A stretch of 64,000 nucleotides of DNA, taken from NCBI GenBank assembly GCA_029287915.1, contig JARFQE010000125.1:18114-82113 (forward strand). The letters run 5' to 3'. Both the position numbers and the translations under genes were made by a program. Origin of the DNA: Arenicellales bacterium (GTDB lineage Bacteria > Pseudomonadota > Gammaproteobacteria > BMS3Bbin11). Each line of letters starts with the position of its first letter. Within the stretch, counting starts at the first letter, position 1. Below, one piece after another: positions 1 to 64,000 of this stretch. Under the pieces are notes generated by a model. That model saw only the letters and a list, made by a program, of their open reading frames with translations. It did no database searches and was not told the DNA's origin.

Positions 1-1118
1 GCGCGGGTATTGTTGTTACCTATCGTGTGTTGGGTACCGCCCATACACCAGATAAAGGTTCCCGGTCGATGATCGGCCATTACCTTGGCGGCGGTATATA
101 TCTGCTCTTCCGGCACACCTGACACACGCTCGACTTCTTCCGGTGTCCATTTCGCGACCTCTTGCCTGACCTCATCGAGACCGTAAACGCGCTGGCGGAT
201 AAATTCCTTGTCTTCCCAGCCATTCTTGAAGATGTGCCATATCATGCCCCAGATAACGGCAACGTCGGATCCGGGACGAATTCTCATAAAGTGGTCTGCA
301 TGTGAAGCCGTACGTGTAAAACGTGGATCAATGACGATAAGCGGTGCGTTGTTTTCTTCCTTCGCTTTGAACACATGCTGCATGGAAACAGGGTGCGCCT
401 CGCTGGGATTACCGCCGATAATCAGGATCGCCTTGCTATTATGTATATCATTATAGGAGTTGGTCATGGCGCCGTAGCCCCATGTATTGGCGACGCCGGC
501 TACCGTGGTTGAATGGCAGATACGTGCCTGGTGATCAACATTATTGGTGCCCCACAATGCGGCAAATTTCCTGAACAGGTAAGCCTGTTCATTGCTATGC
601 TTGGCTGAGCCCAGCCAGTAAACAGAATCAGGACCAGATTGTTCACGGATCTGCAGCAAGCGGTCGCCGACTTCATTGATGGCCTCCTCCCAGGAGATTT
701 TCGTCCACTTGCCATTGACCAGCTTGGTCGGATATTTAAGGCGACGCTCTCCATGGCCATGTTCCCGCACTGAGGCGCCTTTTGCACAGTGAGCGCCAAG
801 ATTGAATGGATGATCAAAGGCCGGCTCCTGCCCGGTCCAGACGCCGTTCTGTACTTCAGCAATAATGCCGCAGCCCACTGAACAGTGTGTACAGATGGTC
901 TTCACCTCGGTGGTGTCACCTTCGGCAGATGTAGCAGCACTGGCTTTAGCCTTTTTCATCATTGTTGGGCTGAGGGTGGTCGCAAGTGCAGCGCCACCGG
1001 CCATCAATCCAGAGTTTCGCAGGAAGCCGCGTCGTGATAGGGCTCGCCCATGCCCTGCCGACACAGTCTGTGATTTATTATTTTGCGAAATTTGATCCGA
1101 TGTTTTTGTCAGTTTCAT
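1..1118 (-). CDS. Molybdopterin oxidoreductase catalytic subunit, formate dehydrogenase alpha-like (N-terminal ~372 aa; rest of gene lies beyond window start)
   Basis: Own minus-strand translation from ATG 1118..1116 (AGGAGA SD upstream): MKLTKTSDQISQNNKSQTVSAGHGRALSRRGFLRNSG... It has a twin-arginine signal (SRRGFLR) and the 4Fe-4S motif CTHCSVGCG. HQARICHSTTVAGV aligns with the FdnG/FdoG active-site segment but has Cys (residue 201) instead of Sec. It is absent from the ORF track because it runs off the window edge; track ORF 500..862 is an off-frame artefact. Confidence 0.85.
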   Translation of the reverse strand, partial: MKLTKTSDQISQNNKSQTVSAGHGRALSRRGFLRNSGLMAGGAALATTLSPTMMKKAKASAATSAEGDTTEVKTICTHCSVGCGIIAEVQNGVWTGQEPAFDHPFNLGAHCAKGASVREHGHGERRLKYPTKLVNGKWTKISWEEAINEVGDRLLQIREQSGPDSVYWLGSAKHSNEQAYLFRKFAALWGTNNVDHQARICHSTTVAGVANTWGYGAMTNSYNDIHNSKAILIIGGNPSEAHPVSMQHVFKAKEENNAPLIVIDPRFTRTASHADHFMRIRPGSDVAVIWGMIWHIFKNGWEDKEFIRQRVYGLDEVRQEVAKWTPEEVERVSGVPEEQIYTAAKVMADHRPGTFIWCMGGTQHTIGNNNTR

Positions 1119-1143
1119 TACCATTCTCCTGTTACCGCGACGT

Positions 1144-1344
1144 TTATTTAGTGGCTGACCTGTAATACGCCAGCACATGCTCCGTCACGCGGTAGCCCGT
1201 TTTTTTATTTTCTTCCTGCTCTGCCTCTGTCAGGGTCAATGCAGAAGCAGTCGATGAAGCAGCAATCGCAGCTCCTGCTCCGGCAATTGCACTTTGCTGC
1301 AGGAACTTCCTGCGGCTGGACTGTTTAGAAGGTTGTTTTTTCAT
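1144..1344 (-). CDS. Small Tat-signal protein of the 'formate dehydrogenase region TAT target' type
   Basis: 66 aa with SRRKFLQQSAIAGAGAAIAASS twin-arginine leader, immediately upstream of the FDH-like alpha gene in the same orientation. Size and position match the small Tat-leader proteins recurrently found beside FDH genes. Confidence 0.7.
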   Translation of the reverse strand: MKKQPSKQSSRRKFLQQSAIAGAGAAIAASSTASALTLTEAEQEENKKTGYRVTEHVLAYYRSATK

Positions 1345-1433
1345 TGCATTTTCTCCTGACAGGAAAGTTTGTCTAGCGTTTAAATCTTCATAATTACTGT
1401 TATTAATGCTTCATTGCTGCGTAATTGAACATG

Positions 1434-2087
1434 TCATACTTCAGCCAGTAAATATCGTTTTTCAATTCCCATGAATGCAGCACCAAAACGCGCTACGGCT
1501 TTGTAGAACACCGCATTATTTGCCACTGACATGTCGGCAAAAAAGCGTTCGAACCAGGTGTCGATATGCTGGACAAAAAAACCACGCTGCAGATCTGTCT
1601 CCGCACCCTCCTGAATCAACATCACCATTACCTCGCATAGTGCTGCAATATGGTCTTCCGGCTCGTGCACATCCGCCGCACGCGTAAAACCCAGACGATC
1701 AAGATCATCGCGTAGATCACCGAGCGGCTTTTCCATCAGGAACCCGGTCAGGTAGAAAGAGCCATATGGCACCAGCTCCCCCCTTCCCAGACCGATAAAC
1801 AGGTCATGATACTCATCGCCGATCGACTGCGGCGAACGCTTTTCTGCCGCCAGTCCAAGCAAGGACATGGCAACTGTCATCTCATCACCGCCACCATCGA
1901 TATCTGCGAAGCAGGCGACGTGGTCAAGTAGTGACTGTTCCGGTATTGATCGCAGCAACGCTGCCAGCATCGCATAGGCTGAAGCCCGGTACTGTTGTTC
2001 CTCTGCCAGTGTTTTTTCATCCCAGTCGACAGCGGCCTGTACAGCTGATGGCTGGTTCTGAAGTTCTTCTGTCGAGGTCTGTGGCAT
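1434..2087 (-). CDS. TorD/DmsD-family redox-enzyme maturation chaperone
   Basis: 217 aa. Acidic helical protein with the TorD-like pattern (...YRASAYAMLAALL...DLDRLGF...EPEDHIAALCEVM...), co-oriented between a Tat-dependent molybdoenzyme and its Fe-S partner. Confidence 0.7.
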   Translation of the reverse strand: MPQTSTEELQNQPSAVQAAVDWDEKTLAEEQQYRASAYAMLAALLRSIPEQSLLDHVACFADIDGGGDEMTVAMSLLGLAAEKRSPQSIGDEYHDLFIGLGRGELVPYGSFYLTGFLMEKPLGDLRDDLDRLGFTRAADVHEPEDHIAALCEVMVMLIQEGAETDLQRGFFVQHIDTWFERFFADMSVANNAVFYKAVARFGAAFMGIEKRYLLAEV

Positions 2088-2229
2088 GTAGGGTTACTCC
2101 TTTGATTTACCTAACTATTGCAATAAGCAGGCCAATGAAAAAATGAAAATAATGACTAAAATGGAACAAAAGTCCTAATTGGGTGACAGCAATTTGGGTT
2201 ACGCTGGTACATAAATGAAACTTCGTGAC

Positions 2230-3885
2230 TTAATGTGTAATCCTTTCGGTGTCGATACCTTTACCCATCATCTCTTCATCCTGCACGATGTCTACCACCC
2301 GACAGTCTTCACACATCTTCAATCGGCGCATAGCGTTATCATCGGTAAACATCCAGTGACCGGCCAGCTTTGCCACCATGTTGTTTATCACAGACTGACT
2401 CGCAAATGGTTTGCCGCAGGCGACACAACAGAACGGTTCTTCCTCATAAAGGGTAACCGGCTGGTTACGGCGCTGATGATCAAACACCAATCGCGGTGTG
2501 ATCCAGATGGCATCCTCCGGACAGGTACGCGTACACAAACCACATTGCAGACAATTTGACTCTATGAATCGAACCTGTGGTACATCCTGTCCACTCTGCA
2601 GAGCATTGCCCGGGCAGGCACTGACACAGGATAAACACAGAGTACAGGATTTCTCATCAATACCGGCGACACCAAAAGGCGCCCCTGCAGTAAGTGCCAC
2701 CATCGGCGCCGGTTGCCCGTTGCTGCCCGCCAGCGCCTGTTGATAGAGGGCGTCTATCGCCATGAACACGGTCTGGCGTTTCCCGCCTGCGCCGGCAAAA
2801 GTGCTCGTTTTAATGGGCGGCATTGCACGCTGTGTGTCACCCTCTTTATGCAGCCACTGCGTCTCGACACGCCGCACAGCATCTGCTGGATAATGCATGG
2901 CAGTCAATATTTCTCTTGCAGTGACCAGCTGCTGGTCAATTTCGTGACTAACGCGGGCAGGAATTGTTCCATCATCGACAAGCAAAACACTGCTGGCACC
3001 ATAGGCAAGCGCTGACAACCAGGTTTCGAGACCAACACTGGCAAGTTCTTCAACTGCAACAGGTAGTAAATTGGCGGCACAGGATTCAGCAGGCACTAAT
3101 CCCCCCGCATGAAATACCAGTACCGGCTGCTGGCCACCTTGTTCAAGGTATACCTTCAATAGACAGCGCAGCTGGGCAAGCAGGTCATCGGTGGTGGGAT
3201 AGACATAACGGATTGCACCGCTTGGACAGACTGTGGCACAGGCACCACCACCCTGGCACAGGTGAGATTCTACTTCTATCATCTCGGCAAGACCTTTGAT
3301 GGCATCAGCTGGACAGGCATCGATACAGCGAGTACAGGCAATAATGCCGGAGCGTCCATGGGCACAGATGGCGGGGTTGTAGTCGAAGTACTTTGGTTTC
3401 TCGAAGGTTCCGGTCAGTGCCGACAACTGTGCAACAGCCGACCGCCGGTCGTCGTCCGCCATGCTACTGTAGACATAGCCCGGCGGTTTGACAGCCATCG
3501 ATAATAATGGCGTCGCTGACAGGTCAAGAACAAGATCTGCCTGCAGGCTTTCAGTGTCGTCAAGCCGCATGGCCTCTTCTTCACCTGCCCCGTGCAGGGT
3601 GATGGTGAAGTTACCGAGGTAACCTTCGACTGTGACCGTTCTGTCACGCCTGCTGGTATATGGTATACCGTCTGCCGCCTTGCCTGCATCGAGGATAAGG
3701 TGTGGTTTCAACGCACCCTGCAGCTCTGCAACAACCTGCTGGGTGCGCTCATCACCAATAATCGCAACGACACCAGCTGACTCATACTTCACCAGGCTGG
3801 TGGGCCGAACTGATAGTGTCGATAGCGCAGCCAGTGCCGCTTCCCGCGCCTGTTTGTTCAAGTCGTCAGCGCTACTTATAGTCAT
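2230..3885 (-). CDS. Multi-cluster 4Fe-4S ferredoxin-domain (polyferredoxin-like) protein
   Basis: At least four CxxCxxCxxxCP ferredoxin motifs (CTRCIDACPADAI, CQGGGACATVCPSGAI, CTLCLSCVSACPGNAL, CLQCGLCTRTCPEDAI) plus extra Cys pairs near the C-terminus. Start placed at MTISS (SD AGGGGA 6 nt upstream); the track ORF extends to 3912. Confidence 0.8.
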   Translation of the reverse strand: MTISSADDLNKQAREAALAALSTLSVRPTSLVKYESAGVVAIIGDERTQQVVAELQGALKPHLILDAGKAADGIPYTSRRDRTVTVEGYLGNFTITLHGAGEEEAMRLDDTESLQADLVLDLSATPLLSMAVKPPGYVYSSMADDDRRSAVAQLSALTGTFEKPKYFDYNPAICAHGRSGIIACTRCIDACPADAIKGLAEMIEVESHLCQGGGACATVCPSGAIRYVYPTTDDLLAQLRCLLKVYLEQGGQQPVLVFHAGGLVPAESCAANLLPVAVEELASVGLETWLSALAYGASSVLLVDDGTIPARVSHEIDQQLVTAREILTAMHYPADAVRRVETQWLHKEGDTQRAMPPIKTSTFAGAGGKRQTVFMAIDALYQQALAGSNGQPAPMVALTAGAPFGVAGIDEKSCTLCLSCVSACPGNALQSGQDVPQVRFIESNCLQCGLCTRTCPEDAIWITPRLVFDHQRRNQPVTLYEEEPFCCVACGKPFASQSVINNMVAKLAGHWMFTDDNAMRRLKMCEDCRVVDIVQDEEMMGKGIDTERITH

Positions 3886-3926
3886 TATTTTCCCCTGCCT
3901 GTTGCTTCGCATTTACCTGCATGGAG

Positions 3927-4562
3927 TCAACTATTCCCCGTCTGCTCGGGTAGCTGCTTATCTGCAGTCATTGAAATGTCATTTTCAATGTCATTTTTGA
4001 CCTCTGTTGCTGCCTCTTTGGCTCGATTAACTCCTTCTATATCACTACCTGCCTCTATTCCATTTACAGGCTCAATTTGGTGCGATGAGCCATCATTGCC
4101 TGCATCTGCCAGCACTTCATTGCTGCCATCGTCCTCCATCGCATCCTTGAGACGCGCCATCTGGTGACGCATCTCTGCAGTGATGACGTTACCGAGCTTC
4201 TGAAAACTGGTGAAATCATCATCATAGTCATCCAGCCCGTCACGCTCATTGAACACCCCGCCCCGAAACAATTTGCGTAGCGCCAGGTTGCGCAATTCGT
4301 CACTGACATTGGGAGACATAAAACCACTGTAGTCTGAATCTTCATCAAGGCTTTCGATTGGCGGCATATCACTATCGCCTGGCAAATCGTCTTTAGCCAT
4401 AACCGCATTTTCCTGCAGCTCGTCTTCAGCAAATGTCTGCGTGACCGAGATATCATTAGCAGCATCATTAACGTCGACTTTTGCCTGCTGCTTGCGGCGC
4501 GACCAGCGTGATAGAAAACCTTCGTCAGACGGTACTTCCAGGTCAGTTTTAGAGTGGCTCAT
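3927..4562 (-). CDS. DUF3306-like acidic protein (FDH-operon associated)
   Basis: 211 aa. N-terminal FLSRWSRRK motif followed by a highly acidic low-complexity body. It overlaps the next gene by 4 nt (operonic). Confidence 0.6.
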   Translation of the reverse strand: MSHSKTDLEVPSDEGFLSRWSRRKQQAKVDVNDAANDISVTQTFAEDELQENAVMAKDDLPGDSDMPPIESLDEDSDYSGFMSPNVSDELRNLALRKLFRGGVFNERDGLDDYDDDFTSFQKLGNVITAEMRHQMARLKDAMEDDGSNEVLADAGNDGSSHQIEPVNGIEAGSDIEGVNRAKEAATEVKNDIENDISMTADKQLPEQTGNS

Positions 4563-5104
4563 GATCGATTCGCCGCAGCTCCGTGACTTTCTTTACGCCA
4601 GTCCCTGCGTTTCCGTTTCACGCGTTTTTCTGGCATGTAATGCTGTAACACAAACTCTTCCGTCCAACGATAAAGCTCTGCCGGCAAGGGCACGGTAAAA
4701 GCCTCGCCCTCACATTCAACATAGGCATTGGCTTCATCGAAACTCAGAGTCACTTTAGAGGGTACAGGTTTCTCGTCGTCGCTAGTGCGGGTGATGACAT
4801 AACAACCGGGTTCGGGCGATACCAGGTTATGGTAATAACTCTCACATTCATCGACATGCAATGTAATAGTGAATCCCGAATACAGTATCTGCTGGGTACC
4901 GGCCTGTTCCTGAATAACACGCGCACGAGTGCGAGTAGCGGTATCGTCAGTGGCACCAGTCTGGGGATCGCCCGTTACACCGGTAGCGCGCCAGACTTCA
5001 TCTACCCATGGGTTGCTCGATTGACGCCGTTCCATGATAACGGCGACAGACATACTTTGCGGCAGGCTCTGTTTTGTATCTTCCAGTATGGACACTGGTA
5101 TCAT
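4559..5104 (-). CDS. DUF3305-like protein (FDH-operon associated)
   Basis: Track ORF 4559..5119 (186 aa). I prefer the MIPVS start at 5104 because AGGA lies 7 nt upstream. It is the first gene of the minus-strand operon and sits directly downstream of a sigma-54 promoter. Confidence 0.55.
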   Translation of the reverse strand: MIPVSILEDTKQSLPQSMSVAVIMERRQSSNPWVDEVWRATGVTGDPQTGATDDTATRTRARVIQEQAGTQQILYSGFTITLHVDECESYYHNLVSPEPGCYVITRTSDDEKPVPSKVTLSFDEANAYVECEGEAFTVPLPAELYRWTEEFVLQHYMPEKRVKRKRRDWRKESHGAAANRS

Positions 5105-5142
5105 TTTGTTCCTGGTCAATTGATCTAGATAAGCTATATAAG

Positions 5143-5158
5143 TGCAAGTTGTGTGCCA
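5143..5158 (-). promoter_or_regulatory. sigma-54 (RpoN) -24/-12 promoter, perfect consensus, driving the DUF3305...FDH operon
   Basis: The plus strand reads TGCAAGTTGTGTGCCA. Its reverse complement is TGGCAC-ACAAC-TTGCA, which is exactly TGGCAC-N5-TTGCA. It lies about 40 nt upstream of the MIPVS start. Confidence 0.6.
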
Positions 5159-5428
5159 GTGAGAAAATAGCCAGCATGGTCAGCTGAATCACTCTGTACA
5201 GGAAGCCTGCTCTGGATGTGATATGTTTTTGAATGGCACAAAATGTCCCATTCATCCTGCCATAAAGGTACAAGTTGTCGCAGTCAGTGTCAGAACAGCA
5301 GAGATAATTTTAGACAAATTTCATATACTTGGTAACATTTCTATCCAAGCTGATGAGATAGACGAACTGGAACATATCTTGCTTTATTACAGGAATTAGA
5401 TGACTTTTTTGCAGGCACAAACCAGTCC

Positions 5429-6442
5429 ATGACTATAACAGAAACAGGCACATGCAATCAGCTGACAGACCGCTTTGGCCGGCACATCAATTACCTGCGC
5501 ATCTCTGTCACAGACCGTTGCGATTTGCGCTGTGTCTACTGCATGTCAGAAGACATGCAGTTTGTGCCACGTGCGCAGCTGCTGACACTTGAAGAAGTAA
5601 GCCGCATAGGACGAATATTCACCGAGCTTGGTGTCCATAAAATACGCATAACCGGCGGCGAACCATTAACACGACGCAATGTCATAGAAGTCTTCAGGCA
5701 ACTTGGCAAACTGGATGGATTAAAAGATCTGACGCTTACCACAAACGGTACACAGCTGGACAGGTTTGCCAGTGAGCTGCGCGATGCCGGTGTTAAGCGC
5801 ATCAACATCTCATTGGATACTCTGCAACAGGAGCGCTTCAGTAAAATTACCCGCACAGGAAGACTACAGCGTACGCTGGCGGGTATCGATGCTGCCCTGG
5901 CAGCTGGTTTTGAAAAGATAAAGATTAACTCTGTAATCCTCAGAAACCGTAATCATGACGAGATTATTGAACTGGTAGAATTTGCTCACTCACGTGGCAT
6001 AGACATTAGTTTTATCGAGGAAATGCCGCTCGGCATTATTGGAGATCATGATCGTGCAGAAGCGTACATCTCCAGCGACGAGATTCTCGATATAATCAAG
6101 CAACGCCATGAACTGCTGCCCACAACAGAGAGCACCGGCGGCCCCTCACGTTACTACAGGCGTACCGATAACAGTGCACGTGTCGGCTTTATCTCTCCGC
6201 ATAGCCATAACTTCTGCGATGACTGCAATCGCGTCAGGCTGACAGCAGAAGGCCGGCTGCTGCTGTGCCTGGGCCAGGAACATTCGGTTGACCTGAGGCG
6301 GGTGGTACGTGCCAACCCGGCGGATGATGCCCCATTGCGGCAGGCGATTATTGATGCCATGACAATCAAACCGCGCGGACATGATTTCGATTTGACCAGC
6401 CAGCCCGTCATCCTGCGACATATGAACAGCACTGGCGGATAA
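5429..6442 (+). CDS. moaA: GTP 3',8-cyclase MoaA (radical SAM, molybdenum cofactor biosynthesis)
   Basis: 337 aa. CDLRCVYCM radical-SAM cluster motif near the N-terminus, C-terminal second-cluster cysteines (CDDCNRVRLTAEG), typical MoaA length. Confidence 0.95.
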   Translation: MTITETGTCNQLTDRFGRHINYLRISVTDRCDLRCVYCMSEDMQFVPRAQLLTLEEVSRIGRIFTELGVHKIRITGGEPLTRRNVIEVFRQLGKLDGLKDLTLTTNGTQLDRFASELRDAGVKRINISLDTLQQERFSKITRTGRLQRTLAGIDAALAAGFEKIKINSVILRNRNHDEIIELVEFAHSRGIDISFIEEMPLGIIGDHDRAEAYISSDEILDIIKQRHELLPTTESTGGPSRYYRRTDNSARVGFISPHSHNFCDDCNRVRLTAEGRLLLCLGQEHSVDLRRVVRANPADDAPLRQAIIDAMTIKPRGHDFDLTSQPVILRHMNSTGG

Positions 6443-6478
6443 GACGCCCGACAATGCAGGCAGCTGAGTAAAAAAATT

Positions 6479-7366
6479 ATGACAAAACAGAGTGAAGCCA
6501 TAGCCAGCAGCCCACTCCCGGAGATGACCAATGCCGGTTTACAGGCCTCCACAGCGATCACCGCAATTGATGAATTTGGCCAGCCACGCGCAGGACATAT
6601 CGCGGCTGAACGGGCACTGACGGTTTACCTCGACAAACAGGAAATTGTTACCCTGATGACGCTCGGCACCCAGCCAGAGCTGCTAGTACTTGGCTGGCTG
6701 CGCAATCAGCGACTGCTGACGGATGTGTCCCAGATCAAGGCCATCCAGGTTGACTGGGAAACCGGTTCTGCCGCCATCACTACGCGCAATGGTATTGCTG
6801 ATCTTGATGTCAAACTTGGGCGCCGCACCGTGACCACGGGCTGCGGGCAGGGAACCGTATTTGGCAGCCTGATGGATGACCTCGAGCACATCAGCCTGCC
6901 GCGTGTTCGCGTGCGCCAGTCGACGCTATACAGACTTCTGGACACCCTTAGCCAGCATAACGAAGTCTATAAACGTGCAGGCGCCGTACATGGCTGTGCA
7001 CTGTGCATGGATCACCGTATGCAGCACTTTGTAGAAGATGTCGGACGTCATAATGCAGTTGATGCAATTGCCGGCCAGATGTGGCTGAACGGCACACAGG
7101 GACATAACAAGCTTTTTTACACCACTGGCCGATTAACCTCCGAGATGGTAATCAAGGTTGCACAAATGGGAATACCCGTGCTGCTTTCCCGTTCGGGTGT
7201 TACCGAGATGGGCCAGGCACTGGCTGAAAAGATTGGCGTCACGCTGATCGCACGCGCAAAGGGTAAGCACTTCCTTGTTTATAACGGTGCCGAGCAGGTC
7301 GAATTTGACGCTATGCCGGAAAAACCTCTCTATCATTCACCGAGCACAGCACCGGGGCGGCGCTAA
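6479..7366 (+). CDS. fdhD: Formate dehydrogenase accessory sulfurtransferase FdhD
   Basis: 295 aa. GRRTVTTGCGQG (active Cys loop), EDVGRHNAVDAI, LSRSGVTEMGQALAEKIGVTLIARAKG; collinear with E. coli FdhD. Confidence 0.9.
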   Translation: MTKQSEAIASSPLPEMTNAGLQASTAITAIDEFGQPRAGHIAAERALTVYLDKQEIVTLMTLGTQPELLVLGWLRNQRLLTDVSQIKAIQVDWETGSAAITTRNGIADLDVKLGRRTVTTGCGQGTVFGSLMDDLEHISLPRVRVRQSTLYRLLDTLSQHNEVYKRAGAVHGCALCMDHRMQHFVEDVGRHNAVDAIAGQMWLNGTQGHNKLFYTTGRLTSEMVIKVAQMGIPVLLSRSGVTEMGQALAEKIGVTLIARAKGKHFLVYNGAEQVEFDAMPEKPLYHSPSTAPGRR

Positions 7367-7369
7367 ATC

Positions 7370-8284
7370 ATGTCTGCGGTCATGCATCCGGAAACAGGCG
7401 TGTTTATGAGCGTCAGGCAGGTAGCGGAATATCTGCACCTGAACGAGAAGAAGATTTATGCCCTGGTGAGCGAGGGTGCCATACCGGCGACCAAGGTCAC
7501 CGGTAAATGGATGTTTCCACGCGAACTCATCGATCGCTGGATGCTTGATTCCGCGCATGGCGGACTGTTAACCGACCGTCTGGTGATTGCCGGCAGCGAC
7601 GACCCACTACTGTATCGCATCGTAACTGAATTTGCCCGTGATACCGGTGCACATGCACTGATCAGCTACACTGCTACCGGGACTCGTCTTGGTCTTGATC
7701 TTTTGCAGGCACAGCGCGCTGATGCGTGTGGTATCCACTGGGGACCGGCAAATGAGAGTCACACGCGCCACCCTGCTCTGCTGCGCCAGTATTCACAGCA
7801 TCACAACTGGGTACTGATCAGGGCCTTTCGTCGTGAACAGGGTCTTATCGTCAGTCCACCTGTGCTTAATTACACGCAGCAGATAGAAGACTTGTTCGAT
7901 CGCCAGTTTCGCTGGGCACTGCGCCAGAACGGTGCCGGCGCGCAACGCTACCTGCTGGAAATAATTGGCAAACATGGCCTTAATGCCGCTTCCTTGAAAT
8001 CGGAAGTGACTGCTCTCTCGGAACGCGAAGCAGCCGCGGCCATTGCGATGGACCTTGCAGATGTGGCCCCGGGTGCCCGTTCGGTGGCAACCGAATTTGG
8101 ACTTGGTTTCATCTCCCTGGGCTGGGAGTCATTTGACTTTGTGCTACCACGTCCGATCTGGTTCCGACGCCTGTTCCAGGATCTGATCACCCGGCTGCAC
8201 AACGGACAGAGCCATGAACTGGCCGATGAACTCACCGGTTATGATTTATCGGGCTGCGGGCAACTGCTGTGGGGCGATGACTGA
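7370..8284 (+). CDS. Transcriptional regulator: excisionase-type HTH fused to a periplasmic-binding-protein-like (ModA/TupA-like) domain; TunR-like architecture
   Basis: MSVRQVAEYLHLNEKKIYALVSEGAIPATKVTGKWMF is an excisionase/MerR-like HTH. It is followed by a ~250-aa domain with PBP type-2 character. The gene lies between fdhD and the tup/sigma-54 region. Confidence 0.55.
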   Translation: MSAVMHPETGVFMSVRQVAEYLHLNEKKIYALVSEGAIPATKVTGKWMFPRELIDRWMLDSAHGGLLTDRLVIAGSDDPLLYRIVTEFARDTGAHALISYTATGTRLGLDLLQAQRADACGIHWGPANESHTRHPALLRQYSQHHNWVLIRAFRREQGLIVSPPVLNYTQQIEDLFDRQFRWALRQNGAGAQRYLLEIIGKHGLNAASLKSEVTALSEREAAAAIAMDLADVAPGARSVATEFGLGFISLGWESFDFVLPRPIWFRRLFQDLITRLHNGQSHELADELTGYDLSGCGQLLWGDD

Positions 8285-8576
8285 TTGCCAGTGGCGCCTA
8301 AATTTTAATGATGCATAGCCCATTCACCCATCATCAAACTACCGATTGCTTCTCTTGCTACAGTCCCTGTAAGAATCAAGCATTGAGTAACTTAACATTT
8401 CAGCAATGACCATCTGAGACTGTCTGCTTAGGCATTATCAGAAATTGTACATATACTCGTTACCGGAGACGCCTTTGTTGACCATATTTTCTGCAATTCG
8501 ACAAGTATGCAATGGCTCAGCGATTCCATGCCGCTTGGTCACCTAGCAAGCAGTAATACTGCTCATCACAGATCGC

Positions 8577-9998
8577 TTACGCCGATTCGCTTGTACCCCA
8601 GGCCTGTACTTTACGTTCCAGCGTCTTGCGCGACACACCAAGCAACCTGGCAGCCGCTGACTTGTTGCCACCCTCCCTGTCCAGGACTTTTAGAATATGA
8701 CGCTTCTCGACCGCTTCCAGCAGCATTGAATCAGCATCATCTTCTGTCACTGTTTGCTGCCCGTTGGCAGAAATACCACGCAGGCACTGTTCGGGAGTCT
8801 GATCCAGCAGCAGACAACGCTCAATCACATTTTTTAATTCACGGACGTTGCCCGGCCAGTTGTAACTGCGTAACTGAGCCAGTTCCCGATCCCTTATCTG
8901 ATGCGGTGGCACACCCATATCGGCAGATAGTTTCTGCATGAAAAACTCTACCAGGTCCGGGATATCATCAGGGCGTTCACGCAAGGTAGGCATGCGCACA
9001 GTAACAACATTCAGCCGATAGAACAGGTCCTCACGAAAATTACCTTTCTCGACCTCGTCTCCCAGCGCTCTGTTGGTCGCGGCAATTACGCGAACATCAA
9101 CCGGTATCTCACGGTTGGATCCTACCGGCCGGATTGACTGCTGTTCCAGAACCCGTAGTAGATGAACCTGCATGGAAAGCGGCATTTCACCAATTTCATC
9201 GAGAAACAGCGTACCATTACTGGCATAGTTGAATAATCCTTCGCGCCCCTGGTGAGCTCCAGTGAATGCTCCCTTGACGTGACCAAACAATTCACTTTCC
9301 AATAACTCGGCCGACATCGCGCCGCAATTGATCGGCACGAAGCTGCCGCTGCGTCCACTCCATGCATGGATCGCCCTCGCTGCCAGCTCCTTGCCGGTCC
9401 CTGATTCTCCTTCAATAAGCACTGTCGTTGGCATGGGTGCGATGCGCTTAATCACTTCACAGACATTTTTCATAGTCTGGCACTGTCCAACGATACCGCT
9501 GTCATAAAAATGATCAACCTGGCGACGCAGGACGACATTTTCCCTCTGTATACGCTGACTCTGCATGCAGCGCGCAACGGCTGCCATGATCTGATCCGTG
9601 CGAAATGGCTTCTGGATCAGATCCACAGCTCCGGCGCGCAATGCATCGATAGCGGTATCCACTGTGGCCTGGGCCGTGATAAAGATAAGCGAGGTACTGC
9701 TGCCCAGTCCGAGTAGCTTTGTTACCCATGCCAGTCCGGATTGGCCAGGCAAGTGCAGATCAGCAATGATAAGGTCGAAATTACAGCGCTCGGCAAGTGC
9801 CTGCGCTGTATTCACGTCAGCAGCCAGTTCAACCAAGCCGAAGTGTTTCTCCATACCATTGCACAGAAAGTTCCGGGTGTCCGCGTCTGCATCGATAATC
9901 AGCACAGAATTTTGTTTCAGCGACAATCCCTGTGAGTCGCCACTTAACGTTGTCTGCGTAACGCTAAATTCATCATTCTTGAAAGCTTGTTCGGCCAT
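8577..9998 (-). CDS. sigma-54-dependent response regulator (NtrC family enhancer-binding protein: REC-AAA+-HTH)
   Basis: 473 aa. Receiver domain (VLIIDADADTRNF...DLIIADLHLPGQSG), Walker A GESGTGKE, GAFTGA sigma-54 contact motif, ESELFGH, C-terminal Fis-type HTH. No histidine kinase is adjacent. Confidence 0.9.
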   Translation of the reverse strand: MAEQAFKNDEFSVTQTTLSGDSQGLSLKQNSVLIIDADADTRNFLCNGMEKHFGLVELAADVNTAQALAERCNFDLIIADLHLPGQSGLAWVTKLLGLGSSTSLIFITAQATVDTAIDALRAGAVDLIQKPFRTDQIMAAVARCMQSQRIQRENVVLRRQVDHFYDSGIVGQCQTMKNVCEVIKRIAPMPTTVLIEGESGTGKELAARAIHAWSGRSGSFVPINCGAMSAELLESELFGHVKGAFTGAHQGREGLFNYASNGTLFLDEIGEMPLSMQVHLLRVLEQQSIRPVGSNREIPVDVRVIAATNRALGDEVEKGNFREDLFYRLNVVTVRMPTLRERPDDIPDLVEFFMQKLSADMGVPPHQIRDRELAQLRSYNWPGNVRELKNVIERCLLLDQTPEQCLRGISANGQQTVTEDDADSMLLEAVEKRHILKVLDREGGNKSAAARLLGVSRKTLERKVQAWGTSESA

Positions 9999-10253
9999 TA
10001 ATCATATCCTTATTGGTCTCTTTTTATAGTTTTAATGGGAAAATTATCGTTATTTATCGTTAATAGACAACCCGCAACTTAACACATACGCGGCATTAAA
10101 CAATATAGTGTGACTAAATGTACCAATGGTTGACATGTTTTTGCGACATTTTTTCCCACACCATCAATGACTGTATAGCGAAACTCGGCCACCATTTTTT
10201 GTTGTCCCTGTGAATTGCTGTGGTCGTCGAAATGTCACATAGAAATCGGCTTG

Positions 10254-10270
10254 CTGGCATTATTCTTGCT
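10254..10270 (+). promoter_or_regulatory. Putative sigma-54 -24/-12 promoter upstream of tupA
   Basis: CTGGCAT-tattc-TTGCT has GG and GC at the canonical 12-nt spacing. It is 64 nt upstream of the tupA start and divergent from the NtrC-type activator gene. Confidence 0.5.
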
Positions 10271-10333
10271 GCTATGAATTAAAGCTGAGCAAAAATGATT
10301 CACCACACACAATAAACATCAAAGGAACCCAGG

Positions 10334-11203
10334 ATGCGATTCACCCGTCTGTTAAAAGTCTGCCTGCTGTTTATCAGTCTAAAACTCTCATTTGCTGCCA
10401 TCGCTGCAGAAGCTGGCAACGACCATGTATTAAAACTCGCCACCACAACAAGCACCGAAAACTCGGGACTGCTGCGTCACCTGTTGCCGGTATTTGAACG
10501 CGATACGGGTTACAAGGTACATGTCATCGCGGTAGGTACCGGCAAGGCACTGCGCATGGGGCGTGACGGCGATGTCGATGTCGTTCTGGTACACGCCCCC
10601 GCGGCTGAACAGAAATTCGTCGATGACGGGCATGGCGTGAAGCGCGTCGGTGTCATGTACAATGACTTTGTTATAGTCGGTCCGGTAGATGACCCGGCAG
10701 CCGCCGGCAACAGCAGCAGCGGCAATGAAGCGCTGAGCAGAATTGCAAAAAAAAAGGCAGTTTTTATCTCAAGGGGTGACGATTCGGGGACCAATAAAAA
10801 AGAACTGTCATTATGGAGAGAGGCCGGCATCAGACCACAGGAACCATGGTATCGAGAAGCCGGACAGGGTATGGGCAAGGTTCTGCAAATGGCAGGAGAA
10901 CTTTCAGCCTATACCCTCACTGACCGTGGGACCTGGCTGGCATTCATGAATAAATCACCATTACGTATTGTTTACCAGGACGACCCAGTGCTGTTCAACC
11001 CCTACGGTATCATCGCGGTCAACCCGGCACGTTATCCGGATATAAACTACACCGGCGCCCAGGCACTGATAAAGTGGATCACTTCACCGGCTGGCCAACT
11101 TTTAATAGGCAACTACACCGTTGCGGATTCGCTGCTATTCACCCCATCAGCCGATACGGGTCACCTGGCCAGTGAATATTCTGCTGCCGGCAAGACTGAA
11201 TAA
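10334..11203 (+). CDS. tupA: Tungstate ABC transporter substrate-binding protein TupA
   Basis: 289 aa, signal peptide, TTTSTENSGLL anion-binding motif characteristic of TupA rather than ModA. Confidence 0.8.
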   Translation: MRFTRLLKVCLLFISLKLSFAAIAAEAGNDHVLKLATTTSTENSGLLRHLLPVFERDTGYKVHVIAVGTGKALRMGRDGDVDVVLVHAPAAEQKFVDDGHGVKRVGVMYNDFVIVGPVDDPAAAGNSSSGNEALSRIAKKKAVFISRGDDSGTNKKELSLWREAGIRPQEPWYREAGQGMGKVLQMAGELSAYTLTDRGTWLAFMNKSPLRIVYQDDPVLFNPYGIIAVNPARYPDINYTGAQALIKWITSPAGQLLIGNYTVADSLLFTPSADTGHLASEYSAAGKTE

Positions 11204-11226
11204 AGCGGCAATTATCGGCACTCACT

Positions 11227-11928
11227 ATGTCTTCACTGAGCGGTGCAACCCTTGATGCTATAAGCCTTCTGGCAGGAGGCGATGCCCAGCTATGGGGAAT
11301 CATCGGTATTTCATTTCGCGTATCCACAACAGCAATTTTGATTGCCATCCCGCCATCGCTTTTGATTGCCTTCTTGCTTGCCTATGGCCGTTTTCCCGGA
11401 CGACGGCTGCTAATTTCGGTGTTCAGCACTCTGCTCTCGCTACCTGCAGTGGTGGTCGGACTGACGCTATACCTGGTATTGTCCAGGCATGGCCCGCTGG
11501 GTGACTGGAGACTTCTATTCTCCCAGACTGCCATGGTGATGGGTCAAATTGTGCTCTGTGTACCGATCCTGGTTGCCATGGGACATTCAGCTTTGCAGGC
11601 CGCTGACCGACGTGCATGGGAGACGGCCAGAACACTCGGTGCCGGCCCACTGCGCGCTGTACTGACTGTGATGCATGAAGTTCGCTTCGGACTGTTTGCC
11701 GCTCTACTGGCCGCTTATGGTCGCATCATTGCCGAGGTAGGCGCCTCGATGATGCTGGGTGGCAATATCCTTAACTACACCCGCAACATCCCAACCGCGA
11801 TTGCACTGGAAACCAGCAAGGGTGAATTCGCTCAGGGCATCGCACTCGGCATTGTCCTGCTGGTACTGGCGTTCATCCTCAATGGCTTGTTGCATTACCT
11901 GCAGGGCAAGGGACGTTTTGCTGTATGA
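11227..11928 (+). CDS. tupB: Tungstate ABC transporter permease TupB
   Basis: 233 aa multi-TM permease with ABC EAA-like loop; overlaps tupC start. Confidence 0.8.
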   Translation: MSSLSGATLDAISLLAGGDAQLWGIIGISFRVSTTAILIAIPPSLLIAFLLAYGRFPGRRLLISVFSTLLSLPAVVVGLTLYLVLSRHGPLGDWRLLFSQTAMVMGQIVLCVPILVAMGHSALQAADRRAWETARTLGAGPLRAVLTVMHEVRFGLFAALLAAYGRIIAEVGASMMLGGNILNYTRNIPTAIALETSKGEFAQGIALGIVLLVLAFILNGLLHYLQGKGRFAV

Positions 11929-12650
11929 GTTCGATGCTCAACCTCCAGTTCAATAATCTGTGCAAACGTTATCGTCGGCGTACTATTCTCGTTAATCTCG
12001 ATATCACCCTGCGGGATGGAGAATGCACACTGCTTTGCGGCTCCAATGGTGCCGGCAAAACAACCCTGTTGAGGATTATGGCCGGGCTCGAGAAACCGGA
12101 TCTGGGAACCATTGATTTCGGCTTCGGGCAAATGAAATGGCGGCGCTGCAAAAAGACTCTGCAGGAGAAGATCATGTACCTGCATCAACAGCCCTATATG
12201 TTCGATACAAGTGTCAGGAAGAACCTCGCTTATGCGCTGCCATCTGGTCTGAGCAATGCAGAGTGCAGTCAGCGTATCGATGAGGCATTGGAGTGGGCTG
12301 ACCTCAGGCGCCTGGCAACGGCCCCGGCAACAAACCTGTCAGGCGGTGAAGCGCAACGGGTTGCGCTGGCTCGGGCATGGCTGCGCATCCCACTGGTATT
12401 GCTGCTGGATGAGCCAATGGCCAACATGGACCAGGAATCCCGCCTGCGCACACACAATCTGCTGCGCCAACTAAAGGATCAGGGCATGGCGATCATCATC
12501 ACAAGCCATGACACAATGCAGTTCCAGTCACTATCGGACAGGCAATTAATACTCAAGGATGGCAAAATATCCATAGAACTCTCAACTAACCAGGCAGAGA
12601 ATGTAACGGCATTTCCGCTCGCTCAGACTTCCCTGCACGATACTGCATGA
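11925..12650 (+). CDS. tupC: Tungstate ABC transporter ATP-binding protein TupC
   Basis: 241 aa. Walker A GSNGAGKTT, signature LSGGEAQRVALARA, Walker B LLLDEP. It has no C-terminal TOBE domain, so it is TupC-type rather than ModC-type. Confidence 0.8.
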   Translation: MSSMLNLQFNNLCKRYRRRTILVNLDITLRDGECTLLCGSNGAGKTTLLRIMAGLEKPDLGTIDFGFGQMKWRRCKKTLQEKIMYLHQQPYMFDTSVRKNLAYALPSGLSNAECSQRIDEALEWADLRRLATAPATNLSGGEAQRVALARAWLRIPLVLLLDEPMANMDQESRLRTHNLLRQLKDQGMAIIITSHDTMQFQSLSDRQLILKDGKISIELSTNQAENVTAFPLAQTSLHDTA

Positions 12651-13252
12651 TAACGCCTGAAAAAAACAACATTACCGCCGTCATCCTGGCGGGTGGCCGT
12701 GGCAGTCGCCTCGGTGGCCAGGACAAGGGTATGCTGGAGCTCAATGGTAGACCATTGATTGAGCATATCCTTGATGCAGTCAAACCACAGGTTAAGACCG
12801 TCATTATCAATGCGAATCGCAACCATCAATTCTACGCTGGTTATGGTTACCCGGTGGTCAGCGATGACATGACAAATTTCCAGGGCCCATTGGCTGGTTT
12901 TGCCGCCGCGCTCTCCGCATGCAATACTAGTTTCGTCATGACCCTTCCCTGTGATGGCCCATCTGTACCGGTAGATCTTGCAGCTCGATTGTGCAAGGCA
13001 ATTATTGATAATGAAGCCGAATTAGCTGTTGCTCACGATGGTAAACGTTTGCAGCCAGTATACGCGTTAATACCACGCTCTTTACTTGCCAGCCTGCTGA
13101 CATTTCTCAATGCAGGTGATCGTAAGATAGACCTCTGGTATTCACAACATAAAGTAGCACTGGCAGATTTTTCCGATGTTATGAATAGCTTTTTCAATAT
13201 CAACACCGAAAAGGATCGTCGCCTGGCCACCAAACAAGAAATATCAGCATGA
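12647..13252 (+). CDS. mobA: Molybdenum cofactor guanylyltransferase MobA
   Basis: 201 aa, AVILAGGRGSRLGGQDKGML...LPCDGP; overlapping start/stop with neighbours. Confidence 0.9.
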   Translation: MITPEKNNITAVILAGGRGSRLGGQDKGMLELNGRPLIEHILDAVKPQVKTVIINANRNHQFYAGYGYPVVSDDMTNFQGPLAGFAAALSACNTSFVMTLPCDGPSVPVDLAARLCKAIIDNEAELAVAHDGKRLQPVYALIPRSLLASLLTFLNAGDRKIDLWYSQHKVALADFSDVMNSFFNINTEKDRRLATKQEISA

Positions 13253-13812
13253 GTAAGATATCAGCACCCATAGTGGGATTTTGCGCCTGGAGTGGCACAG
13301 GCAAGACGACTTTGCTAGCCCAGCTAATACCAATACTGGTCGCGCAGGGTCTAAGGATCGCTGTCGTCAAACATGCTCATCATGATTTTGATATCGATCA
13401 TCCCGGCAAGGACAGCTTTGAACTACGCAAAGCCGGTGCCAGCCAGATGCTGATTACATCGCGCAAACGTATGGCGGTAATTACCGAATTCGAACAACAT
13501 CGTGCAGAACCTTCACTCTATGATGCGCTTGAACGGATCAATATGCAGGAGTCTGATCTTGTCCTGGTAGAAGGATTCAAACACGAACCAATTAAAAAAA
13601 TTGAACTACACCGTGCAGAACTTAAAAAACCATTAATGTTTCCTGATGACCCAAATATTATTGCAATCGCCAGCGACCAGGCAATCATTGAAAACAGGAG
13701 TACGCTGCCACAACTGAACCTCAATAAACCGCAGCAAATAGCACAATTTATTGTAGACAATATCCTTGCAACAGAATCCTCTTTGACGTCATCAGGAGTC
13801 TGTCTACCGTGA
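13249..13812 (+). CDS. mobB: Molybdopterin-guanine dinucleotide biosynthesis adaptor MobB
   Basis: 187 aa, P-loop GFCAWSGTGKTTLL, VKHAHH motif. Confidence 0.9.
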   Translation: MSKISAPIVGFCAWSGTGKTTLLAQLIPILVAQGLRIAVVKHAHHDFDIDHPGKDSFELRKAGASQMLITSRKRMAVITEFEQHRAEPSLYDALERINMQESDLVLVEGFKHEPIKKIELHRAELKKPLMFPDDPNIIAIASDQAIIENRSTLPQLNLNKPQQIAQFIVDNILATESSLTSSGVCLP

Positions 13813-15077
13813 GCAATGTTATTAGATCCGTATCCTGTTGCGATGACTTGGCGGAAGCTGACACACTAACTGTTGATGAAGCACGCCGGCAAATTATTGA
13901 TAAAATTAATCCCATTACCAGTAGTGAAAAACTCAGCTTGCGAAATGCTCTCAGCAGAATACTGGCAGAGGATATCATTTCACCATTGGATGTACCGGGC
14001 CATACCAACTCTGCGATGGATGGTTATGCAGTGTCAGGTAATGACCTGCCACAGTCTGGTGAGCAGATTTACCAGGTTATTGGCAAGTCCCTAGCCGGTG
14101 CTCCATTTAACGGTAATTGCAATGCAGGCCAGTGTGTCCGCATCATGACCGGAGCAGTGATGCCGGATGGAACCGATACCGTCATCATGCAGGAACATGT
14201 AGCAGCAACTGCAACAGATACAGTGCAAATTGGTGACGGCCACCGCCCCGGGCAGAATGTTCGCCAGGCAGGTGAAGATATTTCAGCAGGTGGAACTGTA
14301 TTACAGACATCACACAAACTGACACCTGCTGACCTCGGTATCCTGTCGTCTTTAGGGATAGGCGAAGTCAAGGTGCGCCGGCGTCCACGTGTAGCATTCT
14401 TCTCCACCGGAGATGAGCTGCGTTCGATCGGTGAGTCGCTTGCGGAAGGCGATGTGTATGACAGCAATCGATATAGCCTGTATGGAATGCTTAAACGGCT
14501 GGACGTTGAAATACTGGACATGGGCGTCGTCAAAGATGACATCGATGAATTGAGAAATGCTTTTTCAAACGCTGCCTCAATGGCTGACGTAGTGATCACT
14601 TCCGGTGGTGTATCAGTCGGAGAGGCCGACTATATAAAACCCATTCTTGAACAGACAGGTGAAATAAATTTCTGGAAAATCGCCATGAAACCTGGGCGGC
14701 CACTGACCCATGGCCGGATAGGCAACAGCCTGTTCTTCGGCCTGCCCGGAAATCCAGTAGCAGTAATGGTCACCTTTTACCAGTTTGTTCAACCTGCACT
14801 GAATTATCTGGCTAGCGGCACAGAAAGCCTGCCATGGACCATGCTGGCTACCAGCAGCAATAATATTAACAAGCGCCCCGGCCGTTACGAGTTCCAGCGT
14901 GGAATACTCGAACAGGGTGCTGGAGGTCAGCTGACAGTCAGAAAAACCGGTCAGCAGGGCTCAGGTGTTCTGACCTCGATGAGTCGTGCCAACTGCTTCA
15001 TTTTATTACCAGAAAATTGTGATGGAGTCTCGGCTGGTGATGAGGTTCGTGTACAGCTGTTTGACACCTTTATCTGA
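13809..15077 (+). CDS. moeA: Molybdopterin molybdotransferase MoeA
   Basis: 422 aa, SGGVSVGEADY and GLPGNPVA motifs, MoeA N/C domain layout. Confidence 0.9.
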   Translation: MSNVIRSVSCCDDLAEADTLTVDEARRQIIDKINPITSSEKLSLRNALSRILAEDIISPLDVPGHTNSAMDGYAVSGNDLPQSGEQIYQVIGKSLAGAPFNGNCNAGQCVRIMTGAVMPDGTDTVIMQEHVAATATDTVQIGDGHRPGQNVRQAGEDISAGGTVLQTSHKLTPADLGILSSLGIGEVKVRRRPRVAFFSTGDELRSIGESLAEGDVYDSNRYSLYGMLKRLDVEILDMGVVKDDIDELRNAFSNAASMADVVITSGGVSVGEADYIKPILEQTGEINFWKIAMKPGRPLTHGRIGNSLFFGLPGNPVAVMVTFYQFVQPALNYLASGTESLPWTMLATSSNNINKRPGRYEFQRGILEQGAGGQLTVRKTGQQGSGVLTSMSRANCFILLPENCDGVSAGDEVRVQLFDTFI

Positions 15078-15436
15078 TTTAACTGAATACCAGCAATTCC
15101 GTTTCCCTGTATGACAAGCTATATGTTAGTTATAAATTGCGACTGCATGTAAGCTCTGTGCAAAATAATAAAATCCGCCAGCAGTATCAATCATACAGGC
15201 CGGGCAATTATCAGCTCACTCCATTGACCAGTGTGTTCTCTGATGCGTATCTGACAGACATCATGAGAGCGCTGAAAGATATACCTATCTGATATCTAAC
15301 CTCTAATTTGTATGGGTTAGCATTGAATGGCTTTATAAGGACAGTCTATAGCAGTAAAATACAGGTATATTCGTTGTATCATGACTGCGAATAGCCACCC
15401 GGCAGAAGCCTCTACCCATGAAACCGGTACAGCATT

Positions 15437-15727
15437 ATGAGCAAGAAAGACATCAGCAAGGAAGAAGAAATTCTACAACTGGTAAAAAACACCCTGACAA
15501 CCATCGCCAGGGATACCTATACCCCACCCGAACTATCTCATCCACTGTCGAGTGATACCATAAACCAGATAAGAAACTGTTTTTCAGTAATCACCCAACG
15601 TCAGCAGGAACTGGCACGCGCACGAGGCGAAGAATTCAACGATCGTCCGCATTTTATCGATGAAACTAACGATAGCTTTGTTATCTCCCTTGATGACTTC
15701 CGTGGGCCGGCCAAAAAGGAGGACTGA
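15437..15727 (+). CDS. Hypothetical small protein (96 aa)
   Basis: ORF with an SD-like region upstream, 2 nt from the next ORF. No recognisable motif. Confidence 0.4.
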   Translation: MSKKDISKEEEILQLVKNTLTTIARDTYTPPELSHPLSSDTINQIRNCFSVITQRQQELARARGEEFNDRPHFIDETNDSFVISLDDFRGPAKKED

Positions 15728-15729
15728 TC

Positions 15730-15969
15730 ATGCCATATTATATATATCGCATATCGGAATCTGCCGGTGCTGTTGTCAAAAATCTGGAATTACTGGCAAC
15801 TTTCGACAAATATCGTGATGCCAAGCAACTCGCTAAAAAAACCCGCAGTGAGATGGGCACCAGCGAGGCAGCACAAATTAAAGTCATGTTTGCAGAAAAT
15901 GAATTGGCTGCTGAAGAACAATTGCTCGAAAAGCGTGAAAAGCCTGTCGTCATGGAATGGGAGAAATAA
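15730..15969 (+). CDS. Hypothetical small protein (79 aa)
   Basis: Tightly coupled to the previous ORF; charged helical protein; no recognisable motif. Confidence 0.4.
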   Translation: MPYYIYRISESAGAVVKNLELLATFDKYRDAKQLAKKTRSEMGTSEAAQIKVMFAENELAAEEQLLEKREKPVVMEWEK

Positions 15970-16015
15970 CTGCTTGCCTTAAGGCGTCAGGCCTGAAGAA
16001 GACTAAACGTTCGTC

Positions 16016-18130
16016 ATGAACACCGCCAAAGACCTTTTTTCCTATCGTAAAAACTGGGCACATCGCTTCGGGCCTGCACCTGTATTGCCCATGTCCCGAA
16101 AGGAAATGGACGAACTGGGCTGGGATGTCTGTGATGTCATTATTGTTACCGGCGATGCCTATGTCGACCATCCCAGTTTTGGCATGGCGCTGATAGGACG
16201 CGTACTGGAATCACAGGGTTTCCGCGTCGGGATTATCGCGCAGCCTGACTGGAAAAGCGCAGATGCCTTCAAGGAACTAGGTAGACCCCGGCTATTTTTT
16301 GGCATCACTGCGGGCAATATGGATTCCATGGTCAACCGATATACTTCTGACCGCCGCCTGCGTCATGATGATGCATATAGCCCGGATGGTAAGGGAGGCT
16401 TGCGCCCTGACCGTTCGGTCCTGGTTTATGCGCAGCGTGCAAGAGAAGCCTTCAGTGATGTTCCTGTAATAATTGGCGGCATTGAAGCCAGCCTTCGGCG
16501 TATTGCTCATTATGATTACTGGTCTGACAAAGTTCGTCGCTCCTGCCTGCCTGATTCTAAGGCTGACATGCTATTGTTCGGGAATGCTGAACGCGCAATC
16601 GTAGAGATCGCCCATCGACTCGCTGCGAATGAAAAGATAAAAGATATTACCAATGTGCGTGGCACGGCATTTATGACTACAGACATAGCGGATAGCTGGA
16701 CAATTGTTGATTCGACTGATGTTGATCAACCGCGGTGCTATCAGAAACAGGCAGATCCTCATTATGATCCATACACCAGCAAACCCGATTGCTCACAGCA
16801 ATCAGATAGCGCTGAAAAATCGAACCGGCAAGTCGTCACGCTGCATACCCGCCCGCGTGGACTGGATCGCACTCACACTGTTATACGCCTGCCATCTTAT
16901 GAAAAAGTAAAATCTGACAAGGTGCTGTATGCCCACGCCTCTCGAGTGTTCCACCTCGAGACCAATCCGGGCAATGCCAGGTCACTCGTGCAGCGCCATG
17001 GTAATCGCGATGTGTGGTTAAACCCACCGCCGATACCGATGACGACAGAGGAACTTGATCATATTTATGAGCTGCCTTATAGCAGGAAACCGCACCCGAC
17101 CTATGGTGATGCAAAGATGCCTGCCTGGGAAATGATACGCTTCTCAATCAATATTATGCGTGGCTGTTTTGGAGGTTGTACATTTTGCTCGATAACGGAA
17201 CACGAAGGGCGAATAATCCAGAACCGTTCGGAGAAATCCATCCTCAATGAGATAGAAACCATTCGGGACCATGTCCCAGGCTTTACCGGCAACATCTCGG
17301 ATCTCGGTGGCCCAACCGCGAACATGTGGCGGCTCAAATGCAAAGACCCGAACATAGAGTCGTCCTGCAGGCGTCTGTCCTGTGTCTATCCGGGAATCTG
17401 TAAAAACCTTGATACCAACCACGAGCCGCTTATACAGCTATACAGGAAAGCGAGAAAACTGAAAGGGATAAAACGCATCTTTATTGCTTCAGGTCTGCGC
17501 TATGACCTTGCCATCCGTTCCAAAACCTACATCAAGGAACTTGCCACGCATCATGTTGGCGGTTATCTGAAGATAGCCCCGGAGCATATCGAAGAAGGAC
17601 CATTATCTAAAATGATGAAACCAGGTATTGGCACCTATGATCGCTTCAAACAACTATTCGACCAGTACTCAAGAGAAGCCGGCAAAGAACAGTACCTGAT
17701 TCCATACTTCATCTCTGCACACCCGGGCACCACTGATGAAGATATGTTAAATCTTGCTATCTGGTTGAAATCGAATAATTTCCGTCTTGATCAGGTGCAG
17801 GCCTTTCTGCCAACACCTCTCGCTATCGCTTCAGCAATGTACCACACGGAACGTAACCCGCTAAAGAAAGTAAGCCGTGAGTCAGAAAAAGTCAGAACGG
17901 TACGCGGCGCCCGCCAAAGACGTTTACATAAAGCCTTTCTTCGTTATCATGCACCGGAAAACTGGCCGATATTAAGACAGGCATTAAAACGTATGGGAAG
18001 AGCTGACTTGATTGGCAATGGAAAACGACACCTGGTTCCTTCATGGCAGCCTGGAGGGAAACATCGCATTCAGAAGGGGCCTTTACAGAAAAAGAAATTC
18101 ACACCTGCAAAAACACGTTTCACCAGATAG
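16016..18130 (+). CDS. ygiQ: YgiQ-family (UPF0313) radical SAM protein
   Basis: 704 aa. N-terminal [54 protein letters not shown] is diagnostic of YgiQ. It has the radical-SAM CxxxCxxC (CFGGCTFCS) and a basic C-terminal tail. Confidence 0.9.
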
Positions 18131-18144
18131 TTCCGGAATTCAAT

Positions 18145-18441
18145 TTATTTTTCCTGTACCAGCACCCATGGCACCACCACAACAGCCCACAATTCAGTTT
18201 CACATTCACTCCACCCGCGCGCATCATCGTCAGTCGTTTTTCTGAGCTCAGCTGTTTCCAGCAAGGCATCAATGACGATTTTATCATCATGAATCATGTG
18301 TGCGCCAACCTGCACAAGATCCTGCTCTGGAGACACAGTCAATAACACTCCGCGGGCAAAATGGCGTTCCAGTTCAGGCCACGAAATACGGGCTGTCTCG
18401 GCGTTTAATCTTACAGTTAATTGTTCGAGATTTTCTTTCAT
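18145..18441 (-). CDS. Hypothetical protein, DUF2288-like
   Basis: 98 aa soluble protein, convergent with ygiQ; family assignment is from memory only. Confidence 0.4.
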   Translation of the reverse strand: MKENLEQLTVRLNAETARISWPELERHFARGVLLTVSPEQDLVQVGAHMIHDDKIVIDALLETAELRKTTDDDARGWSECETELWAVVVVPWVLVQEK

Positions 18442-18640
18442 TTTTTATATTTTTTACATTCAAGTGACCGGTCAACTGCAGTAGCTGCACAGAAAAATAT
18501 ATTCATAGACTATCTGCGATAGACGGTAATAAAAATACGACTGGTGTAGCAATGTTTAATTATTCCTTAATTTCCAACTGTTAAATTTACCCTGAAGAAA
18601 ATGAATATAAGAACCAGCACACTGCCAGGAGAAATCGGTC

Positions 18641-21373
18641 ATGTTTAGAAAATTTTTCGAGTCGTATGGTATAGCAATTATTTGCATCATTGCTGCAATT
18701 ATATACGTTTCTATGGCCGACGCTGCCAACGCAGAAGACAGACGCCCAATATCAATTACTGAGGCCAGCTGGGAATCCGGCGATGGGCGACTGGTCATCA
18801 CTGGCAGAAATGCCGGCAGACGCGGCACCGTTAAAATCTATAGTGTTGCTTCGAATGAACTGCTGGATACAGTGACAGCCAATAGAGAAGGACGATGGAC
18901 ATCAGAAACCAGCCCTGATCCTGCACCATGTAACGTAAGAGCTGTCGCACATGATACAAGCGATGAAAACCCGGTACTCGATGCGCCCGCAGATTGCGAC
19001 GGCGGACCTGGCGATGGTGAAGGACCACTGCCTGGCACTAGTGATACCTCCATCAACTCTACCAGCCAGAATGGCATGCCAGGCGCACCGGTTGCAGAAA
19101 TACCGGCGCCGGGAGAGCCGGGCTCAGGAGATGGTAACCACGTCATCCTGGCAATCAATGATCTGGGCATGCACTGCGGCGACCTGGATACTCGTATCTC
19201 CAGTATCCTGCCGCCTTTCCAGGTACTGCTGGCACAGGTGATTCAGAAGGGCAGCACCCCAAGCTTGAACCCTGTCGGCGTGAGTGTGGAATACTCCGCG
19301 GCCTCCAACCCTGCCGACCCGGCAGCAGGTACGGGTCAGACCTTCCCCGGCCGGCTGTCAGATGGCAGCACTTACAAGACTAACTTCTGGGATGCAGTCG
19401 CGCGCGGTTCTTATGATGCGTTCTACCCTGGCGGACTTGGCATTACGCCTCTGGCATCCGGAGGGTTTCCGGTAACGACGGACATAAGCCTTCCCGTACC
19501 AAATGTGGAAGAGCTTTACATTGGCCACGACGGCGTAGTCAAAAGCGGTGACGAGAGTCTCACGGCTGTGCAGCACGCGATGCCAGGGCTGGCCGCGCCG
19601 TACCTGCTTAATGAGCCACAGGCAGTCAAGGAACACTATGGTGACAAGCCGTTCTTTATTGACTTCCCGTTCGGCTATGTGGCGGAGGATGTCAACTGGC
19701 ACGAAGGAGCAGGTATCCCATTCGCAGCCTATGATGACTTCGGCCGCGAGAACGCCTACCCACTGGTGCGCGTCGCAGCCAAGCAGGGTGCTACCACAGT
19801 GGCCACAGTCGACACGGTGCTGCCGATTTCGGGTGAAGCAAGTTGTATGAACTGCCACTCTGATCCTGCAGATGTTCAGAACAGCCGCACGGAACAGCCG
19901 ACCAGTGCACTGACGGACGTCGGACTGCCTGTAGTGACTAGCATTAATGACCCGCAGTACGGTGACGTGCCTCACGATGTAAGTGTCGAGTATGCAGCTG
20001 ATATCAACATTCTGCGACTACATGACCTCAAACATGGAGCGAAATATGTAAATACCGATGGCAGCTCGACTCCATGCTTAGTCAGCGAGGCCAACCCGAA
20101 TGGCAACTCAAACTGTCTGATCAACCAGGCGCTGGAACAAAACAAACCGGCAGTCTGCCAGGTATGTCACTACACCCCGGCACTGGATCTGGCGCAGGTC
20201 GGCCCAATGGCCGGAGCTCCCGGTAGCCCCGCTAATGGGCGTAATCAGTTAGCGCATTCGAGCAACTCCAACGTGATGCACAGTCACCATGGTCAGTTTG
20301 CCGACCTGTTCCCGCCTATGCCTGCACCGATACAGTCAGCTGACACTGGTGCCATCGAAAACCAGAGCGAGCGTCTGCAAGTGCTTGAGGATACCTGCTA
20401 CCAGTGCCACCCCGGTACCAATGTTCAGTGTCTGCGTGGTGCGATGTTCAATGGCGGCATGTTATGTAATGACTGTCATGGTGATATGGAGCAGGTAGGT
20501 GCAGATTTCTCGCAGAACGTGTCACCAACCAATCCGGCCCCGGCCGCGCTGATTCTGGGTGGTAATTTTTATGACCATACAGACCCTCAACCGCGCGTAC
20601 CCTGGGCCAACGAACCGGGTTGCGGTTCCTGCCATACCGGTGACGCCAGTGATAACCTGGCGGGCACCGTCGATAGCATCATCAATTTGCGGGATATGAG
20701 AGGCAACCTGGACGGCCTGCGCCTGCGCAGGGCCTACCGCACAGGCGACATCAAGGCCACACCCATCGTGCCGACCAACAAACGCTTTGCAGAACCTGCG
20801 GTGCCGGTCTCGTTTGCAAACGCAGACGGGACGGTATTCAATAATCCTGGTGCGGGTAATCCGCAGCTGTATCGCGTGAGCACGGGACACGGTGGTGTGA
20901 TGTGTGAAGGCTGTCATGGTGCGACACACGCAGAGTGGCCCAACGCTAATCCCAATGCAAATGACAATGTAACTGCGAAACAGTTGCAGGGCCATACCGG
21001 AACCATCACCGAGTGCACGACATGCCATTCATCAGGTTTCAGTATTGACGATTTCAAGGGTGAGTTTGACAGCAATGGCTTGATGAAAGGCCCTCACGGC
21101 ATGCATCCGGTCGATAATGAATTATGGACCCACAGCCACAAAGAAGTCTTCGAAGACAGTGCCACTCCGAAGAATACGTGTCAGGCCTGTCATGGCAACG
21201 ATGGTCTCGGTACCGTATTGTCTCGGACTGCGGCTGACAGGGTGTTCGAGTGTAAAGAACGTGGCACGCTGTGTGGGTCAGATCAGAAAACAGTGTCCAT
21301 AGCAAAAGGCACACCGATCGGCTGTGTTGAGTGTCATTCAAATGAAATTGCTGGAGGGCACGATGACGATTGA
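18641..21373 (+). CDS. Large secreted multihaem c-type cytochrome (9 CxxCH motifs)
   Basis: 910 aa. N-terminal hydrophobic signal/anchor (GIAIICIIAAIIYVSMADAANA). A haem-free ~400-aa N-terminal region contains a Gly/Pro-rich linker. Nine CxxCH motifs then follow in the last ~510 aa: CMNCH, CQVCH, CYQCH, CNDCH, CGSCH, CEGCH, CTTCH, CQACH, CVECH. Confidence 0.85.
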   Translation: MFRKFFESYGIAIICIIAAIIYVSMADAANAEDRRPISITEASWESGDGRLVITGRNAGRRGTVKIYSVASNELLDTVTANREGRWTSETSPDPAPCNVRAVAHDTSDENPVLDAPADCDGGPGDGEGPLPGTSDTSINSTSQNGMPGAPVAEIPAPGEPGSGDGNHVILAINDLGMHCGDLDTRISSILPPFQVLLAQVIQKGSTPSLNPVGVSVEYSAASNPADPAAGTGQTFPGRLSDGSTYKTNFWDAVARGSYDAFYPGGLGITPLASGGFPVTTDISLPVPNVEELYIGHDGVVKSGDESLTAVQHAMPGLAAPYLLNEPQAVKEHYGDKPFFIDFPFGYVAEDVNWHEGAGIPFAAYDDFGRENAYPLVRVAAKQGATTVATVDTVLPISGEASCMNCHSDPADVQNSRTEQPTSALTDVGLPVVTSINDPQYGDVPHDVSVEYAADINILRLHDLKHGAKYVNTDGSSTPCLVSEANPNGNSNCLINQALEQNKPAVCQVCHYTPALDLAQVGPMAGAPGSPANGRNQLAHSSNSNVMHSHHGQFADLFPPMPAPIQSADTGAIENQSERLQVLEDTCYQCHPGTNVQCLRGAMFNGGMLCNDCHGDMEQVGADFSQNVSPTNPAPAALILGGNFYDHTDPQPRVPWANEPGCGSCHTGDASDNLAGTVDSIINLRDMRGNLDGLRLRRAYRTGDIKATPIVPTNKRFAEPAVPVSFANADGTVFNNPGAGNPQLYRVSTGHGGVMCEGCHGATHAEWPNANPNANDNVTAKQLQGHTGTITECTTCHSSGFSIDDFKGEFDSNGLMKGPHGMHPVDNELWTHSHKEVFEDSATPKNTCQACHGNDGLGTVLSRTAADRVFECKERGTLCGSDQKTVSIAKGTPIGCVECHSNEIAGGHDDD

Positions 21374-21418
21374 TCTAGCAGCATCTCAAGCGGCAGCGTG
21401 AAACACGCAAGGGCGGTT

Positions 21419-21444
21419 TTCTTTCCCACCATGCTGGGAAAGAA
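21419..21444. repeat. Perfect 10-bp inverted repeat (stem-loop) between convergent cytochrome and HD-domain genes
   Basis: TTCTTTCCCA-ccatgc-TGGGAAAGAA. There is no flanking U-run on either strand, so it is not a canonical intrinsic terminator. Confidence 0.5.
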
Positions 21445-21479
21445 AATCAGCACCTCATCATCAATCGAGCAGGCTAATT

Positions 21480-22010
21480 TTACGCTGGTCTTTTTGCGTA
21501 GATTTCATCAAAGATTGACTCGAGGCCAGGATGTATGCCTCGCAGCCTATCAATCACCGCCAGTGCCCAGTCAAAGTATTCCTGACGCCGCTGCACATCC
21601 CAACCAGCGGGTGGATTATATGCAACGTCGCGAAGGTTACAGATCTTGTCAGCAAGCTTGACCAGTTTCGCTTCATCACTAAGTTCTGATGCCGTTTTGA
21701 TCTGAGCCTGTTTGCGATCCATCTTGCATAAACTCGAATCGTCAGACACTTCCAGAACAATATTACATATCTGCTGACCAAAATGCTGTCTGAGTTCAGC
21801 TGCTGTCGTTTCTGTATCCTCAATCGTGTCATGCAATACTGCTGCTATAAGCACCTTAATATCTGTTATCCCTGCTTCATTCGTGAGTACATCAACAAGC
21901 TGTATCGGATGATTGATGTAGGGTGATGCACAGACATCTTTACGCCGCTGATCGCGGTGCTTTCGTGCCGCAAAGGCCATTGCTTTTATTAACTCACCGA
22001 GTGTTTCCAA
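21480..22010 (-). CDS. HD-domain protein, small (p)ppGpp hydrolase-like (RelA/SpoT HD domain only)
   Basis: 176 aa. It has a RelA/SpoT-like HD-domain pattern: HPIQL...AAVLHDTIEDT...KLADKICNLRD. Confidence 0.7.
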   Translation of the reverse strand: METLGELIKAMAFAARKHRDQRRKDVCASPYINHPIQLVDVLTNEAGITDIKVLIAAVLHDTIEDTETTAAELRQHFGQQICNIVLEVSDDSSLCKMDRKQAQIKTASELSDEAKLVKLADKICNLRDVAYNPPAGWDVQRRQEYFDWALAVIDRLRGIHPGLESIFDEIYAKRPA

Positions 22011-22473
22011 TAGAATTTCACTCCCATCATAACCATCGCACTAGGTAATATATATACTGGCCTTCAGATGATTTAGAAGGGCCGGCTACATGTGCTGGAT
22101 AGTAGTTATTAGCATCATCAGCTGACGCAATGGCAGCTTCATCACTATCCATGATCTGTACACAGCCTGCTGGAAAGCGTTTTCGACTCTTGCGTTTTGT
22201 ATAGACCACAGCAGGATGGACCTGAGATACATTTGTTTCTGGATCTGGCGGGACGATACCTTTCATAGATAGCTATTCAGTAAACCGATACTAAACAAAT
22301 ATACTAATACAAATATCCGCTAAGTGCTTTCACTTGTTTTATTTCATTATCACATTAGCTTAAGGATGGATGTGGGTTTTCAGCAACGTAACAGGTTCTG
22401 GCACCTCTCTACTATACAGTTTTGAGATTTTTTATACTGACATTTGTTAACCGGTCACCAATAAAACGGCAGG

Positions 22474-22510
22474 CATAAAAAAACCCCGCAGTGCGCGGGG
22501 TTTTTTTAAC
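22474..22510. terminator. Bidirectional Rho-independent terminator downstream of csp
   Basis: AAAAAAA-CCCCGC-agtgc-GCGGGG-TTTTTTT. The GC-rich 6-bp stem is flanked by an A-run and a T-run, so it can terminate in both directions. Confidence 0.7.
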
Positions 22511-22525
22511 GCTAAACTATCGTAA

Positions 22526-22729
22526 TTAGGAGCCGGTGACATTTGATGCCTGTGGACCTTTTGGACCTGTTTCTACGTCGTAGGTGACAGCCTGTCCTTC
22601 TTCAAGCGTTCTAAAACCTTCCGATGCAATTGCAGAAAAATGTACGAATACATCAGCACTGCCATCATCCGGGGTAATAAAGCCAAAACCTTTAGAATTA
22701 TTAAACCACTTAACGGTACCTGTAGCCAT
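22526..22729 (-). CDS. Cold-shock protein, CspA family
   Basis: 67 aa, [34 protein letters not shown] (RNP1/RNP2 motifs). Confidence 0.95.
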
Positions 22730-23028
22730 GTGTAAAAAAACCTCAAAAATAAAATAAAAAAAATATTACAAATGTTTCCTTGCACAACAGCTTATGGCCG
22801 TTACAGATCTACTGTAAACGTGCATAACAATATTGTAATTCTATTCAATATAGGAAAAATGCATGTGCATTTTATCCAGTATTTCGCTCGAGTATATAAG
22901 AACGAATTATCATATACAACACTAAACTTATGATGGCAATTTCCCGTTTTATTAACTAGATAACAAACTGAAGCTGGATCGCAATGGTAGAATAATCTGA
23001 AAGTTCATAATGCCTTGAAGGAAAAGTA

Positions 23029-23565
23029 ATGGCACAGAATGCAACAATTTTTAAAGCTGATTTGCAGATAGCCGATTTGGATCGTAGCCATTTTCAGAAT
23101 TATGTACTTACTATTGCGCGCCATCCCTCTGAAACAGATATCCGCATGATGGTACGCATACTGGCATTTGCCCTCAATGCCAATAAAGATCTCGAGTTTA
23201 GCAAAGGAATAAGTACCGACAATGAACCCGACATCTGGCAGAAGAACATGACCGATGACATCCTGCTATGGATAGATCTTGGGCAGCCAGATGAAAAACG
23301 ATTGCGCAGGGCATGCAGCCGTGCCGAGCAGGTTGTTGTATACACATATCAAAACAGGAGCGCTGAAGTTTGGTGGAAACAATATGAAAAAACTTTGCAG
23401 CGATTCGATAAACTGAGGGTCTTCAGTATTGACGAGGACGACTGTAATTCACTTCAGCAATTAGTCAATCGAAACATGCAACTGCAATGTACTATACAGG
23501 ATGCTGAATGCTGGCTTACTGATGGCATCTCATCGTTACATCTGGTATTACATCAAAAAAAATAA
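23029..23565 (+). CDS. yaeQ: YaeQ-family protein
   Basis: 178 aa, near-collinear with E. coli YaeQ (IARHPSETD, LWIDLGQPDEKRLRRAC). Confidence 0.9.
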   Translation: MAQNATIFKADLQIADLDRSHFQNYVLTIARHPSETDIRMMVRILAFALNANKDLEFSKGISTDNEPDIWQKNMTDDILLWIDLGQPDEKRLRRACSRAEQVVVYTYQNRSAEVWWKQYEKTLQRFDKLRVFSIDEDDCNSLQQLVNRNMQLQCTIQDAECWLTDGISSLHLVLHQKK

Positions 23566-23568
23566 AAG

Positions 23569-24573
23569 ATGATAAAGCGCATTGATAAATCAACCACTGA
23601 AGCATTTGCTCAACTGACACCTGATCATATGCTAGATGCCATAGAATCGCTCGGTTTAAAATGTGATGGCCGATTCCTTGCACTCAATAGTTATGAGAAC
23701 CGTGTGTACCAGATAGGGATCGAAGATCAATCGCCTCTGGTGGCAAAGTTCTATCGGCCTGCACGGTGGAGCGATGAGGCAATTATCGAAGAACATCAAT
23801 TCACACTGGCACTCGCCGCACTGGAAATCCCTGTCATTGCGCCTGACACGGATAATAAAGGAGAGAGCCTGCACAAGTACGGCCCTTATCGCTTTGCACT
23901 GTATCCCTGTCGCGGCGGCAGAGCACCTGAGCTTGACAACCCTGAGCACCTGGAGCAGCTGGGCCGGTTTATTGCTCGCATTCATGCAGAGGGCGCGACA
24001 AAAAAATTCAATTACAGACCTGATCTTGATATCGATAGTTTTGTCATTAACGCGAGAGAATTTCTTCTTACTAACGAATTTATTCCCATTCATCTCATTG
24101 ATGCTTATCAGAGTCTGACGGCCGACCTGATTAAACAGATTGAACAGTGCTTTGATCGAGCAGGTGAAGTACGCAACATTCGATTGCATGGTGATTGTCA
24201 CCCGGGCAATATTTTATGGACCGATGATGGACCACATATTGTTGATTTTGATGATGCCCGCATGGGACCAGCGATACAGGACCTGTGGATGTTTTTATCC
24301 GGAGACCGTAACTATAGGACTGCACGGCTTTCTGATCTGCTGGAGGGTTATACGCAGTTCTATGATTTTAATCCTGCAGAATTGCATCTCATTGAAGCAT
24401 TACGGACTATGCGCCTGATCCACTATGCCGCATGGCTGGCCAGGCGCTGGGACGACCCGGCTTTTCCACAAGCCTTCCCGTGGTTCAACAGCCTGCAATA
24501 CTGGGAGGACCAGATACTTACTTTACGCGAACAGGCAGTATTGATGAATGAGCCAGTATTGGTTTGGGATTAA
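23569..24573 (+). CDS. srkA: Stress-response Ser/Thr kinase SrkA (YihE/RdoA family)
   Basis: 334 aa. Aminoglycoside-phosphotransferase-like kinase fold; HGDCHPGNILW catalytic loop; IVDFDDARMGP. Confidence 0.85.
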   Translation: MIKRIDKSTTEAFAQLTPDHMLDAIESLGLKCDGRFLALNSYENRVYQIGIEDQSPLVAKFYRPARWSDEAIIEEHQFTLALAALEIPVIAPDTDNKGESLHKYGPYRFALYPCRGGRAPELDNPEHLEQLGRFIARIHAEGATKKFNYRPDLDIDSFVINAREFLLTNEFIPIHLIDAYQSLTADLIKQIEQCFDRAGEVRNIRLHGDCHPGNILWTDDGPHIVDFDDARMGPAIQDLWMFLSGDRNYRTARLSDLLEGYTQFYDFNPAELHLIEALRTMRLIHYAAWLARRWDDPAFPQAFPWFNSLQYWEDQILTLREQAVLMNEPVLVWD

Positions 24574-26015
24574 CCTTGTATCTGACCTATCAAACCCTGC
24601 ACCCACTGTTCAAGTTGCTGCATCAGTTTCAGTTTGTCTTTTTCGTCCTCTTCATCATAAATCTCGCGCAGCCTCTGATTAAAACCGTCCAACGTGAGCG
24701 TACTGCCGAAGTCTCCTTCCAGCAACCTTACACGACAGAACTCCCGCCACCATTTCTGATCTTTTTCAGATAACAAATATGGCCAGTTGCGCGCGCGGTA
24801 ACGAGGGTAAAGTTGTTGCAATCTTTGATCATCAAAATCCGGTTGCCATTCCATCAGTTCTTCAGCTTTGGAATTAATCACCTTATTGCACAAACGACGA
24901 TCTGCATCACTAATAAAACTACCATACAAAGAAGAGTCAACATCAGGGGTCTCCATTGCAGGCCGAGACTCAAAAACTTCCCGTAGCCGTTGTACCAGTC
25001 CTTTGTCTGCCAATAGCTGATCACGATTTTTTCTAATGCCAGTAAGATCAATTTTCCAGCGCTTTGCCTCGGCACCACGCAAGGTTGATATTGGTGCCAC
25101 AGCTGGTGATTTATTGATGTGTAGAGTCTTAATTCCTAACCGCTCTACTCCTTCCGGCATTTCATCTTTCGGGGTAAATATATTCTGACTTATTTCCTTC
25201 GATGACATGGCTAGCAATCGCTTCGGATCCTGACGCAGATCAATAACAACTATTTCATTTTTATTCTGGTTGTTTCTGGCCAGTGGCAGTACAGGTGCTA
25301 TACGCCCGAACTCTATCGGGTACATGCCCGACACATGAAGTATCGGTGTTGCCTCTTTCAGGTCTTTAATAACCTTAAGAACTTCGTTCTTGCGTCTCAG
25401 CTTTAAATAGTAATTAAACAGATCGGGTTGCTGCTGCTTGATCAGCCTTGCCATTCCAATCGTCGCATGGACATCAGACAGTGCATCATGTGCACCAACA
25501 TGAGGAATATTATTAGCAACCGTCATATCCTCCAGCCGAAAACTCGGCACACCATCTTCCCGAATTGGCCAATTGATACCTTCTGGTCGCAGGGCATAAG
25601 TCATGCGGACCAGGTCTATGATATCCCAGCGGCTGTTACCATTTTTCCATTCCCTCACATAGGGGTCATAAAAGTTTCTAAAGAAACCGAAGCGTGTTAC
25701 TTCATCATCAAAACGCAGGCTGTTATACCCCACACTACAGGTCCCGGGCTGCGACATTTGCTGATAGATGTGCTGGAAAAACTCGGCTTCGGGTATGCCT
25801 TTTTCACTGGCGACCTGTGGCAGCAGACCAGTAATCATTACTGAATCGGGGTGAGGTATAAAATCACCACTGGGGCGACAATAGATCATTACTTCATCAT
25901 CGATAATTTCCAATTCAGCATTAGTACGAATACCGGCAAACTGAGACGGACGATCTGCACGGGGATTGAGACCCCATGTTTCATAGTCGTGCCAGAAAAA
26001 TGACATCTCGGACAT
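24570..26015 (-). CDS. sbcB: Exodeoxyribonuclease I
   Basis: 481 aa. FFWHDYETWGLNPRADRPSQFAGIRT DnaQ-like exonuclease N-terminus and typical SbcB length. Confidence 0.95.
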   Translation of the reverse strand: MSEMSFFWHDYETWGLNPRADRPSQFAGIRTNAELEIIDDEVMIYCRPSGDFIPHPDSVMITGLLPQVASEKGIPEAEFFQHIYQQMSQPGTCSVGYNSLRFDDEVTRFGFFRNFYDPYVREWKNGNSRWDIIDLVRMTYALRPEGINWPIREDGVPSFRLEDMTVANNIPHVGAHDALSDVHATIGMARLIKQQQPDLFNYYLKLRRKNEVLKVIKDLKEATPILHVSGMYPIEFGRIAPVLPLARNNQNKNEIVVIDLRQDPKRLLAMSSKEISQNIFTPKDEMPEGVERLGIKTLHINKSPAVAPISTLRGAEAKRWKIDLTGIRKNRDQLLADKGLVQRLREVFESRPAMETPDVDSSLYGSFISDADRRLCNKVINSKAEELMEWQPDFDDQRLQQLYPRYRARNWPYLLSEKDQKWWREFCRVRLLEGDFGSTLTLDGFNQRLREIYDEEDEKDKLKLMQQLEQWVQGLIGQIQG

Positions 26016-26141
26016 GGATAAATCCTATATTATTAAGTTTCTGCCATGATATAGATTGCGAGAAAATAGTGACAGCAAAATACGGTGTTCAGTGTTCAAT
26101 TAGTTGCAGTTTTATTGTTAAACAAAAATAGAGCACTGAAA

Positions 26142-26636
26142 CTACGCTTCCTGTAAATTTTTTAGATACTGAAACAACAATCGAGCATACCTGGGTGGTT
26201 TTTCCATCTTACGTTCCTTACGGGCATTACGTACCAGTTGCCTGAGTTGCTGGCGATCTGTATCAGGGAACCGACTTATCAGCCTGTTTATGACTTCATC
26301 ATCACCTTCTATAAGGCGGTCTCTCCAATGTTCAATTTCATGAAAAGCCTTAACCTCGTCTCTTTGAGGTTGATAAATCTGAATCATTGTCTGTCTAATA
26401 GCTGCCTCATCTTCATCTCGTAGTAGCTTGCCTATATGCTGTAGCTGTCGTCGCAATGCTTCACGTTTTGAATTTTGCGCCAGTACAATCGCATCCACAA
26501 GAGTTTCTGAGAATTCGAACTTTGCTAACTCCCCGGCAGGTAAATCAACCAGCTCTCTACCCAGATCACGTAAGGCGCGCATTTCGCGTTTAACCTGAGA
26601 TTTGCTTTTCGTTAAATTCTCATTCTTTTCAGTCAT
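26142..26636 (-). CDS. yjgA: Ribosome-associated protein YjgA (DUF615)
   Basis: SKSQVKREMRALRDLGRELVDLP...REALRRQLQHIGKLLRDED pattern. Start placed at MTEKN to avoid overlap with the downstream gene; the track ORF extends to 26672. Confidence 0.75.
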   Translation of the reverse strand: MTEKNENLTKSKSQVKREMRALRDLGRELVDLPAGELAKFEFSETLVDAIVLAQNSKREALRRQLQHIGKLLRDEDEAAIRQTMIQIYQPQRDEVKAFHEIEHWRDRLIEGDDEVINRLISRFPDTDRQQLRQLVRNARKERKMEKPPRYARLLFQYLKNLQEA

Positions 26637-26646
26637 CGTTTTCTCA

Positions 26647-27300
26647 TTAACTATCAACTGATAACATTTCAATTAATTTAAGCATGGGTGATGCATCCAG
26701 GTAGTCGATGGCAACTGGCCAGACAGCGTCGTCCACCTTTAGTACAAGACTCGGTAAGCTTTCGGCATGAAGCTCTGTTGATAATTGTATTTCATCCTTC
26801 AGGATCTGCTCGGTAGTGTCTGCGTTAATGTCTACACTGAATCGATGCTCATCCAGACCGATGTCAGCAGCCAGCTCTATTAATGTCTCGTTATCCGATG
26901 GATTTTTTGCTTCTTCATAGTATGCCTGTTGTATACGTTCCGTCATCGCTTCATCATATTCATCCCCCTGCTGTCGCGCCGCGATGACCGCTCGACAGGC
27001 TGGATAGGTTGAGCGTCTCGGCTGACATAGATGCCAGAAATCAAAGTTAAACCGTAGACCCGGGACCTTGTATTCAATACTTCGCCAGTTCTGCTGAATA
27101 TACTGTTGCATCACTGCTGACATAGGCTGATCATCATCTGCAGCCAGACCACCGAGCAAACGCCTGATAGTTACATTTTCTGGCACGGATTCAAAAAGTT
27201 TTTTTCTTGCCTGGGCGAAGCCCCAGCACCAGCTGCACATGGGATCATGTATATAAAACAGTTCTGCGGTCATTCCAGATCTCTGATCAACAGGTGCCAT
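26647..27300 (-). CDS. DsbA-family thiol:disulfide oxidoreductase (FrnE-like)
   Basis: 217 aa, CSWC thioredoxin active site near N-terminus (start may be the internal MTAEL). Confidence 0.75.
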   Translation of the reverse strand: MAPVDQRSGMTAELFYIHDPMCSWCWGFAQARKKLFESVPENVTIRRLLGGLAADDDQPMSAVMQQYIQQNWRSIEYKVPGLRFNFDFWHLCQPRRSTYPACRAVIAARQQGDEYDEAMTERIQQAYYEEAKNPSDNETLIELAADIGLDEHRFSVDINADTTEQILKDEIQLSTELHAESLPSLVLKVDDAVWPVAIDYLDASPMLKLIEMLSVDS

Positions 27301-27362
27301 TACTATAATTGTGGGTTATTATATAGGATTACCATCTCACTACTTAGCATAAGGAAGCACCA

Positions 27363-28166
27363 ATGTCCCGAAAACCAAAAGTCATCGGAAAACGTGCCTA
27401 CGAAAAGGCCTTGTTCTCCCTGCAGCTCGAGCTTGTCAAGCTGCAGGCATGGGTACAACACAAAGAGCTTAAAGTGGTGGTTATCTTTGAAGGACGAGAC
27501 GCTGCAGGAAAAGGCGGCGTAATCAAACGTATAACTCAGCACCTGAATCCACGTGTCGCACGCGTAGTTGCTCTGCCGGCACCGACCGAAAGGGAAAAGA
27601 CACAATGGTATTTTCAGCGCTATGCAGCGCATCTGCCGGCGGCAGGTGAAATCGTACTGTTTGATCGCAGCTGGTATAACCGAGCTGGGGTTGAAAAAGT
27701 GATGGGTTTTTGCACAGAAGATGAATACCGAGAGTTCCTTCGTTCCTGCCCTGGATTTGAACGTATGCTGGTTCGTTCAGGAATTATTCTCATCAAATAC
27801 TGGTTCTCTGTTTCGGATGAGGTGCAGGAAAAAAGGTTCAAGGCACGCTTAAAAGAACCCCACAAACGTTGGAAACTAAGCCCTATGGACCTGGAATCCC
27901 TTACCCGCTGGGAGGAATATTCGAAAGCAAAAGACCAGATGTTTGCACACACCGACATCAAGCAGGCGCCCTGGTATGTTGTCAACTCAGACATAAAAAA
28001 ACATGCCCGTCTGAACTGCATCTCTCACCTGCTGAGCCTGATACCATATGAGGACCTGACACCAGAAGAAATCGTCCTTCCTAAACGAAAAAAGACAGTG
28101 GGATATGTGCGGCCACCTATGTCCGACCAGACCTTTGTACCCGAAATTTATCCAAAAGATGATTAG
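27363..28166 (+). CDS. ppk2: Polyphosphate kinase 2 (single-domain PPK2)
   Basis: 267 aa. Walker A GRDAAGKGG, lid FDRSWYNRAGVEKV, Walker B-like motifs. Confidence 0.9.
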   Translation: MSRKPKVIGKRAYEKALFSLQLELVKLQAWVQHKELKVVVIFEGRDAAGKGGVIKRITQHLNPRVARVVALPAPTEREKTQWYFQRYAAHLPAAGEIVLFDRSWYNRAGVEKVMGFCTEDEYREFLRSCPGFERMLVRSGIILIKYWFSVSDEVQEKRFKARLKEPHKRWKLSPMDLESLTRWEEYSKAKDQMFAHTDIKQAPWYVVNSDIKKHARLNCISHLLSLIPYEDLTPEEIVLPKRKKTVGYVRPPMSDQTFVPEIYPKDD

Positions 28167-28274
28167 CAGGAAAATCTAATTCTGATCTAAATCAAGGAAT
28201 GTAATACTCTCTGCGATATAATTAAGCGTTTATAATGCAATTCATCGTTAACACACGATGAATCTCTATAGTTA

Positions 28275-29222
28275 ATGGCAAGTCACAGGAACGGCACAAT
28301 GAATGAGGAACCTACAGATATGCAGGAAGATGAAACCCAGGCTGATGTCTCTACATCTGGAAAGTCTGAGGCGCCATTGAATGAACCAATCACTTCTGAA
28401 GCAATGGCTCCTGATCTCAAAAAAATCAGGAAAAAGGCATTGCGTCGCTATTTTCGTGAAGAAGAACTCAAGCCCTACCAGGCAGAGCTGATTAAAATGC
28501 AACAGTATCTTGAGCAGACTGGTAAACGCATGATCATCCTGTTTGAAGGACGTGATGCGTCAGGCAAAGGTGGCACCATCCGTCGTGTAACTCGCTATAT
28601 GAATGAAAAGCACTATCGTGTGGTTGCCCTTGGCAAACCTACCGAACATGAAAAAACCCAGTGGTTTTTCCAGAAATATGTTCGCCAGTTTCCCCGTGGA
28701 GGAGAAGTGGTTCTGTTTGATCGAAGCTGGTACAACCGTGCCATGGTTGAGCCTGTATTCGGATTTTGCACAGATATAGAGTATAAAAATTTCATGCGTG
28801 GTGTTGGCGGCTTTGAAAAGGACCTGGTACGTCAGGGAACTATTCTGGTCAAACTTTATTTCAGTGTCACAAAAGATGAACAGAAACGCCGTTTTGAACG
28901 CCGCAGGCATGACACCCTGAGACAATGGAAGCTTAGCGAAGTTGACGTGCAGGCACAGGAGCGCTGGGATGAGTTTACCAATGTAAAGTATGAGATGCTG
29001 AAAAAAACCCATACCACGCATTCTCCATGGAAAATCATCCGCTCGAATGACAAGCATCAGGCCAGGATTAATGCGATGAAGGTAATTCTCAATTCTGTAC
29101 CGTATGAACGCCTCGATCCCGATCTGAATTATGTTCCTGATCCAGAGATTGTCCTTTCCGGTTCAAGAGAACTGGAAAAGATGGAGGAACAAAGATTGCG
29201 CGGCGGAAAATTCCTCGACTGA
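28275..29222 (+). CDS. ppk2: Polyphosphate kinase 2 paralogue with acidic N-terminal extension
   Basis: 315 aa. GRDASGKGG, FDRSWYNRAMVEPV; ~55-aa acidic N-terminal extension absent from the first copy. Confidence 0.9.
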   Translation: MASHRNGTMNEEPTDMQEDETQADVSTSGKSEAPLNEPITSEAMAPDLKKIRKKALRRYFREEELKPYQAELIKMQQYLEQTGKRMIILFEGRDASGKGGTIRRVTRYMNEKHYRVVALGKPTEHEKTQWFFQKYVRQFPRGGEVVLFDRSWYNRAMVEPVFGFCTDIEYKNFMRGVGGFEKDLVRQGTILVKLYFSVTKDEQKRRFERRRHDTLRQWKLSEVDVQAQERWDEFTNVKYEMLKKTHTTHSPWKIIRSNDKHQARINAMKVILNSVPYERLDPDLNYVPDPEIVLSGSRELEKMEEQRLRGGKFLD

Positions 29223-29632
29223 TAAATCAGACATAGATATAGACACTATGAGCATCAGAGGAGTCGTTTAACATCGGCTTGTGACGCTGTGTCTACATGA
29301 TACAGATGGCTGTCGTAGCTACCTGATCAGCAAACAGTTCCGTCGTGAATGGCGGCATCACTGTTCTTTTTTTACCCTGTCCTGTAAAGTTATCCTGTCG
29401 ACTAAAGTGAAGGCCTGTACCGTTCTCAGATGTCAATGTCTGCCATGCAGCGCCGGCGGCAGCCCCTTGCAAAGTTCATGCTTATACGTTGATTATTAAG
29501 GAATTTGTGTGTCTGAGGAATTCATCACGCGGATGGTAATGTCTTCGGAAATATGGCTGCCGCTAGTTATAGTAATTCGCTTGTAAAAGAGTATACTAGC
29601 ATCAAAAACGTTATTCAGAAGATGAGGAAGCA

Positions 29633-29935
29633 ATGTTTGGTCGTAATAATAATGAGCTTAGTACTGTCAGTGAGTATATAGATAAAAAGAGCCGTCTGAT
29701 TCTGAAGAAAAAGGAAATTTTTCGCGCCAGGATCGATTATGCATTGCATGGTGAACATCAGCACTATTTCAGTAAGCAGGATGTTTATTCCAGCAATCAA
29801 AATGCACGCTGTAAAATCTGTGGTCTGTTGCTTTCTGAATTCAAGGTACAAAAAAGGATTGAAAACTGGGCTCCCAATCTGAAGTCAGTCCACCGACAGC
29901 AGTCACAGGCTAAAGGACAAACTCAATCTGACTAG
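29633..29935 (+). CDS. Hypothetical protein (100 aa)
   Basis: ORF with GAGGAAG SD upstream. Contains CKICG; no recognisable family. Confidence 0.3.
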   Translation: MFGRNNNELSTVSEYIDKKSRLILKKKEIFRARIDYALHGEHQHYFSKQDVYSSNQNARCKICGLLLSEFKVQKRIENWAPNLKSVHRQQSQAKGQTQSD

Positions 29936-30036
29936 ACAATTGTCCGTAATAAGAAAGTCGACAATAAGTCAACAAAAAGAAAATCAACACCATCTATATG
30001 TACACCTGGCAGTATCTAGCAGGTAACGCACAAACT

Positions 30037-30681
30037 TCATACTGGAAATATGACTGGCTGATCGCCCTGCTTCCAGACGGGAAGCTTCAACATAATAGAT
30101 TCAAACAGCGATGATTCCAGCAGTTCCTGCAACCACGACTGAAGTCCTGGATACGGTGCCTGGTCAAACCAGGCTTTATCGACAAAAGCAAATTGCCGGA
30201 TGAAGGGGAATATGCCTATATCTGCGATAGATAGCGATCCTCCCAACAGATATTTAGATTGGCTTAATGCCTGTTCCAGGTCCTGCAAAAATTCTTCCCC
30301 CTGACTACGATAGTATTCTGCGGGGTATTGCGGGTAGCGGTCGGCATACTTGTAATGATCCAGATCTGTCTTGAATGAATAATCATTCATCTCGATCAGC
30401 ACTTCGGATTTAAACAGATTAGACTGACCTGATCCCAGCCACAAATCAGGATCATTTTGTCTCGTCGCCCAAATCATAATATCCCAGCTTTCGTCGATGA
30501 CTCTTCCATCAGCAAGTTCCAGTATTGGAACCGTCACCTTGTTTGCCAGCCTGAGCATATCATCAGGCTTGTCATTGAGAAGAACTTCACGGAGTTCTAC
30601 CTTTACACCGCTATACTGTAGCGCCATACGTGCCCGCATGGCATAGGGACATCGCCGAAATGAGTATAGTACTGGTAGCAT
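30037..30681 (-). CDS. Glutathione S-transferase family protein
   Basis: 214 aa. N-terminal thioredoxin-like GST domain (YSFRRCPYAMRARMAL...VPIL) and a helical C-terminal domain. Confidence 0.75.
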   Translation of the reverse strand: MLPVLYSFRRCPYAMRARMALQYSGVKVELREVLLNDKPDDMLRLANKVTVPILELADGRVIDESWDIMIWATRQNDPDLWLGSGQSNLFKSEVLIEMNDYSFKTDLDHYKYADRYPQYPAEYYRSQGEEFLQDLEQALSQSKYLLGGSLSIADIGIFPFIRQFAFVDKAWFDQAPYPGLQSWLQELLESSLFESIMLKLPVWKQGDQPVIFPV

Positions 30682-30707
30682 TGGTGAGACTTATCGCTGA
30701 TCTATTG

Positions 30708-31121
30708 CTAGTGCAAATTAAAATCTACTGCTACCTGGTTATGGTATTCATTATCAAAATCGAATTCGATGGACACTTCACCATCATTTTCATTAATTTT
30801 TACCTGTTTCAAATCAGGTAAGCGGATGGCAAGATAACTGCACATAGCACCGGCTACCTGCTCATTATCTGTTTTTAACGCATGAAGAAGGTTTGCCACC
30901 ACAAACTGGGCACGCTGATTAATATCCGGGTTAATGACTTCTTCATCACCTATGGTAATCCCCTTAGCCATTTGCTCATCCATTTTATCCAGATAAGCCG
31001 CCTGGTGTTCTGGTAGCAACTTTTCCCTGTCATATTCAAGTTGCGCTACACCGTCCAGCAATACACCCATCACATTACTCACTTTTTCACACCTGTCTGC
31101 TCTAGTATATTTTTGATCCAT
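30708..31121 (-). CDS. Hypothetical protein (137 aa)
   Basis: Co-oriented 26 nt upstream of the GST gene; no recognisable motif. Confidence 0.45.
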   Translation of the reverse strand: MDQKYTRADRCEKVSNVMGVLLDGVAQLEYDREKLLPEHQAAYLDKMDEQMAKGITIGDEEVINPDINQRAQFVVANLLHALKTDNEQVAGAMCSYLAIRLPDLKQVKINENDGEVSIEFDFDNEYHNQVAVDFNLH

Positions 31122-31290
31122 GAATTCTAGCTGTACTAGTTGAATTCTTCACCTGCTGATTATTATATGGGATTTCTCATTTTAAATTCGATTTCGTCAT
31201 GGCAGGCACTGCCTTTTCTATGTCAACAAAGTTTATTCTCTGCTGAACCACCGGACTTCATGTGCTGCAATCTGCACACCAGCTTTTTTA

Positions 31291-31524
31291 CTACGAGCCG
31301 TTGTTGACTCTACGCAGCGAATCAACCCAGTTATTCGGGACAGTTACACCGAGGCGAATATAATCACCGACTTCATTCTCGTACCAACCACGGTCATTCC
31401 GCAGTGGCTCAACGGTATACCCCCACCAGACGCCACTTTCATCCTGAGCAATCCAGTTGATCCAGCCGGGAACATCAAAAGGCAGTGCCTGTTCACCTAT
31501 CCTGGATGTGTTGTTCTCTGTCAT
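31291..31524 (-). CDS. Hypothetical Trp-rich small protein (77 aa)
   Basis: ORF only; WINWIAQDESGVWWGY segment; no recognisable family. Confidence 0.35.
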   Translation of the reverse strand: MTENNTSRIGEQALPFDVPGWINWIAQDESGVWWGYTVEPLRNDRGWYENEVGDYIRLGVTVPNNWVDSLRRVNNGS

Positions 31525-31884
31525 TGGCTATCTGCTGGCAAACCCTGCTCTAACATCCAGACTACTTGTCCTCGCACTTTCCGCCTCCGCTCCATACTAC
31601 GCCCTCGCGTATCTATGCTGTATCGTTCTGGCAATTGCATTCTGGCTCCTGGGGAATCGAGCACATCAAAACAAGGCAGTTTCTCTGAACATCTAACTAA
31701 TTAATAACTTATTCAACAGCTAAAAACAAATAGCTGGTTATTGTTTCGATGTATACAGGCATCCAGTAATATATTCGTGTGTTTTAGCAGAACAGCTGGT
31801 TGCAGCATGTCCAGCAATGGCAGAAAACAGGAAAGCAATGAGATAATTCATTGTACACCGAACCCGCAATGACCCAGGGAATCA

Positions 31885-33342
31885 ATGATGGGAAATAAAT
31901 TCGCCGGTCTTTTCAAACCCGCTGACGAATATCGCCTCACCAGCTGGCTGTTTCTAAAGATACTCGCACTAATTTATTTTGCCGCGTTTCTTTCTCTTGC
32001 AGTTCAGATTAGTGGCCTTGCAGGCCCTGATGGCCTCCTTCCTTTTCATCAGTATCTTACAAATACCTACAGGGACATGGGTAAGCAGGCCTGGGTGCTC
32101 ATTCCCAATGTGTTCTGGCTGGATGCCTCGGATACCGCCCTTACCGGTGCGGCTTATGCGGGAGTAATTCTTGCGGTTCTGCTATTTTTCGATCGCTTTC
32201 GGCTGTTTGCTCTTTCTGGCATGTTTCTTCTGTATCTATCATTGTTCCATGCCAGTGGTATTTTCCTTGGCTTTCAGTGGGATACGCTACTTCTTGAAAG
32301 CGGATTTCTGGCAATTTTTCTGACACGAAACCCGACAGGTCTTGTGATCTTTCTTTACCACTGGCTGCTGTTCCGCTTCCGCTTTATGTCCGGCTTCTTC
32401 AAGCTGGAAACTGGAGACCCGGCGTGGGCCGGACTTACAGCTCTGAATACCTACTTTGAGACCCAGCCGCTGCCCCATATAGGCAGCTGGTATTTTCACC
32501 AGTTACCTGAGTTTATTCTGAAGGCAGGTGTGCTACTGACCTTTGCAACAGAGCTAATAATTCCGTTTTTCATTTTTCTTCCACGGCGATTCAGGCTGTT
32601 TGCAGCAGCTGTAACCATTTTCATGCAAGTACTGATTATCGCAACCAGCAATCATAATTTCGTTAACCTGTTGATTATTTTACTATGCCTGTTCCTGCTC
32701 GATGACAGGATTGTTTCGCGGATTATGCCAAATGGTCTGCAACAACGAATAATTAATCATGGAAAACAGGCTGGTATTCTTTCCACATCAGTTCTGGGTC
32801 TTGCTGCAGTGATAATTATTACCAGCAGCCTCACAACTTTCTACTGGAAAGTGACCAGGAATCCTGTTCCGGAGATCCTCGTCAGCACAAGCTCAGTCTC
32901 CCATCAATATGGTATTGGTCATATCTTTCATATCTTTCCGACCATGCAAACTGAAAGACAGGAACTGGAAATACAGGGCTCGTATGATGGCAGGAACTGG
33001 TATAGTTATATTTTCAAATACAAACCCGGACCAGTAGACAGAGCGCCGCGATTTAATATTCCACATCAACCTCGACTCGACTGGATGATGTGGTTTATCC
33101 CGCCGCAGTCGAGTATGGACGACTACTGGTTCCGACAGTTGTTGAGACGCCTTCATGAAGGCTCACCCCAGGTGCTAGATTTACTGGAATATAATCCTTT
33201 CCCGCAACAACCACCACGGTATATACGGGTACTGGCCTACCGATATCATTTTACTACACCTGAGCAACGTTCCGAGACCGGTAACTGGTGGAGACGCGAA
33301 TATCTCGGTATCTTTCCCTATGTCAAACCACGGCGTCCCTGA
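31885..33342 (+). CDS. Lipase maturation factor (LMF1-like) family integral membrane protein
   Basis: 485 aa. YRLTSWLFLKILALIYFAAFLSLAVQISGLAGPDGLLPF N-terminal pattern typical of bacterial LMF-family members, then multiple TM helices and a soluble C-terminal domain. Confidence 0.65.
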   Translation: MMGNKFAGLFKPADEYRLTSWLFLKILALIYFAAFLSLAVQISGLAGPDGLLPFHQYLTNTYRDMGKQAWVLIPNVFWLDASDTALTGAAYAGVILAVLLFFDRFRLFALSGMFLLYLSLFHASGIFLGFQWDTLLLESGFLAIFLTRNPTGLVIFLYHWLLFRFRFMSGFFKLETGDPAWAGLTALNTYFETQPLPHIGSWYFHQLPEFILKAGVLLTFATELIIPFFIFLPRRFRLFAAAVTIFMQVLIIATSNHNFVNLLIILLCLFLLDDRIVSRIMPNGLQQRIINHGKQAGILSTSVLGLAAVIIITSSLTTFYWKVTRNPVPEILVSTSSVSHQYGIGHIFHIFPTMQTERQELEIQGSYDGRNWYSYIFKYKPGPVDRAPRFNIPHQPRLDWMMWFIPPQSSMDDYWFRQLLRRLHEGSPQVLDLLEYNPFPQQPPRYIRVLAYRYHFTTPEQRSETGNWWRREYLGIFPYVKPRRP

Positions 33343-33411
33343 AACACATCCTGCACCAGCCTGCCAGGTTAGTAGTGTGAGATAGTGCGCAGATTCAGTG
33401 CATATATAATC

Positions 33412-33945
33412 TCAACCTGCCTGGGCGCTAAATGCCTGCAAATGATTGTATGATCCCTGCAGCAGGTTTTCATAGGCACGTATCAGGTCATCATGCGTCG
33501 ATTCGGAAATAGCCTTCTGCAGGTCAGCAATATCGGTCTCTTCGATGAATATACCTACCTGAATGGCCTCGGCAGAGCTGATGCTTCCTCGAGCAACCAG
33601 TTGATCATACAGAGATGCCAGCACCGGGTTTGTAAAACTGCCCGTAGTATCACTAGTCACTGGATCAGCAACTCCATAGGTCGCTAGCATTGCGGCAAGT
33701 GTATCCATATGCGTTTGCTCAGATTCGGAAATATTATTAAATATTGACAGGTTCCAGCGATCATACAGGGTGCGATAGACATCACGTGCCAGTTTTTCCT
33801 CTTCACGCATATAAACCAGTGTTTGCACCTCTTCAGTACTTAATGTGCCAGTCCCTCCGCCACCCGATGAGGTTGATGAACCCGAATCGGAACAGCCAGC
33901 CAGTAATAAAGTACCCAGAACAAGAGAATAGATTATTTTTTTCAT
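33412..33945 (-). CDS. DUF2202 ferritin-like lipoprotein
   Basis: Start placed at MKKIIYSLVLGTLLLAGCSDSG (lipobox LAGC). YMREEEKLARDVYRTLYDRWNLSIFNNISESEQTHMDTLAAML is the DUF2202 ferritin-like signature. Confidence 0.65.
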   Translation of the reverse strand: MKKIIYSLVLGTLLLAGCSDSGSSTSSGGGGTGTLSTEEVQTLVYMREEEKLARDVYRTLYDRWNLSIFNNISESEQTHMDTLAAMLATYGVADPVTSDTTGSFTNPVLASLYDQLVARGSISSAEAIQVGIFIEETDIADLQKAISESTHDDLIRAYENLLQGSYNHLQAFSAQAG

Positions 33946-34142
33946 GATACCGCACCATTGCATATTAGATATTGTTAATATATTAAAATAGCGACAATAG
34001 TTCAGTGACCTTCTCACAAAACCCCGAGCTAAAGAGCAGCCGGCCTTTCTGACTTTATATCTGCAAAATAAAGTCTATAATTTGTATCATTAAGGGTTAA
34101 ATACCCAGTATTAGCAAATAATTAGAAAATAATATGTCATGA

Positions 34143-34151
34143 GGGGGGGGG
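34143..34151 (+). repeat. Homopolymeric G(9) tract between an upstream ATG (34139) and the diguanylate cyclase reading frame
   Basis: Directly read as atga-GGGGGGGGG-agcc. ATG 34139 is +1 relative to the downstream long ORF. Ten Gs would fuse them and add MRGGGAVIDPTVKKNRSISSLVLLSI... (a complete TM1). Confidence 0.9.
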
Positions 34152-34221
34152 AGCCGTTATCGATCCCACTGTTAAAAAAAACCGGTCTATATCTAGCCTG
34201 GTTCTGCTCAGTATCGTACTG

Positions 34222-35835
34222 GTGTCATTATTACCAGTAGGCATAATTGCACCTTTCCTTTACAGAACGGCCTGGGAGCATCAGCGTCAGGAATTGATAG
34301 AGAAGCACCAGCTACTGGCACAGAATCTTGCTGAGCCACTAAAGATGTATGTCAGTAGTCACCATCAGTCATTACAGATTCTGGCCAGCACTATCAATCA
34401 ATTGTCCTATCAGGATTTAGCACAATATCAGAGCTTAGTTGACCAGGCAGTCCATTTTCTTGATGGATTCAATGCCATAGCGCTACTCTCTACTGATGGA
34501 GAACTCAATGCGTTATCTGTTGCTGACAACATCCAAAACGGCTCACATAGACCAGACTATAGCACGCACCCGTGTTTCGAGCGTGTTCTGGAAAACCGGG
34601 CCTCTGACATCTCCAGTGTTCATGCCAGCTTAATTACTGGCGAACCGGCCATTGTCATGAGCCAGGCCATAATAAATTCCAGCGGACAGATTAGCGGAGT
34701 TCTGTTTGCAGAACTTGATTTGAAACCTGTTGAGATAATTCGCAGCAACATTCAGTTTGGCATAAAAGGGCATGCTGCTATTGTTGATAGCGAAGGTCAG
34801 GTGATTGCACACCCAAACCCTGAATGGGTTAAAGAAATACGTGATATTTCAGACTGGCCGATTGTTCAGAAAATGATCAAGGGTGAAACTGGTGTAATGG
34901 AATTTTATTCCAGTTTCATGAAAGCCTCCATGGTTGCGGGATTTGCAGGAATCAACGAACTTGGCTGGGGCATCATGGTTCCTCAACCAATGTCTGAAAT
35001 AGAAGATACCGTTAACGCAATGATATTCAGGGTCGTGATATGGTCACTCTTTGGTATTCTAGTCGCAGTCATTGCCGCGTTCTTTCTGACACGATGGATT
35101 ACTAAACCAATAAACACTCTTGCTTCTAAAGCCAGTAAGCTGGATATTTCTTCATCTAAAGATTCTTTAGGTGTGGTACCTGAACACAGCCCACTGGAGG
35201 TGCGCCAGCTGTGGGATGCACTATCCATGCTGGTAGTTCGCCTCAGAGACTCAAGTAGCGAGATTGTTCAGTTAAACGACTCTCTACAAAAAAAGGTTGA
35301 CCGGGCAACACACGAGTTACGAGAAGCCAATGAGCGCCTGCATAAATTGAGTGTGCGTGACTATTTGACCGAAATTGGCAACCGGCGATATTTTGAAAAT
35401 ACCCTTAATGAAACACTAAACAATTCTTCTGGCGCTGATATCGGTATCATGTTACTGGATATTGATAATTTTAAGCAGATTAATGACAAACATGGTCATG
35501 CAGCCGGTGATTACGTATTAACCCGTGTCGCCGAAGAATTACACAAGTCTACTCGTCCCGGCGACATTATTGCGAGATATGGAGGAGATGAGTTTGTTGC
35601 ACATTTCAATTGTGATGAGAGTACGCTGCTTAACAGGGCTGAACAGCTACGTCAGACCATGGAGAACACAACCTTTACCTGGAACGACGAAAAAATACAT
35701 GTCACACTTTCTATCGGTGTACTCAGTCAAAAATATGATGCCAGCACAAGTATAGATGAATTGATGAGCGCGGCAGACAATGCGATGTATGAATCCAAAC
35801 AATCGGGTAGAAACAAGGTTTCAAAATACCATTAG
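34222..35835 (+). CDS. Sensor diguanylate cyclase (periplasmic Cache-like domain, HAMP, GGDEF)
   Basis: 537 aa as called, from a GTG inside a TM helix. Second TM IWSLFGILVAVIAAFFL, HAMP, coiled-coil, then RYGGDEF with intact A-site. The true start is probably ATG 34139 (see poly-G tract). Confidence 0.85.
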   Translation: MSLLPVGIIAPFLYRTAWEHQRQELIEKHQLLAQNLAEPLKMYVSSHHQSLQILASTINQLSYQDLAQYQSLVDQAVHFLDGFNAIALLSTDGELNALSVADNIQNGSHRPDYSTHPCFERVLENRASDISSVHASLITGEPAIVMSQAIINSSGQISGVLFAELDLKPVEIIRSNIQFGIKGHAAIVDSEGQVIAHPNPEWVKEIRDISDWPIVQKMIKGETGVMEFYSSFMKASMVAGFAGINELGWGIMVPQPMSEIEDTVNAMIFRVVIWSLFGILVAVIAAFFLTRWITKPINTLASKASKLDISSSKDSLGVVPEHSPLEVRQLWDALSMLVVRLRDSSSEIVQLNDSLQKKVDRATHELREANERLHKLSVRDYLTEIGNRRYFENTLNETLNNSSGADIGIMLLDIDNFKQINDKHGHAAGDYVLTRVAEELHKSTRPGDIIARYGGDEFVAHFNCDESTLLNRAEQLRQTMENTTFTWNDEKIHVTLSIGVLSQKYDASTSIDELMSAADNAMYESKQSGRNKVSKYH

Positions 35836-35964
35836 GACTCTCTATCTCTGATTTATTAAAATTTTTAATATTTTCCTGCTATTATGAATGTTATGGGATA
35901 AACTTATTCACAAATTTATAATTCTACTCCTTAATTAGACAATTAGACCTGAACCACGTAAAAG

Positions 35965-36912
35965 ATGAAAAAACCAGTTCTATTCTGTTTGCTTACACTC
36001 ACTCTGCTGAGCACATCGACAACATCAGCAAAGGATAATTTATGGGATAACACTGATTTATGGGACAACACAAAGAATAACTCAATACAGGTTGCAAAAT
36101 TAGGTAACGAGACTAATAGCAGGAAAACAGCTGCTATAAATAAATGGAGCTCTCTAAACCCTAACAAACTAAAGCTCAAGTCTGCGTCAGCACTCGTTGT
36201 GGACATTTATGGTAATGATGTCTATGCCAAAGATGCCAACAAAGCCCGGCCCATAGCATCCATCACCAAACTTATGACTGCCATGGTGACTCTTGATGCA
36301 AAGTTACCACTCGACCAAAAAATCACCATCACAAAAGCCGACAGGGACACAATTCGTGGAACAGGGTCACGTCTGAAATATGGCGCGTCACTGACACGCA
36401 GAGAAATGCTTATCCTGGCCCTGATGTCTTCTGAGAACCGCGCTGCTGCCTCACTGGGCCGCACCTACCCCGGTGGTATGTCTGCTTTTATCAAAGCGAT
36501 GAATAATAAGGCAAAATCCCTCGGTATGAAGAATAGCCGATTTGCCGACCCGGTCGGACTCAAGTCAGGTAATACTGCCTCGGCCAGGGATCTGGTTACC
36601 ATGGTGCGCACTGCCATGAAGTACCCACTAATTCGACAGGCCACAACTACCAGAAAAAAGACGGTCTTTCCTTTCAAGGGACATGGGCCGCTTCATTACG
36701 GCAACACAAACCGACTGCTTAAAAACAAGAACTGGGAAATCCGCCTGAGTAAGACAGGTTATATAAATGAAGCGGGCCGTTGCCTGACTATGCAGGCGGA
36801 AATTGTCCATCAACCTCTTGTCATCGTGTTGTTAAACTCATACGGAAAACTGACGCCCATTGGTGACTCAAATCGTATCCGCAAGTGGATAGAAAGGGGA
36901 GTCAGTAGCTAA
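35965..36912 (+). CDS. pbpG: D-alanyl-D-alanine endopeptidase (PBP7/PbpG-like, class C low-MW PBP)
   Basis: 315 aa, signal peptide, SITKLMT (SxxK), SENRAA (SxN), KTGY (KTG). Short tandem LWDNTDLWDNT at the N-terminus. Confidence 0.85.
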   Translation: MKKPVLFCLLTLTLLSTSTTSAKDNLWDNTDLWDNTKNNSIQVAKLGNETNSRKTAAINKWSSLNPNKLKLKSASALVVDIYGNDVYAKDANKARPIASITKLMTAMVTLDAKLPLDQKITITKADRDTIRGTGSRLKYGASLTRREMLILALMSSENRAAASLGRTYPGGMSAFIKAMNNKAKSLGMKNSRFADPVGLKSGNTASARDLVTMVRTAMKYPLIRQATTTRKKTVFPFKGHGPLHYGNTNRLLKNKNWEIRLSKTGYINEAGRCLTMQAEIVHQPLVIVLLNSYGKLTPIGDSNRIRKWIERGVSS

Positions 36913-37295
36913 ACCACGCAGCTTCTGCGGGTCAAGAACGGGGCAGTATCTCTGCAGCCTGTAGCAGTAATGGCATTCTCAACTGCTGGCTAGAACAAAT
37001 ATATTTCTGCTTAGCACAATGATGATAATTACTGCTGCTACTAGTACTACTACACCCTCTGACAGTAGCAGAGACTAAACGCTGATTCTTCCTGAAGCGA
37101 CTATTTTCTATCAGTCAGACCGCATCTGGCGTGGCCAGAATCATCATACCAGTAACTCCATATAAAAGCCGCGAACGCCAGCTCAAACAGCGCACGAACT
37201 CTGCTTTCACACAGTGACAGACATTGACAGCAATTAATCATAAATTCTCCCTGATAGCGTCTATACTAGAACCAGACAAAATCAAATGAGAGCAC

Positions 37296-38531
37296 ATGAT
37301 GAATCAGGAACAGGCCGTCGATTATCTTAATAATCTGCTAAAAATAATGTTAAGCAAAGAGGCTTCAGATCTTTTTATATCAGAAAATTTCCCGCCATCT
37401 ATTAAGGTCCATGGTGAAATGACAGCGGTGTCTGACCAGCGACTAAGTGCAGTACATACTCGAGCTATTGCCAATGCCGCAATGAATAAAAAACAGCGTG
37501 CAGAGTTCGCAGAAGAATTAGAGTGCAACTTCGCTATACACCCAAAAGGAATTGGACGTTTTCGTGTAAATATATTTCAGCAACAAGGTCATGTTGGCAT
37601 GGTCTTACGTACCATCACAACAGAAATTCCAAATTTCGACAGTCTTCAACTACCGAAAGTTTTGAAGGAAGTAAGTATGGCCAAACGTGGTCTGGTCATT
37701 GTTGTCGGTGGAACAGGTTCAGGTAAGTCAACATCCCTTGCTGCAATGATCGACCATCGCAATGAAAATTCACATGGACACATCATTACCATCGAGGATC
37801 CTGTTGAATACGTTCACAGCAACAAAAACTGCCTGGTAACACAGCGTGAGGTAGGGGTAGACACAAAAAACTGGTTTGCGGCATTAAAAAATACCCTGCG
37901 ACAGGCACCAGATGTCATATTGATTGGTGAAATACGAGACCAGGAAACGATGGAATACGCTATCGCCTTTGCTGAAACAGGTCATCTGTGCATGGCAACA
38001 CTACATGCCAATAGCGCAAACCAGGCAATGGATCGAATCATTAACTTCTTCCCGGAAGAAAAGCGTCAGCAGCTGCTGATGGATTTGTCACTGAATATGA
38101 AATGCATCATGTCTCAGCGCCTGATACCAACGGCCGATCAAAAAGGCCGTTGCGCCGCCATTGAAATTCTCATGAATACACCCATGGTACAGTCGCTTAT
38201 TTTTAAAGGACTGGTTCACGACCTGAAAGAACAAATGCAGAAGGGGGCCAAACACGGGATGCGTACTTTTGATCAAGCACTGTTTGAGCTATATGAGTCA
38301 GGAAAAACAACGATTGAGGACACCTTGCGGAATGCAGATTCTTTAAATGAACTGAAGCTACACATCAAGCTAAATAGCAAACGGAATGATCATGTTGATG
38401 ATGCAAAACCAAAGGCGGAATGGAGTATCCTCGGCGAGGAAAAAACTCAGGACGACGACGGTATAGCAAATTTCATGCGCAAGGAAGAAGATCCGCCTGC
38501 TAGCAGTGGAGATCAGAAAATAGCCAGCTAA
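37296..38531 (+). CDS. PilT/PilU-family type IV pilus retraction ATPase homologue with ~60-aa C-terminal extension
   Basis: 411 aa. Walker A GGTGSGKST, Asp/His boxes, PilT N-terminal domain. There are no other pil genes in the window. Confidence 0.85.
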   Translation: MMNQEQAVDYLNNLLKIMLSKEASDLFISENFPPSIKVHGEMTAVSDQRLSAVHTRAIANAAMNKKQRAEFAEELECNFAIHPKGIGRFRVNIFQQQGHVGMVLRTITTEIPNFDSLQLPKVLKEVSMAKRGLVIVVGGTGSGKSTSLAAMIDHRNENSHGHIITIEDPVEYVHSNKNCLVTQREVGVDTKNWFAALKNTLRQAPDVILIGEIRDQETMEYAIAFAETGHLCMATLHANSANQAMDRIINFFPEEKRQQLLMDLSLNMKCIMSQRLIPTADQKGRCAAIEILMNTPMVQSLIFKGLVHDLKEQMQKGAKHGMRTFDQALFELYESGKTTIEDTLRNADSLNELKLHIKLNSKRNDHVDDAKPKAEWSILGEEKTQDDDGIANFMRKEEDPPASSGDQKIAS

Positions 38532-39842
38532 TTAATAAGATCGGTCATCCATCAGGTCAGTAATCTTTTGCATTATTTCGGGGGTATCCCAGTGTATACC
38601 TCCCTTTACCCCGTAAACTATCGTTCCATCAGGGGCAATGACAAAAGTTGATGGGAATACCACTACATTCCATAGCGCTGAGACCTTGCCATCGGTATCT
38701 AGAAGTACCGGAAAATCAACATCTACTGCCTTCATAAATTCCCGGATATTATCCCGTTGTTCAGCATAATCAATAGATATCAACTCGAATGGTTTACCTT
38801 TCATCTTTTCCAGTAAGCGATTCAACGATGGAATTTCTTCGACACATGGACCACACCAGCTGGCCCAGAAATTAACAAGTGTAACCTTACCCGTGTAATC
38901 AGTATGATTTACCTTCTCACCCTGTACAGTGAAAAGACTCAGTGGTGACGGTACAGGGTTTCCCTTGAACGGTCTCAGCGATGTATCAAGGTTGCCACCC
39001 GGTGCTGATGATATAGCCTCAACAGGCTGTACCTCTATAGGCGTATGCGTATTTACAAGTAGCTGGTTAGCACGAATTATTTCATCAGGCAGCTTTGTTA
39101 ATAAATTAATAGTTTCCGCCGCAGTATCACCAGCATAGAATATACCGGTAACGCCTGGAAATAATTTTGAATAGACCTGTGCACCTCCCTGCTGAAGTTT
39201 ATCTATCACCTTATGTAACTGCCATCGATTACCGCGACTACCACTTTGAAAAAGCACAACAGGGATATTCGTAGCAGATGCAACCGGTGCAAATAAAGGT
39301 TCAAGACCAAGCTCTGGTATCTTTATAAAGAGTTCAGGTGACAGGAGAATTACCCCGTTCAAATAGATGCTTGCTGACCCGCCCGAATTTGTTTGAATCT
39401 GGCTTAATTTATTTTGACCAGCAGCCTGCTGTTGCTGCCATTTACGGATGCCTCGTAGAGTGGGAATAGAAGCATATGCCCGTGTCATAACAGTCACTTG
39501 CTTGCCGCTAAGAGCATGTGCCTGTGTAATCAAACCTGCTACATATCGACCATCCATATTCCGGAAGGTGCTGGCGGCTTTGGGTAAAAAAAGATTTTCA
39601 AGTAGATCAACATGCCAGAACTCAATCCCTAGTGCTGCAACACCTGCTGCAATGCTGTTGATACGCTCTGGCATCTCATAGCCAGTCGATATAAACAGTA
39701 TTAGCTGGTTGCCCGAGGCAGGATGCCGGTCAACGGAGAATTCTTCTCCAAGAATCTCTATAGACAGGACTTCCTTGGCATCTATAGTCAAGGTCACAAG
39801 GCTGAGCAACAGCAACAGACACATCGAAAATCGATGTTTCAT
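38532..39842 (-). CDS. Secreted two-domain protein: unknown ~290-aa N-terminal domain fused to TlpA-like thioredoxin (WCGPC)
   Basis: Start placed at MKHRFSMCLLLLLSLV (signal peptide). C-terminal NFWASWCGPCVEEIP redoxin domain. Confidence 0.7.
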   Translation of the reverse strand: MKHRFSMCLLLLLSLVTLTIDAKEVLSIEILGEEFSVDRHPASGNQLILFISTGYEMPERINSIAAGVAALGIEFWHVDLLENLFLPKAASTFRNMDGRYVAGLITQAHALSGKQVTVMTRAYASIPTLRGIRKWQQQQAAGQNKLSQIQTNSGGSASIYLNGVILLSPELFIKIPELGLEPLFAPVASATNIPVVLFQSGSRGNRWQLHKVIDKLQQGGAQVYSKLFPGVTGIFYAGDTAAETINLLTKLPDEIIRANQLLVNTHTPIEVQPVEAISSAPGGNLDTSLRPFKGNPVPSPLSLFTVQGEKVNHTDYTGKVTLVNFWASWCGPCVEEIPSLNRLLEKMKGKPFELISIDYAEQRDNIREFMKAVDVDFPVLLDTDGKVSALWNVVVFPSTFVIAPDGTIVYGVKGGIHWDTPEIMQKITDLMDDRSY

Positions 39843-39926
39843 CAGCAGCCCCGCTTTATTACGCTCGCAGATATCATTTAAACACAACAGATAAATCACT
39901 AGTCACATAGATAAAATAATGGCACT

Positions 39927-41153
39927 TCAAGTGCTTAGGCGATTTCTACCCTTCTTCTTGGCACGATACAATGCCTTGTCGGCAATCTTGAGCACCTCTT
40001 CTGGTGTATTGCCTGCTCCCTGATTATCAGCAACACCAATACTAATAGTAATTCGCACAGACCTTCTGACAGAAGCTGGTATTTTGTTAACTGCTTTAGG
40101 CTTGTTCCTTGGTCTGTTTTTTCCACGCACTGTAAAACTTGCCTCGGCGATTGTCTGTCGCAGAGTTTCCAGACAGGGTTTTACATCATCGCGATTCTTT
40201 CCAGCGAAAACCAGTGCAAACTCCTCGCCACCATAACGGTAGGCCTTTCCACCTTTACCTGCATTAGCGATATGCCCGGCGACCATTTTCAATACCTGGT
40301 CTCCAACATCATGACCATAGCGGTCATTAATTTTTTTAAATAAATCTATATCAAGCATGGCAATACTATACAAACTACCAAGCTTATTCATAAACTCACG
40401 CAGGGATCGCCTGCCCGCGAGGCCTGTAAGTTCATCGTGATAAGCAAGGATAAAGCTGTTTCGGAGAATAAAAACCAGCACGACCAGCAGTGCACTGGTA
40501 AATATAAACTCTACTCTTGCCATTGCAGGAAAAAAATACAGAGCCAGGCCTGCTCCTGTTAACAAACTGAAAAAACTACTTTCTACTACGCCCGGCCGGT
40601 AAAACAATAATACAATCAATATCGACATGATAAAAAGATAGAATGCTACCGTGATATCCGGGAAAGGCAGCTTCTGGCTGATTTCCTGTGGAAAGATAAT
40701 AAAGCTTAGCCAGTCTAAATTAAGCAATGTTTGCTCCCCTGCCAGGTACAGAGGAATCAGTGGTAATCCGCTACATAGAAGTAAACGGATAATCCCTCGC
40801 ACAGTAAAAATGCCTCTCTCTTTTATAAACAGAAAGAATACAACGGCAATAAGATAGAGCAGAAAAACCAGTTGTATAAACTTAAATTCATCTATCGGAG
40901 TAAAAAATACAGGGGGTTTCACATCTCCCAGTATCAGTGCCAGGAAAATTGCAGTCAGATATAGAACAAAAAACAGCCTTGTCTGATTAAATGACAGACT
41001 AAGCAGCAAAGTGAAAATTAGCACGGGATAGGGAGCATAGTGCCTGACCACTTCCAGGCCATCAGGTACCTCATCAATCCACGGCAACAGGAACAATGCA
41101 ATGGAAAATATACCCAGCGGTATTAACAGCGTTGATAGAAATGCTTTTATCAT
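39927..41153 (-). CDS. Membrane-anchored diguanylate cyclase (multi-TM N-terminal domain + GGDEF)
   Basis: 408 aa, ~7 predicted TM helices then RYGGEEF with an RxxD-like I-site region. Confidence 0.85.
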   Translation of the reverse strand: MIKAFLSTLLIPLGIFSIALFLLPWIDEVPDGLEVVRHYAPYPVLIFTLLLSLSFNQTRLFFVLYLTAIFLALILGDVKPPVFFTPIDEFKFIQLVFLLYLIAVVFFLFIKERGIFTVRGIIRLLLCSGLPLIPLYLAGEQTLLNLDWLSFIIFPQEISQKLPFPDITVAFYLFIMSILIVLLFYRPGVVESSFFSLLTGAGLALYFFPAMARVEFIFTSALLVVLVFILRNSFILAYHDELTGLAGRRSLREFMNKLGSLYSIAMLDIDLFKKINDRYGHDVGDQVLKMVAGHIANAGKGGKAYRYGGEEFALVFAGKNRDDVKPCLETLRQTIAEASFTVRGKNRPRNKPKAVNKIPASVRRSVRITISIGVADNQGAGNTPEEVLKIADKALYRAKKKGRNRLST

Positions 41154-41193
41154 TGATTACAAAATGTAAACAATCAGATGTCTACAGACTGCC

Positions 41194-41616
41194 TTATTCA
41201 GGATATTCTGAAAAGACAGGGAGATTACCTGCCGGGCACGACCATAACGCGCGCGAATCCCAGAAGATGCGATGCTGTGGCAATACGGGTAATTCGCCAT
41301 CCGCTGATCCGGCTGGTACAAGAACTGCATCAAGTTGCGAGATTTCTCTAGGCATCGGGCTACCGCACTTTGAGCAAAAACAGTTATAGAACCTGTTTGC
41401 CTCGGGCACCTTGTAACGAGCTAGCAATGACTCTCCCCCGGTCCAGTTCAAGCTTGATTGGGGAGACACCAGAATATTGCTTGCATGCCCCGTACCTGTT
41501 GCTTTACGACATCGTTGACAATGGCAGTGGGAAAAACGCTTGAGGTCACCCTCTATATCATATTTTACTGAACCGCAGAGGCAACTGCCGCTAAACTTTA
41601 TTTGCGTCATTATCAC
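41194..41616 (-). CDS. GFA-family (glutathione-dependent formaldehyde-activating / CENP-V-like) zinc protein
   Basis: 140 aa, CLCGSVKY...CHCQRCRK and CFCSKCGSPM Zn-binding cysteine pattern. Confidence 0.85.
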   Translation of the reverse strand: MIMTQIKFSGSCLCGSVKYDIEGDLKRFSHCHCQRCRKATGTGHASNILVSPQSSLNWTGGESLLARYKVPEANRFYNCFCSKCGSPMPREISQLDAVLVPAGSADGELPVLPQHRIFWDSRALWSCPAGNLPVFSEYPE

Positions 41617-41919
41617 TACCTTTTTATATGATATTACAACGATATATTCATCTGCTTGTATAACACTCTACTGTTTCTTTTCTAACTGAGCAATCACATC
41701 CTCCAGTCTGCCTTCATCGACCATGGCTCGCAAGGGTGTCATCTGAAGTGCAGAATGCTCGTTTTCCAGCAAGGGAAATAAATCTACAAAACGTACAGCC
41801 CTGTGTGCTATTTCGCTGTCTTGCTGCAGTAATGATTAACGCTTGATGGAATCGAATACCTGCTTACATTTTGGGCAGATTTAATTGCTAATACAGCTCT
41901 GTACATACCCGGCGCCTTA

Positions 41920-42390
41920 TCAGTCCAGTTTGTTTCGGCTATCAGTGACAGCTGTTCTGTCATCACCAGCTATAGGATCATCATGCATTAATAAAGGCTC
42001 ATGGCCGGCTCGCCGGCGTAGCCAGTTTATAGACTTCATTACTGGACCACGATCCACTATCCAGCGCTCCAGCTTATATTTACCAGGAAAGTTCATCATC
42101 ATCATGCCAATAAACATGGTGAATAATCCCTGTCCAGGAAAAAAGATCATGATTACACCTGCGCAAAACAGAATCAGGCCAATTACATTCTTGATTACCA
42201 GCACTACAATGCGTAACAAAGGCGGGTATCTTACAGGTGGCGTCGGGTGACGTTTCTTATACACAAAATAATCAGCCGGGATACGTACAACAATAATCGG
42301 CACTAATATAAGTGAGGCAAAAAAAGTAAACGCTGATGTCGCAACTAACCACCAGATTATCGTTTCATTACTCTGTATTAAATCAATCAT
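41920..42390 (-). CDS. Small membrane protein, PGPGW-like family
   Basis: 156 aa, two TM hairpins, FFPGQGLF motif resembling PGPGW. Weak assignment. Confidence 0.5.
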   Translation of the reverse strand: MIDLIQSNETIIWWLVATSAFTFFASLILVPIIVVRIPADYFVYKKRHPTPPVRYPPLLRIVVLVIKNVIGLILFCAGVIMIFFPGQGLFTMFIGMMMMNFPGKYKLERWIVDRGPVMKSINWLRRRAGHEPLLMHDDPIAGDDRTAVTDSRNKLD

Positions 42391-42762
42391 TCTCTTAATC
42401 GATTTATCTTAATTAAAAATATTTCATCCGCTGAGTGCCAATAATCTTGTCCAGTATTATTTATGCAGAATTTATTATCATACATTGATACAGAATTGAA
42501 ACCAAAGCTATACTGCAGAATCCTTACGATGCATTTTTATAACGCTGTGATAAAAAAATTCGGGATACCTGCCCTGTTTATTTATACAGAGACTGATATT
42601 ACCCGCGATGGGATCAATAAATAGACATTAATATTGTCGGTCATTATGCATGACCAGATATCTTTACTTCACAGGTCAATATCCAGTTGCCGGTGTCTGC
42701 TTAAAATAGAATAAAAAAAACCGTCTGGTAAGCTAAAAACGTGACAGCCATTTTGTTGCCGA

Positions 42763-43149
42763 TCATTTAGTGCCCTGGCCTTCAATGGTCTCAAGGATAG
42801 ACATATATTGCTCAATGGTTTCTTTCTCTGTCTGCTTGTCTGCCACTGATATAAACCGCCTGATTTCTTCCAGTGCTTCATCTGTTTGCTGCAACCGCCA
42901 AAGCGCATTGAAGAGTGCTATGGAATACTGACCTGAGCCCGGTTCGATTGATACCAGGCGTTCGAAAACAACTTTTGCTTCTTTCAGGTTATTGTCAACG
43001 AAATATGCACCACCCAGCATCAGTAATGCAGCAATATTATCCGGTTCTTCTTTTAGAACTGCCAGCAGGCACATCTGCGACTCTTCTTTCTTGCCAGCCT
43101 TTGCCAGAGAGCGAGCATTATTTAGTATTTTCTCAACATCCAGCGACAT
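42763..43149 (-). CDS. Tetratricopeptide-repeat protein
   Basis: 128 aa, about three TPR-like helical pairs (AKAGKKEESQMCLLAVLKEEPDNIAALLMLGGAYF...). Confidence 0.6.
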   Translation of the reverse strand: MSLDVEKILNNARSLAKAGKKEESQMCLLAVLKEEPDNIAALLMLGGAYFVDNNLKEAKVVFERLVSIEPGSGQYSIALFNALWRLQQTDEALEEIRRFISVADKQTEKETIEQYMSILETIEGQGTK

Positions 43150-43187
43150 AATCAGTTATCAATATAATATTTTTGCTATAAAGAAAT

Positions 43188-43871
43188 TTATTTTATTGCA
43201 GAAAGCTCTACTAGTGGATCGAGATAAGGCTCAGCCGAATTTGCTGCATGACCAAAGCATGCCAGATAAGCCTCTTGCTCATCTTTATCAAGTTCAGAAT
43301 AAGACTCAGGGATATCAACATAATCAAGGGAGAAAATGACCTTGTCACCCTGTTCTGTATCAGTACACTGTTCATAGAGAAGCACATTTGATGCATCAAA
43401 CTCCCTGACACTGTGAAGATTATTCCTGTAATAATGAAGGATGATCAGTGCTTCAGACGGGGATGTTCTGCGCGATGGAAGATAAGTCGCCGTGTATTCT
43501 CTTTTAATCCTGTTTTCATCGTCATATATGAACAAATCAATCATATGAAAGTCATTCGAAAACTTTAATTCCCATTTAACAATACTAAGCAGCTGCCTGC
43601 TCTCTCTATCGAAATACTTAACTTCTCGATAATACTCAGGTTCATTGGTAAGCCCACCATAGCCACCAATATTTTCCATTGTATAATAATCACTATTATC
43701 CAGCCTTTTCTTATGTACAGTATATAATTTCTCGGCAAAACTATTCCACAGCTGGTGTCGCATCTCGAGGCCAACAGGTAATGAAGTATCGCCAGCCGCA
43801 AACGTGTTCGTGACTGTCAGTAAAATTATGAGATGCATCACGAATCTGCTGTGATTTCTTTTTTTTGACAT
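43188..43871 (-). CDS. Hypothetical secreted protein (227 aa)
   Basis: Signal peptide (HLIILLTVTNTFAAG), Tyr/Glu-rich; no recognisable family; co-oriented upstream of the TPR gene. Confidence 0.5.
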   Translation of the reverse strand: MSKKRNHSRFVMHLIILLTVTNTFAAGDTSLPVGLEMRHQLWNSFAEKLYTVHKKRLDNSDYYTMENIGGYGGLTNEPEYYREVKYFDRESRQLLSIVKWELKFSNDFHMIDLFIYDDENRIKREYTATYLPSRRTSPSEALIILHYYRNNLHSVREFDASNVLLYEQCTDTEQGDKVIFSLDYVDIPESYSELDKDEQEAYLACFGHAANSAEPYLDPLVELSAIK

Positions 43872-44096
43872 TTATAACCAGCTCATTTATTAGAAAAAAG
43901 CATCTTAACTAATAACCCAAAAGTTATACTGTCGATTGCCGGAATCCAGTAAGATATTTATTAATTTATGGCCTTCTGATCTACGCGATTTTTATCTGTA
44001 ATGATGACAATAAACAGGGTTGTAAGTTAAATAATGGAAAAAATCGACCCAGGCAGGTTAATCACGCCGTCACATATGGTTACGTGATATTTTAAT

Positions 44097-46043
44097 TTAT
44101 GCTGCCAGCAATCTAGAGGGCCTGTCTACCAGGTAACCCTGAACATAATCTATACCAATTGCACCGAGAATTGCCAGCTGAGTTTCGGTTTCCACTCCCT
44201 CTGCGACTGTTTTCATGCCAAACCCATGGGCTATCGTATTAATGGCCTCGAGAATCGACCGATTTGCCGAGTCTTTCTCAATATTCCGAATAAAATGGGC
44301 ATCTATCTTGATTATATCCAGTGGCAAAGTTTTCAGATAACCAAATGATGACAGCCCTGTGCCGAAATCATCAAGAAAGAAATGACAACCGAGCCCATGT
44401 AGTACATTCATGAACTGAATTGCAGATGTAGCATTTCTAATTGCTGCTGTTTCAGTGATCTCGAAACAGAGATGTTCAGGATCAACATCATAAATTTCAA
44501 GCCCTGTAATAATAGAATCCAGCAGTTCGCGATTTCCCAGACTCATGCCAGACAGGTTAATAGAATAACTTCGCCTATCATTATCATGAGCCATGAACTG
44601 GATTGTTTTACGAACGACATAAAGATCGATTTCAGTGATCAGGTTATATCGCTCAGCTGCCGGAATGAAGTGTGCTGCAGGAACAATTTCTCCATTCTCC
44701 TCTTCATAACGAACAAGAATCTCACTGTGTGCAATGCCATTTTTCATCGACCTTATATCCTGACTGAACAGAACAATCCTGTCGTCATTCATCGCGTGAC
44801 GTAAACGTGAAGTCCAGTCCATCCCTTCCCTGCGTAATTTTGTTTCCTCACTTGTCTCCTCAGACACCTGTATGCGATCACCACCTTTTTCTTTGGCAAC
44901 ATCACAAGCGATATAAGCATCGGACCAGATCGATTCGACATTATCCCTGCTAGCTGTGACCGGTACGATGCCAATGCAGGCAGTAATATCATAACTCCTG
45001 TCTAACCATTCAAAACGATTGCTAGTGATACCGTCCAGTATCTGTCGGGCAGTGGATTTCACTTCCTCAATACTCTTATTCATTAGAAGAATTACAAACT
45101 GATCACTACCGACTCGGTCAATAGCAATATCATCGCCAACTGATTCACGCATGTGTGCTGCCAGCTGTCTAAGTAGTTCATCGCCAGCAGTCTGTCCCGA
45201 AGTGTTATTGACGATATTGAACTGGTCAATATCGAGATACAGTAAGGCATGACTTGCATCATTTTGTCTCGCATCATCAATGAGTGCCTGAATCTGTGAT
45301 TCGGCTTCATAGCGATTGCCGAGTCCGGTAAGGGGATCATGGCAGGCCTGCCATAGCAAACGCCTGCTGTGATGGGAATCAATTTGATAGGCAAGCCAGG
45401 CAATACTAAAACCGGTAACAATAGCTATAACAAGCAACCATGCCAGGATCGTCCGGTAACTATCCATGAATTCTAGCGCTACTTGTGTTGAGGAAGTTGA
45501 CGAGTCAACCAGCATTTCCCTCATCATCATCATATCAGGGTAGAGTTGCCTGCGATTTGGCTCCAGCTCAGTAGCAATTAACTCTAGTGCTTTATCCTGC
45601 TGACCTGAAGTAGCCAACTCTATAATTTGCTGCTGCAGAGTATAGCCCTTTCTATTCATTGCAATTATATGGTCGAGGATTTTACGCTCTTCTTCATTTA
45701 AACGCTTTGCCACGAGTTCGTTTCTGGCAGATAAATAATGAGTTGCCAGGGCATAGTGTTTCTGGATAATTTCATCCTGATCAAACGGATCACTGGCAAT
45801 CACCAGGTCGCGTAATAGCACTGAACGCTGCCGCGAGTGGTGGACCATTTCATCAAGCAGGCGAAGCTTTTCAATATTGAGCAGTGATCGCTGTAGAAAC
45901 TCTTTTTCAATCTTATGCAGGCTATAAATGCCCAGTAAGCTAATTAATACTATCAGGATAAGCAGCAGGGCAAATACCCAGGTAACAGGATATTGATACC
46001 AGAGACGCGCTCTGGTTATAGAAGAAATTTGATCTTTATGCAT
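44097..46043 (-). CDS. Membrane sensor with degenerate GGDEF domain and EAL phosphodiesterase domain
   Basis: 648 aa. Two TM helices bracket a ~170-aa periplasmic helical sensor domain. The GGDEF position reads RVGSDQF (degenerate). EAL domain with EITE...DDFGTG...KIDAHF motifs. Confidence 0.85.
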   Translation of the reverse strand: MHKDQISSITRARLWYQYPVTWVFALLLILIVLISLLGIYSLHKIEKEFLQRSLLNIEKLRLLDEMVHHSRQRSVLLRDLVIASDPFDQDEIIQKHYALATHYLSARNELVAKRLNEEERKILDHIIAMNRKGYTLQQQIIELATSGQQDKALELIATELEPNRRQLYPDMMMMREMLVDSSTSSTQVALEFMDSYRTILAWLLVIAIVTGFSIAWLAYQIDSHHSRRLLWQACHDPLTGLGNRYEAESQIQALIDDARQNDASHALLYLDIDQFNIVNNTSGQTAGDELLRQLAAHMRESVGDDIAIDRVGSDQFVILLMNKSIEEVKSTARQILDGITSNRFEWLDRSYDITACIGIVPVTASRDNVESIWSDAYIACDVAKEKGGDRIQVSEETSEETKLRREGMDWTSRLRHAMNDDRIVLFSQDIRSMKNGIAHSEILVRYEEENGEIVPAAHFIPAAERYNLITEIDLYVVRKTIQFMAHDNDRRSYSINLSGMSLGNRELLDSIITGLEIYDVDPEHLCFEITETAAIRNATSAIQFMNVLHGLGCHFFLDDFGTGLSSFGYLKTLPLDIIKIDAHFIRNIEKDSANRSILEAINTIAHGFGMKTVAEGVETETQLAILGAIGIDYVQGYLVDRPSRLLAA

Positions 46044-46473
46044 CCTTCATTCGCTATTCTATTTCTTCCTTATGGATGTCATGACGAATAGATATGCAAA
46101 ACAAAAACATACTTCATCTCTATTTTATATTCTTTTTATGTAAGTTTAGCCCTTTTAAAAAGAGCTATGTCCGAGTAAATGTACCACTGATCAGTTAAGG
46201 TGAACTTTTTTCCATGATAGGTTCCCTGATCCTGATGTCATTGACGATCATTGCAACGATAACGAGCAACAGAATTGTAGTTGAGAAAGTATACATACAT
46301 GATCGGTTTAAACTTGAACACTCATTCGTTTGTGATCAGTTTCTACCCGGAAGAAGATCGATTGGTAGTCATCGCTATATTCGATAGCTAATTCTCAGAA
46401 TGCTAACGGATATTAAGCTGCAGGTATCCTATCTAAATATGGGCAATAAAAGAGAATGAATATAGGCGGTATA

Positions 46474-47619
46474 TCAGTTAGATTTATGCAAATTTCGTAA
46501 ATACACTTTCTCAAATAGAGATTTTGCCCAGTGCATCGGTGTCATGGCTGGCATTACCACACCACGAGTTTCACTACGATATACCAGGATACCTTTATCC
46601 AGCGTATCGACAATACATATCAGCTCCACCTTGAATTTTGCAGTAGCGGCTTTGCCTGCCACGTTCAGTACAATATTTTTTGCAGCTGCCTTTGCCTGCA
46701 GGTCCGCCATATGTGCCTGCTTTGGCATCCAGTCGGGGCCAGGATAACTTCCTGCATCGCCTGCCACATAGACACGCTCCATGCCAGTGACCTGAGCCCT
46801 GCCATCAGCTTTGATGAAACCACCTTCTGACTGCGAAAGTGGTGAGTTCTTTATCCAGGCTGGACCAGTCATGCCCGGCATGAACAAAATAAGATCTGCA
46901 GCTATTTCACCCCCTTCTGTTTTTATAATATTATTCTCGAAGGACTGAATCTTATGTCCAAGATGGGTGTCGATCCCACGTTTTTTCATTTCTGCCAGTA
47001 AACCTTTGACGGCTTTTTCACCAAGTCGCTTACCAGGCTGTGGAGCAGGACTAAAAAACAGTAGCCTGAATTTGTCACGTTTACCCTGCTTCCTCAGCCA
47101 GGTATCCAGACCAAACAGCAGTTCAAACACTGGACCACCGCGCATTGCGGAAGGCTCTTTAGGGTTGCCTCCAAAGCCTAAAGCAATCGTACCACCCGGC
47201 AGTACATTTATCTTCTTGCCCATTTTCTCAGCTGCTGATATCCCTTCACAAATGGTAATTACGTTCTCAATACCTGGTAGCTTTTTAATGTAACGCCCAC
47301 CTGTTGCAATCAATAGTGCATCATTTTCAACGTCGCCATTATCAGTTTTCAGCACTCTGCCATCGTCTGATATTCCGGTTACGCTGCCTCGCAGGAAATT
47401 CACATTCAAATCATTTAACAAAGGCTGGATATCAAAACGGAGGTCATTCCCTTGACGCAGCCCATAGGGCACCCAGATCAAGCTCGGCAGGTAAATAAAT
47501 TCTGGTTTTGGCGCCACCAGCGTTAGTTCAGCATCAGGTAATTGCTTGCGTAGTTCTTTCAAACCGGTTAATGCAGCAAAACCAGCACCGGCAACAGTAA
47601 TCTTTACAGCTGAAGTCAT
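46474..47619 (-). CDS. sqr: Sulfide:quinone oxidoreductase-family flavoprotein
   Basis: 381 aa. Rossmann VAGAGFAALTG. ENVITICEGISAAEKMGKKI aligns with the SQR Cys160 region of Aquifex/Acidithiobacillus SQR, ELICIVDTLDKG with the Cys356 region, and HWAKSLFEKVYL with the C-terminal amphipathic segment. Confidence 0.75.
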   Translation of the reverse strand: MTSAVKITVAGAGFAALTGLKELRKQLPDAELTLVAPKPEFIYLPSLIWVPYGLRQGNDLRFDIQPLLNDLNVNFLRGSVTGISDDGRVLKTDNGDVENDALLIATGGRYIKKLPGIENVITICEGISAAEKMGKKINVLPGGTIALGFGGNPKEPSAMRGGPVFELLFGLDTWLRKQGKRDKFRLLFFSPAPQPGKRLGEKAVKGLLAEMKKRGIDTHLGHKIQSFENNIIKTEGGEIAADLILFMPGMTGPAWIKNSPLSQSEGGFIKADGRAQVTGMERVYVAGDAGSYPGPDWMPKQAHMADLQAKAAAKNIVLNVAGKAATAKFKVELICIVDTLDKGILVYRSETRGVVMPAMTPMHWAKSLFEKVYLRNLHKSN

Positions 47620-47920
47620 TGTATTATCCCTGCGTTGAATAACCTTAGAATACTAATCAGGCAGTCAATGCCCGGGTATATTTAAAGCCAAATTGAGGTA
47701 GCAATTTTACGTTAATTTTATACACAAATTTCTGAGTAATTTTCAATTATAATAAAACATACGAACACAGTGGGCTGATACTACAATATATTAAAGAAGC
47801 AATTAAAGAAGTAGAACGAATAGATTATGCTGGCCTAAAGTTATAGACGGGATAACGAAAACCGGGGGAGCAGTAGCTTACGGTTATTTTGTTAACTGCA
47901 AAAGTTGCAGCCTGGCCAGA

Positions 47921-49027
47921 TTATGCTATTGCTGTCACTTGTAAACCATAACCACTGTTAGCCCGCATAGCAAACTTTGCTGGCTCAAGCATACCGCCTC
48001 TGCCAAACATCAGGCTGGGTTTACAGATGTCGTACTGAAGCAGGTACGTGCCAAAAGCACCTTCCTGTGCCTGCAGGCACTCCTTTGCCGCTTGCGCGAC
48101 CAGCAATCCGGCGCGAGTCAGCAAACTGGTTTCTCCAACCTGAGAGCCAACTATCATCGGAACACCGTTATTGATTGCCTTATCTACAATTGCCAGGCTA
48201 CGTAGCAATCCACCCATCTTGGATACTCTTAGATTAATGATCCAGCACTCATCAGTGGAAAGCAGTCGGTCGAATTGTGCGATTTTGCTGAAACTTTCAT
48301 CCAGAATAATTTTCGTTCCCAATAAATTGGCGAGCCTGGATAAATCTTCGTAGTGACCCGCCGTGAGCGGTTCCTCTACGGCCCAGAACGGATACTCCAG
48401 TGCTTGAAGATAGACATATGCCGGGGTCAGTTCATTCCAGTAATTATTGGCATCAAACCTGAGCTGAATATTCTTGTCAGAATATTGTTTTAACAGTGCC
48501 ACCTTCTTCCTGTCAGTTTCCATGTTACCCATCAGCTTGATCTTGAAATCTGTCATACCGATGTCCAGATACATGCTCAACAGTTTGTCGAACATGCTAA
48601 CACTATCAGTTCCCAGAATGGCGCTGTATCGGAATGCCCCTGCTAGTTCCTCAAGACCCAGAAATTTTTCCAGGCTCTGCTGTTGTTGCTTTGCCAGCAG
48701 ATCCAGCAAAGCCATCTCCATGGCGCACCAGGCAGATGGATTGGCATCAATACTAAGCTGGTGATCCGTCACCCACTGGCGCAGCGCTGCAAGTTCTGGC
48801 AACCTGCTGACCTCATCATGATGCTTTGTAAAGAACCCCATCACAGATACCATGGTTTCGCCAGTGACATATTCCCTTGGACAGGCTTCACCATAACCTG
48901 TAATGCCATCTGTGGAGCTGGCTGTCACCAGCACACTTTGGGTCCTGCTTCGTTCCGCAGAAGCATGTGAGAAAGCCAGTTTAAACGGGATATTGAGAGA
49001 TTGAATCGTTAGCTTAATTCTGTTCAT
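47921..49027 (-). CDS. Enolase-superfamily enzyme, MLE subgroup (dipeptide epimerase / N-acyl-amino-acid racemase / OSBS-like)
   Basis: 368 aa. KxK (FKIKL), metal ligands D (LRFDAN), E (AVEEP), D (ILDES), and second catalytic Lys (LRVSKMGG). Confidence 0.8.
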   Translation of the reverse strand: MNRIKLTIQSLNIPFKLAFSHASAERSRTQSVLVTASSTDGITGYGEACPREYVTGETMVSVMGFFTKHHDEVSRLPELAALRQWVTDHQLSIDANPSAWCAMEMALLDLLAKQQQQSLEKFLGLEELAGAFRYSAILGTDSVSMFDKLLSMYLDIGMTDFKIKLMGNMETDRKKVALLKQYSDKNIQLRFDANNYWNELTPAYVYLQALEYPFWAVEEPLTAGHYEDLSRLANLLGTKIILDESFSKIAQFDRLLSTDECWIINLRVSKMGGLLRSLAIVDKAINNGVPMIVGSQVGETSLLTRAGLLVAQAAKECLQAQEGAFGTYLLQYDICKPSLMFGRGGMLEPAKFAMRANSGYGLQVTAIA

Positions 49028-49040
49028 CAGGGGCTGCTAT

Positions 49041-51626
49041 TCAAACAAGAAATACATTGAAGTCAAATGACAGGTCCTGCTTATACTGCAGAATAATATG
49101 CTTGTATTGTCCTTCTTTCTGCCCCTGTTTGACACAGGCCTTGCGGTAAACATCACCAGTGCCCTGCTTTAGTCGTAACATTTGCAGTGGCAGCAACCGT
49201 CCACTGCCGCGTTTGGCCCTGTATTCCATATTCAAAATAGATAGCTGCTGATCAATTCGTTCAGCCACTTTGTCGATCGACTGTCCATGCATCGTCGGGA
49301 CTTCTATATATAAGGTATACCTGGACTGCACAGGATCTGCCACCATGACATAGAAAACCGGGTTCAAATCACACGCAGTTTTCACTGCTTCAATGACCTG
49401 GCTCTCATAGATCTTTTCACCAGTAATACTGGTAACACCCCTACCCTTCTGGACAAACACTAACAGCGGTGTCTTATTCAAATAACCTTCTACACGGACG
49501 ATGTCATTCATAAAATAACGGTATAAACCACTACCCGTCGTCACCACGACATAATATTCTTTGCCCTGATCTAGCTGATGCAATAGTTGATATTGTGCAT
49601 GGCCACTTTCGTATTCATCAACAGCAATAAACTCGAAAAAATTATCCTGTAGCGTAGGTATGCCGGCACCATTCTGTTCATCATAGGGGAGAGTCCCGCG
49701 AAACTCACTGGACACATAACCAAGCTCTGTAATAGCGGTCGAGCTATCGATACTTTGCTGCAGTGCTCCGACAGCAATCCCACAACTGCCTCCGGTCCAG
49801 GTGGTAATCATCTGCAGCGAGGGCCAGACATCTTTCAGGTGAATTTTGGATTGCTGTTGCTCAATTATACGTAATTCCCTGGACCTTACCGGATCAGGTT
49901 TCAATATCTGTGTCAGAGTGTCACGTAAACCTTGCGGCAATTCTGTGATGCCTTCGACGGTGCCCATTTCAATATCCCTGACGTAATTTTTCATATTGTT
50001 GTTCATTAGCGATTCAAGCTTTAACAGCGTGCTGGGATTTGCACAGACAATATAACTCAGGTCACTATGGCCCAATGCTAGACGCAGGATGAGATAATAC
50101 TTAAGCTCATAATCATCAATAGCGAAGACAGCTGCCGGTATAACATACCTGCTTTGTACAAGCTTCGGCATTTTCATATTCAAGACACCGGAGATCGACC
50201 CATAGGGAATGCCCCGCTTGGTATATCCTTCAATTCCAGCCCCCACAATGCCCAGATAGCTGCCTGCAAACGCAGCAGGTTTTCTACGATACTGTAAATA
50301 GGTGAAAAGTTTCTGATCACGCTTGTACCTTTTCAGCATGTGCTCTCCTACTGGCAGGAATTTTGCTTCTGCGGTGGTGCCGCTGGTGACAGCAAAAAGA
50401 ACGGGTTTTTCCGTTATAAGTGCCGGCACCTGAGAATCCATCTGCTCATCAACATAGGCCCGTATCGCCTCGTACTCATTGACCGCCACCAACTGACAAT
50501 ACCGTGTATAAATCGCTTCACTATTAATGATGCTTTCGAAGTCGTGGTCCTTGCCATAGCGAGTATCCTGATTCTTAGTCAGGATAGACTGCAGCAGCTT
50601 ATGCTGTAAGCGCGCAGGATTCCGGGTGGCTTTTAGCAATGGCCGCCAGTACAGTGTTTCGATGATTAGCATGTACAGGCGGAACCACAGGCCTGTTACC
50701 CAATTCCTTAGTTGAATAAGCTGCCACCGACTATCATCACTGACTTCTGCTACTGAAGTAAAAGGTGCTACAAGCTGGGCGCCGAAATCCATCGGATAGG
50801 TATCGTTTTGTAAACCTAGCTGGTGTATGTCCCGACCATCTGGCAGGTAACGTGTACCAAACAGTATGTCCCAGATAATCAGATTATTACCATAATTATT
50901 ATTGGATTCTTCAGTAATCCGGGAATGGTGCCAACGGTGCAGCTCGGCTGTGCTGATCAGATAGTTTAGTGGGCCGAATTTCATTTGCACGTTGGAGTGT
51001 TGAAGAAAACCATTAACGGCATAAAACACAAAATACAGAGCGATCACGTGCTCATTTACCCCAAGCAGGATAAATGGCAGAGCATCTAGCAGATACTGAA
51101 GGGCCTTATCAAGCGGGTGGAAACGGCCTACATTGAGCCAGTAGAGTTTACGCGGGGAATGATGAACTGCATGGAAGCGCCATAACAACGCATTCTCATG
51201 CGCCAGCCGGTGCAGCCAGTAACGCAGAAAATCGGCACTAACCAGCATAAGTACAGCCTGCGCTGGTAGCGGCCAGGCATGTGGCCACAATGATGATGCT
51301 GGTATATGGCCCGATATATTGCCAACCACTACTATCACCAGCAGCAGGCCCAGCAACCTCGGAAACAGCACCTGGATCAATATCATGTACACCGCATCCT
51401 GCCTAACATCCTGCCAGGTACCTTGCCACGAGTTTTCATGAGGCATGATCCTCTCCAGGACGGTCACCATAACGGTGCCCAGTAATACCGGGATCATGGT
51501 GGCTATTTCCAGGCTTGCACCATTTGTCAGCAGTAAGCCATGCAGCAACAAGCTCGATATCATCAGTACAGGGTAAATAGACCAGGAAAAGAGAAGCGAC
51601 TTTCTATGCGCGGAAAATGACATCAA
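49041..51626 (-). CDS. Fusion protein: N-terminal fatty-acid hydroxylase/sterol desaturase domain + C-terminal GH3-family adenylating acyl-acid amido synthetase domain
   Basis: 861 aa. N-terminal ~290 aa with multiple TM helices and histidine boxes HRLAHE, HAVHHS, HRWHHS. C-terminal ~560 aa with GH3 motifs VTSGTTAEAKFLP (P-loop-like), GYVSSE, YRYFMNDIVRV. Confidence 0.8.
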   Translation of the reverse strand: MMSFSAHRKSLLFSWSIYPVLMISSLLLHGLLLTNGASLEIATMIPVLLGTVMVTVLERIMPHENSWQGTWQDVRQDAVYMILIQVLFPRLLGLLLVIVVVGNISGHIPASSLWPHAWPLPAQAVLMLVSADFLRYWLHRLAHENALLWRFHAVHHSPRKLYWLNVGRFHPLDKALQYLLDALPFILLGVNEHVIALYFVFYAVNGFLQHSNVQMKFGPLNYLISTAELHRWHHSRITEESNNNYGNNLIIWDILFGTRYLPDGRDIHQLGLQNDTYPMDFGAQLVAPFTSVAEVSDDSRWQLIQLRNWVTGLWFRLYMLIIETLYWRPLLKATRNPARLQHKLLQSILTKNQDTRYGKDHDFESIINSEAIYTRYCQLVAVNEYEAIRAYVDEQMDSQVPALITEKPVLFAVTSGTTAEAKFLPVGEHMLKRYKRDQKLFTYLQYRRKPAAFAGSYLGIVGAGIEGYTKRGIPYGSISGVLNMKMPKLVQSRYVIPAAVFAIDDYELKYYLILRLALGHSDLSYIVCANPSTLLKLESLMNNNMKNYVRDIEMGTVEGITELPQGLRDTLTQILKPDPVRSRELRIIEQQQSKIHLKDVWPSLQMITTWTGGSCGIAVGALQQSIDSSTAITELGYVSSEFRGTLPYDEQNGAGIPTLQDNFFEFIAVDEYESGHAQYQLLHQLDQGKEYYVVVTTGSGLYRYFMNDIVRVEGYLNKTPLLVFVQKGRGVTSITGEKIYESQVIEAVKTACDLNPVFYVMVADPVQSRYTLYIEVPTMHGQSIDKVAERIDQQLSILNMEYRAKRGSGRLLPLQMLRLKQGTGDVYRKACVKQGQKEGQYKHIILQYKQDLSFDFNVFLV

Positions 51627-51643
51627 CTTAGCAGGACATGTAA

Positions 51644-52066
51644 TCAGGGAGATCGATCACTACGAACATGGTATATGCCTGGCAGAATTATGAACAATGC
51701 CAGCACCAGGTGAAACAGTGATGGCAACCACTGGCCGAACCACTGATGTCCAGGCAGGATAAACAGGCCAATTATCAGCCTGCCCAGCATCAACGTAAAA
51801 TACAGCCCTCCCACCCACAGCAAGCCAATCCCCAGACGCCGGCCTGGTGTCACCACGTTGCTGCTGAAACGGTAACTGACAAAAGCCATCAAAAGCAGGA
51901 TCAATAACTGTGAGCACAGTAACACCTCATAGGGCACGACGCCACTTTGCCAAACATCAAATGCAGGTAAAAATGAAACTGGATGGAGATGCTGAACAAG
52001 TTGCCCAAGCACACGAAAGCAGAATAATGCCCACAATAACCACAGACCAAAGGCGTAGCCTTTCAC
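51644..52066 (-). CDS. Small integral membrane protein (4 TM), unknown function
   Basis: 140 aa hydrophobic ORF wedged between the ABC permease and the fusion gene, same strand. Confidence 0.5.
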   Translation of the reverse strand: MKGYAFGLWLLWALFCFRVLGQLVQHLHPVSFLPAFDVWQSGVVPYEVLLCSQLLILLLMAFVSYRFSSNVVTPGRRLGIGLLWVGGLYFTLMLGRLIIGLFILPGHQWFGQWLPSLFHLVLALFIILPGIYHVRSDRSP

Positions 52067-52133
52067 TGTGTGCCACAGGTATGTTGTGCTGCGTAATCCA
52101 CCTCCGGCTTGTTACATTGCATACCTGGAGCCT

Positions 52134-52895
52134 TCAGTTCTTGAGCCGATATCCGGTCTTGAATATCCACCATATGCCTGTCAGGCAAAGTAGCATAAAG
52201 ACCATTATCATTGCCAGACTAATACCAACATTGACATCGGCAACTCCGTAAAAACTCCAGCGAAAGCCGCTGATCAGGTACACCACCGGGTTGAAAAGAG
52301 TCACCTTCTGCCAGAATGGCGGTAGCATACTGATCGAATAAAAAGCACCGCCGAGAAAGGTCAATGGTGTGATCACCATCATGGGGATAATCTGCAACTT
52401 CTGGAAGTCATCGGCCCACAGGCCAATGATGAAACCGAACAGGCTGAATGAAATCGCCGTTAGCAACAAAAAACTCACCATCATTACCGGATGCATTATC
52501 TGGTAATCTACAAAAAACCTCGCGGTGATAAGTATTAAGCCACCAATGATTAATGACTTGGAGGCCGCCGCTCCGACATATCCGATAACGACTTCTACTG
52601 GTGAAACTGGCGCCGATAACACCTCGTAGATTGTACCCGAGAATTTCGGAAAATAGATACCAAACGAGGCATTGGAGATGCTCTCACCCAGCAGCGACAG
52701 CATCAGGAGGCCCGGAATAATAAAAGAACCGTAGCTGATACCGTCAATATCACCCATGCGTGAGCCGATCGCTGCACCGAACACTATGAAATAGAGCGAG
52801 GTAGTTAGTATAGGTGAAGCTATACTCTCCATCAGTGTGCGCCAGGTACGCGACATTTCAAAAACATAAATAGCGCGGATGGCATAGATATTCAT
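52134..52895 (-). CDS. ABC-2 type exporter permease
   Basis: 253 aa, six TM helices, ABC-2 family pattern; 4-nt overlap with the ATPase gene. Confidence 0.8.
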
Positions 52896-53818
52896 GATTT
52901 ATCCCTCACCAGGCTTACAAAAATATCTTCCAGTGAACTTTGACTGGAATGCAGGTCTTTAAAATCAATACCAAACTGGCTCAGCTTGCGCAAAAGTTCC
53001 GAGATACCGGTGTGCTCTTTCTGTACATCGAAGGTAAAAACCAGCACCTCGCCATCTTGTGACAATTCCAGCGGGTAGCCAGCGAGCTCGTCTGGCAAAC
53101 TTTTTAACGGATGCTGCAAGGTCAGGGCCAGTTGCTTCTTACCCAGTTTATTCATCAATACAGTCTTCTCCTCGATCACACTGATCTGTCCATCATTGAT
53201 CACGCCAATTCGATCAGCCATCTCTTCAGCTTCTTCGATATAGTGAGTAGTCAGGATAATGGTGACGCCGCTATCTCGTAAGCGCCTGACCATATTCCAC
53301 ATACCTCGTCGCTGTTCAACATCAATACCAGCCGTCGGTTCATCAAGGAACAGGATTTTCGGTTCGTGGGCAAGCGCCTTGGCAATCAACACGCGACGCT
53401 TCATGCCGCCTGACAGATTAACTATCCTCTCATCCCGCTTGTCCCATAACGAAAGATCACGCAATACCGATTCGATATAGACAGGGTTGGATGGCTTACC
53501 GAACAGGCCACGACTGAAATTCATCGTTGTCAGCACGCTTTCAAAGGTTGCAATGGAAAGTTCCTGGGGCACCAGTCCAATCATTGATCGTGCTGCACGA
53601 AAATTCAGCACTATGTCATGCTTATCAACAGTAACATCACCTTCGCCTGGGGTGACAATGCCGCAGATGATGCTGATCAAAGTCGTCTTGCCAGCGCCGT
53701 TGGGGCCCAACAGGGCGAAGATCTCTCCCTTATGAATGTCCAGGTTGATATTGTTAAGGGCAAGTAAACCAGTGGAATAGGTTTTGCTGAGATTTCTGAT
53801 TGTAATGATTGACTCCAC
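52892..53818 (-). CDS. ABC transporter ATP-binding protein (ABC-2/DrrA-like)
   Basis: 308 aa. Walker [10 protein letters not shown], signature LSGGMKRR, Walker B ILFLDEP, plus C-terminal accessory domain. Confidence 0.9.
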
Positions 53819-54034
53819 ACAGCCTCCATAATGGTGTCAGTAAACAGCTGGCATTATATACAATATAATTATAACCATATGTCAGGAAATCAATTACCCG
53901 ATCTAGCGCTAAACAGCTATCATGCGAAACTAGAAAACAACAAACAAAGATAGCCAGTGATAGAGTGACTTATCATCACAAGCCTTACAGCTGGATTATT
54001 CGCCAGGAAATAAAAGACCTAATTAGATAGTTAA

Positions 54035-55249
54035 ATGAAAGTTGCAATAATTGGAGGTGGTGCGGCCGGTTTCTTTTCAGCTATTACAGTGAAGGAGAAT
54101 CACCCCGAGGCCGACGTTGTTATTTTCGAAAAATCAAAAAAGCTGCTGGCCAAGGTTAAAATTTCTGGAGGGGGTAGATGTAATGTCACCAACGCCTGTC
54201 CATCCATAAAGAAACTATCTGAATCTTATCCGAGAGGTGCAAAAGCTCTAAAAAAAGCCTTCCATATCTTCGATAACAAACATGCCATGCAATGGTTTGA
54301 GTGCAGAGGAGTCCCGCTGGTCATACAACATGACAACTGTGTTTTTCCGGCCTCACAGAGCTCACAAAGTATAATTGATTGCTTTCTGAATCAAACTAAA
54401 AAATTAAACGTTGAAATTAAAACGGGCCGAGGAATAAATAACATTAGACAAATCGGTGACAAGCTCGAACTGGGCTTTATTAACACAGATATTTCCTCGA
54501 GAATCTTTGACAAGGTAATTGTCGCCACAGGCGGCTCACCAAAAAGAGAGGGACTAGTGTGGCTCGAAAAATTACATCACAAGATTGAAGACCCCGTCCC
54601 TTCATTATTCACATTCAATCTGCCTGCTGAATCGATTACTGAGCTGATGGGAATCGTTGTACAAAACACGTTGGTAAGCATACAGGGAACAAAGTTTAAA
54701 TCCGAAGGTCCGCTGCTTATTACACATTGGGGAATGAGTGGCCCTGCGATTTTGAAACTATCGGCTTTCGCAGCCAGATTTCTAAATGAAAAAGGATATA
54801 AGTTCAACACCCGGGTGAACTGGACCAATGTCCAGAATCATGATGCTGTCATGCTATATCTAAAAAACATTGTTAATGAACATCCGGGTAAATTATTAGC
54901 AAATATTCGGCCATACTCCATAGCTGGAAGACTGTGGCGATATCTGCTTGAGAAAATTGACTTGTCGGAAAAGAAAAAGTGGGGAGAACTCGGTAACAAA
55001 GGCCTGAATAAACTGGTAGCTGTATTGACCAATGATATTTATTCTGTCGATGGCAAAACTACATTTAAAGAAGAGTTTGTAACTTGTGGTGGCGTTAGTC
55101 TGGCAAGTATCGACTTTAATACCATGCAGAGCAAAGTGTGTAAAAACCTGTATTTTGCCGGAGAGGTAATGGACATCGACGGTATAACTGGAGGTTATAA
55201 TTTTCAGGCAGCATGGACGACCGCATTTATTGCAGCCAAATTGGGCTAG
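54035..55249 (+). CDS. HI0933/BaiN-family NAD(P)/FAD-dependent oxidoreductase (aminoacetone-oxidase-like flavoprotein)
   Basis: 404 aa, VAIIGGGAAGFFSA...KVKISGGGRCNVTNA N-terminal signature of the YhiN/HI0933 family. Confidence 0.85.
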   Translation: MKVAIIGGGAAGFFSAITVKENHPEADVVIFEKSKKLLAKVKISGGGRCNVTNACPSIKKLSESYPRGAKALKKAFHIFDNKHAMQWFECRGVPLVIQHDNCVFPASQSSQSIIDCFLNQTKKLNVEIKTGRGINNIRQIGDKLELGFINTDISSRIFDKVIVATGGSPKREGLVWLEKLHHKIEDPVPSLFTFNLPAESITELMGIVVQNTLVSIQGTKFKSEGPLLITHWGMSGPAILKLSAFAARFLNEKGYKFNTRVNWTNVQNHDAVMLYLKNIVNEHPGKLLANIRPYSIAGRLWRYLLEKIDLSEKKKWGELGNKGLNKLVAVLTNDIYSVDGKTTFKEEFVTCGGVSLASIDFNTMQSKVCKNLYFAGEVMDIDGITGGYNFQAAWTTAFIAAKLG

Positions 55250-55448
55250 CAGGTAGTTCAGTAATGATAAGTAAAAAGTTTTACTCAAAAATAAACATTG
55301 CTGGCAGCAGATGATGGCCGACGATGGTAGATAGATGCCAGCTTGCAAGCGTCAACAAATGATTTGTATAAAAAAGACCGGAGAAATCCGGTCTTTGATA
55401 ATCACTTATTAAGATAGTTATCGCGGTATTTTATTTGTCGTATGGGTA

Positions 55449-56324
55449 TTACATACTGGATTCCAGTGCCCTGATGCGCACCTCAAGTGGCGGGTGAGTG
55501 CTGAATAACTCCTTCAGTCCGGCACCGCTAATACCGAATGCTGCCATCTCATCAGGCAGCGGTTGAGGATCATGCGCCTGCTGCAGACGACGCAGGGCGT
55601 TAATCATCTTGCCGCGACCGGCAAGTTTTGCGCCACCGGCATCTGCCTTAAACTCACGCCGGCGTGAGAACCAGGAAACGATAATATTTGCCAGTAGTGA
55701 AAAGATGATCTGCCCGATAAATGAACCGATATAGTAGCCAATACCAAACCCACGTTCATTCTTCATGATTACCCGGTCGATGAAGTGGCCCACTACCCGC
55801 GAGAAAAAAATTACAAAGGTATTTACCACTCCCTGTATCAGGGTCAATGTGACCATATCGCCATTACTCACATGGGTGATTTCATGGCCGACCACAGCTT
55901 CTGCTTCATCTCTGGTCATCTGCTGCAGGAGACCACTACTGACAGCAACCAGTGCATTGTTTCTGTTGGCACCGGTTGCAAAAGCATTGGGCGTCGGGGA
56001 ATCGAAAATGCCCACTTCCGGCATACCGATACCTGCCTGCTGAGACTGCTGTCTGACGATATTCAACAACCATTCTTCGGTCCGATTTCCTGGTGCTTCT
56101 ATTATATTTACGCCCATGGAACGCTTTGCCAGCCATTTTGACATCAGTAGTGAGATGATGGATCCGCCAAAACCGATGACGCCGGACATGACCAGCAGCG
56201 CGGAGAGGTTAAGATCTACACCATTTTCAGCAAGAATCCCCTCTAGCCCAAGAAGCTGAAAGATTATGCTGATTAATAGCAGGATAGCGAAATTTGTCGC
56301 CAGAAAAAGGCCAATTCTTAACAT
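55449..56324 (-). CDS. htpX: Membrane zinc metalloprotease HtpX
   Basis: 291 aa, N-terminal TM helices, HEITHVSNGD (HExxH) zinc site, typical HtpX layout. Confidence 0.95.
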   Translation of the reverse strand: MLRIGLFLATNFAILLLISIIFQLLGLEGILAENGVDLNLSALLVMSGVIGFGGSIISLLMSKWLAKRSMGVNIIEAPGNRTEEWLLNIVRQQSQQAGIGMPEVGIFDSPTPNAFATGANRNNALVAVSSGLLQQMTRDEAEAVVGHEITHVSNGDMVTLTLIQGVVNTFVIFFSRVVGHFIDRVIMKNERGFGIGYYIGSFIGQIIFSLLANIIVSWFSRRREFKADAGGAKLAGRGKMINALRRLQQAHDPQPLPDEMAAFGISGAGLKELFSTHPPLEVRIRALESSM

Positions 56325-56576
56325 AGTAGTTTCACCAGGAGTTTTCAGGGTTGTCAGTGATCATCTGAACAAGCACGGGTATCATAGAGTAAGATTCAAA
56401 ATTTTCAGGTTAGTTCAATGTGTTTCGCCGCATACGGGCTAAAGCGATGATCTTTAACCAGGAAGCATGACATATTTCATTCGAGCTATTCAATCATCTC
56501 CATTTCACATGCACCTCTAATAATTATATGGTGTATAAGGAGGAAAAAAAACTCACACAGACTTTATCCCCAACAC

Positions 56577-56849
56577 TGGGATATTTATCCAGCTGCAGAC
56601 TGCAATACCCCTGCTTCAAACAATATCGATTCTGTTTCTGCTATTGCCAACAAGGTCCTGCAAGCCGTTCTGGAGAGCTATACACTGCAGCACCATGTGC
56701 TAAGCATCTCTGCCAGCATTGGAATCAGCCGCCACCCTGAAAACAGTGAGAATGTTGATAAACTGATGAAACAGGCAGATATCGCCATGTATAAGGCTAA
56801 ACAAGAAGGAAAAAATCGCTTCGAGCTCTTTGACCCATCTATGGAATAG
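56577..56849 (+). pseudogene. Remnant of the C-terminal third of a GGDEF domain (no GGDEF motif, no plausible start)
   Basis: In-frame translation ...DSVSAIANKVLQAVLESYTLQHHVLSISASIGISRHPENSENVDKLMKQADIAMYKAKQEGKNRFELFDPSME* matches the post-motif segment of diguanylate cyclases (S-x-GI-A...AD-A-Y-AK-G-N). No upstream GGDEF or sensor part is present. Track ORF 56528..56740 is in a different frame. Confidence 0.55.
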
Positions 56850-56964
56850 CAGGCCCAAGGTTCCCGTCAATAAAGAAAAAAACTGGGATATGATCCCGAT
56901 TTTGAATAAATATCATGTATTATTTGCAATTCCCTGTTACTAAAAGATGTACTAAGGTGAACTC

Positions 56965-57219
56965 ATGCGCTTCACACAAGAACAAATGGCTGAAATCGAT
57001 ATACTGATTCGCTATAAGCTGGAAACCACCCAGCAAGGCATCAAAGTACACTCGAGCGCAAGCAATGAGAAGATCGAAGCAGTACAGCGCTTATATGACA
57101 AAGGTCTGGTCACACAAGTCGACGGTGGTTATCTCACCGATCTTGGCAGGAGAGCTGCTGAACACGCACAGGCTCTATTACTGATACTGGCACCACATAA
57201 TAATAGTGTTGCCAGCTAG
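56965..57219 (+). CDS. Hypothetical small protein (84 aa)
   Basis: ORF with upstream AAGGTGA SD; charged helical protein; family not recognised. Confidence 0.45.
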   Translation: MRFTQEQMAEIDILIRYKLETTQQGIKVHSSASNEKIEAVQRLYDKGLVTQVDGGYLTDLGRRAAEHAQALLLILAPHNNSVAS

Positions 57220-57519
57220 CTGCTTCTCGAGGTAAAAACACGTCATTTACAACACTGCCCCATCACAGACAATACAGCTGTGATTCTAATTTTTCTATTT
57301 TTTAATGAAAAGGCTAGTTAACCTGACCGGCTCCAGCGAGTAACATTCTGAATCAGATCTTGTTTTACATTTACATTGTGTCAAGCAGAGATCTAATCCC
57401 GAATATTATAGTATATGTGTTTCTCAACTGTTTAATTACAAACGTGGAATACCACGGCAATATGCTATAATCAGCAGGATTTTAATTCTTTAACTCATTG
57501 TATTAAGGGATCCTGTATT

Positions 57520-57996
57520 ATGCAGCTGATACACCTGTTCCGACTTGCCTTACTGTCCCTAGCAATTCTTTCCGTCACACCAGCTTTCGCAGCAGATGCT
57601 GAATCGACACCACCGCCATATTACAAGTGGAAGATTGAGAATTATGCTATCAACTCCCCCCTTAACAATCTCATCGGAGATGCGAAACGCGGCCAGGAAA
57701 TTGCCGGTAACCAGTCCCGCGGGAACTGCCTGGCCTGCCATCTGTTACCTATTCCCGAAGAACAGTTTTTCGGCAATCTCGGGCCGCCCTTGACGGGCAT
57801 CGGTTCACGTCAGTCGGTCGGCATGATCCGCCTACACGTGGTCGATCAGTCACGCTTCAATCCAGAAACCGTAATGCCCGGCTACTACCGACCACCGTCA
57901 CAGTTAAACCGGGTTGCCAAAGAACTTGAAGGCAGAACCTGGCTCAACGCGCAGGAAATTGAAGACGTTGTGGCCTATCTTGCAAGCTTGAAATAA
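57520..57996 (+). CDS. soxX: Sulfur-oxidation c-type cytochrome SoxX
   Basis: 158 aa, signal peptide, single haem motif GNCLACH, size and context (immediately upstream of soxA) typical of SoxX. Confidence 0.85.
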   Translation: MQLIHLFRLALLSLAILSVTPAFAADAESTPPPYYKWKIENYAINSPLNNLIGDAKRGQEIAGNQSRGNCLACHLLPIPEEQFFGNLGPPLTGIGSRQSVGMIRLHVVDQSRFNPETVMPGYYRPPSQLNRVAKELEGRTWLNAQEIEDVVAYLASLK

Positions 57997-58017
57997 ATAA
58001 CCTGGAAAACCTTATTT

Positions 58018-58788
58018 ATGAGCACACAGTCAATTTTCTGTTTCTTAATTTCCGCTCTGATGCTGTCCTTTACTCCGGCCCATGCCGAAAAACCAGTATC
58101 CGGCTATGATTACCTGTTACCTGAAATGCAGGAAATGCAGGATGACGAATTCGGAAATCCTGGGATGATAGCTGTCGATGCCGGTGCAGCACTATTTTCC
58201 AAACCGGGTGAGAACAATAAATCCTGCGCCTCCTGTCATGGCGACGGAGGCAGTAAACTTGATATTAAGAATATTGCCCGCTACCCAGTTTATAGCATCG
58301 AGTTAAAAAAACCCATGACCCTTCGCGGCCAAATTTTGATATGCCAGAATGAGCGGATCGGAGGCCCGGCTCTGGAATATGCGAGTGAAAAAGCGCTGCA
58401 GCTTGAAGCCTTTGTTCGCCGCCTTGCAGTGGGAGAAACCATCAATGTAGATGTTAGTGGTGCGATGTCACCCTATTACGATGCCGGCAAGAAACTGTTT
58501 CACACGCGCTGGGGCCAGGTCGACATTGCCTGCCACCAATGTCACGATTACCACGCAGGTAGAACCTTCCGTGGCCAGATACTTAGCCAGGGACAGTCTA
58601 ACGGTTTCCCCGGCTATCGTTATACTGCAGGAAAAGTCGTGGGAACACATGAACGGATCACTGGATGCCTGACTAATCTGCGTGCTGAACCCTACCCCAT
58701 AGGCTCAGAAGAATACATAAACTTCGAAGTCTATATGAATGCTCGCAGCAATGGCCTGCAGATAGAAACACCGGGGATAAGATATTAA
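58018..58788 (+). CDS. soxA: Sulfur-oxidation c-type cytochrome SoxA (dihaem)
   Basis: 256 aa, signal peptide, CASCH and CHQCH haem motifs, conserved active-site cysteine in ERITGCLTNLRAEPYP. Confidence 0.85.
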   Translation: MSTQSIFCFLISALMLSFTPAHAEKPVSGYDYLLPEMQEMQDDEFGNPGMIAVDAGAALFSKPGENNKSCASCHGDGGSKLDIKNIARYPVYSIELKKPMTLRGQILICQNERIGGPALEYASEKALQLEAFVRRLAVGETINVDVSGAMSPYYDAGKKLFHTRWGQVDIACHQCHDYHAGRTFRGQILSQGQSNGFPGYRYTAGKVVGTHERITGCLTNLRAEPYPIGSEEYINFEVYMNARSNGLQIETPGIRY

Positions 58789-58998
58789 GAAGCTTTCTAT
58801 AATCTAATATCCATATGTCTACACCCCCTAAGGTGTGTGTATGGAAAATGGCATTTTACAGCCCCTTACCGCATTATTCTCTTCCTGGAATATCTCGAAA
58901 ATCGCGACAGATAGGGATCTGTTCCGAGCTGCCCTTTAGTGCTATGGTCTGAATTTTCAGCGGCAGTACCCCATAGAAACCATATAACGGGATAGTTA

Positions 58999-59601
58999 AT
59001 GTTTAAAAAAATCGTCGTTGGTGTCTTCGTACTGTTCTGGCTCATATTAGCGATCAATCCCATTCATGCCGGGGTATGGGCAATGGAAAACTTCCTGGTC
59101 GTTATCATTTTTCCACTAGTTCTCTGGCTCGATAGCAAATATAACTTCAACAACTGGACCTTCCTGATACTTACTATCTTCGTCATTTTACATCTGTTTG
59201 GCGCACATTATACCTATGAGAAAATGATCTATTTCACATGGCTCTCGGACTGGCTAGGCTGGGAACGCAACTATTATGACCAGTTCATCCACTTTCTTTT
59301 TGGGCTAATGGTATTTACCCCGTTTTTTGAAGTATTTTACCATCAGGGTCTTTCTAGAAATTTAAGTTACCTCATCGCTTTCCTGTTTATTGGTGCCATC
59401 AATGCCTGGTACGAAGTCCTCGAGTGGCTTGCAATGGTCATTTTCTGTCGCGAACCGGATTGTTTACAGTTCATCATCCAGAAAGATGTATGGGATACAC
59501 AAAAAGATATGGCTTACGCTACAATTGGCGCAGTTATCGCCTTGCTAACACACAGATATTTTAGCAGAGAAGGAAGAAAAAAATCGGCGCCAATAAAGTG
59601 A
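58999..59601 (+). CDS. DUF2238 (YjdF-like) inner membrane protein
   Basis: 200 aa, six TM helices, Trp/Phe-rich pattern like YjdF. Confidence 0.65.
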   Translation: MFKKIVVGVFVLFWLILAINPIHAGVWAMENFLVVIIFPLVLWLDSKYNFNNWTFLILTIFVILHLFGAHYTYEKMIYFTWLSDWLGWERNYYDQFIHFLFGLMVFTPFFEVFYHQGLSRNLSYLIAFLFIGAINAWYEVLEWLAMVIFCREPDCLQFIIQKDVWDTQKDMAYATIGAVIALLTHRYFSREGRKKSAPIK

Positions 59602-59721
59602 AAGACCGGCTTTCTGATAGAGGCCCTGCCACATTCACTTCATATAACGCCCGATAGAGGCAGCTCCCAAGGAGCCAACCAGGTATGACCCAATGGCTGA
59701 CCTGGTTGCTGCGATCTGAGA

Positions 59722-60084
59722 CTAGTGGTTTTTTATCTTGAGATTTGTCTTGGTATTGTTTTTTGCCAGATGTTTATAACGATTGGCCGCTTGCTCTGCT
59801 AAACGTGCTAATACTGCTTTAAGGTCACTATCTGCTAATGCTTTGATCGCAACATTATCTGTTAATTGTGGTGCTAAAGAATAAAAAGGTTCCTGCCCGG
59901 GCAGCAGAGATATATCTTCATAAGCTGCAGTAACATTTCCATCTGTCGCGAGACTAAAAAGCTCCTGAATAGTGCCAATAAAGAATTTTTTTACATCCTC
60001 AACCGATTCTGCCTGATTAAGCTGATCTCGTAATTTTGGTAAAATCTGATGTTCGTATTTTGTTAAAGACATCATTTTCGTCAT
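59722..60084 (-). CDS. Hypothetical protein (120 aa)
   Basis: ORF only; helical; no recognisable family. Confidence 0.4.
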   Translation of the reverse strand: MTKMMSLTKYEHQILPKLRDQLNQAESVEDVKKFFIGTIQELFSLATDGNVTAAYEDISLLPGQEPFYSLAPQLTDNVAIKALADSDLKAVLARLAEQAANRYKHLAKNNTKTNLKIKNH

Positions 60085-60408
60085 AACCTGTTCCCTTTAA
60101 TTAGTTGGGGTTGCGTATTTTTATCCACTTATTGCACTGAAAGGATATATAAATTTCAAATTATCTCCGGCGGAAAATTATAACCTATTCTGAAAAACTC
60201 ATCTAATATTGTCTCGCACCCGACTCGAGCATTTTAACAAGCCTGTCGTACTGACATATAGTTTCCGCTATGCAGACTTCATTATCGGATTTATCGCCTG
60301 TTATTTCAGCGAATATTCCTGTCTTTTGTCATCCCCGTAAAAACGTCTGTCGATAGATTATTTGACATATAATATTGCTACTACTGATTAAATGCCGCCT
60401 CAGAATCC

Positions 60409-61245
60409 GTGAATAAGACAATGACCAGCTATGTGATTATCATAGTATTCAGCTTGCTACTGCTGAACGTCTGGATGTATTTCCAGCAGCCAAAGATGAT
60501 TTTTTACCCCATTCGTGAGCTGTATCAAACACCGGCTGACTGGGGTTTCGATTATGAAAATGTCATTTTCAACACAGCGGATGATGTGCAGCTGCATGGC
60601 TGGTATATTCCGCACAAGCAGTCAGAACATGTACTGCTCTTTTTTCGTGGTAATGCTGGCAATATCTCACACCGCCGCGATTCAATTGAGATATTTCATC
60701 GCCTTGGTTTGAATATCTTCATTATTGATTACCGGGGCTATGGGAAAAGCAAGGGCAGACCTGGAGAACAGGGCCTTTACCAGGATGCAGACGCGGCCTG
60801 GCATTATCTCACCGAAGAAAAGGGCTTTTCCGCCAACCAGATCATTATCTTCGGGCGCTCACTGGGCGGCGCTGTTGCAGCCAGCCTGGCTTCCGGGGTG
60901 CAGGCACGTGGCCTGATACTTGAATCAACCTTCAGTTCAGCACAGGATTTTGCCAGATCGGTATTTCCTGTTTTGTCACGACTGGTATTCATGCGCTACG
61001 ACTTCAATACCGCAAAGAAAATCCAGCGGGTACATTACCCGGTGCTTGTCCTGCACAGCCCGGATGATGAGATCATGCCATTTCATCTGGGTGAGAAAGT
61101 CTTCCAATTAGCGCATCAGCCAAAGCGCTTTGTATCGATGAAGGGTGATCATAATTATGGCTTTATCAGGAGCCAGCCGGAATATGAACAGGAACTTGCC
61201 AAATGGCTAGAGACATTATCAAAATATATGGAGCGTAAGTTCTAA
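60409..61245 (+). CDS. Alpha/beta-fold hydrolase (Bem46/YheT-like)
   Basis: 278 aa, N-terminal TM/signal, nucleophile elbow GRSLGG, Asp and His of the triad present (SPDDEI...GDHNYG). Confidence 0.8.
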   Translation: MNKTMTSYVIIIVFSLLLLNVWMYFQQPKMIFYPIRELYQTPADWGFDYENVIFNTADDVQLHGWYIPHKQSEHVLLFFRGNAGNISHRRDSIEIFHRLGLNIFIIDYRGYGKSKGRPGEQGLYQDADAAWHYLTEEKGFSANQIIIFGRSLGGAVAASLASGVQARGLILESTFSSAQDFARSVFPVLSRLVFMRYDFNTAKKIQRVHYPVLVLHSPDDEIMPFHLGEKVFQLAHQPKRFVSMKGDHNYGFIRSQPEYEQELAKWLETLSKYMERKF

Positions 61246-61256
61246 TTACCCTTTTT

Positions 61257-61946
61257 CTATATTGGTTCGTCAACCAATGGAACAAAGACTACACCTAGAA
61301 CACTTTTAATATCAATTTCACCCTGCTCATCTTTTTTAACCAGCATCAGTTCCTGAGACATGTAAGCCTCTCCTACTGGAATTACCAGATTACCTCCGGG
61401 TTTAAGTTGTTCGATAAGTGCTTCAGGTATATGCGACGCTGCTGCTGTGACAATGATGCCATCGTAAGGCGCATGCTCAGGCCAGCCTTTATAGCCATTA
61501 CCAATAGTCGTTTCAATATTGCTGTATTTCAATTCCTTAAGTCGTGCAGCGGCATTTTTACTCAGTGCTGCAATACATTCTATCGTATACACCTGTTTGC
61601 ATAGCAGGGACAAAATTGCGGTTTGATAGCCTGAGCCTGTCCCTATCTCAAGTATCCTGTGTGAAGGCTCAATGGACAGCATGTCTGTCATCAGTGCCAC
61701 TATGTAGGGCTGTGATATGGTTTGGCCGTCGCCTATTGGCAGTGGTCCGTTATAAAAGGCGGCGCTTTTTACATCACCGGGAACAAATTTGTCGCGCGGA
61801 ACACTTTCCATGGCCTTCATCACTCTGGGATCGAGTGCACTTTTACCTATCATATTTCGCGTAAATTTAACTTCGCTTTCGATATCGGCAATCATCCTTT
61901 TGATGTCATCATTCGTCATAGTACTACTCAGGTTCCTTCCTTCCAC
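61257..61946 (-). CDS. pcm: Protein-L-isoaspartate O-methyltransferase
   Basis: 229 aa, SAM motif [14 protein letters not shown], post-I and III motifs; short N-terminal extension. Confidence 0.9.
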
Positions 61947-63196
61947 GATGAAAGATATTTAACTTGCTGCTCAGTGAGTTCATCAATCTGGATATCCATT
62001 GATTTCAATTTCAGGCGTGCAACTTCCTGATCGATATCAGCAGGGACGTCATGCACTGTGTTGTCCAGCTTGTGTTTTTGACTCGCCAGATAAACTGCGC
62101 ACAGAACCTGGTTTGCGAAACTCATATCCATCACCGCAGAAGGGTGCCCTTCGGCAGCAGCAAGGTTTACAAGGCGACCCTCTGATAACAGACAAAGGCG
62201 GCGGCCGTCGGCCAGTGTATATTCATCAACCGAGGGCCGGGGACGTCGTTTACTAATGCTCATGGCTTCAAGGGCCTGAAGATTAATTTCCACATTAAAG
62301 TGTCCAGAGTTTGCCATAACACAGTTATCCTTCATAACTTCCATGTGCGCCTGATCAACTACATGTTTGTCGCCCGTAGCGGTAATGATAAAATCTGATT
62401 TCCTGGCAGCCTCAAGCAGGGGCATAACCAGGTAACCATCCATACTTGCTTCCAGTGAGCGCAGCGGATCAACTTCAGTGATTATCACTTTTGCACCATG
62501 CCCTTTTGCACGCATGGCAATACCTCGACCACACCAGCCATAGCCGACAACGGTAAAGGTTTTACCTGCGAGCAAAATATTGGTTGCGCGTATAACGCCA
62601 TCAAGGACACTCTGTCCGGTGCCATAGCGATTATCAAACAGGTGCTTGGTCATTGCATCGTTGACCGCAATAATTGGAAACTTGAGTGCGTTCTCTCTGG
62701 CCATTGCACGCAACCGAATCACTCCGGTAGTTGTTTCCTCGGTACCGCCCAGCATGTTACTGACAAGATCAGTCCTTGTCTTATGTATTTCACTCACCAG
62801 GTCAGCGCCATCATCCATAGTGATAACTGGTCGATGATCCAGGGCAGCATTAATATGCTGGTAATAGACTTCAGTTGATTCACCACGAATGGCATATACC
62901 GGTATATCGTAGTGATCAACCAGAGCTGCTGCGACATCATCCTGGGTGCTGAGTGGATTACTGGCACATAAAACAATATCCGCACCAGCACTCTTGAGAG
63001 TACAGGCAAGGTTAGCGGTTTCAGTAGTAATGTGGAGACAGCCACTTATGCGAACACCTTCAAGAGGCCGGACCGTCCTGAAACGCAAGTCTAAACCACG
63101 CAATACCGGCATTTCCTTTAACGCCCATTGAATACGCTGAATCCCCTGTTCTACCAGGGTTCGATCTTTAATGTCGAAGCCACTTATGCCTGTCAT
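61928..63196 (-). CDS. ahcY: Adenosylhomocysteinase (short ~420-aa form)
   Basis: 422 aa. NAD-binding [10 protein letters not shown]; typical AhcY N-terminus; overlaps pcm start. Confidence 0.95.
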
Positions 63197-63360
63197 GTTC
63201 TATTCCGCATCCTTAATTCAATGAGCTCCTGCTAGAATGTATCTTCTGATTCAGAGCTTATTTACCCACATTACTGCCTGCTCATAATGAATCATAAAAT
63301 AAAACCAGATGTAGTATAAAGCTGTATACATGCCAGCTGTAAAAAATTTGTTATAAGAAA

Positions 63361-64000
63361 ATTATGCCGCAACAGATTACCATACGCTTTTACGAAGAAC
63401 TAAACGACTTCCTGCCACAGGATCAACGCAAAACTGATATCATTCATCAGTTAAAACAGAAAAGATCTGTCAAGGACCTCATCGAATCAATTGGTGTACC
63501 TCATACGGAAATCGACCTGATCATCGTCAATGGGAAAGCTGTTGATTTTAACTATCTGGTACAGGGCGGTGACTATATTAGTGTTTATCCAGTATTTGAA
63601 TCACTGGATATTTCAACGCTAAATCATTGCCAGCCAAAACCGTTACGTAAAACACGTTTCGTACTCGATACCCATCTGGGTAAACTTGCTGCATACATGC
63701 GCATGCTGGGTTTAGACACAATCTATCGTAATGACTACGATGACCCGCAGCTGGCCATAATAGCTGTCGATGAGCATCGCATACTACTAACCTGCGACCG
63801 ACAACTACTTATGCGTAAACAGATTACACATGGATACTTTGTCCGTTCAAGACAACCGCAACAACAACTTCTGGATGTTCTGTTGCGCTTTGACTTATAC
63901 AATAATCTGCAGCCGTTCACACGCTGTATGCATTGCAACGGAAAAATACGACCAGTAAAAAAACAGTCAATAGAAGACCGTCTACCACCTGGCACTAAAA
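63361..64000 (+). CDS. Mut7-C RNase-domain protein with N-terminal MoaD/ubiquitin-like domain (3' end beyond window)
   Basis: MPQQITIRFYEELNDFLP (Mut7-C ubiquitin-like start), then PIN-like domain RFVLDTHLGKLAAYMRMLGLDT and C-terminal Zn-ribbon cysteines (CMHCNG). The ORF is open to the window end. Confidence 0.7.
   Translation, partial: MMPQQITIRFYEELNDFLPQDQRKTDIIHQLKQKRSVKDLIESIGVPHTEIDLIIVNGKAVDFNYLVQGGDYISVYPVFESLDISTLNHCQPKPLRKTRFVLDTHLGKLAAYMRMLGLDTIYRNDYDDPQLAIIAVDEHRILLTCDRQLLMRKQITHGYFVRSRQPQQQLLDVLLRFDLYNNLQPFTRCMHCNGKIRPVKKQSIEDRLPPGTK

Follow-up and report, generated by a model that had tools for sequence, protein, structure and literature searches.

Five closely packed genes in an Arenicellales genome raise the question of which of them belong together and what they make. 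They are co-oriented minus-strand ORFs that span 53818..47921 in the ORF list of the window, the 64,000-nucleotide stretch of contig JARFQE010000125.1 that was analysed here (Table 1). An initial annotation described them as a single operon in which an N-acyl amino acid is synthesised, hydroxylated, stereo-inverted and exported. The arrangement itself agrees with that description: the ABC ATPase and permease genes overlap by 4 nt and the following gaps measure 67 nt, 17 nt (20 nt if counted to the ATG at 51623) and 13 nt. Regulatory signals do not delimit the operon. Promoter-like sites match the expectation from shuffled sequence (12 versus 12.1), terminator-like sites are not clearly more frequent than in shuffles (10 versus 6.0 ± 2.5), and neither kind of site lies at an operon boundary. 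No Pho box, which would indicate phosphate-starvation control, was found upstream of the module genes, and an Rfam scan of the window returned 0 matches.

Table 1. Features of the locus, in window coordinates
Feature	Coordinates	Strand	Basis or remark
ABC-2 permease and ABC ATPase neighbours	52134..53818	minus	Pfam ABC_tran, ABC2_membrane
ABC ATPase	52892..53818	minus	Pfam ABC_tran
ABC-2 permease	52134..52895	minus	Pfam ABC2_membrane; NCBIfam PRK15066 permease subfamily above cut-off
Core gene 1, memb140, 140-aa four-helix membrane protein	51644..52066	minus	unannotated family
Core gene 2, hydroxylase::GH3 fusion, 861 aa (860 aa from ATG 51623)	49041..51626	minus	
OlsE-like hydroxylase domain, residues 11-291	50754..51596	minus	NCBIfam OlsE model
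Pfam FA_hydroxylase core, residues 125-258	50853..51254	minus	
His boxes	HRLAH 51198..51212; HAVHH 51159..51173; HRWHH 50925..50939	minus	
GH3 amido synthetase domain, residues 331-846	49089..50636	minus	Pfam GH3, GH3_M, GH3_C
GH3 nucleotide motifs	TSGTTAEAK 50361..50387; GYVSSE 49704..49721; GLYRYFMND 49503..49529	minus	
Core gene 3, MLE-subgroup enolase-superfamily enzyme, 368 aa	47921..49027	minus	
Enolase enzyme, KxK	48536..48544	minus	
Enolase enzyme, metal ligands	D192 48452..48454; E218 48374..48376; D243 48299..48301	minus	
Enolase enzyme, Arg267 within NLRVSKMGG	48209..48235	minus	canonical strand-6 lysine position

The central protein was annotated as a fatty-acid hydroxylase joined to a GH3 amido synthetase, and Pfam confirms all of these domains above their cut-offs. 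FA_hydroxylase (PF04116) scores 107.3 bits (E 1e-30) against a cut-off of 31, and the GH3 N, M and C domains (PF03321, PF23571 and PF23572; E 6e-58, 9e-19 and 5e-14) score 196.8, 67.8 and 53.4 bits against 23.6 each. At E ≤ 0.01, the search gave neither a generic AMP-binding family nor a generic acyl-CoA ligase family, so that the C-terminal part is to be taken as a GH3 domain and not as a generic acyl-CoA ligase. Nor is the fusion an artefact of a frameshift, since the same four domains recur in the best 120 of 489 homologous clusters and the related loci described below concur. The hydroxylase domain has four hydrophobic regions within residues 10-204 and, in this multi-helix membrane setting, carries the His-box set HX3-4H, HX2-3HH, HX2-3HH as HRLAH (139-143), HAVHH (152-156) and HRWHH (230-234); all three predicted boxes are present and invariant in 22 homologues. 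For the GH3 domain, we used the patterns (S/T)SGT(S/T)xxxxK, Y(G)xSE and GLYRYxxGD, with reference motifs taken from PMC12493201, where those of AtGH3.11 are given as SSGTSQGRPK, YGSSE and GLYRYRLGD. The corresponding motifs here are TSGTTAEAK (414-422), which is one residue shorter than its plant counterpart, GYVSSE (636-641) and GLYRYFMND (700-708), and 22 homologues show no variation at T414-T418, K422, Y637, E641, G700-Y704, N707 and D708. All ten PDB sequence matches of the C-terminal part are plant GH3 enzymes (best 5kod, E 7e-21, 77 bits). By sequence, JAR1, GH3.5, GH3.12/PBS3 and their kin are hence the only solved relatives, and they share the three Pfam domains and the three nucleotide motifs, but similarity is low and the enzyme described here is bacterial, tethered to the membrane and probably acts on a lipid acyl substrate.

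More specific models point towards aminolipid biosynthesis. The sole NCBIfam match of the N-terminal domain is OlsE (NF052566), which it matches over profile positions 4-285 of 293 and hence over the full model (204.9 bits, E 1.6e-60), without reaching the equivalog cut-off of 475 bits; by sequence, the domain thus most resembles this ornithine-lipid hydroxylase. The GH3 domain matches the OlsH model (NF052613) in two stretches (105.3 bits, E 2.8e-30) and misses the cut-off of 620 bits, which makes it an OlsH homologue by sequence comparison, but no equivalog. Bacterial GH3 proteins had been regarded as essentially uncharacterised in the initial annotation, a view overtaken by the characterisation of OlsH in 2025 (PMC12493201). 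[quoted passage not shown] 2025) is a GH3-like lyso-ornithine lipid synthetase, only 21% identical to JAR1, and was shown by experiment to be an ATP/Mg-dependent N-acyl-ornithine synthetase that uses free fatty acids without CoA or ACP; this GH3 route to aminolipids was found only in 2025 and in one planctomycete (PMC12493201). In living E. coli cells OlsH showed no activity, probably because free fatty acids were lacking there (PMC12493201). A later survey of OlsH homologues demanded at least 70% subject coverage (PMC12971839), a filter that would presumably drop fusions of 860 aa such as these.

To see which genes travel with the fusion, we compared 80 related loci from species-representative genomes, spread over more than 10 phyla, in which a protein resembles the 861-aa fusion across almost its full length; contig ends cut a few of them. 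Nitrospira sp. BLG_1 and a Gracilimonas sediminicola genome are among the carriers. In 64 of 71 testable loci, the enolase gene follows the hydroxylase::GH3 gene directly downstream and in the same orientation; it is missing from a few loci. The gene for the 140-aa membrane protein, here called memb140, was found in 52 of 64 testable loci and is missing from the other 12. Natural fusions tie the three components together: memb140, hydroxylase and GH3 form one polypeptide in three cases (L005, L022 and P0060), and hydroxylase, GH3 and the enolase enzyme do so in another (P0289). Elsewhere the module is encoded by two, three or four genes, with a hydroxylase gene of about 291 aa in the split versions, in which a single in-frame stop separates the parts. 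The conserved core therefore consists of three genes, memb140, hydroxylase::GH3 and the enolase-superfamily enzyme, and the five-gene set first proposed as a unit holds for these three and fails for the ABC-2 pair. No paper on the module was found in the literature collection that was searched for the fusion and for the gene set, in line with what the initial annotation had supposed; this widely conserved and so far undescribed three-gene module would extend the GH3 aminolipid route already known through OlsH. Two flavoproteins, one SQR-like (46474..47619) and one HI0933-like (54035..55249), were considered as electron donors, but neither is found again at a related locus, and both were rejected for this reason.

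The membrane ORF, which had been passed over as a minor member, is instead a core conserved partner. It has no Pfam annotation, and a search with the single sequence yielded three matches, so that a 40-sequence alignment was needed to find more. Invariant polar residues lie inside its four helices (R18, Q22, Y46, Q53, Y89, R96 and H119). FA2H carries a cytochrome b5 fusion, and on this model we considered whether memb140 might carry haem electrons to the hydroxylase. However, it has a single invariant His and is also found fused to an electron-independent hydrolase, and we retain a role as haem electron carrier as a minor possibility.

The downstream enzyme belongs to the MLE type of the enolase superfamily, as had been annotated: MR_MLE_N and MR_MLE_C score above their Pfam cut-offs in the 368-aa protein, which combines the capping domain with a TIM barrel bearing metal ligands at strands 3-5. 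K162 and K164 of the strand-2 KxK motif and the metal ligands D192, E218 and D243 at the ends of strands 3, 4 and 5 are kept in 65 of 65 homologues, and in the AF2 model all of these residues, together with R267, are placed at strand ends. The nearest solved relatives (profile E 5e-51 to 3e-46; Foldseek TM 0.82-0.86) are the dipeptide epimerases YkfB from B. subtilis (1jpm) and 3jva from E. faecalis and the N-succinyl-Arg/Lys racemase 2p88 from B. cereus, which share the fold, the KxK motif and the metal ligands and act on N-acylated amino acids whose carboxylate is free. All NCBIfam equivalogs score far under their cut-offs (best 94 versus 200 bits). Racemases and epimerases of the MLE subgroup use a lysine pair as bases (PMC8142540). 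Here, however, the second lysine is absent: Arg267 occupies the strand-6 lysine position in all five best PDB alignments, including that with K268 of YkfB, and arginine stands there in 64 of 65 homologues linked to the module and in 130 of 150 representatives of the family. In addition, the DxD ammonium-binding motif of the dipeptide epimerases is replaced by QEG. The statement that all catalytic residues are present is therefore correct for KxK and the metal ligands and wrong for the second lysine, and the analogy to a classical two-lysine racemase fails as stated. The exchange of Lys and Arg at strand 6 within the family suggests that this position has a charge role rather than one in proton transfer.

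Because a GH3 enzyme, a fused membrane hydroxylase and an adjacent MLE enzyme are combined, we propose that the most likely function of the module, a membrane-associated unit of three proteins, is to build and edit an N-acyl amino acid (a lyso-aminolipid), and we put the probability of this reading at about 60%. This keeps the N-acyl amino acid pathway of the initial annotation in its general outline, without its export step and its two-lysine racemase. Following the chemistry of its family, the cytoplasmic GH3 domain would use ATP to adenylate a free fatty acid or some other lipophilic acid and then acylate an amino acid at its alpha-amino group, by analogy with OlsH and ornithine. The membrane-embedded, OlsE-like di-iron domain might use O2 to hydroxylate the head group or the acyl chain of this product. 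In the enolase partner, Mg2+ would hold the amino-acid carboxylate while Lys164 takes the alpha-proton. If the strand-6 position indeed serves a charge role, the outcome could be either an epimerisation with a different second base, for which His21 is a candidate, or the elimination of a beta-hydroxyl group to give an N-acyl dehydroamino acid. The four-helix protein may act as membrane partner or scaffold of the complex, and the order of the three chemical steps is a guess.

Other readings of the locus have to be weighed against this proposal. If all five genes formed one operon, an N-acyl amino acid would be made, hydroxylated, racemised by a two-lysine enzyme and exported through a dedicated ABC-2 transporter, and the shared orientation, the 4-nt overlap, the gaps of at most 67 nt and the lack of a convincing terminator in the interval between permease and membrane gene are consistent with this. 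However, an ABC-2 permease homologue was found in only one of the 80 loci (L007), where it lies about 1.9 kb away on the opposite strand, and is missing from the closest relatives (L084-L087, 54-57% identity), so that no conserved co-location of an exporter with the biosynthetic genes is seen and the claim of a dedicated export step has to be dropped. The ABC pair is also 71-80% identical to that of L007, compared with only about 46% for the module proteins, which fits a conserved housekeeping pair. As the arginine at the second catalytic lysine position speaks against a two-lysine racemase as well, we regard this five-gene reading as very improbable. With one of 80 loci and none of the closest relatives carrying it, the ABC-2 pair lies outside the conserved module and is a chromosomal bystander, which adjoins the module and may be co-transcribed with it here. 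We take the permease to be YadH on the basis of its NCBIfam assignment to PRK15066; a search of E. coli DNA with the ABC pair for YadGH orthology gave no match. Even harder to credit is a catabolic or salvage role, in which the enolase enzyme and the hydroxylase would recycle or degrade exogenous N-acyl amino acids or aminolipids and GH3 would re-ligate the fragments. Now and then a hydrolase of the CocE/NonD or the Hydrolase_4 type is linked or fused to the module, but GH3 enzymes spend ATP on amide bond formation, and no uptake transporter, amidase or beta-oxidation gene is conserved with it.

The module might alternatively be a variant of the OlsH and OlsE reactions that makes a C4-hydroxylated (lyso-)ornithine lipid, with the enolase enzyme and the membrane protein being minor or unrelated. 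OlsE and OlsH are the sole specific NCBIfam matches of the fusion, OlsH produces N-acyl-ornithine and OlsE hydroxylates the ornithine head group at C4 (PMC12493201; PMC12971839). There is further likeness in the full-length match and the identical His-box set of the hydroxylase domain, in the similar size of its split gene versions, and in the presence of a bacterial GH3-family enzyme in an operon with lipid-modifying enzymes. However, both scores lie well below half of the equivalog cut-offs (about 205 against 475 and 105 against 620 bits), which indicates that the substrates may differ from ornithine lipid, and hydroxylase and synthetase are fused here. The partners differ too: the OlsH operon contains the methyltransferase OlsG and the alpha/beta hydrolase OlsI and no enolase enzyme, whereas the GH3 protein described here is accompanied by an enolase enzyme and a four-helix protein. 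Linkage of the enolase gene in about 90% of loci, and even its fusion to the synthetase, speak for an integral step unknown in ornithine-lipid biology. A full acyloxyacyl lipid would require an O-acyltransferase, and none, of the OlsI type or otherwise, is conserved with the module; a CocE/NonD alpha/beta hydrolase occurs in only about 10 of the 80 loci. We therefore consider an ornithine-lipid variant unlikely. Plant GH3 enzymes act on non-lipid acids, which weighs against a lipid acyl substrate, and one might speculate that GH3 conjugates an amino acid with a small acid of aromatic or alicyclic type, so that a signal or secondary metabolite is made or inactivated, with hydroxylase and enolase enzyme as tailoring activities. 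The GH3 motifs are nearer to those of plants than to those of OlsH (GLYRYxxxD versus GMWSHLIGD), and the PDB matches conjugate auxin, jasmonate and benzoate. On the other hand, covalent fusion joins the synthetase to an integral membrane enzyme from the FA_hydroxylase family and sometimes to the four-helix protein as well, and the only specific NCBIfam match of the N-terminal domain is a lipid head-group hydroxylase; characterised members of the FA_hydroxylase family act on lipids. A non-lipid product thus seems improbable.

Returning to the synthesis and editing of an N-acyl amino acid, it is possible, although we would put this at clearly less than even odds, that the module defines an undescribed class of membrane or secreted lipid, namely N-acyl amino acids with a hydroxylated head group, which an enolase enzyme with a non-canonical Lys/Arg or possibly Lys/His active site then stereo-inverts or dehydrates. 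This would be the first role of the enolase superfamily in lipid head-group editing; on this reading the module would be present in dozens and perhaps hundreds of species, most of them uncultured, from more than 10 phyla, and would have a new four-helix family as obligatory partner.

Aminolipids such as ornithine lipids support bacteria under stress and when phosphate is scarce, and the immune system of hosts senses them. If our proposal is true, the GH3 route would be extended to a broad range of environmental bacteria, among them Nitrospira, sulfur-oxidising Gammaproteobacteria, Acidobacteriota and Bacteroidota, and would gain an unexpected third chemistry, the abstraction of an alpha-proton by an enolase-superfamily enzyme. 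A membrane protein family absent from Pfam would be given its first functional context, and the module would supply N-acyl amino acid synthetases that work independently of CoA and ACP and are of interest for biosurfactant production.

The fusion of a fatty acid hydroxylase domain with a GH3 domain is genuine and occurs widely. Searching proteins with the fusion gave 489 clusters (E<=1e-10), of which the top 120 share the same four Pfam domains, a length of ~855 aa and 44-59% identity to the window protein, with the exception of one 100%-identical cluster from the window's own contig, near-identical copies of which are found in several ENA metagenome assemblies. This shared layout rules out a frameshift artefact. 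In species-representative genomes, 571 relatives were found, the best 80 of which align over nearly the whole protein; our locus counts rest on these 80, a few of which are clipped by contig ends. The carriers, mostly MAGs assigned by record title, are Gamma-, Beta- and Alphaproteobacteria, Nitrospira, Acidobacteriota, Bacteroidota, Gracilimonas, Planctomycetota, Verrucomicrobiota, Gemmatimonadota, Latescibacterota, Dehalococcoidia, Acidimicrobiia, Bdellovibrionota and others. Judging by its best relatives, the window comes from an uncultured bacterium that is probably a gammaproteobacterium. In 18 of the 80 loci (~five lineages), the hydroxylase (~291 aa) and GH3 (~550 aa) parts are separate genes, divided by one stop codon (13 TGA, 3 TAG, 2 TAA) and always sharing a reading frame, with an in-frame ATG 2-9 codons past the stop (e.g. 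locus L062, 8847..8858); no out-of-frame split was seen among them. Point mutations may have split or joined the two parts repeatedly; alternatively, read-through of the stop codon could produce both forms.

The five co-oriented genes and the FA_hydroxylase, GH3 and MR_MLE domains of the initial annotation were all borne out (see the table). In public gene calls the 861-aa ORF begins at the next codon, the ATG at 51623. Its three His boxes (HRLAH, HAVHH and HRWHH) are invariant among homologues. As the ten solved sequence relatives of the C-terminal half are without exception GH3 amido synthetases from plants (5kod, E 7e-21; JAR1, E 8e-20) and the three GH3 nucleotide motifs TSGTTAEAK, GYVSSE and GLYRYFMND are recognisable (reference motifs from PMC12493201), this half is a true GH3 domain and not a generic acyl-CoA ligase.

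Window genes and related fused or split loci
Feature	Position	Strand	Remarks
ABC ATPase	53818..52892	-	308 aa; Pfam ABC_tran above gathering score
ABC-2 permease	52895..52134	-	253 aa; 4-nt overlap with ATPase; Pfam ABC2_membrane above gathering score
Hydrophobic ORF (memb140)	52066..51644	-	140 aa; 67-nt gap after permease; no match in Pfam search
Hydroxylase::GH3 ORF	51626..49041	-	861 aa; 17-nt gap; Pfam FA_hydroxylase and GH3 N/M/C above gathering scores
Enolase-superfamily ORF	49027..47921	-	368 aa; 13-nt gap; Pfam MR_MLE_N/C above gathering scores
memb140::CocE/NonD hydrolase	L015 11693..13954; L018 11693..13957; L019 790..2898; L038 5784..7964		
Separate hydroxylase and GH3 genes	L009, L014, L030, L033, L056, L057, L061, L062, L063, L065, L067, L069, L070, L073, L074, L076, L077, L079		18 loci

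Comparison of the 80 loci by tblastn with the window's proteins points to a conserved core of three genes, coding for memb140, the hydroxylase::GH3 fusion and the enolase-superfamily enzyme. Of the 71 loci with enough flanking sequence, 64 have the enolase gene immediately downstream on the same strand (median gap ~17 nt); two further loci have fragmented matches, and in one the gene is upstream. Among 64 testable loci, 52 have a memb140 homologue, which is immediately upstream in 40 and closely follows the enolase gene in six. The core is reinforced by natural fusions, in which memb140, hydroxylase and GH3 form one chain in loci L005 (1005 aa) and L022 (988 aa) and in protein cluster P0060 (1009 aa, 42% identical to the window ORF), and hydroxylase, GH3 and enolase form one chain in cluster P0289 (1207 aa). 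The closest fusion relatives, in the further loci L084-L087 (57% and 54% identity), have the enolase gene. In the closest of these (L084/L086, 57%), rve/IS110 family transposase or integrase genes lie upstream of the fusion gene (L084 5939..7099, ~0.9 kb; L086 1801..2811, 164 nt) and memb140 is absent, which suggests a local rearrangement.

The ABC-2 pair, by contrast, is not part of the conserved unit, and export through a dedicated exporter finds no comparative support: a permease homologue occurs in 1 of 80 loci (L007, opposite strand, 1.9 kb away), and the pair was not found in L084-L087. In L007 the permease is 80% identical to the window's and the module proteins ~46%, a signature of a conserved housekeeping pair. 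The permease belongs to NCBIfam subfamily PRK15066, which we take to be the YadH type. The window's flanking flavoprotein genes recur in none of the 80 loci by tblastn; one, a Pyr_redox_2 flavoprotein (46474..47619, -), is encoded 301 nt beyond the downstream end of the module with the same orientation and has a weak similarity to type III sulfide:quinone reductase (86 bits against a cut-off of 525). Elsewhere in the window are two tandem polyphosphate kinase 2 (PPK2) genes (27363..29222, +) and a 485-aa protein (31885..33342, +) that matches both LMF1 and LMF1_C of the lipase maturation factor family, known mainly from eukaryotes. Non-universal neighbours are a divergently oriented HTH regulator (7 loci) and an accessory CocE/NonD-type hydrolase (~10 of 80). 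In four loci, adjoining the module, memb140 is fused to such a hydrolase (Peptidase_S15 and PepX_C), and probably also in L012; the enolase enzyme is fused to a Hydrolase_4 alpha/beta hydrolase in clusters P0341 and P0349. Such fusions hint that some lineages have an additional step, either acyl transfer or hydrolysis.

Homologues in more than 50 loci show that the 140-aa frame is the real gene. In public gene calls of the window's metagenome contig it is uncalled in L081 (9558..9977) and L082, and L083 has an 85-aa ORF in a different frame (2342..2599) instead. The family comprises at least 167 clusters, "hypothetical" wherever a source names them, none with a Pfam domain. A confident predicted model has four transmembrane helices, within which the invariant polar residues sit, and a search with it found no specific solved relative. 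The protein probably serves as a membrane partner or scaffold; that it is found fused to hydroxylase::GH3 as well as to a hydrolase speaks against its acting in electron transfer alone.

The enolase partner is a member of the MLE subgroup. Its nearest relatives in profile and fold searches are the dipeptide epimerases 3jva and 1jpm and the N-succinyl-Arg/Lys racemase 2p88 of B. cereus, all of which act on N-acylated amino acids. The initial annotation had all catalytic residues present. K162/K164 and the metal ligands D192, E218 and D243 are indeed invariant among homologues and placed at strand ends in the predicted model (pLDDT 95.9), but the catalytic lysine of strand 6 (YkfB K268) is matched by Arg267 in five of five best structural alignments, whereas enzymes of this type usually employ a pair of lysines as bases (PMC8142540). 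Arg occupies the position in 64 of 65 homologues linked to the module and in 130 of the 150 representatives of the family; Lys is found in a distant minority and in one module-linked case, L078 (1989..3032), where the enolase gene lies upstream of the membrane gene. Since Lys and Arg interchange here, we infer that the position supplies charge, not proton transfer. A weak lead for an alternative second base, confounded by phylogeny, might be His21 in the capping domain, present in 117 of 130 Arg-group representatives (the remainder mostly alignment gaps); the Lys group mostly has Gln (Q 11, H 6 of 17).

In the best-supported reading, the module is a membrane-associated route to a modified N-acyl amino acid, which keeps the general idea of the pathway initially proposed but drops its export step. 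The GH3 domain would adenylate a fatty acid and form an amide bond with an amino acid, the di-iron domain would hydroxylate the product, and the enolase partner would remove the alpha-proton in a Mg-dependent manner, leading either to epimerisation via a non-canonical second base or to beta-hydroxyl elimination and a dehydroamino acid. These steps are drawn from family chemistry, and the order given is a guess. In the main rival reading, the product would be an ordinary hydroxy-ornithine lipid. OlsE hydroxylates ornithine lipid at C4 of its ornithine head group (PMC12971839), and OlsH was shown in 2025 to make N-acyl-ornithine from free fatty acid with ATP and Mg, needing neither CoA nor ACP (PMC12493201). 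OlsE is the sole specific NCBIfam match of the hydroxylase domain, over the full model length (E 1.6e-60), but at 204.9 bits under the equivalog cut-off of 475; the GH3 domain is homologous to OlsH but scores 105 bits against a cut-off of 620. The OlsH authors predict that homologues outside planctomycetes take other amino acids (PMC12493201). A non-lipid conjugate or a catabolic role appears less likely.

Nothing on hydroxylase fusions or enolase partners appears in PMC12493201 or in a 2026 review, and the literature searched gave no description of this three-gene module. The concept of a GH3-made aminolipid has been known since 2025; what distinguishes the module is the OlsE-like::GH3 fusion, the obligatory Arg-variant enolase-superfamily partner and a new four-helix membrane protein.
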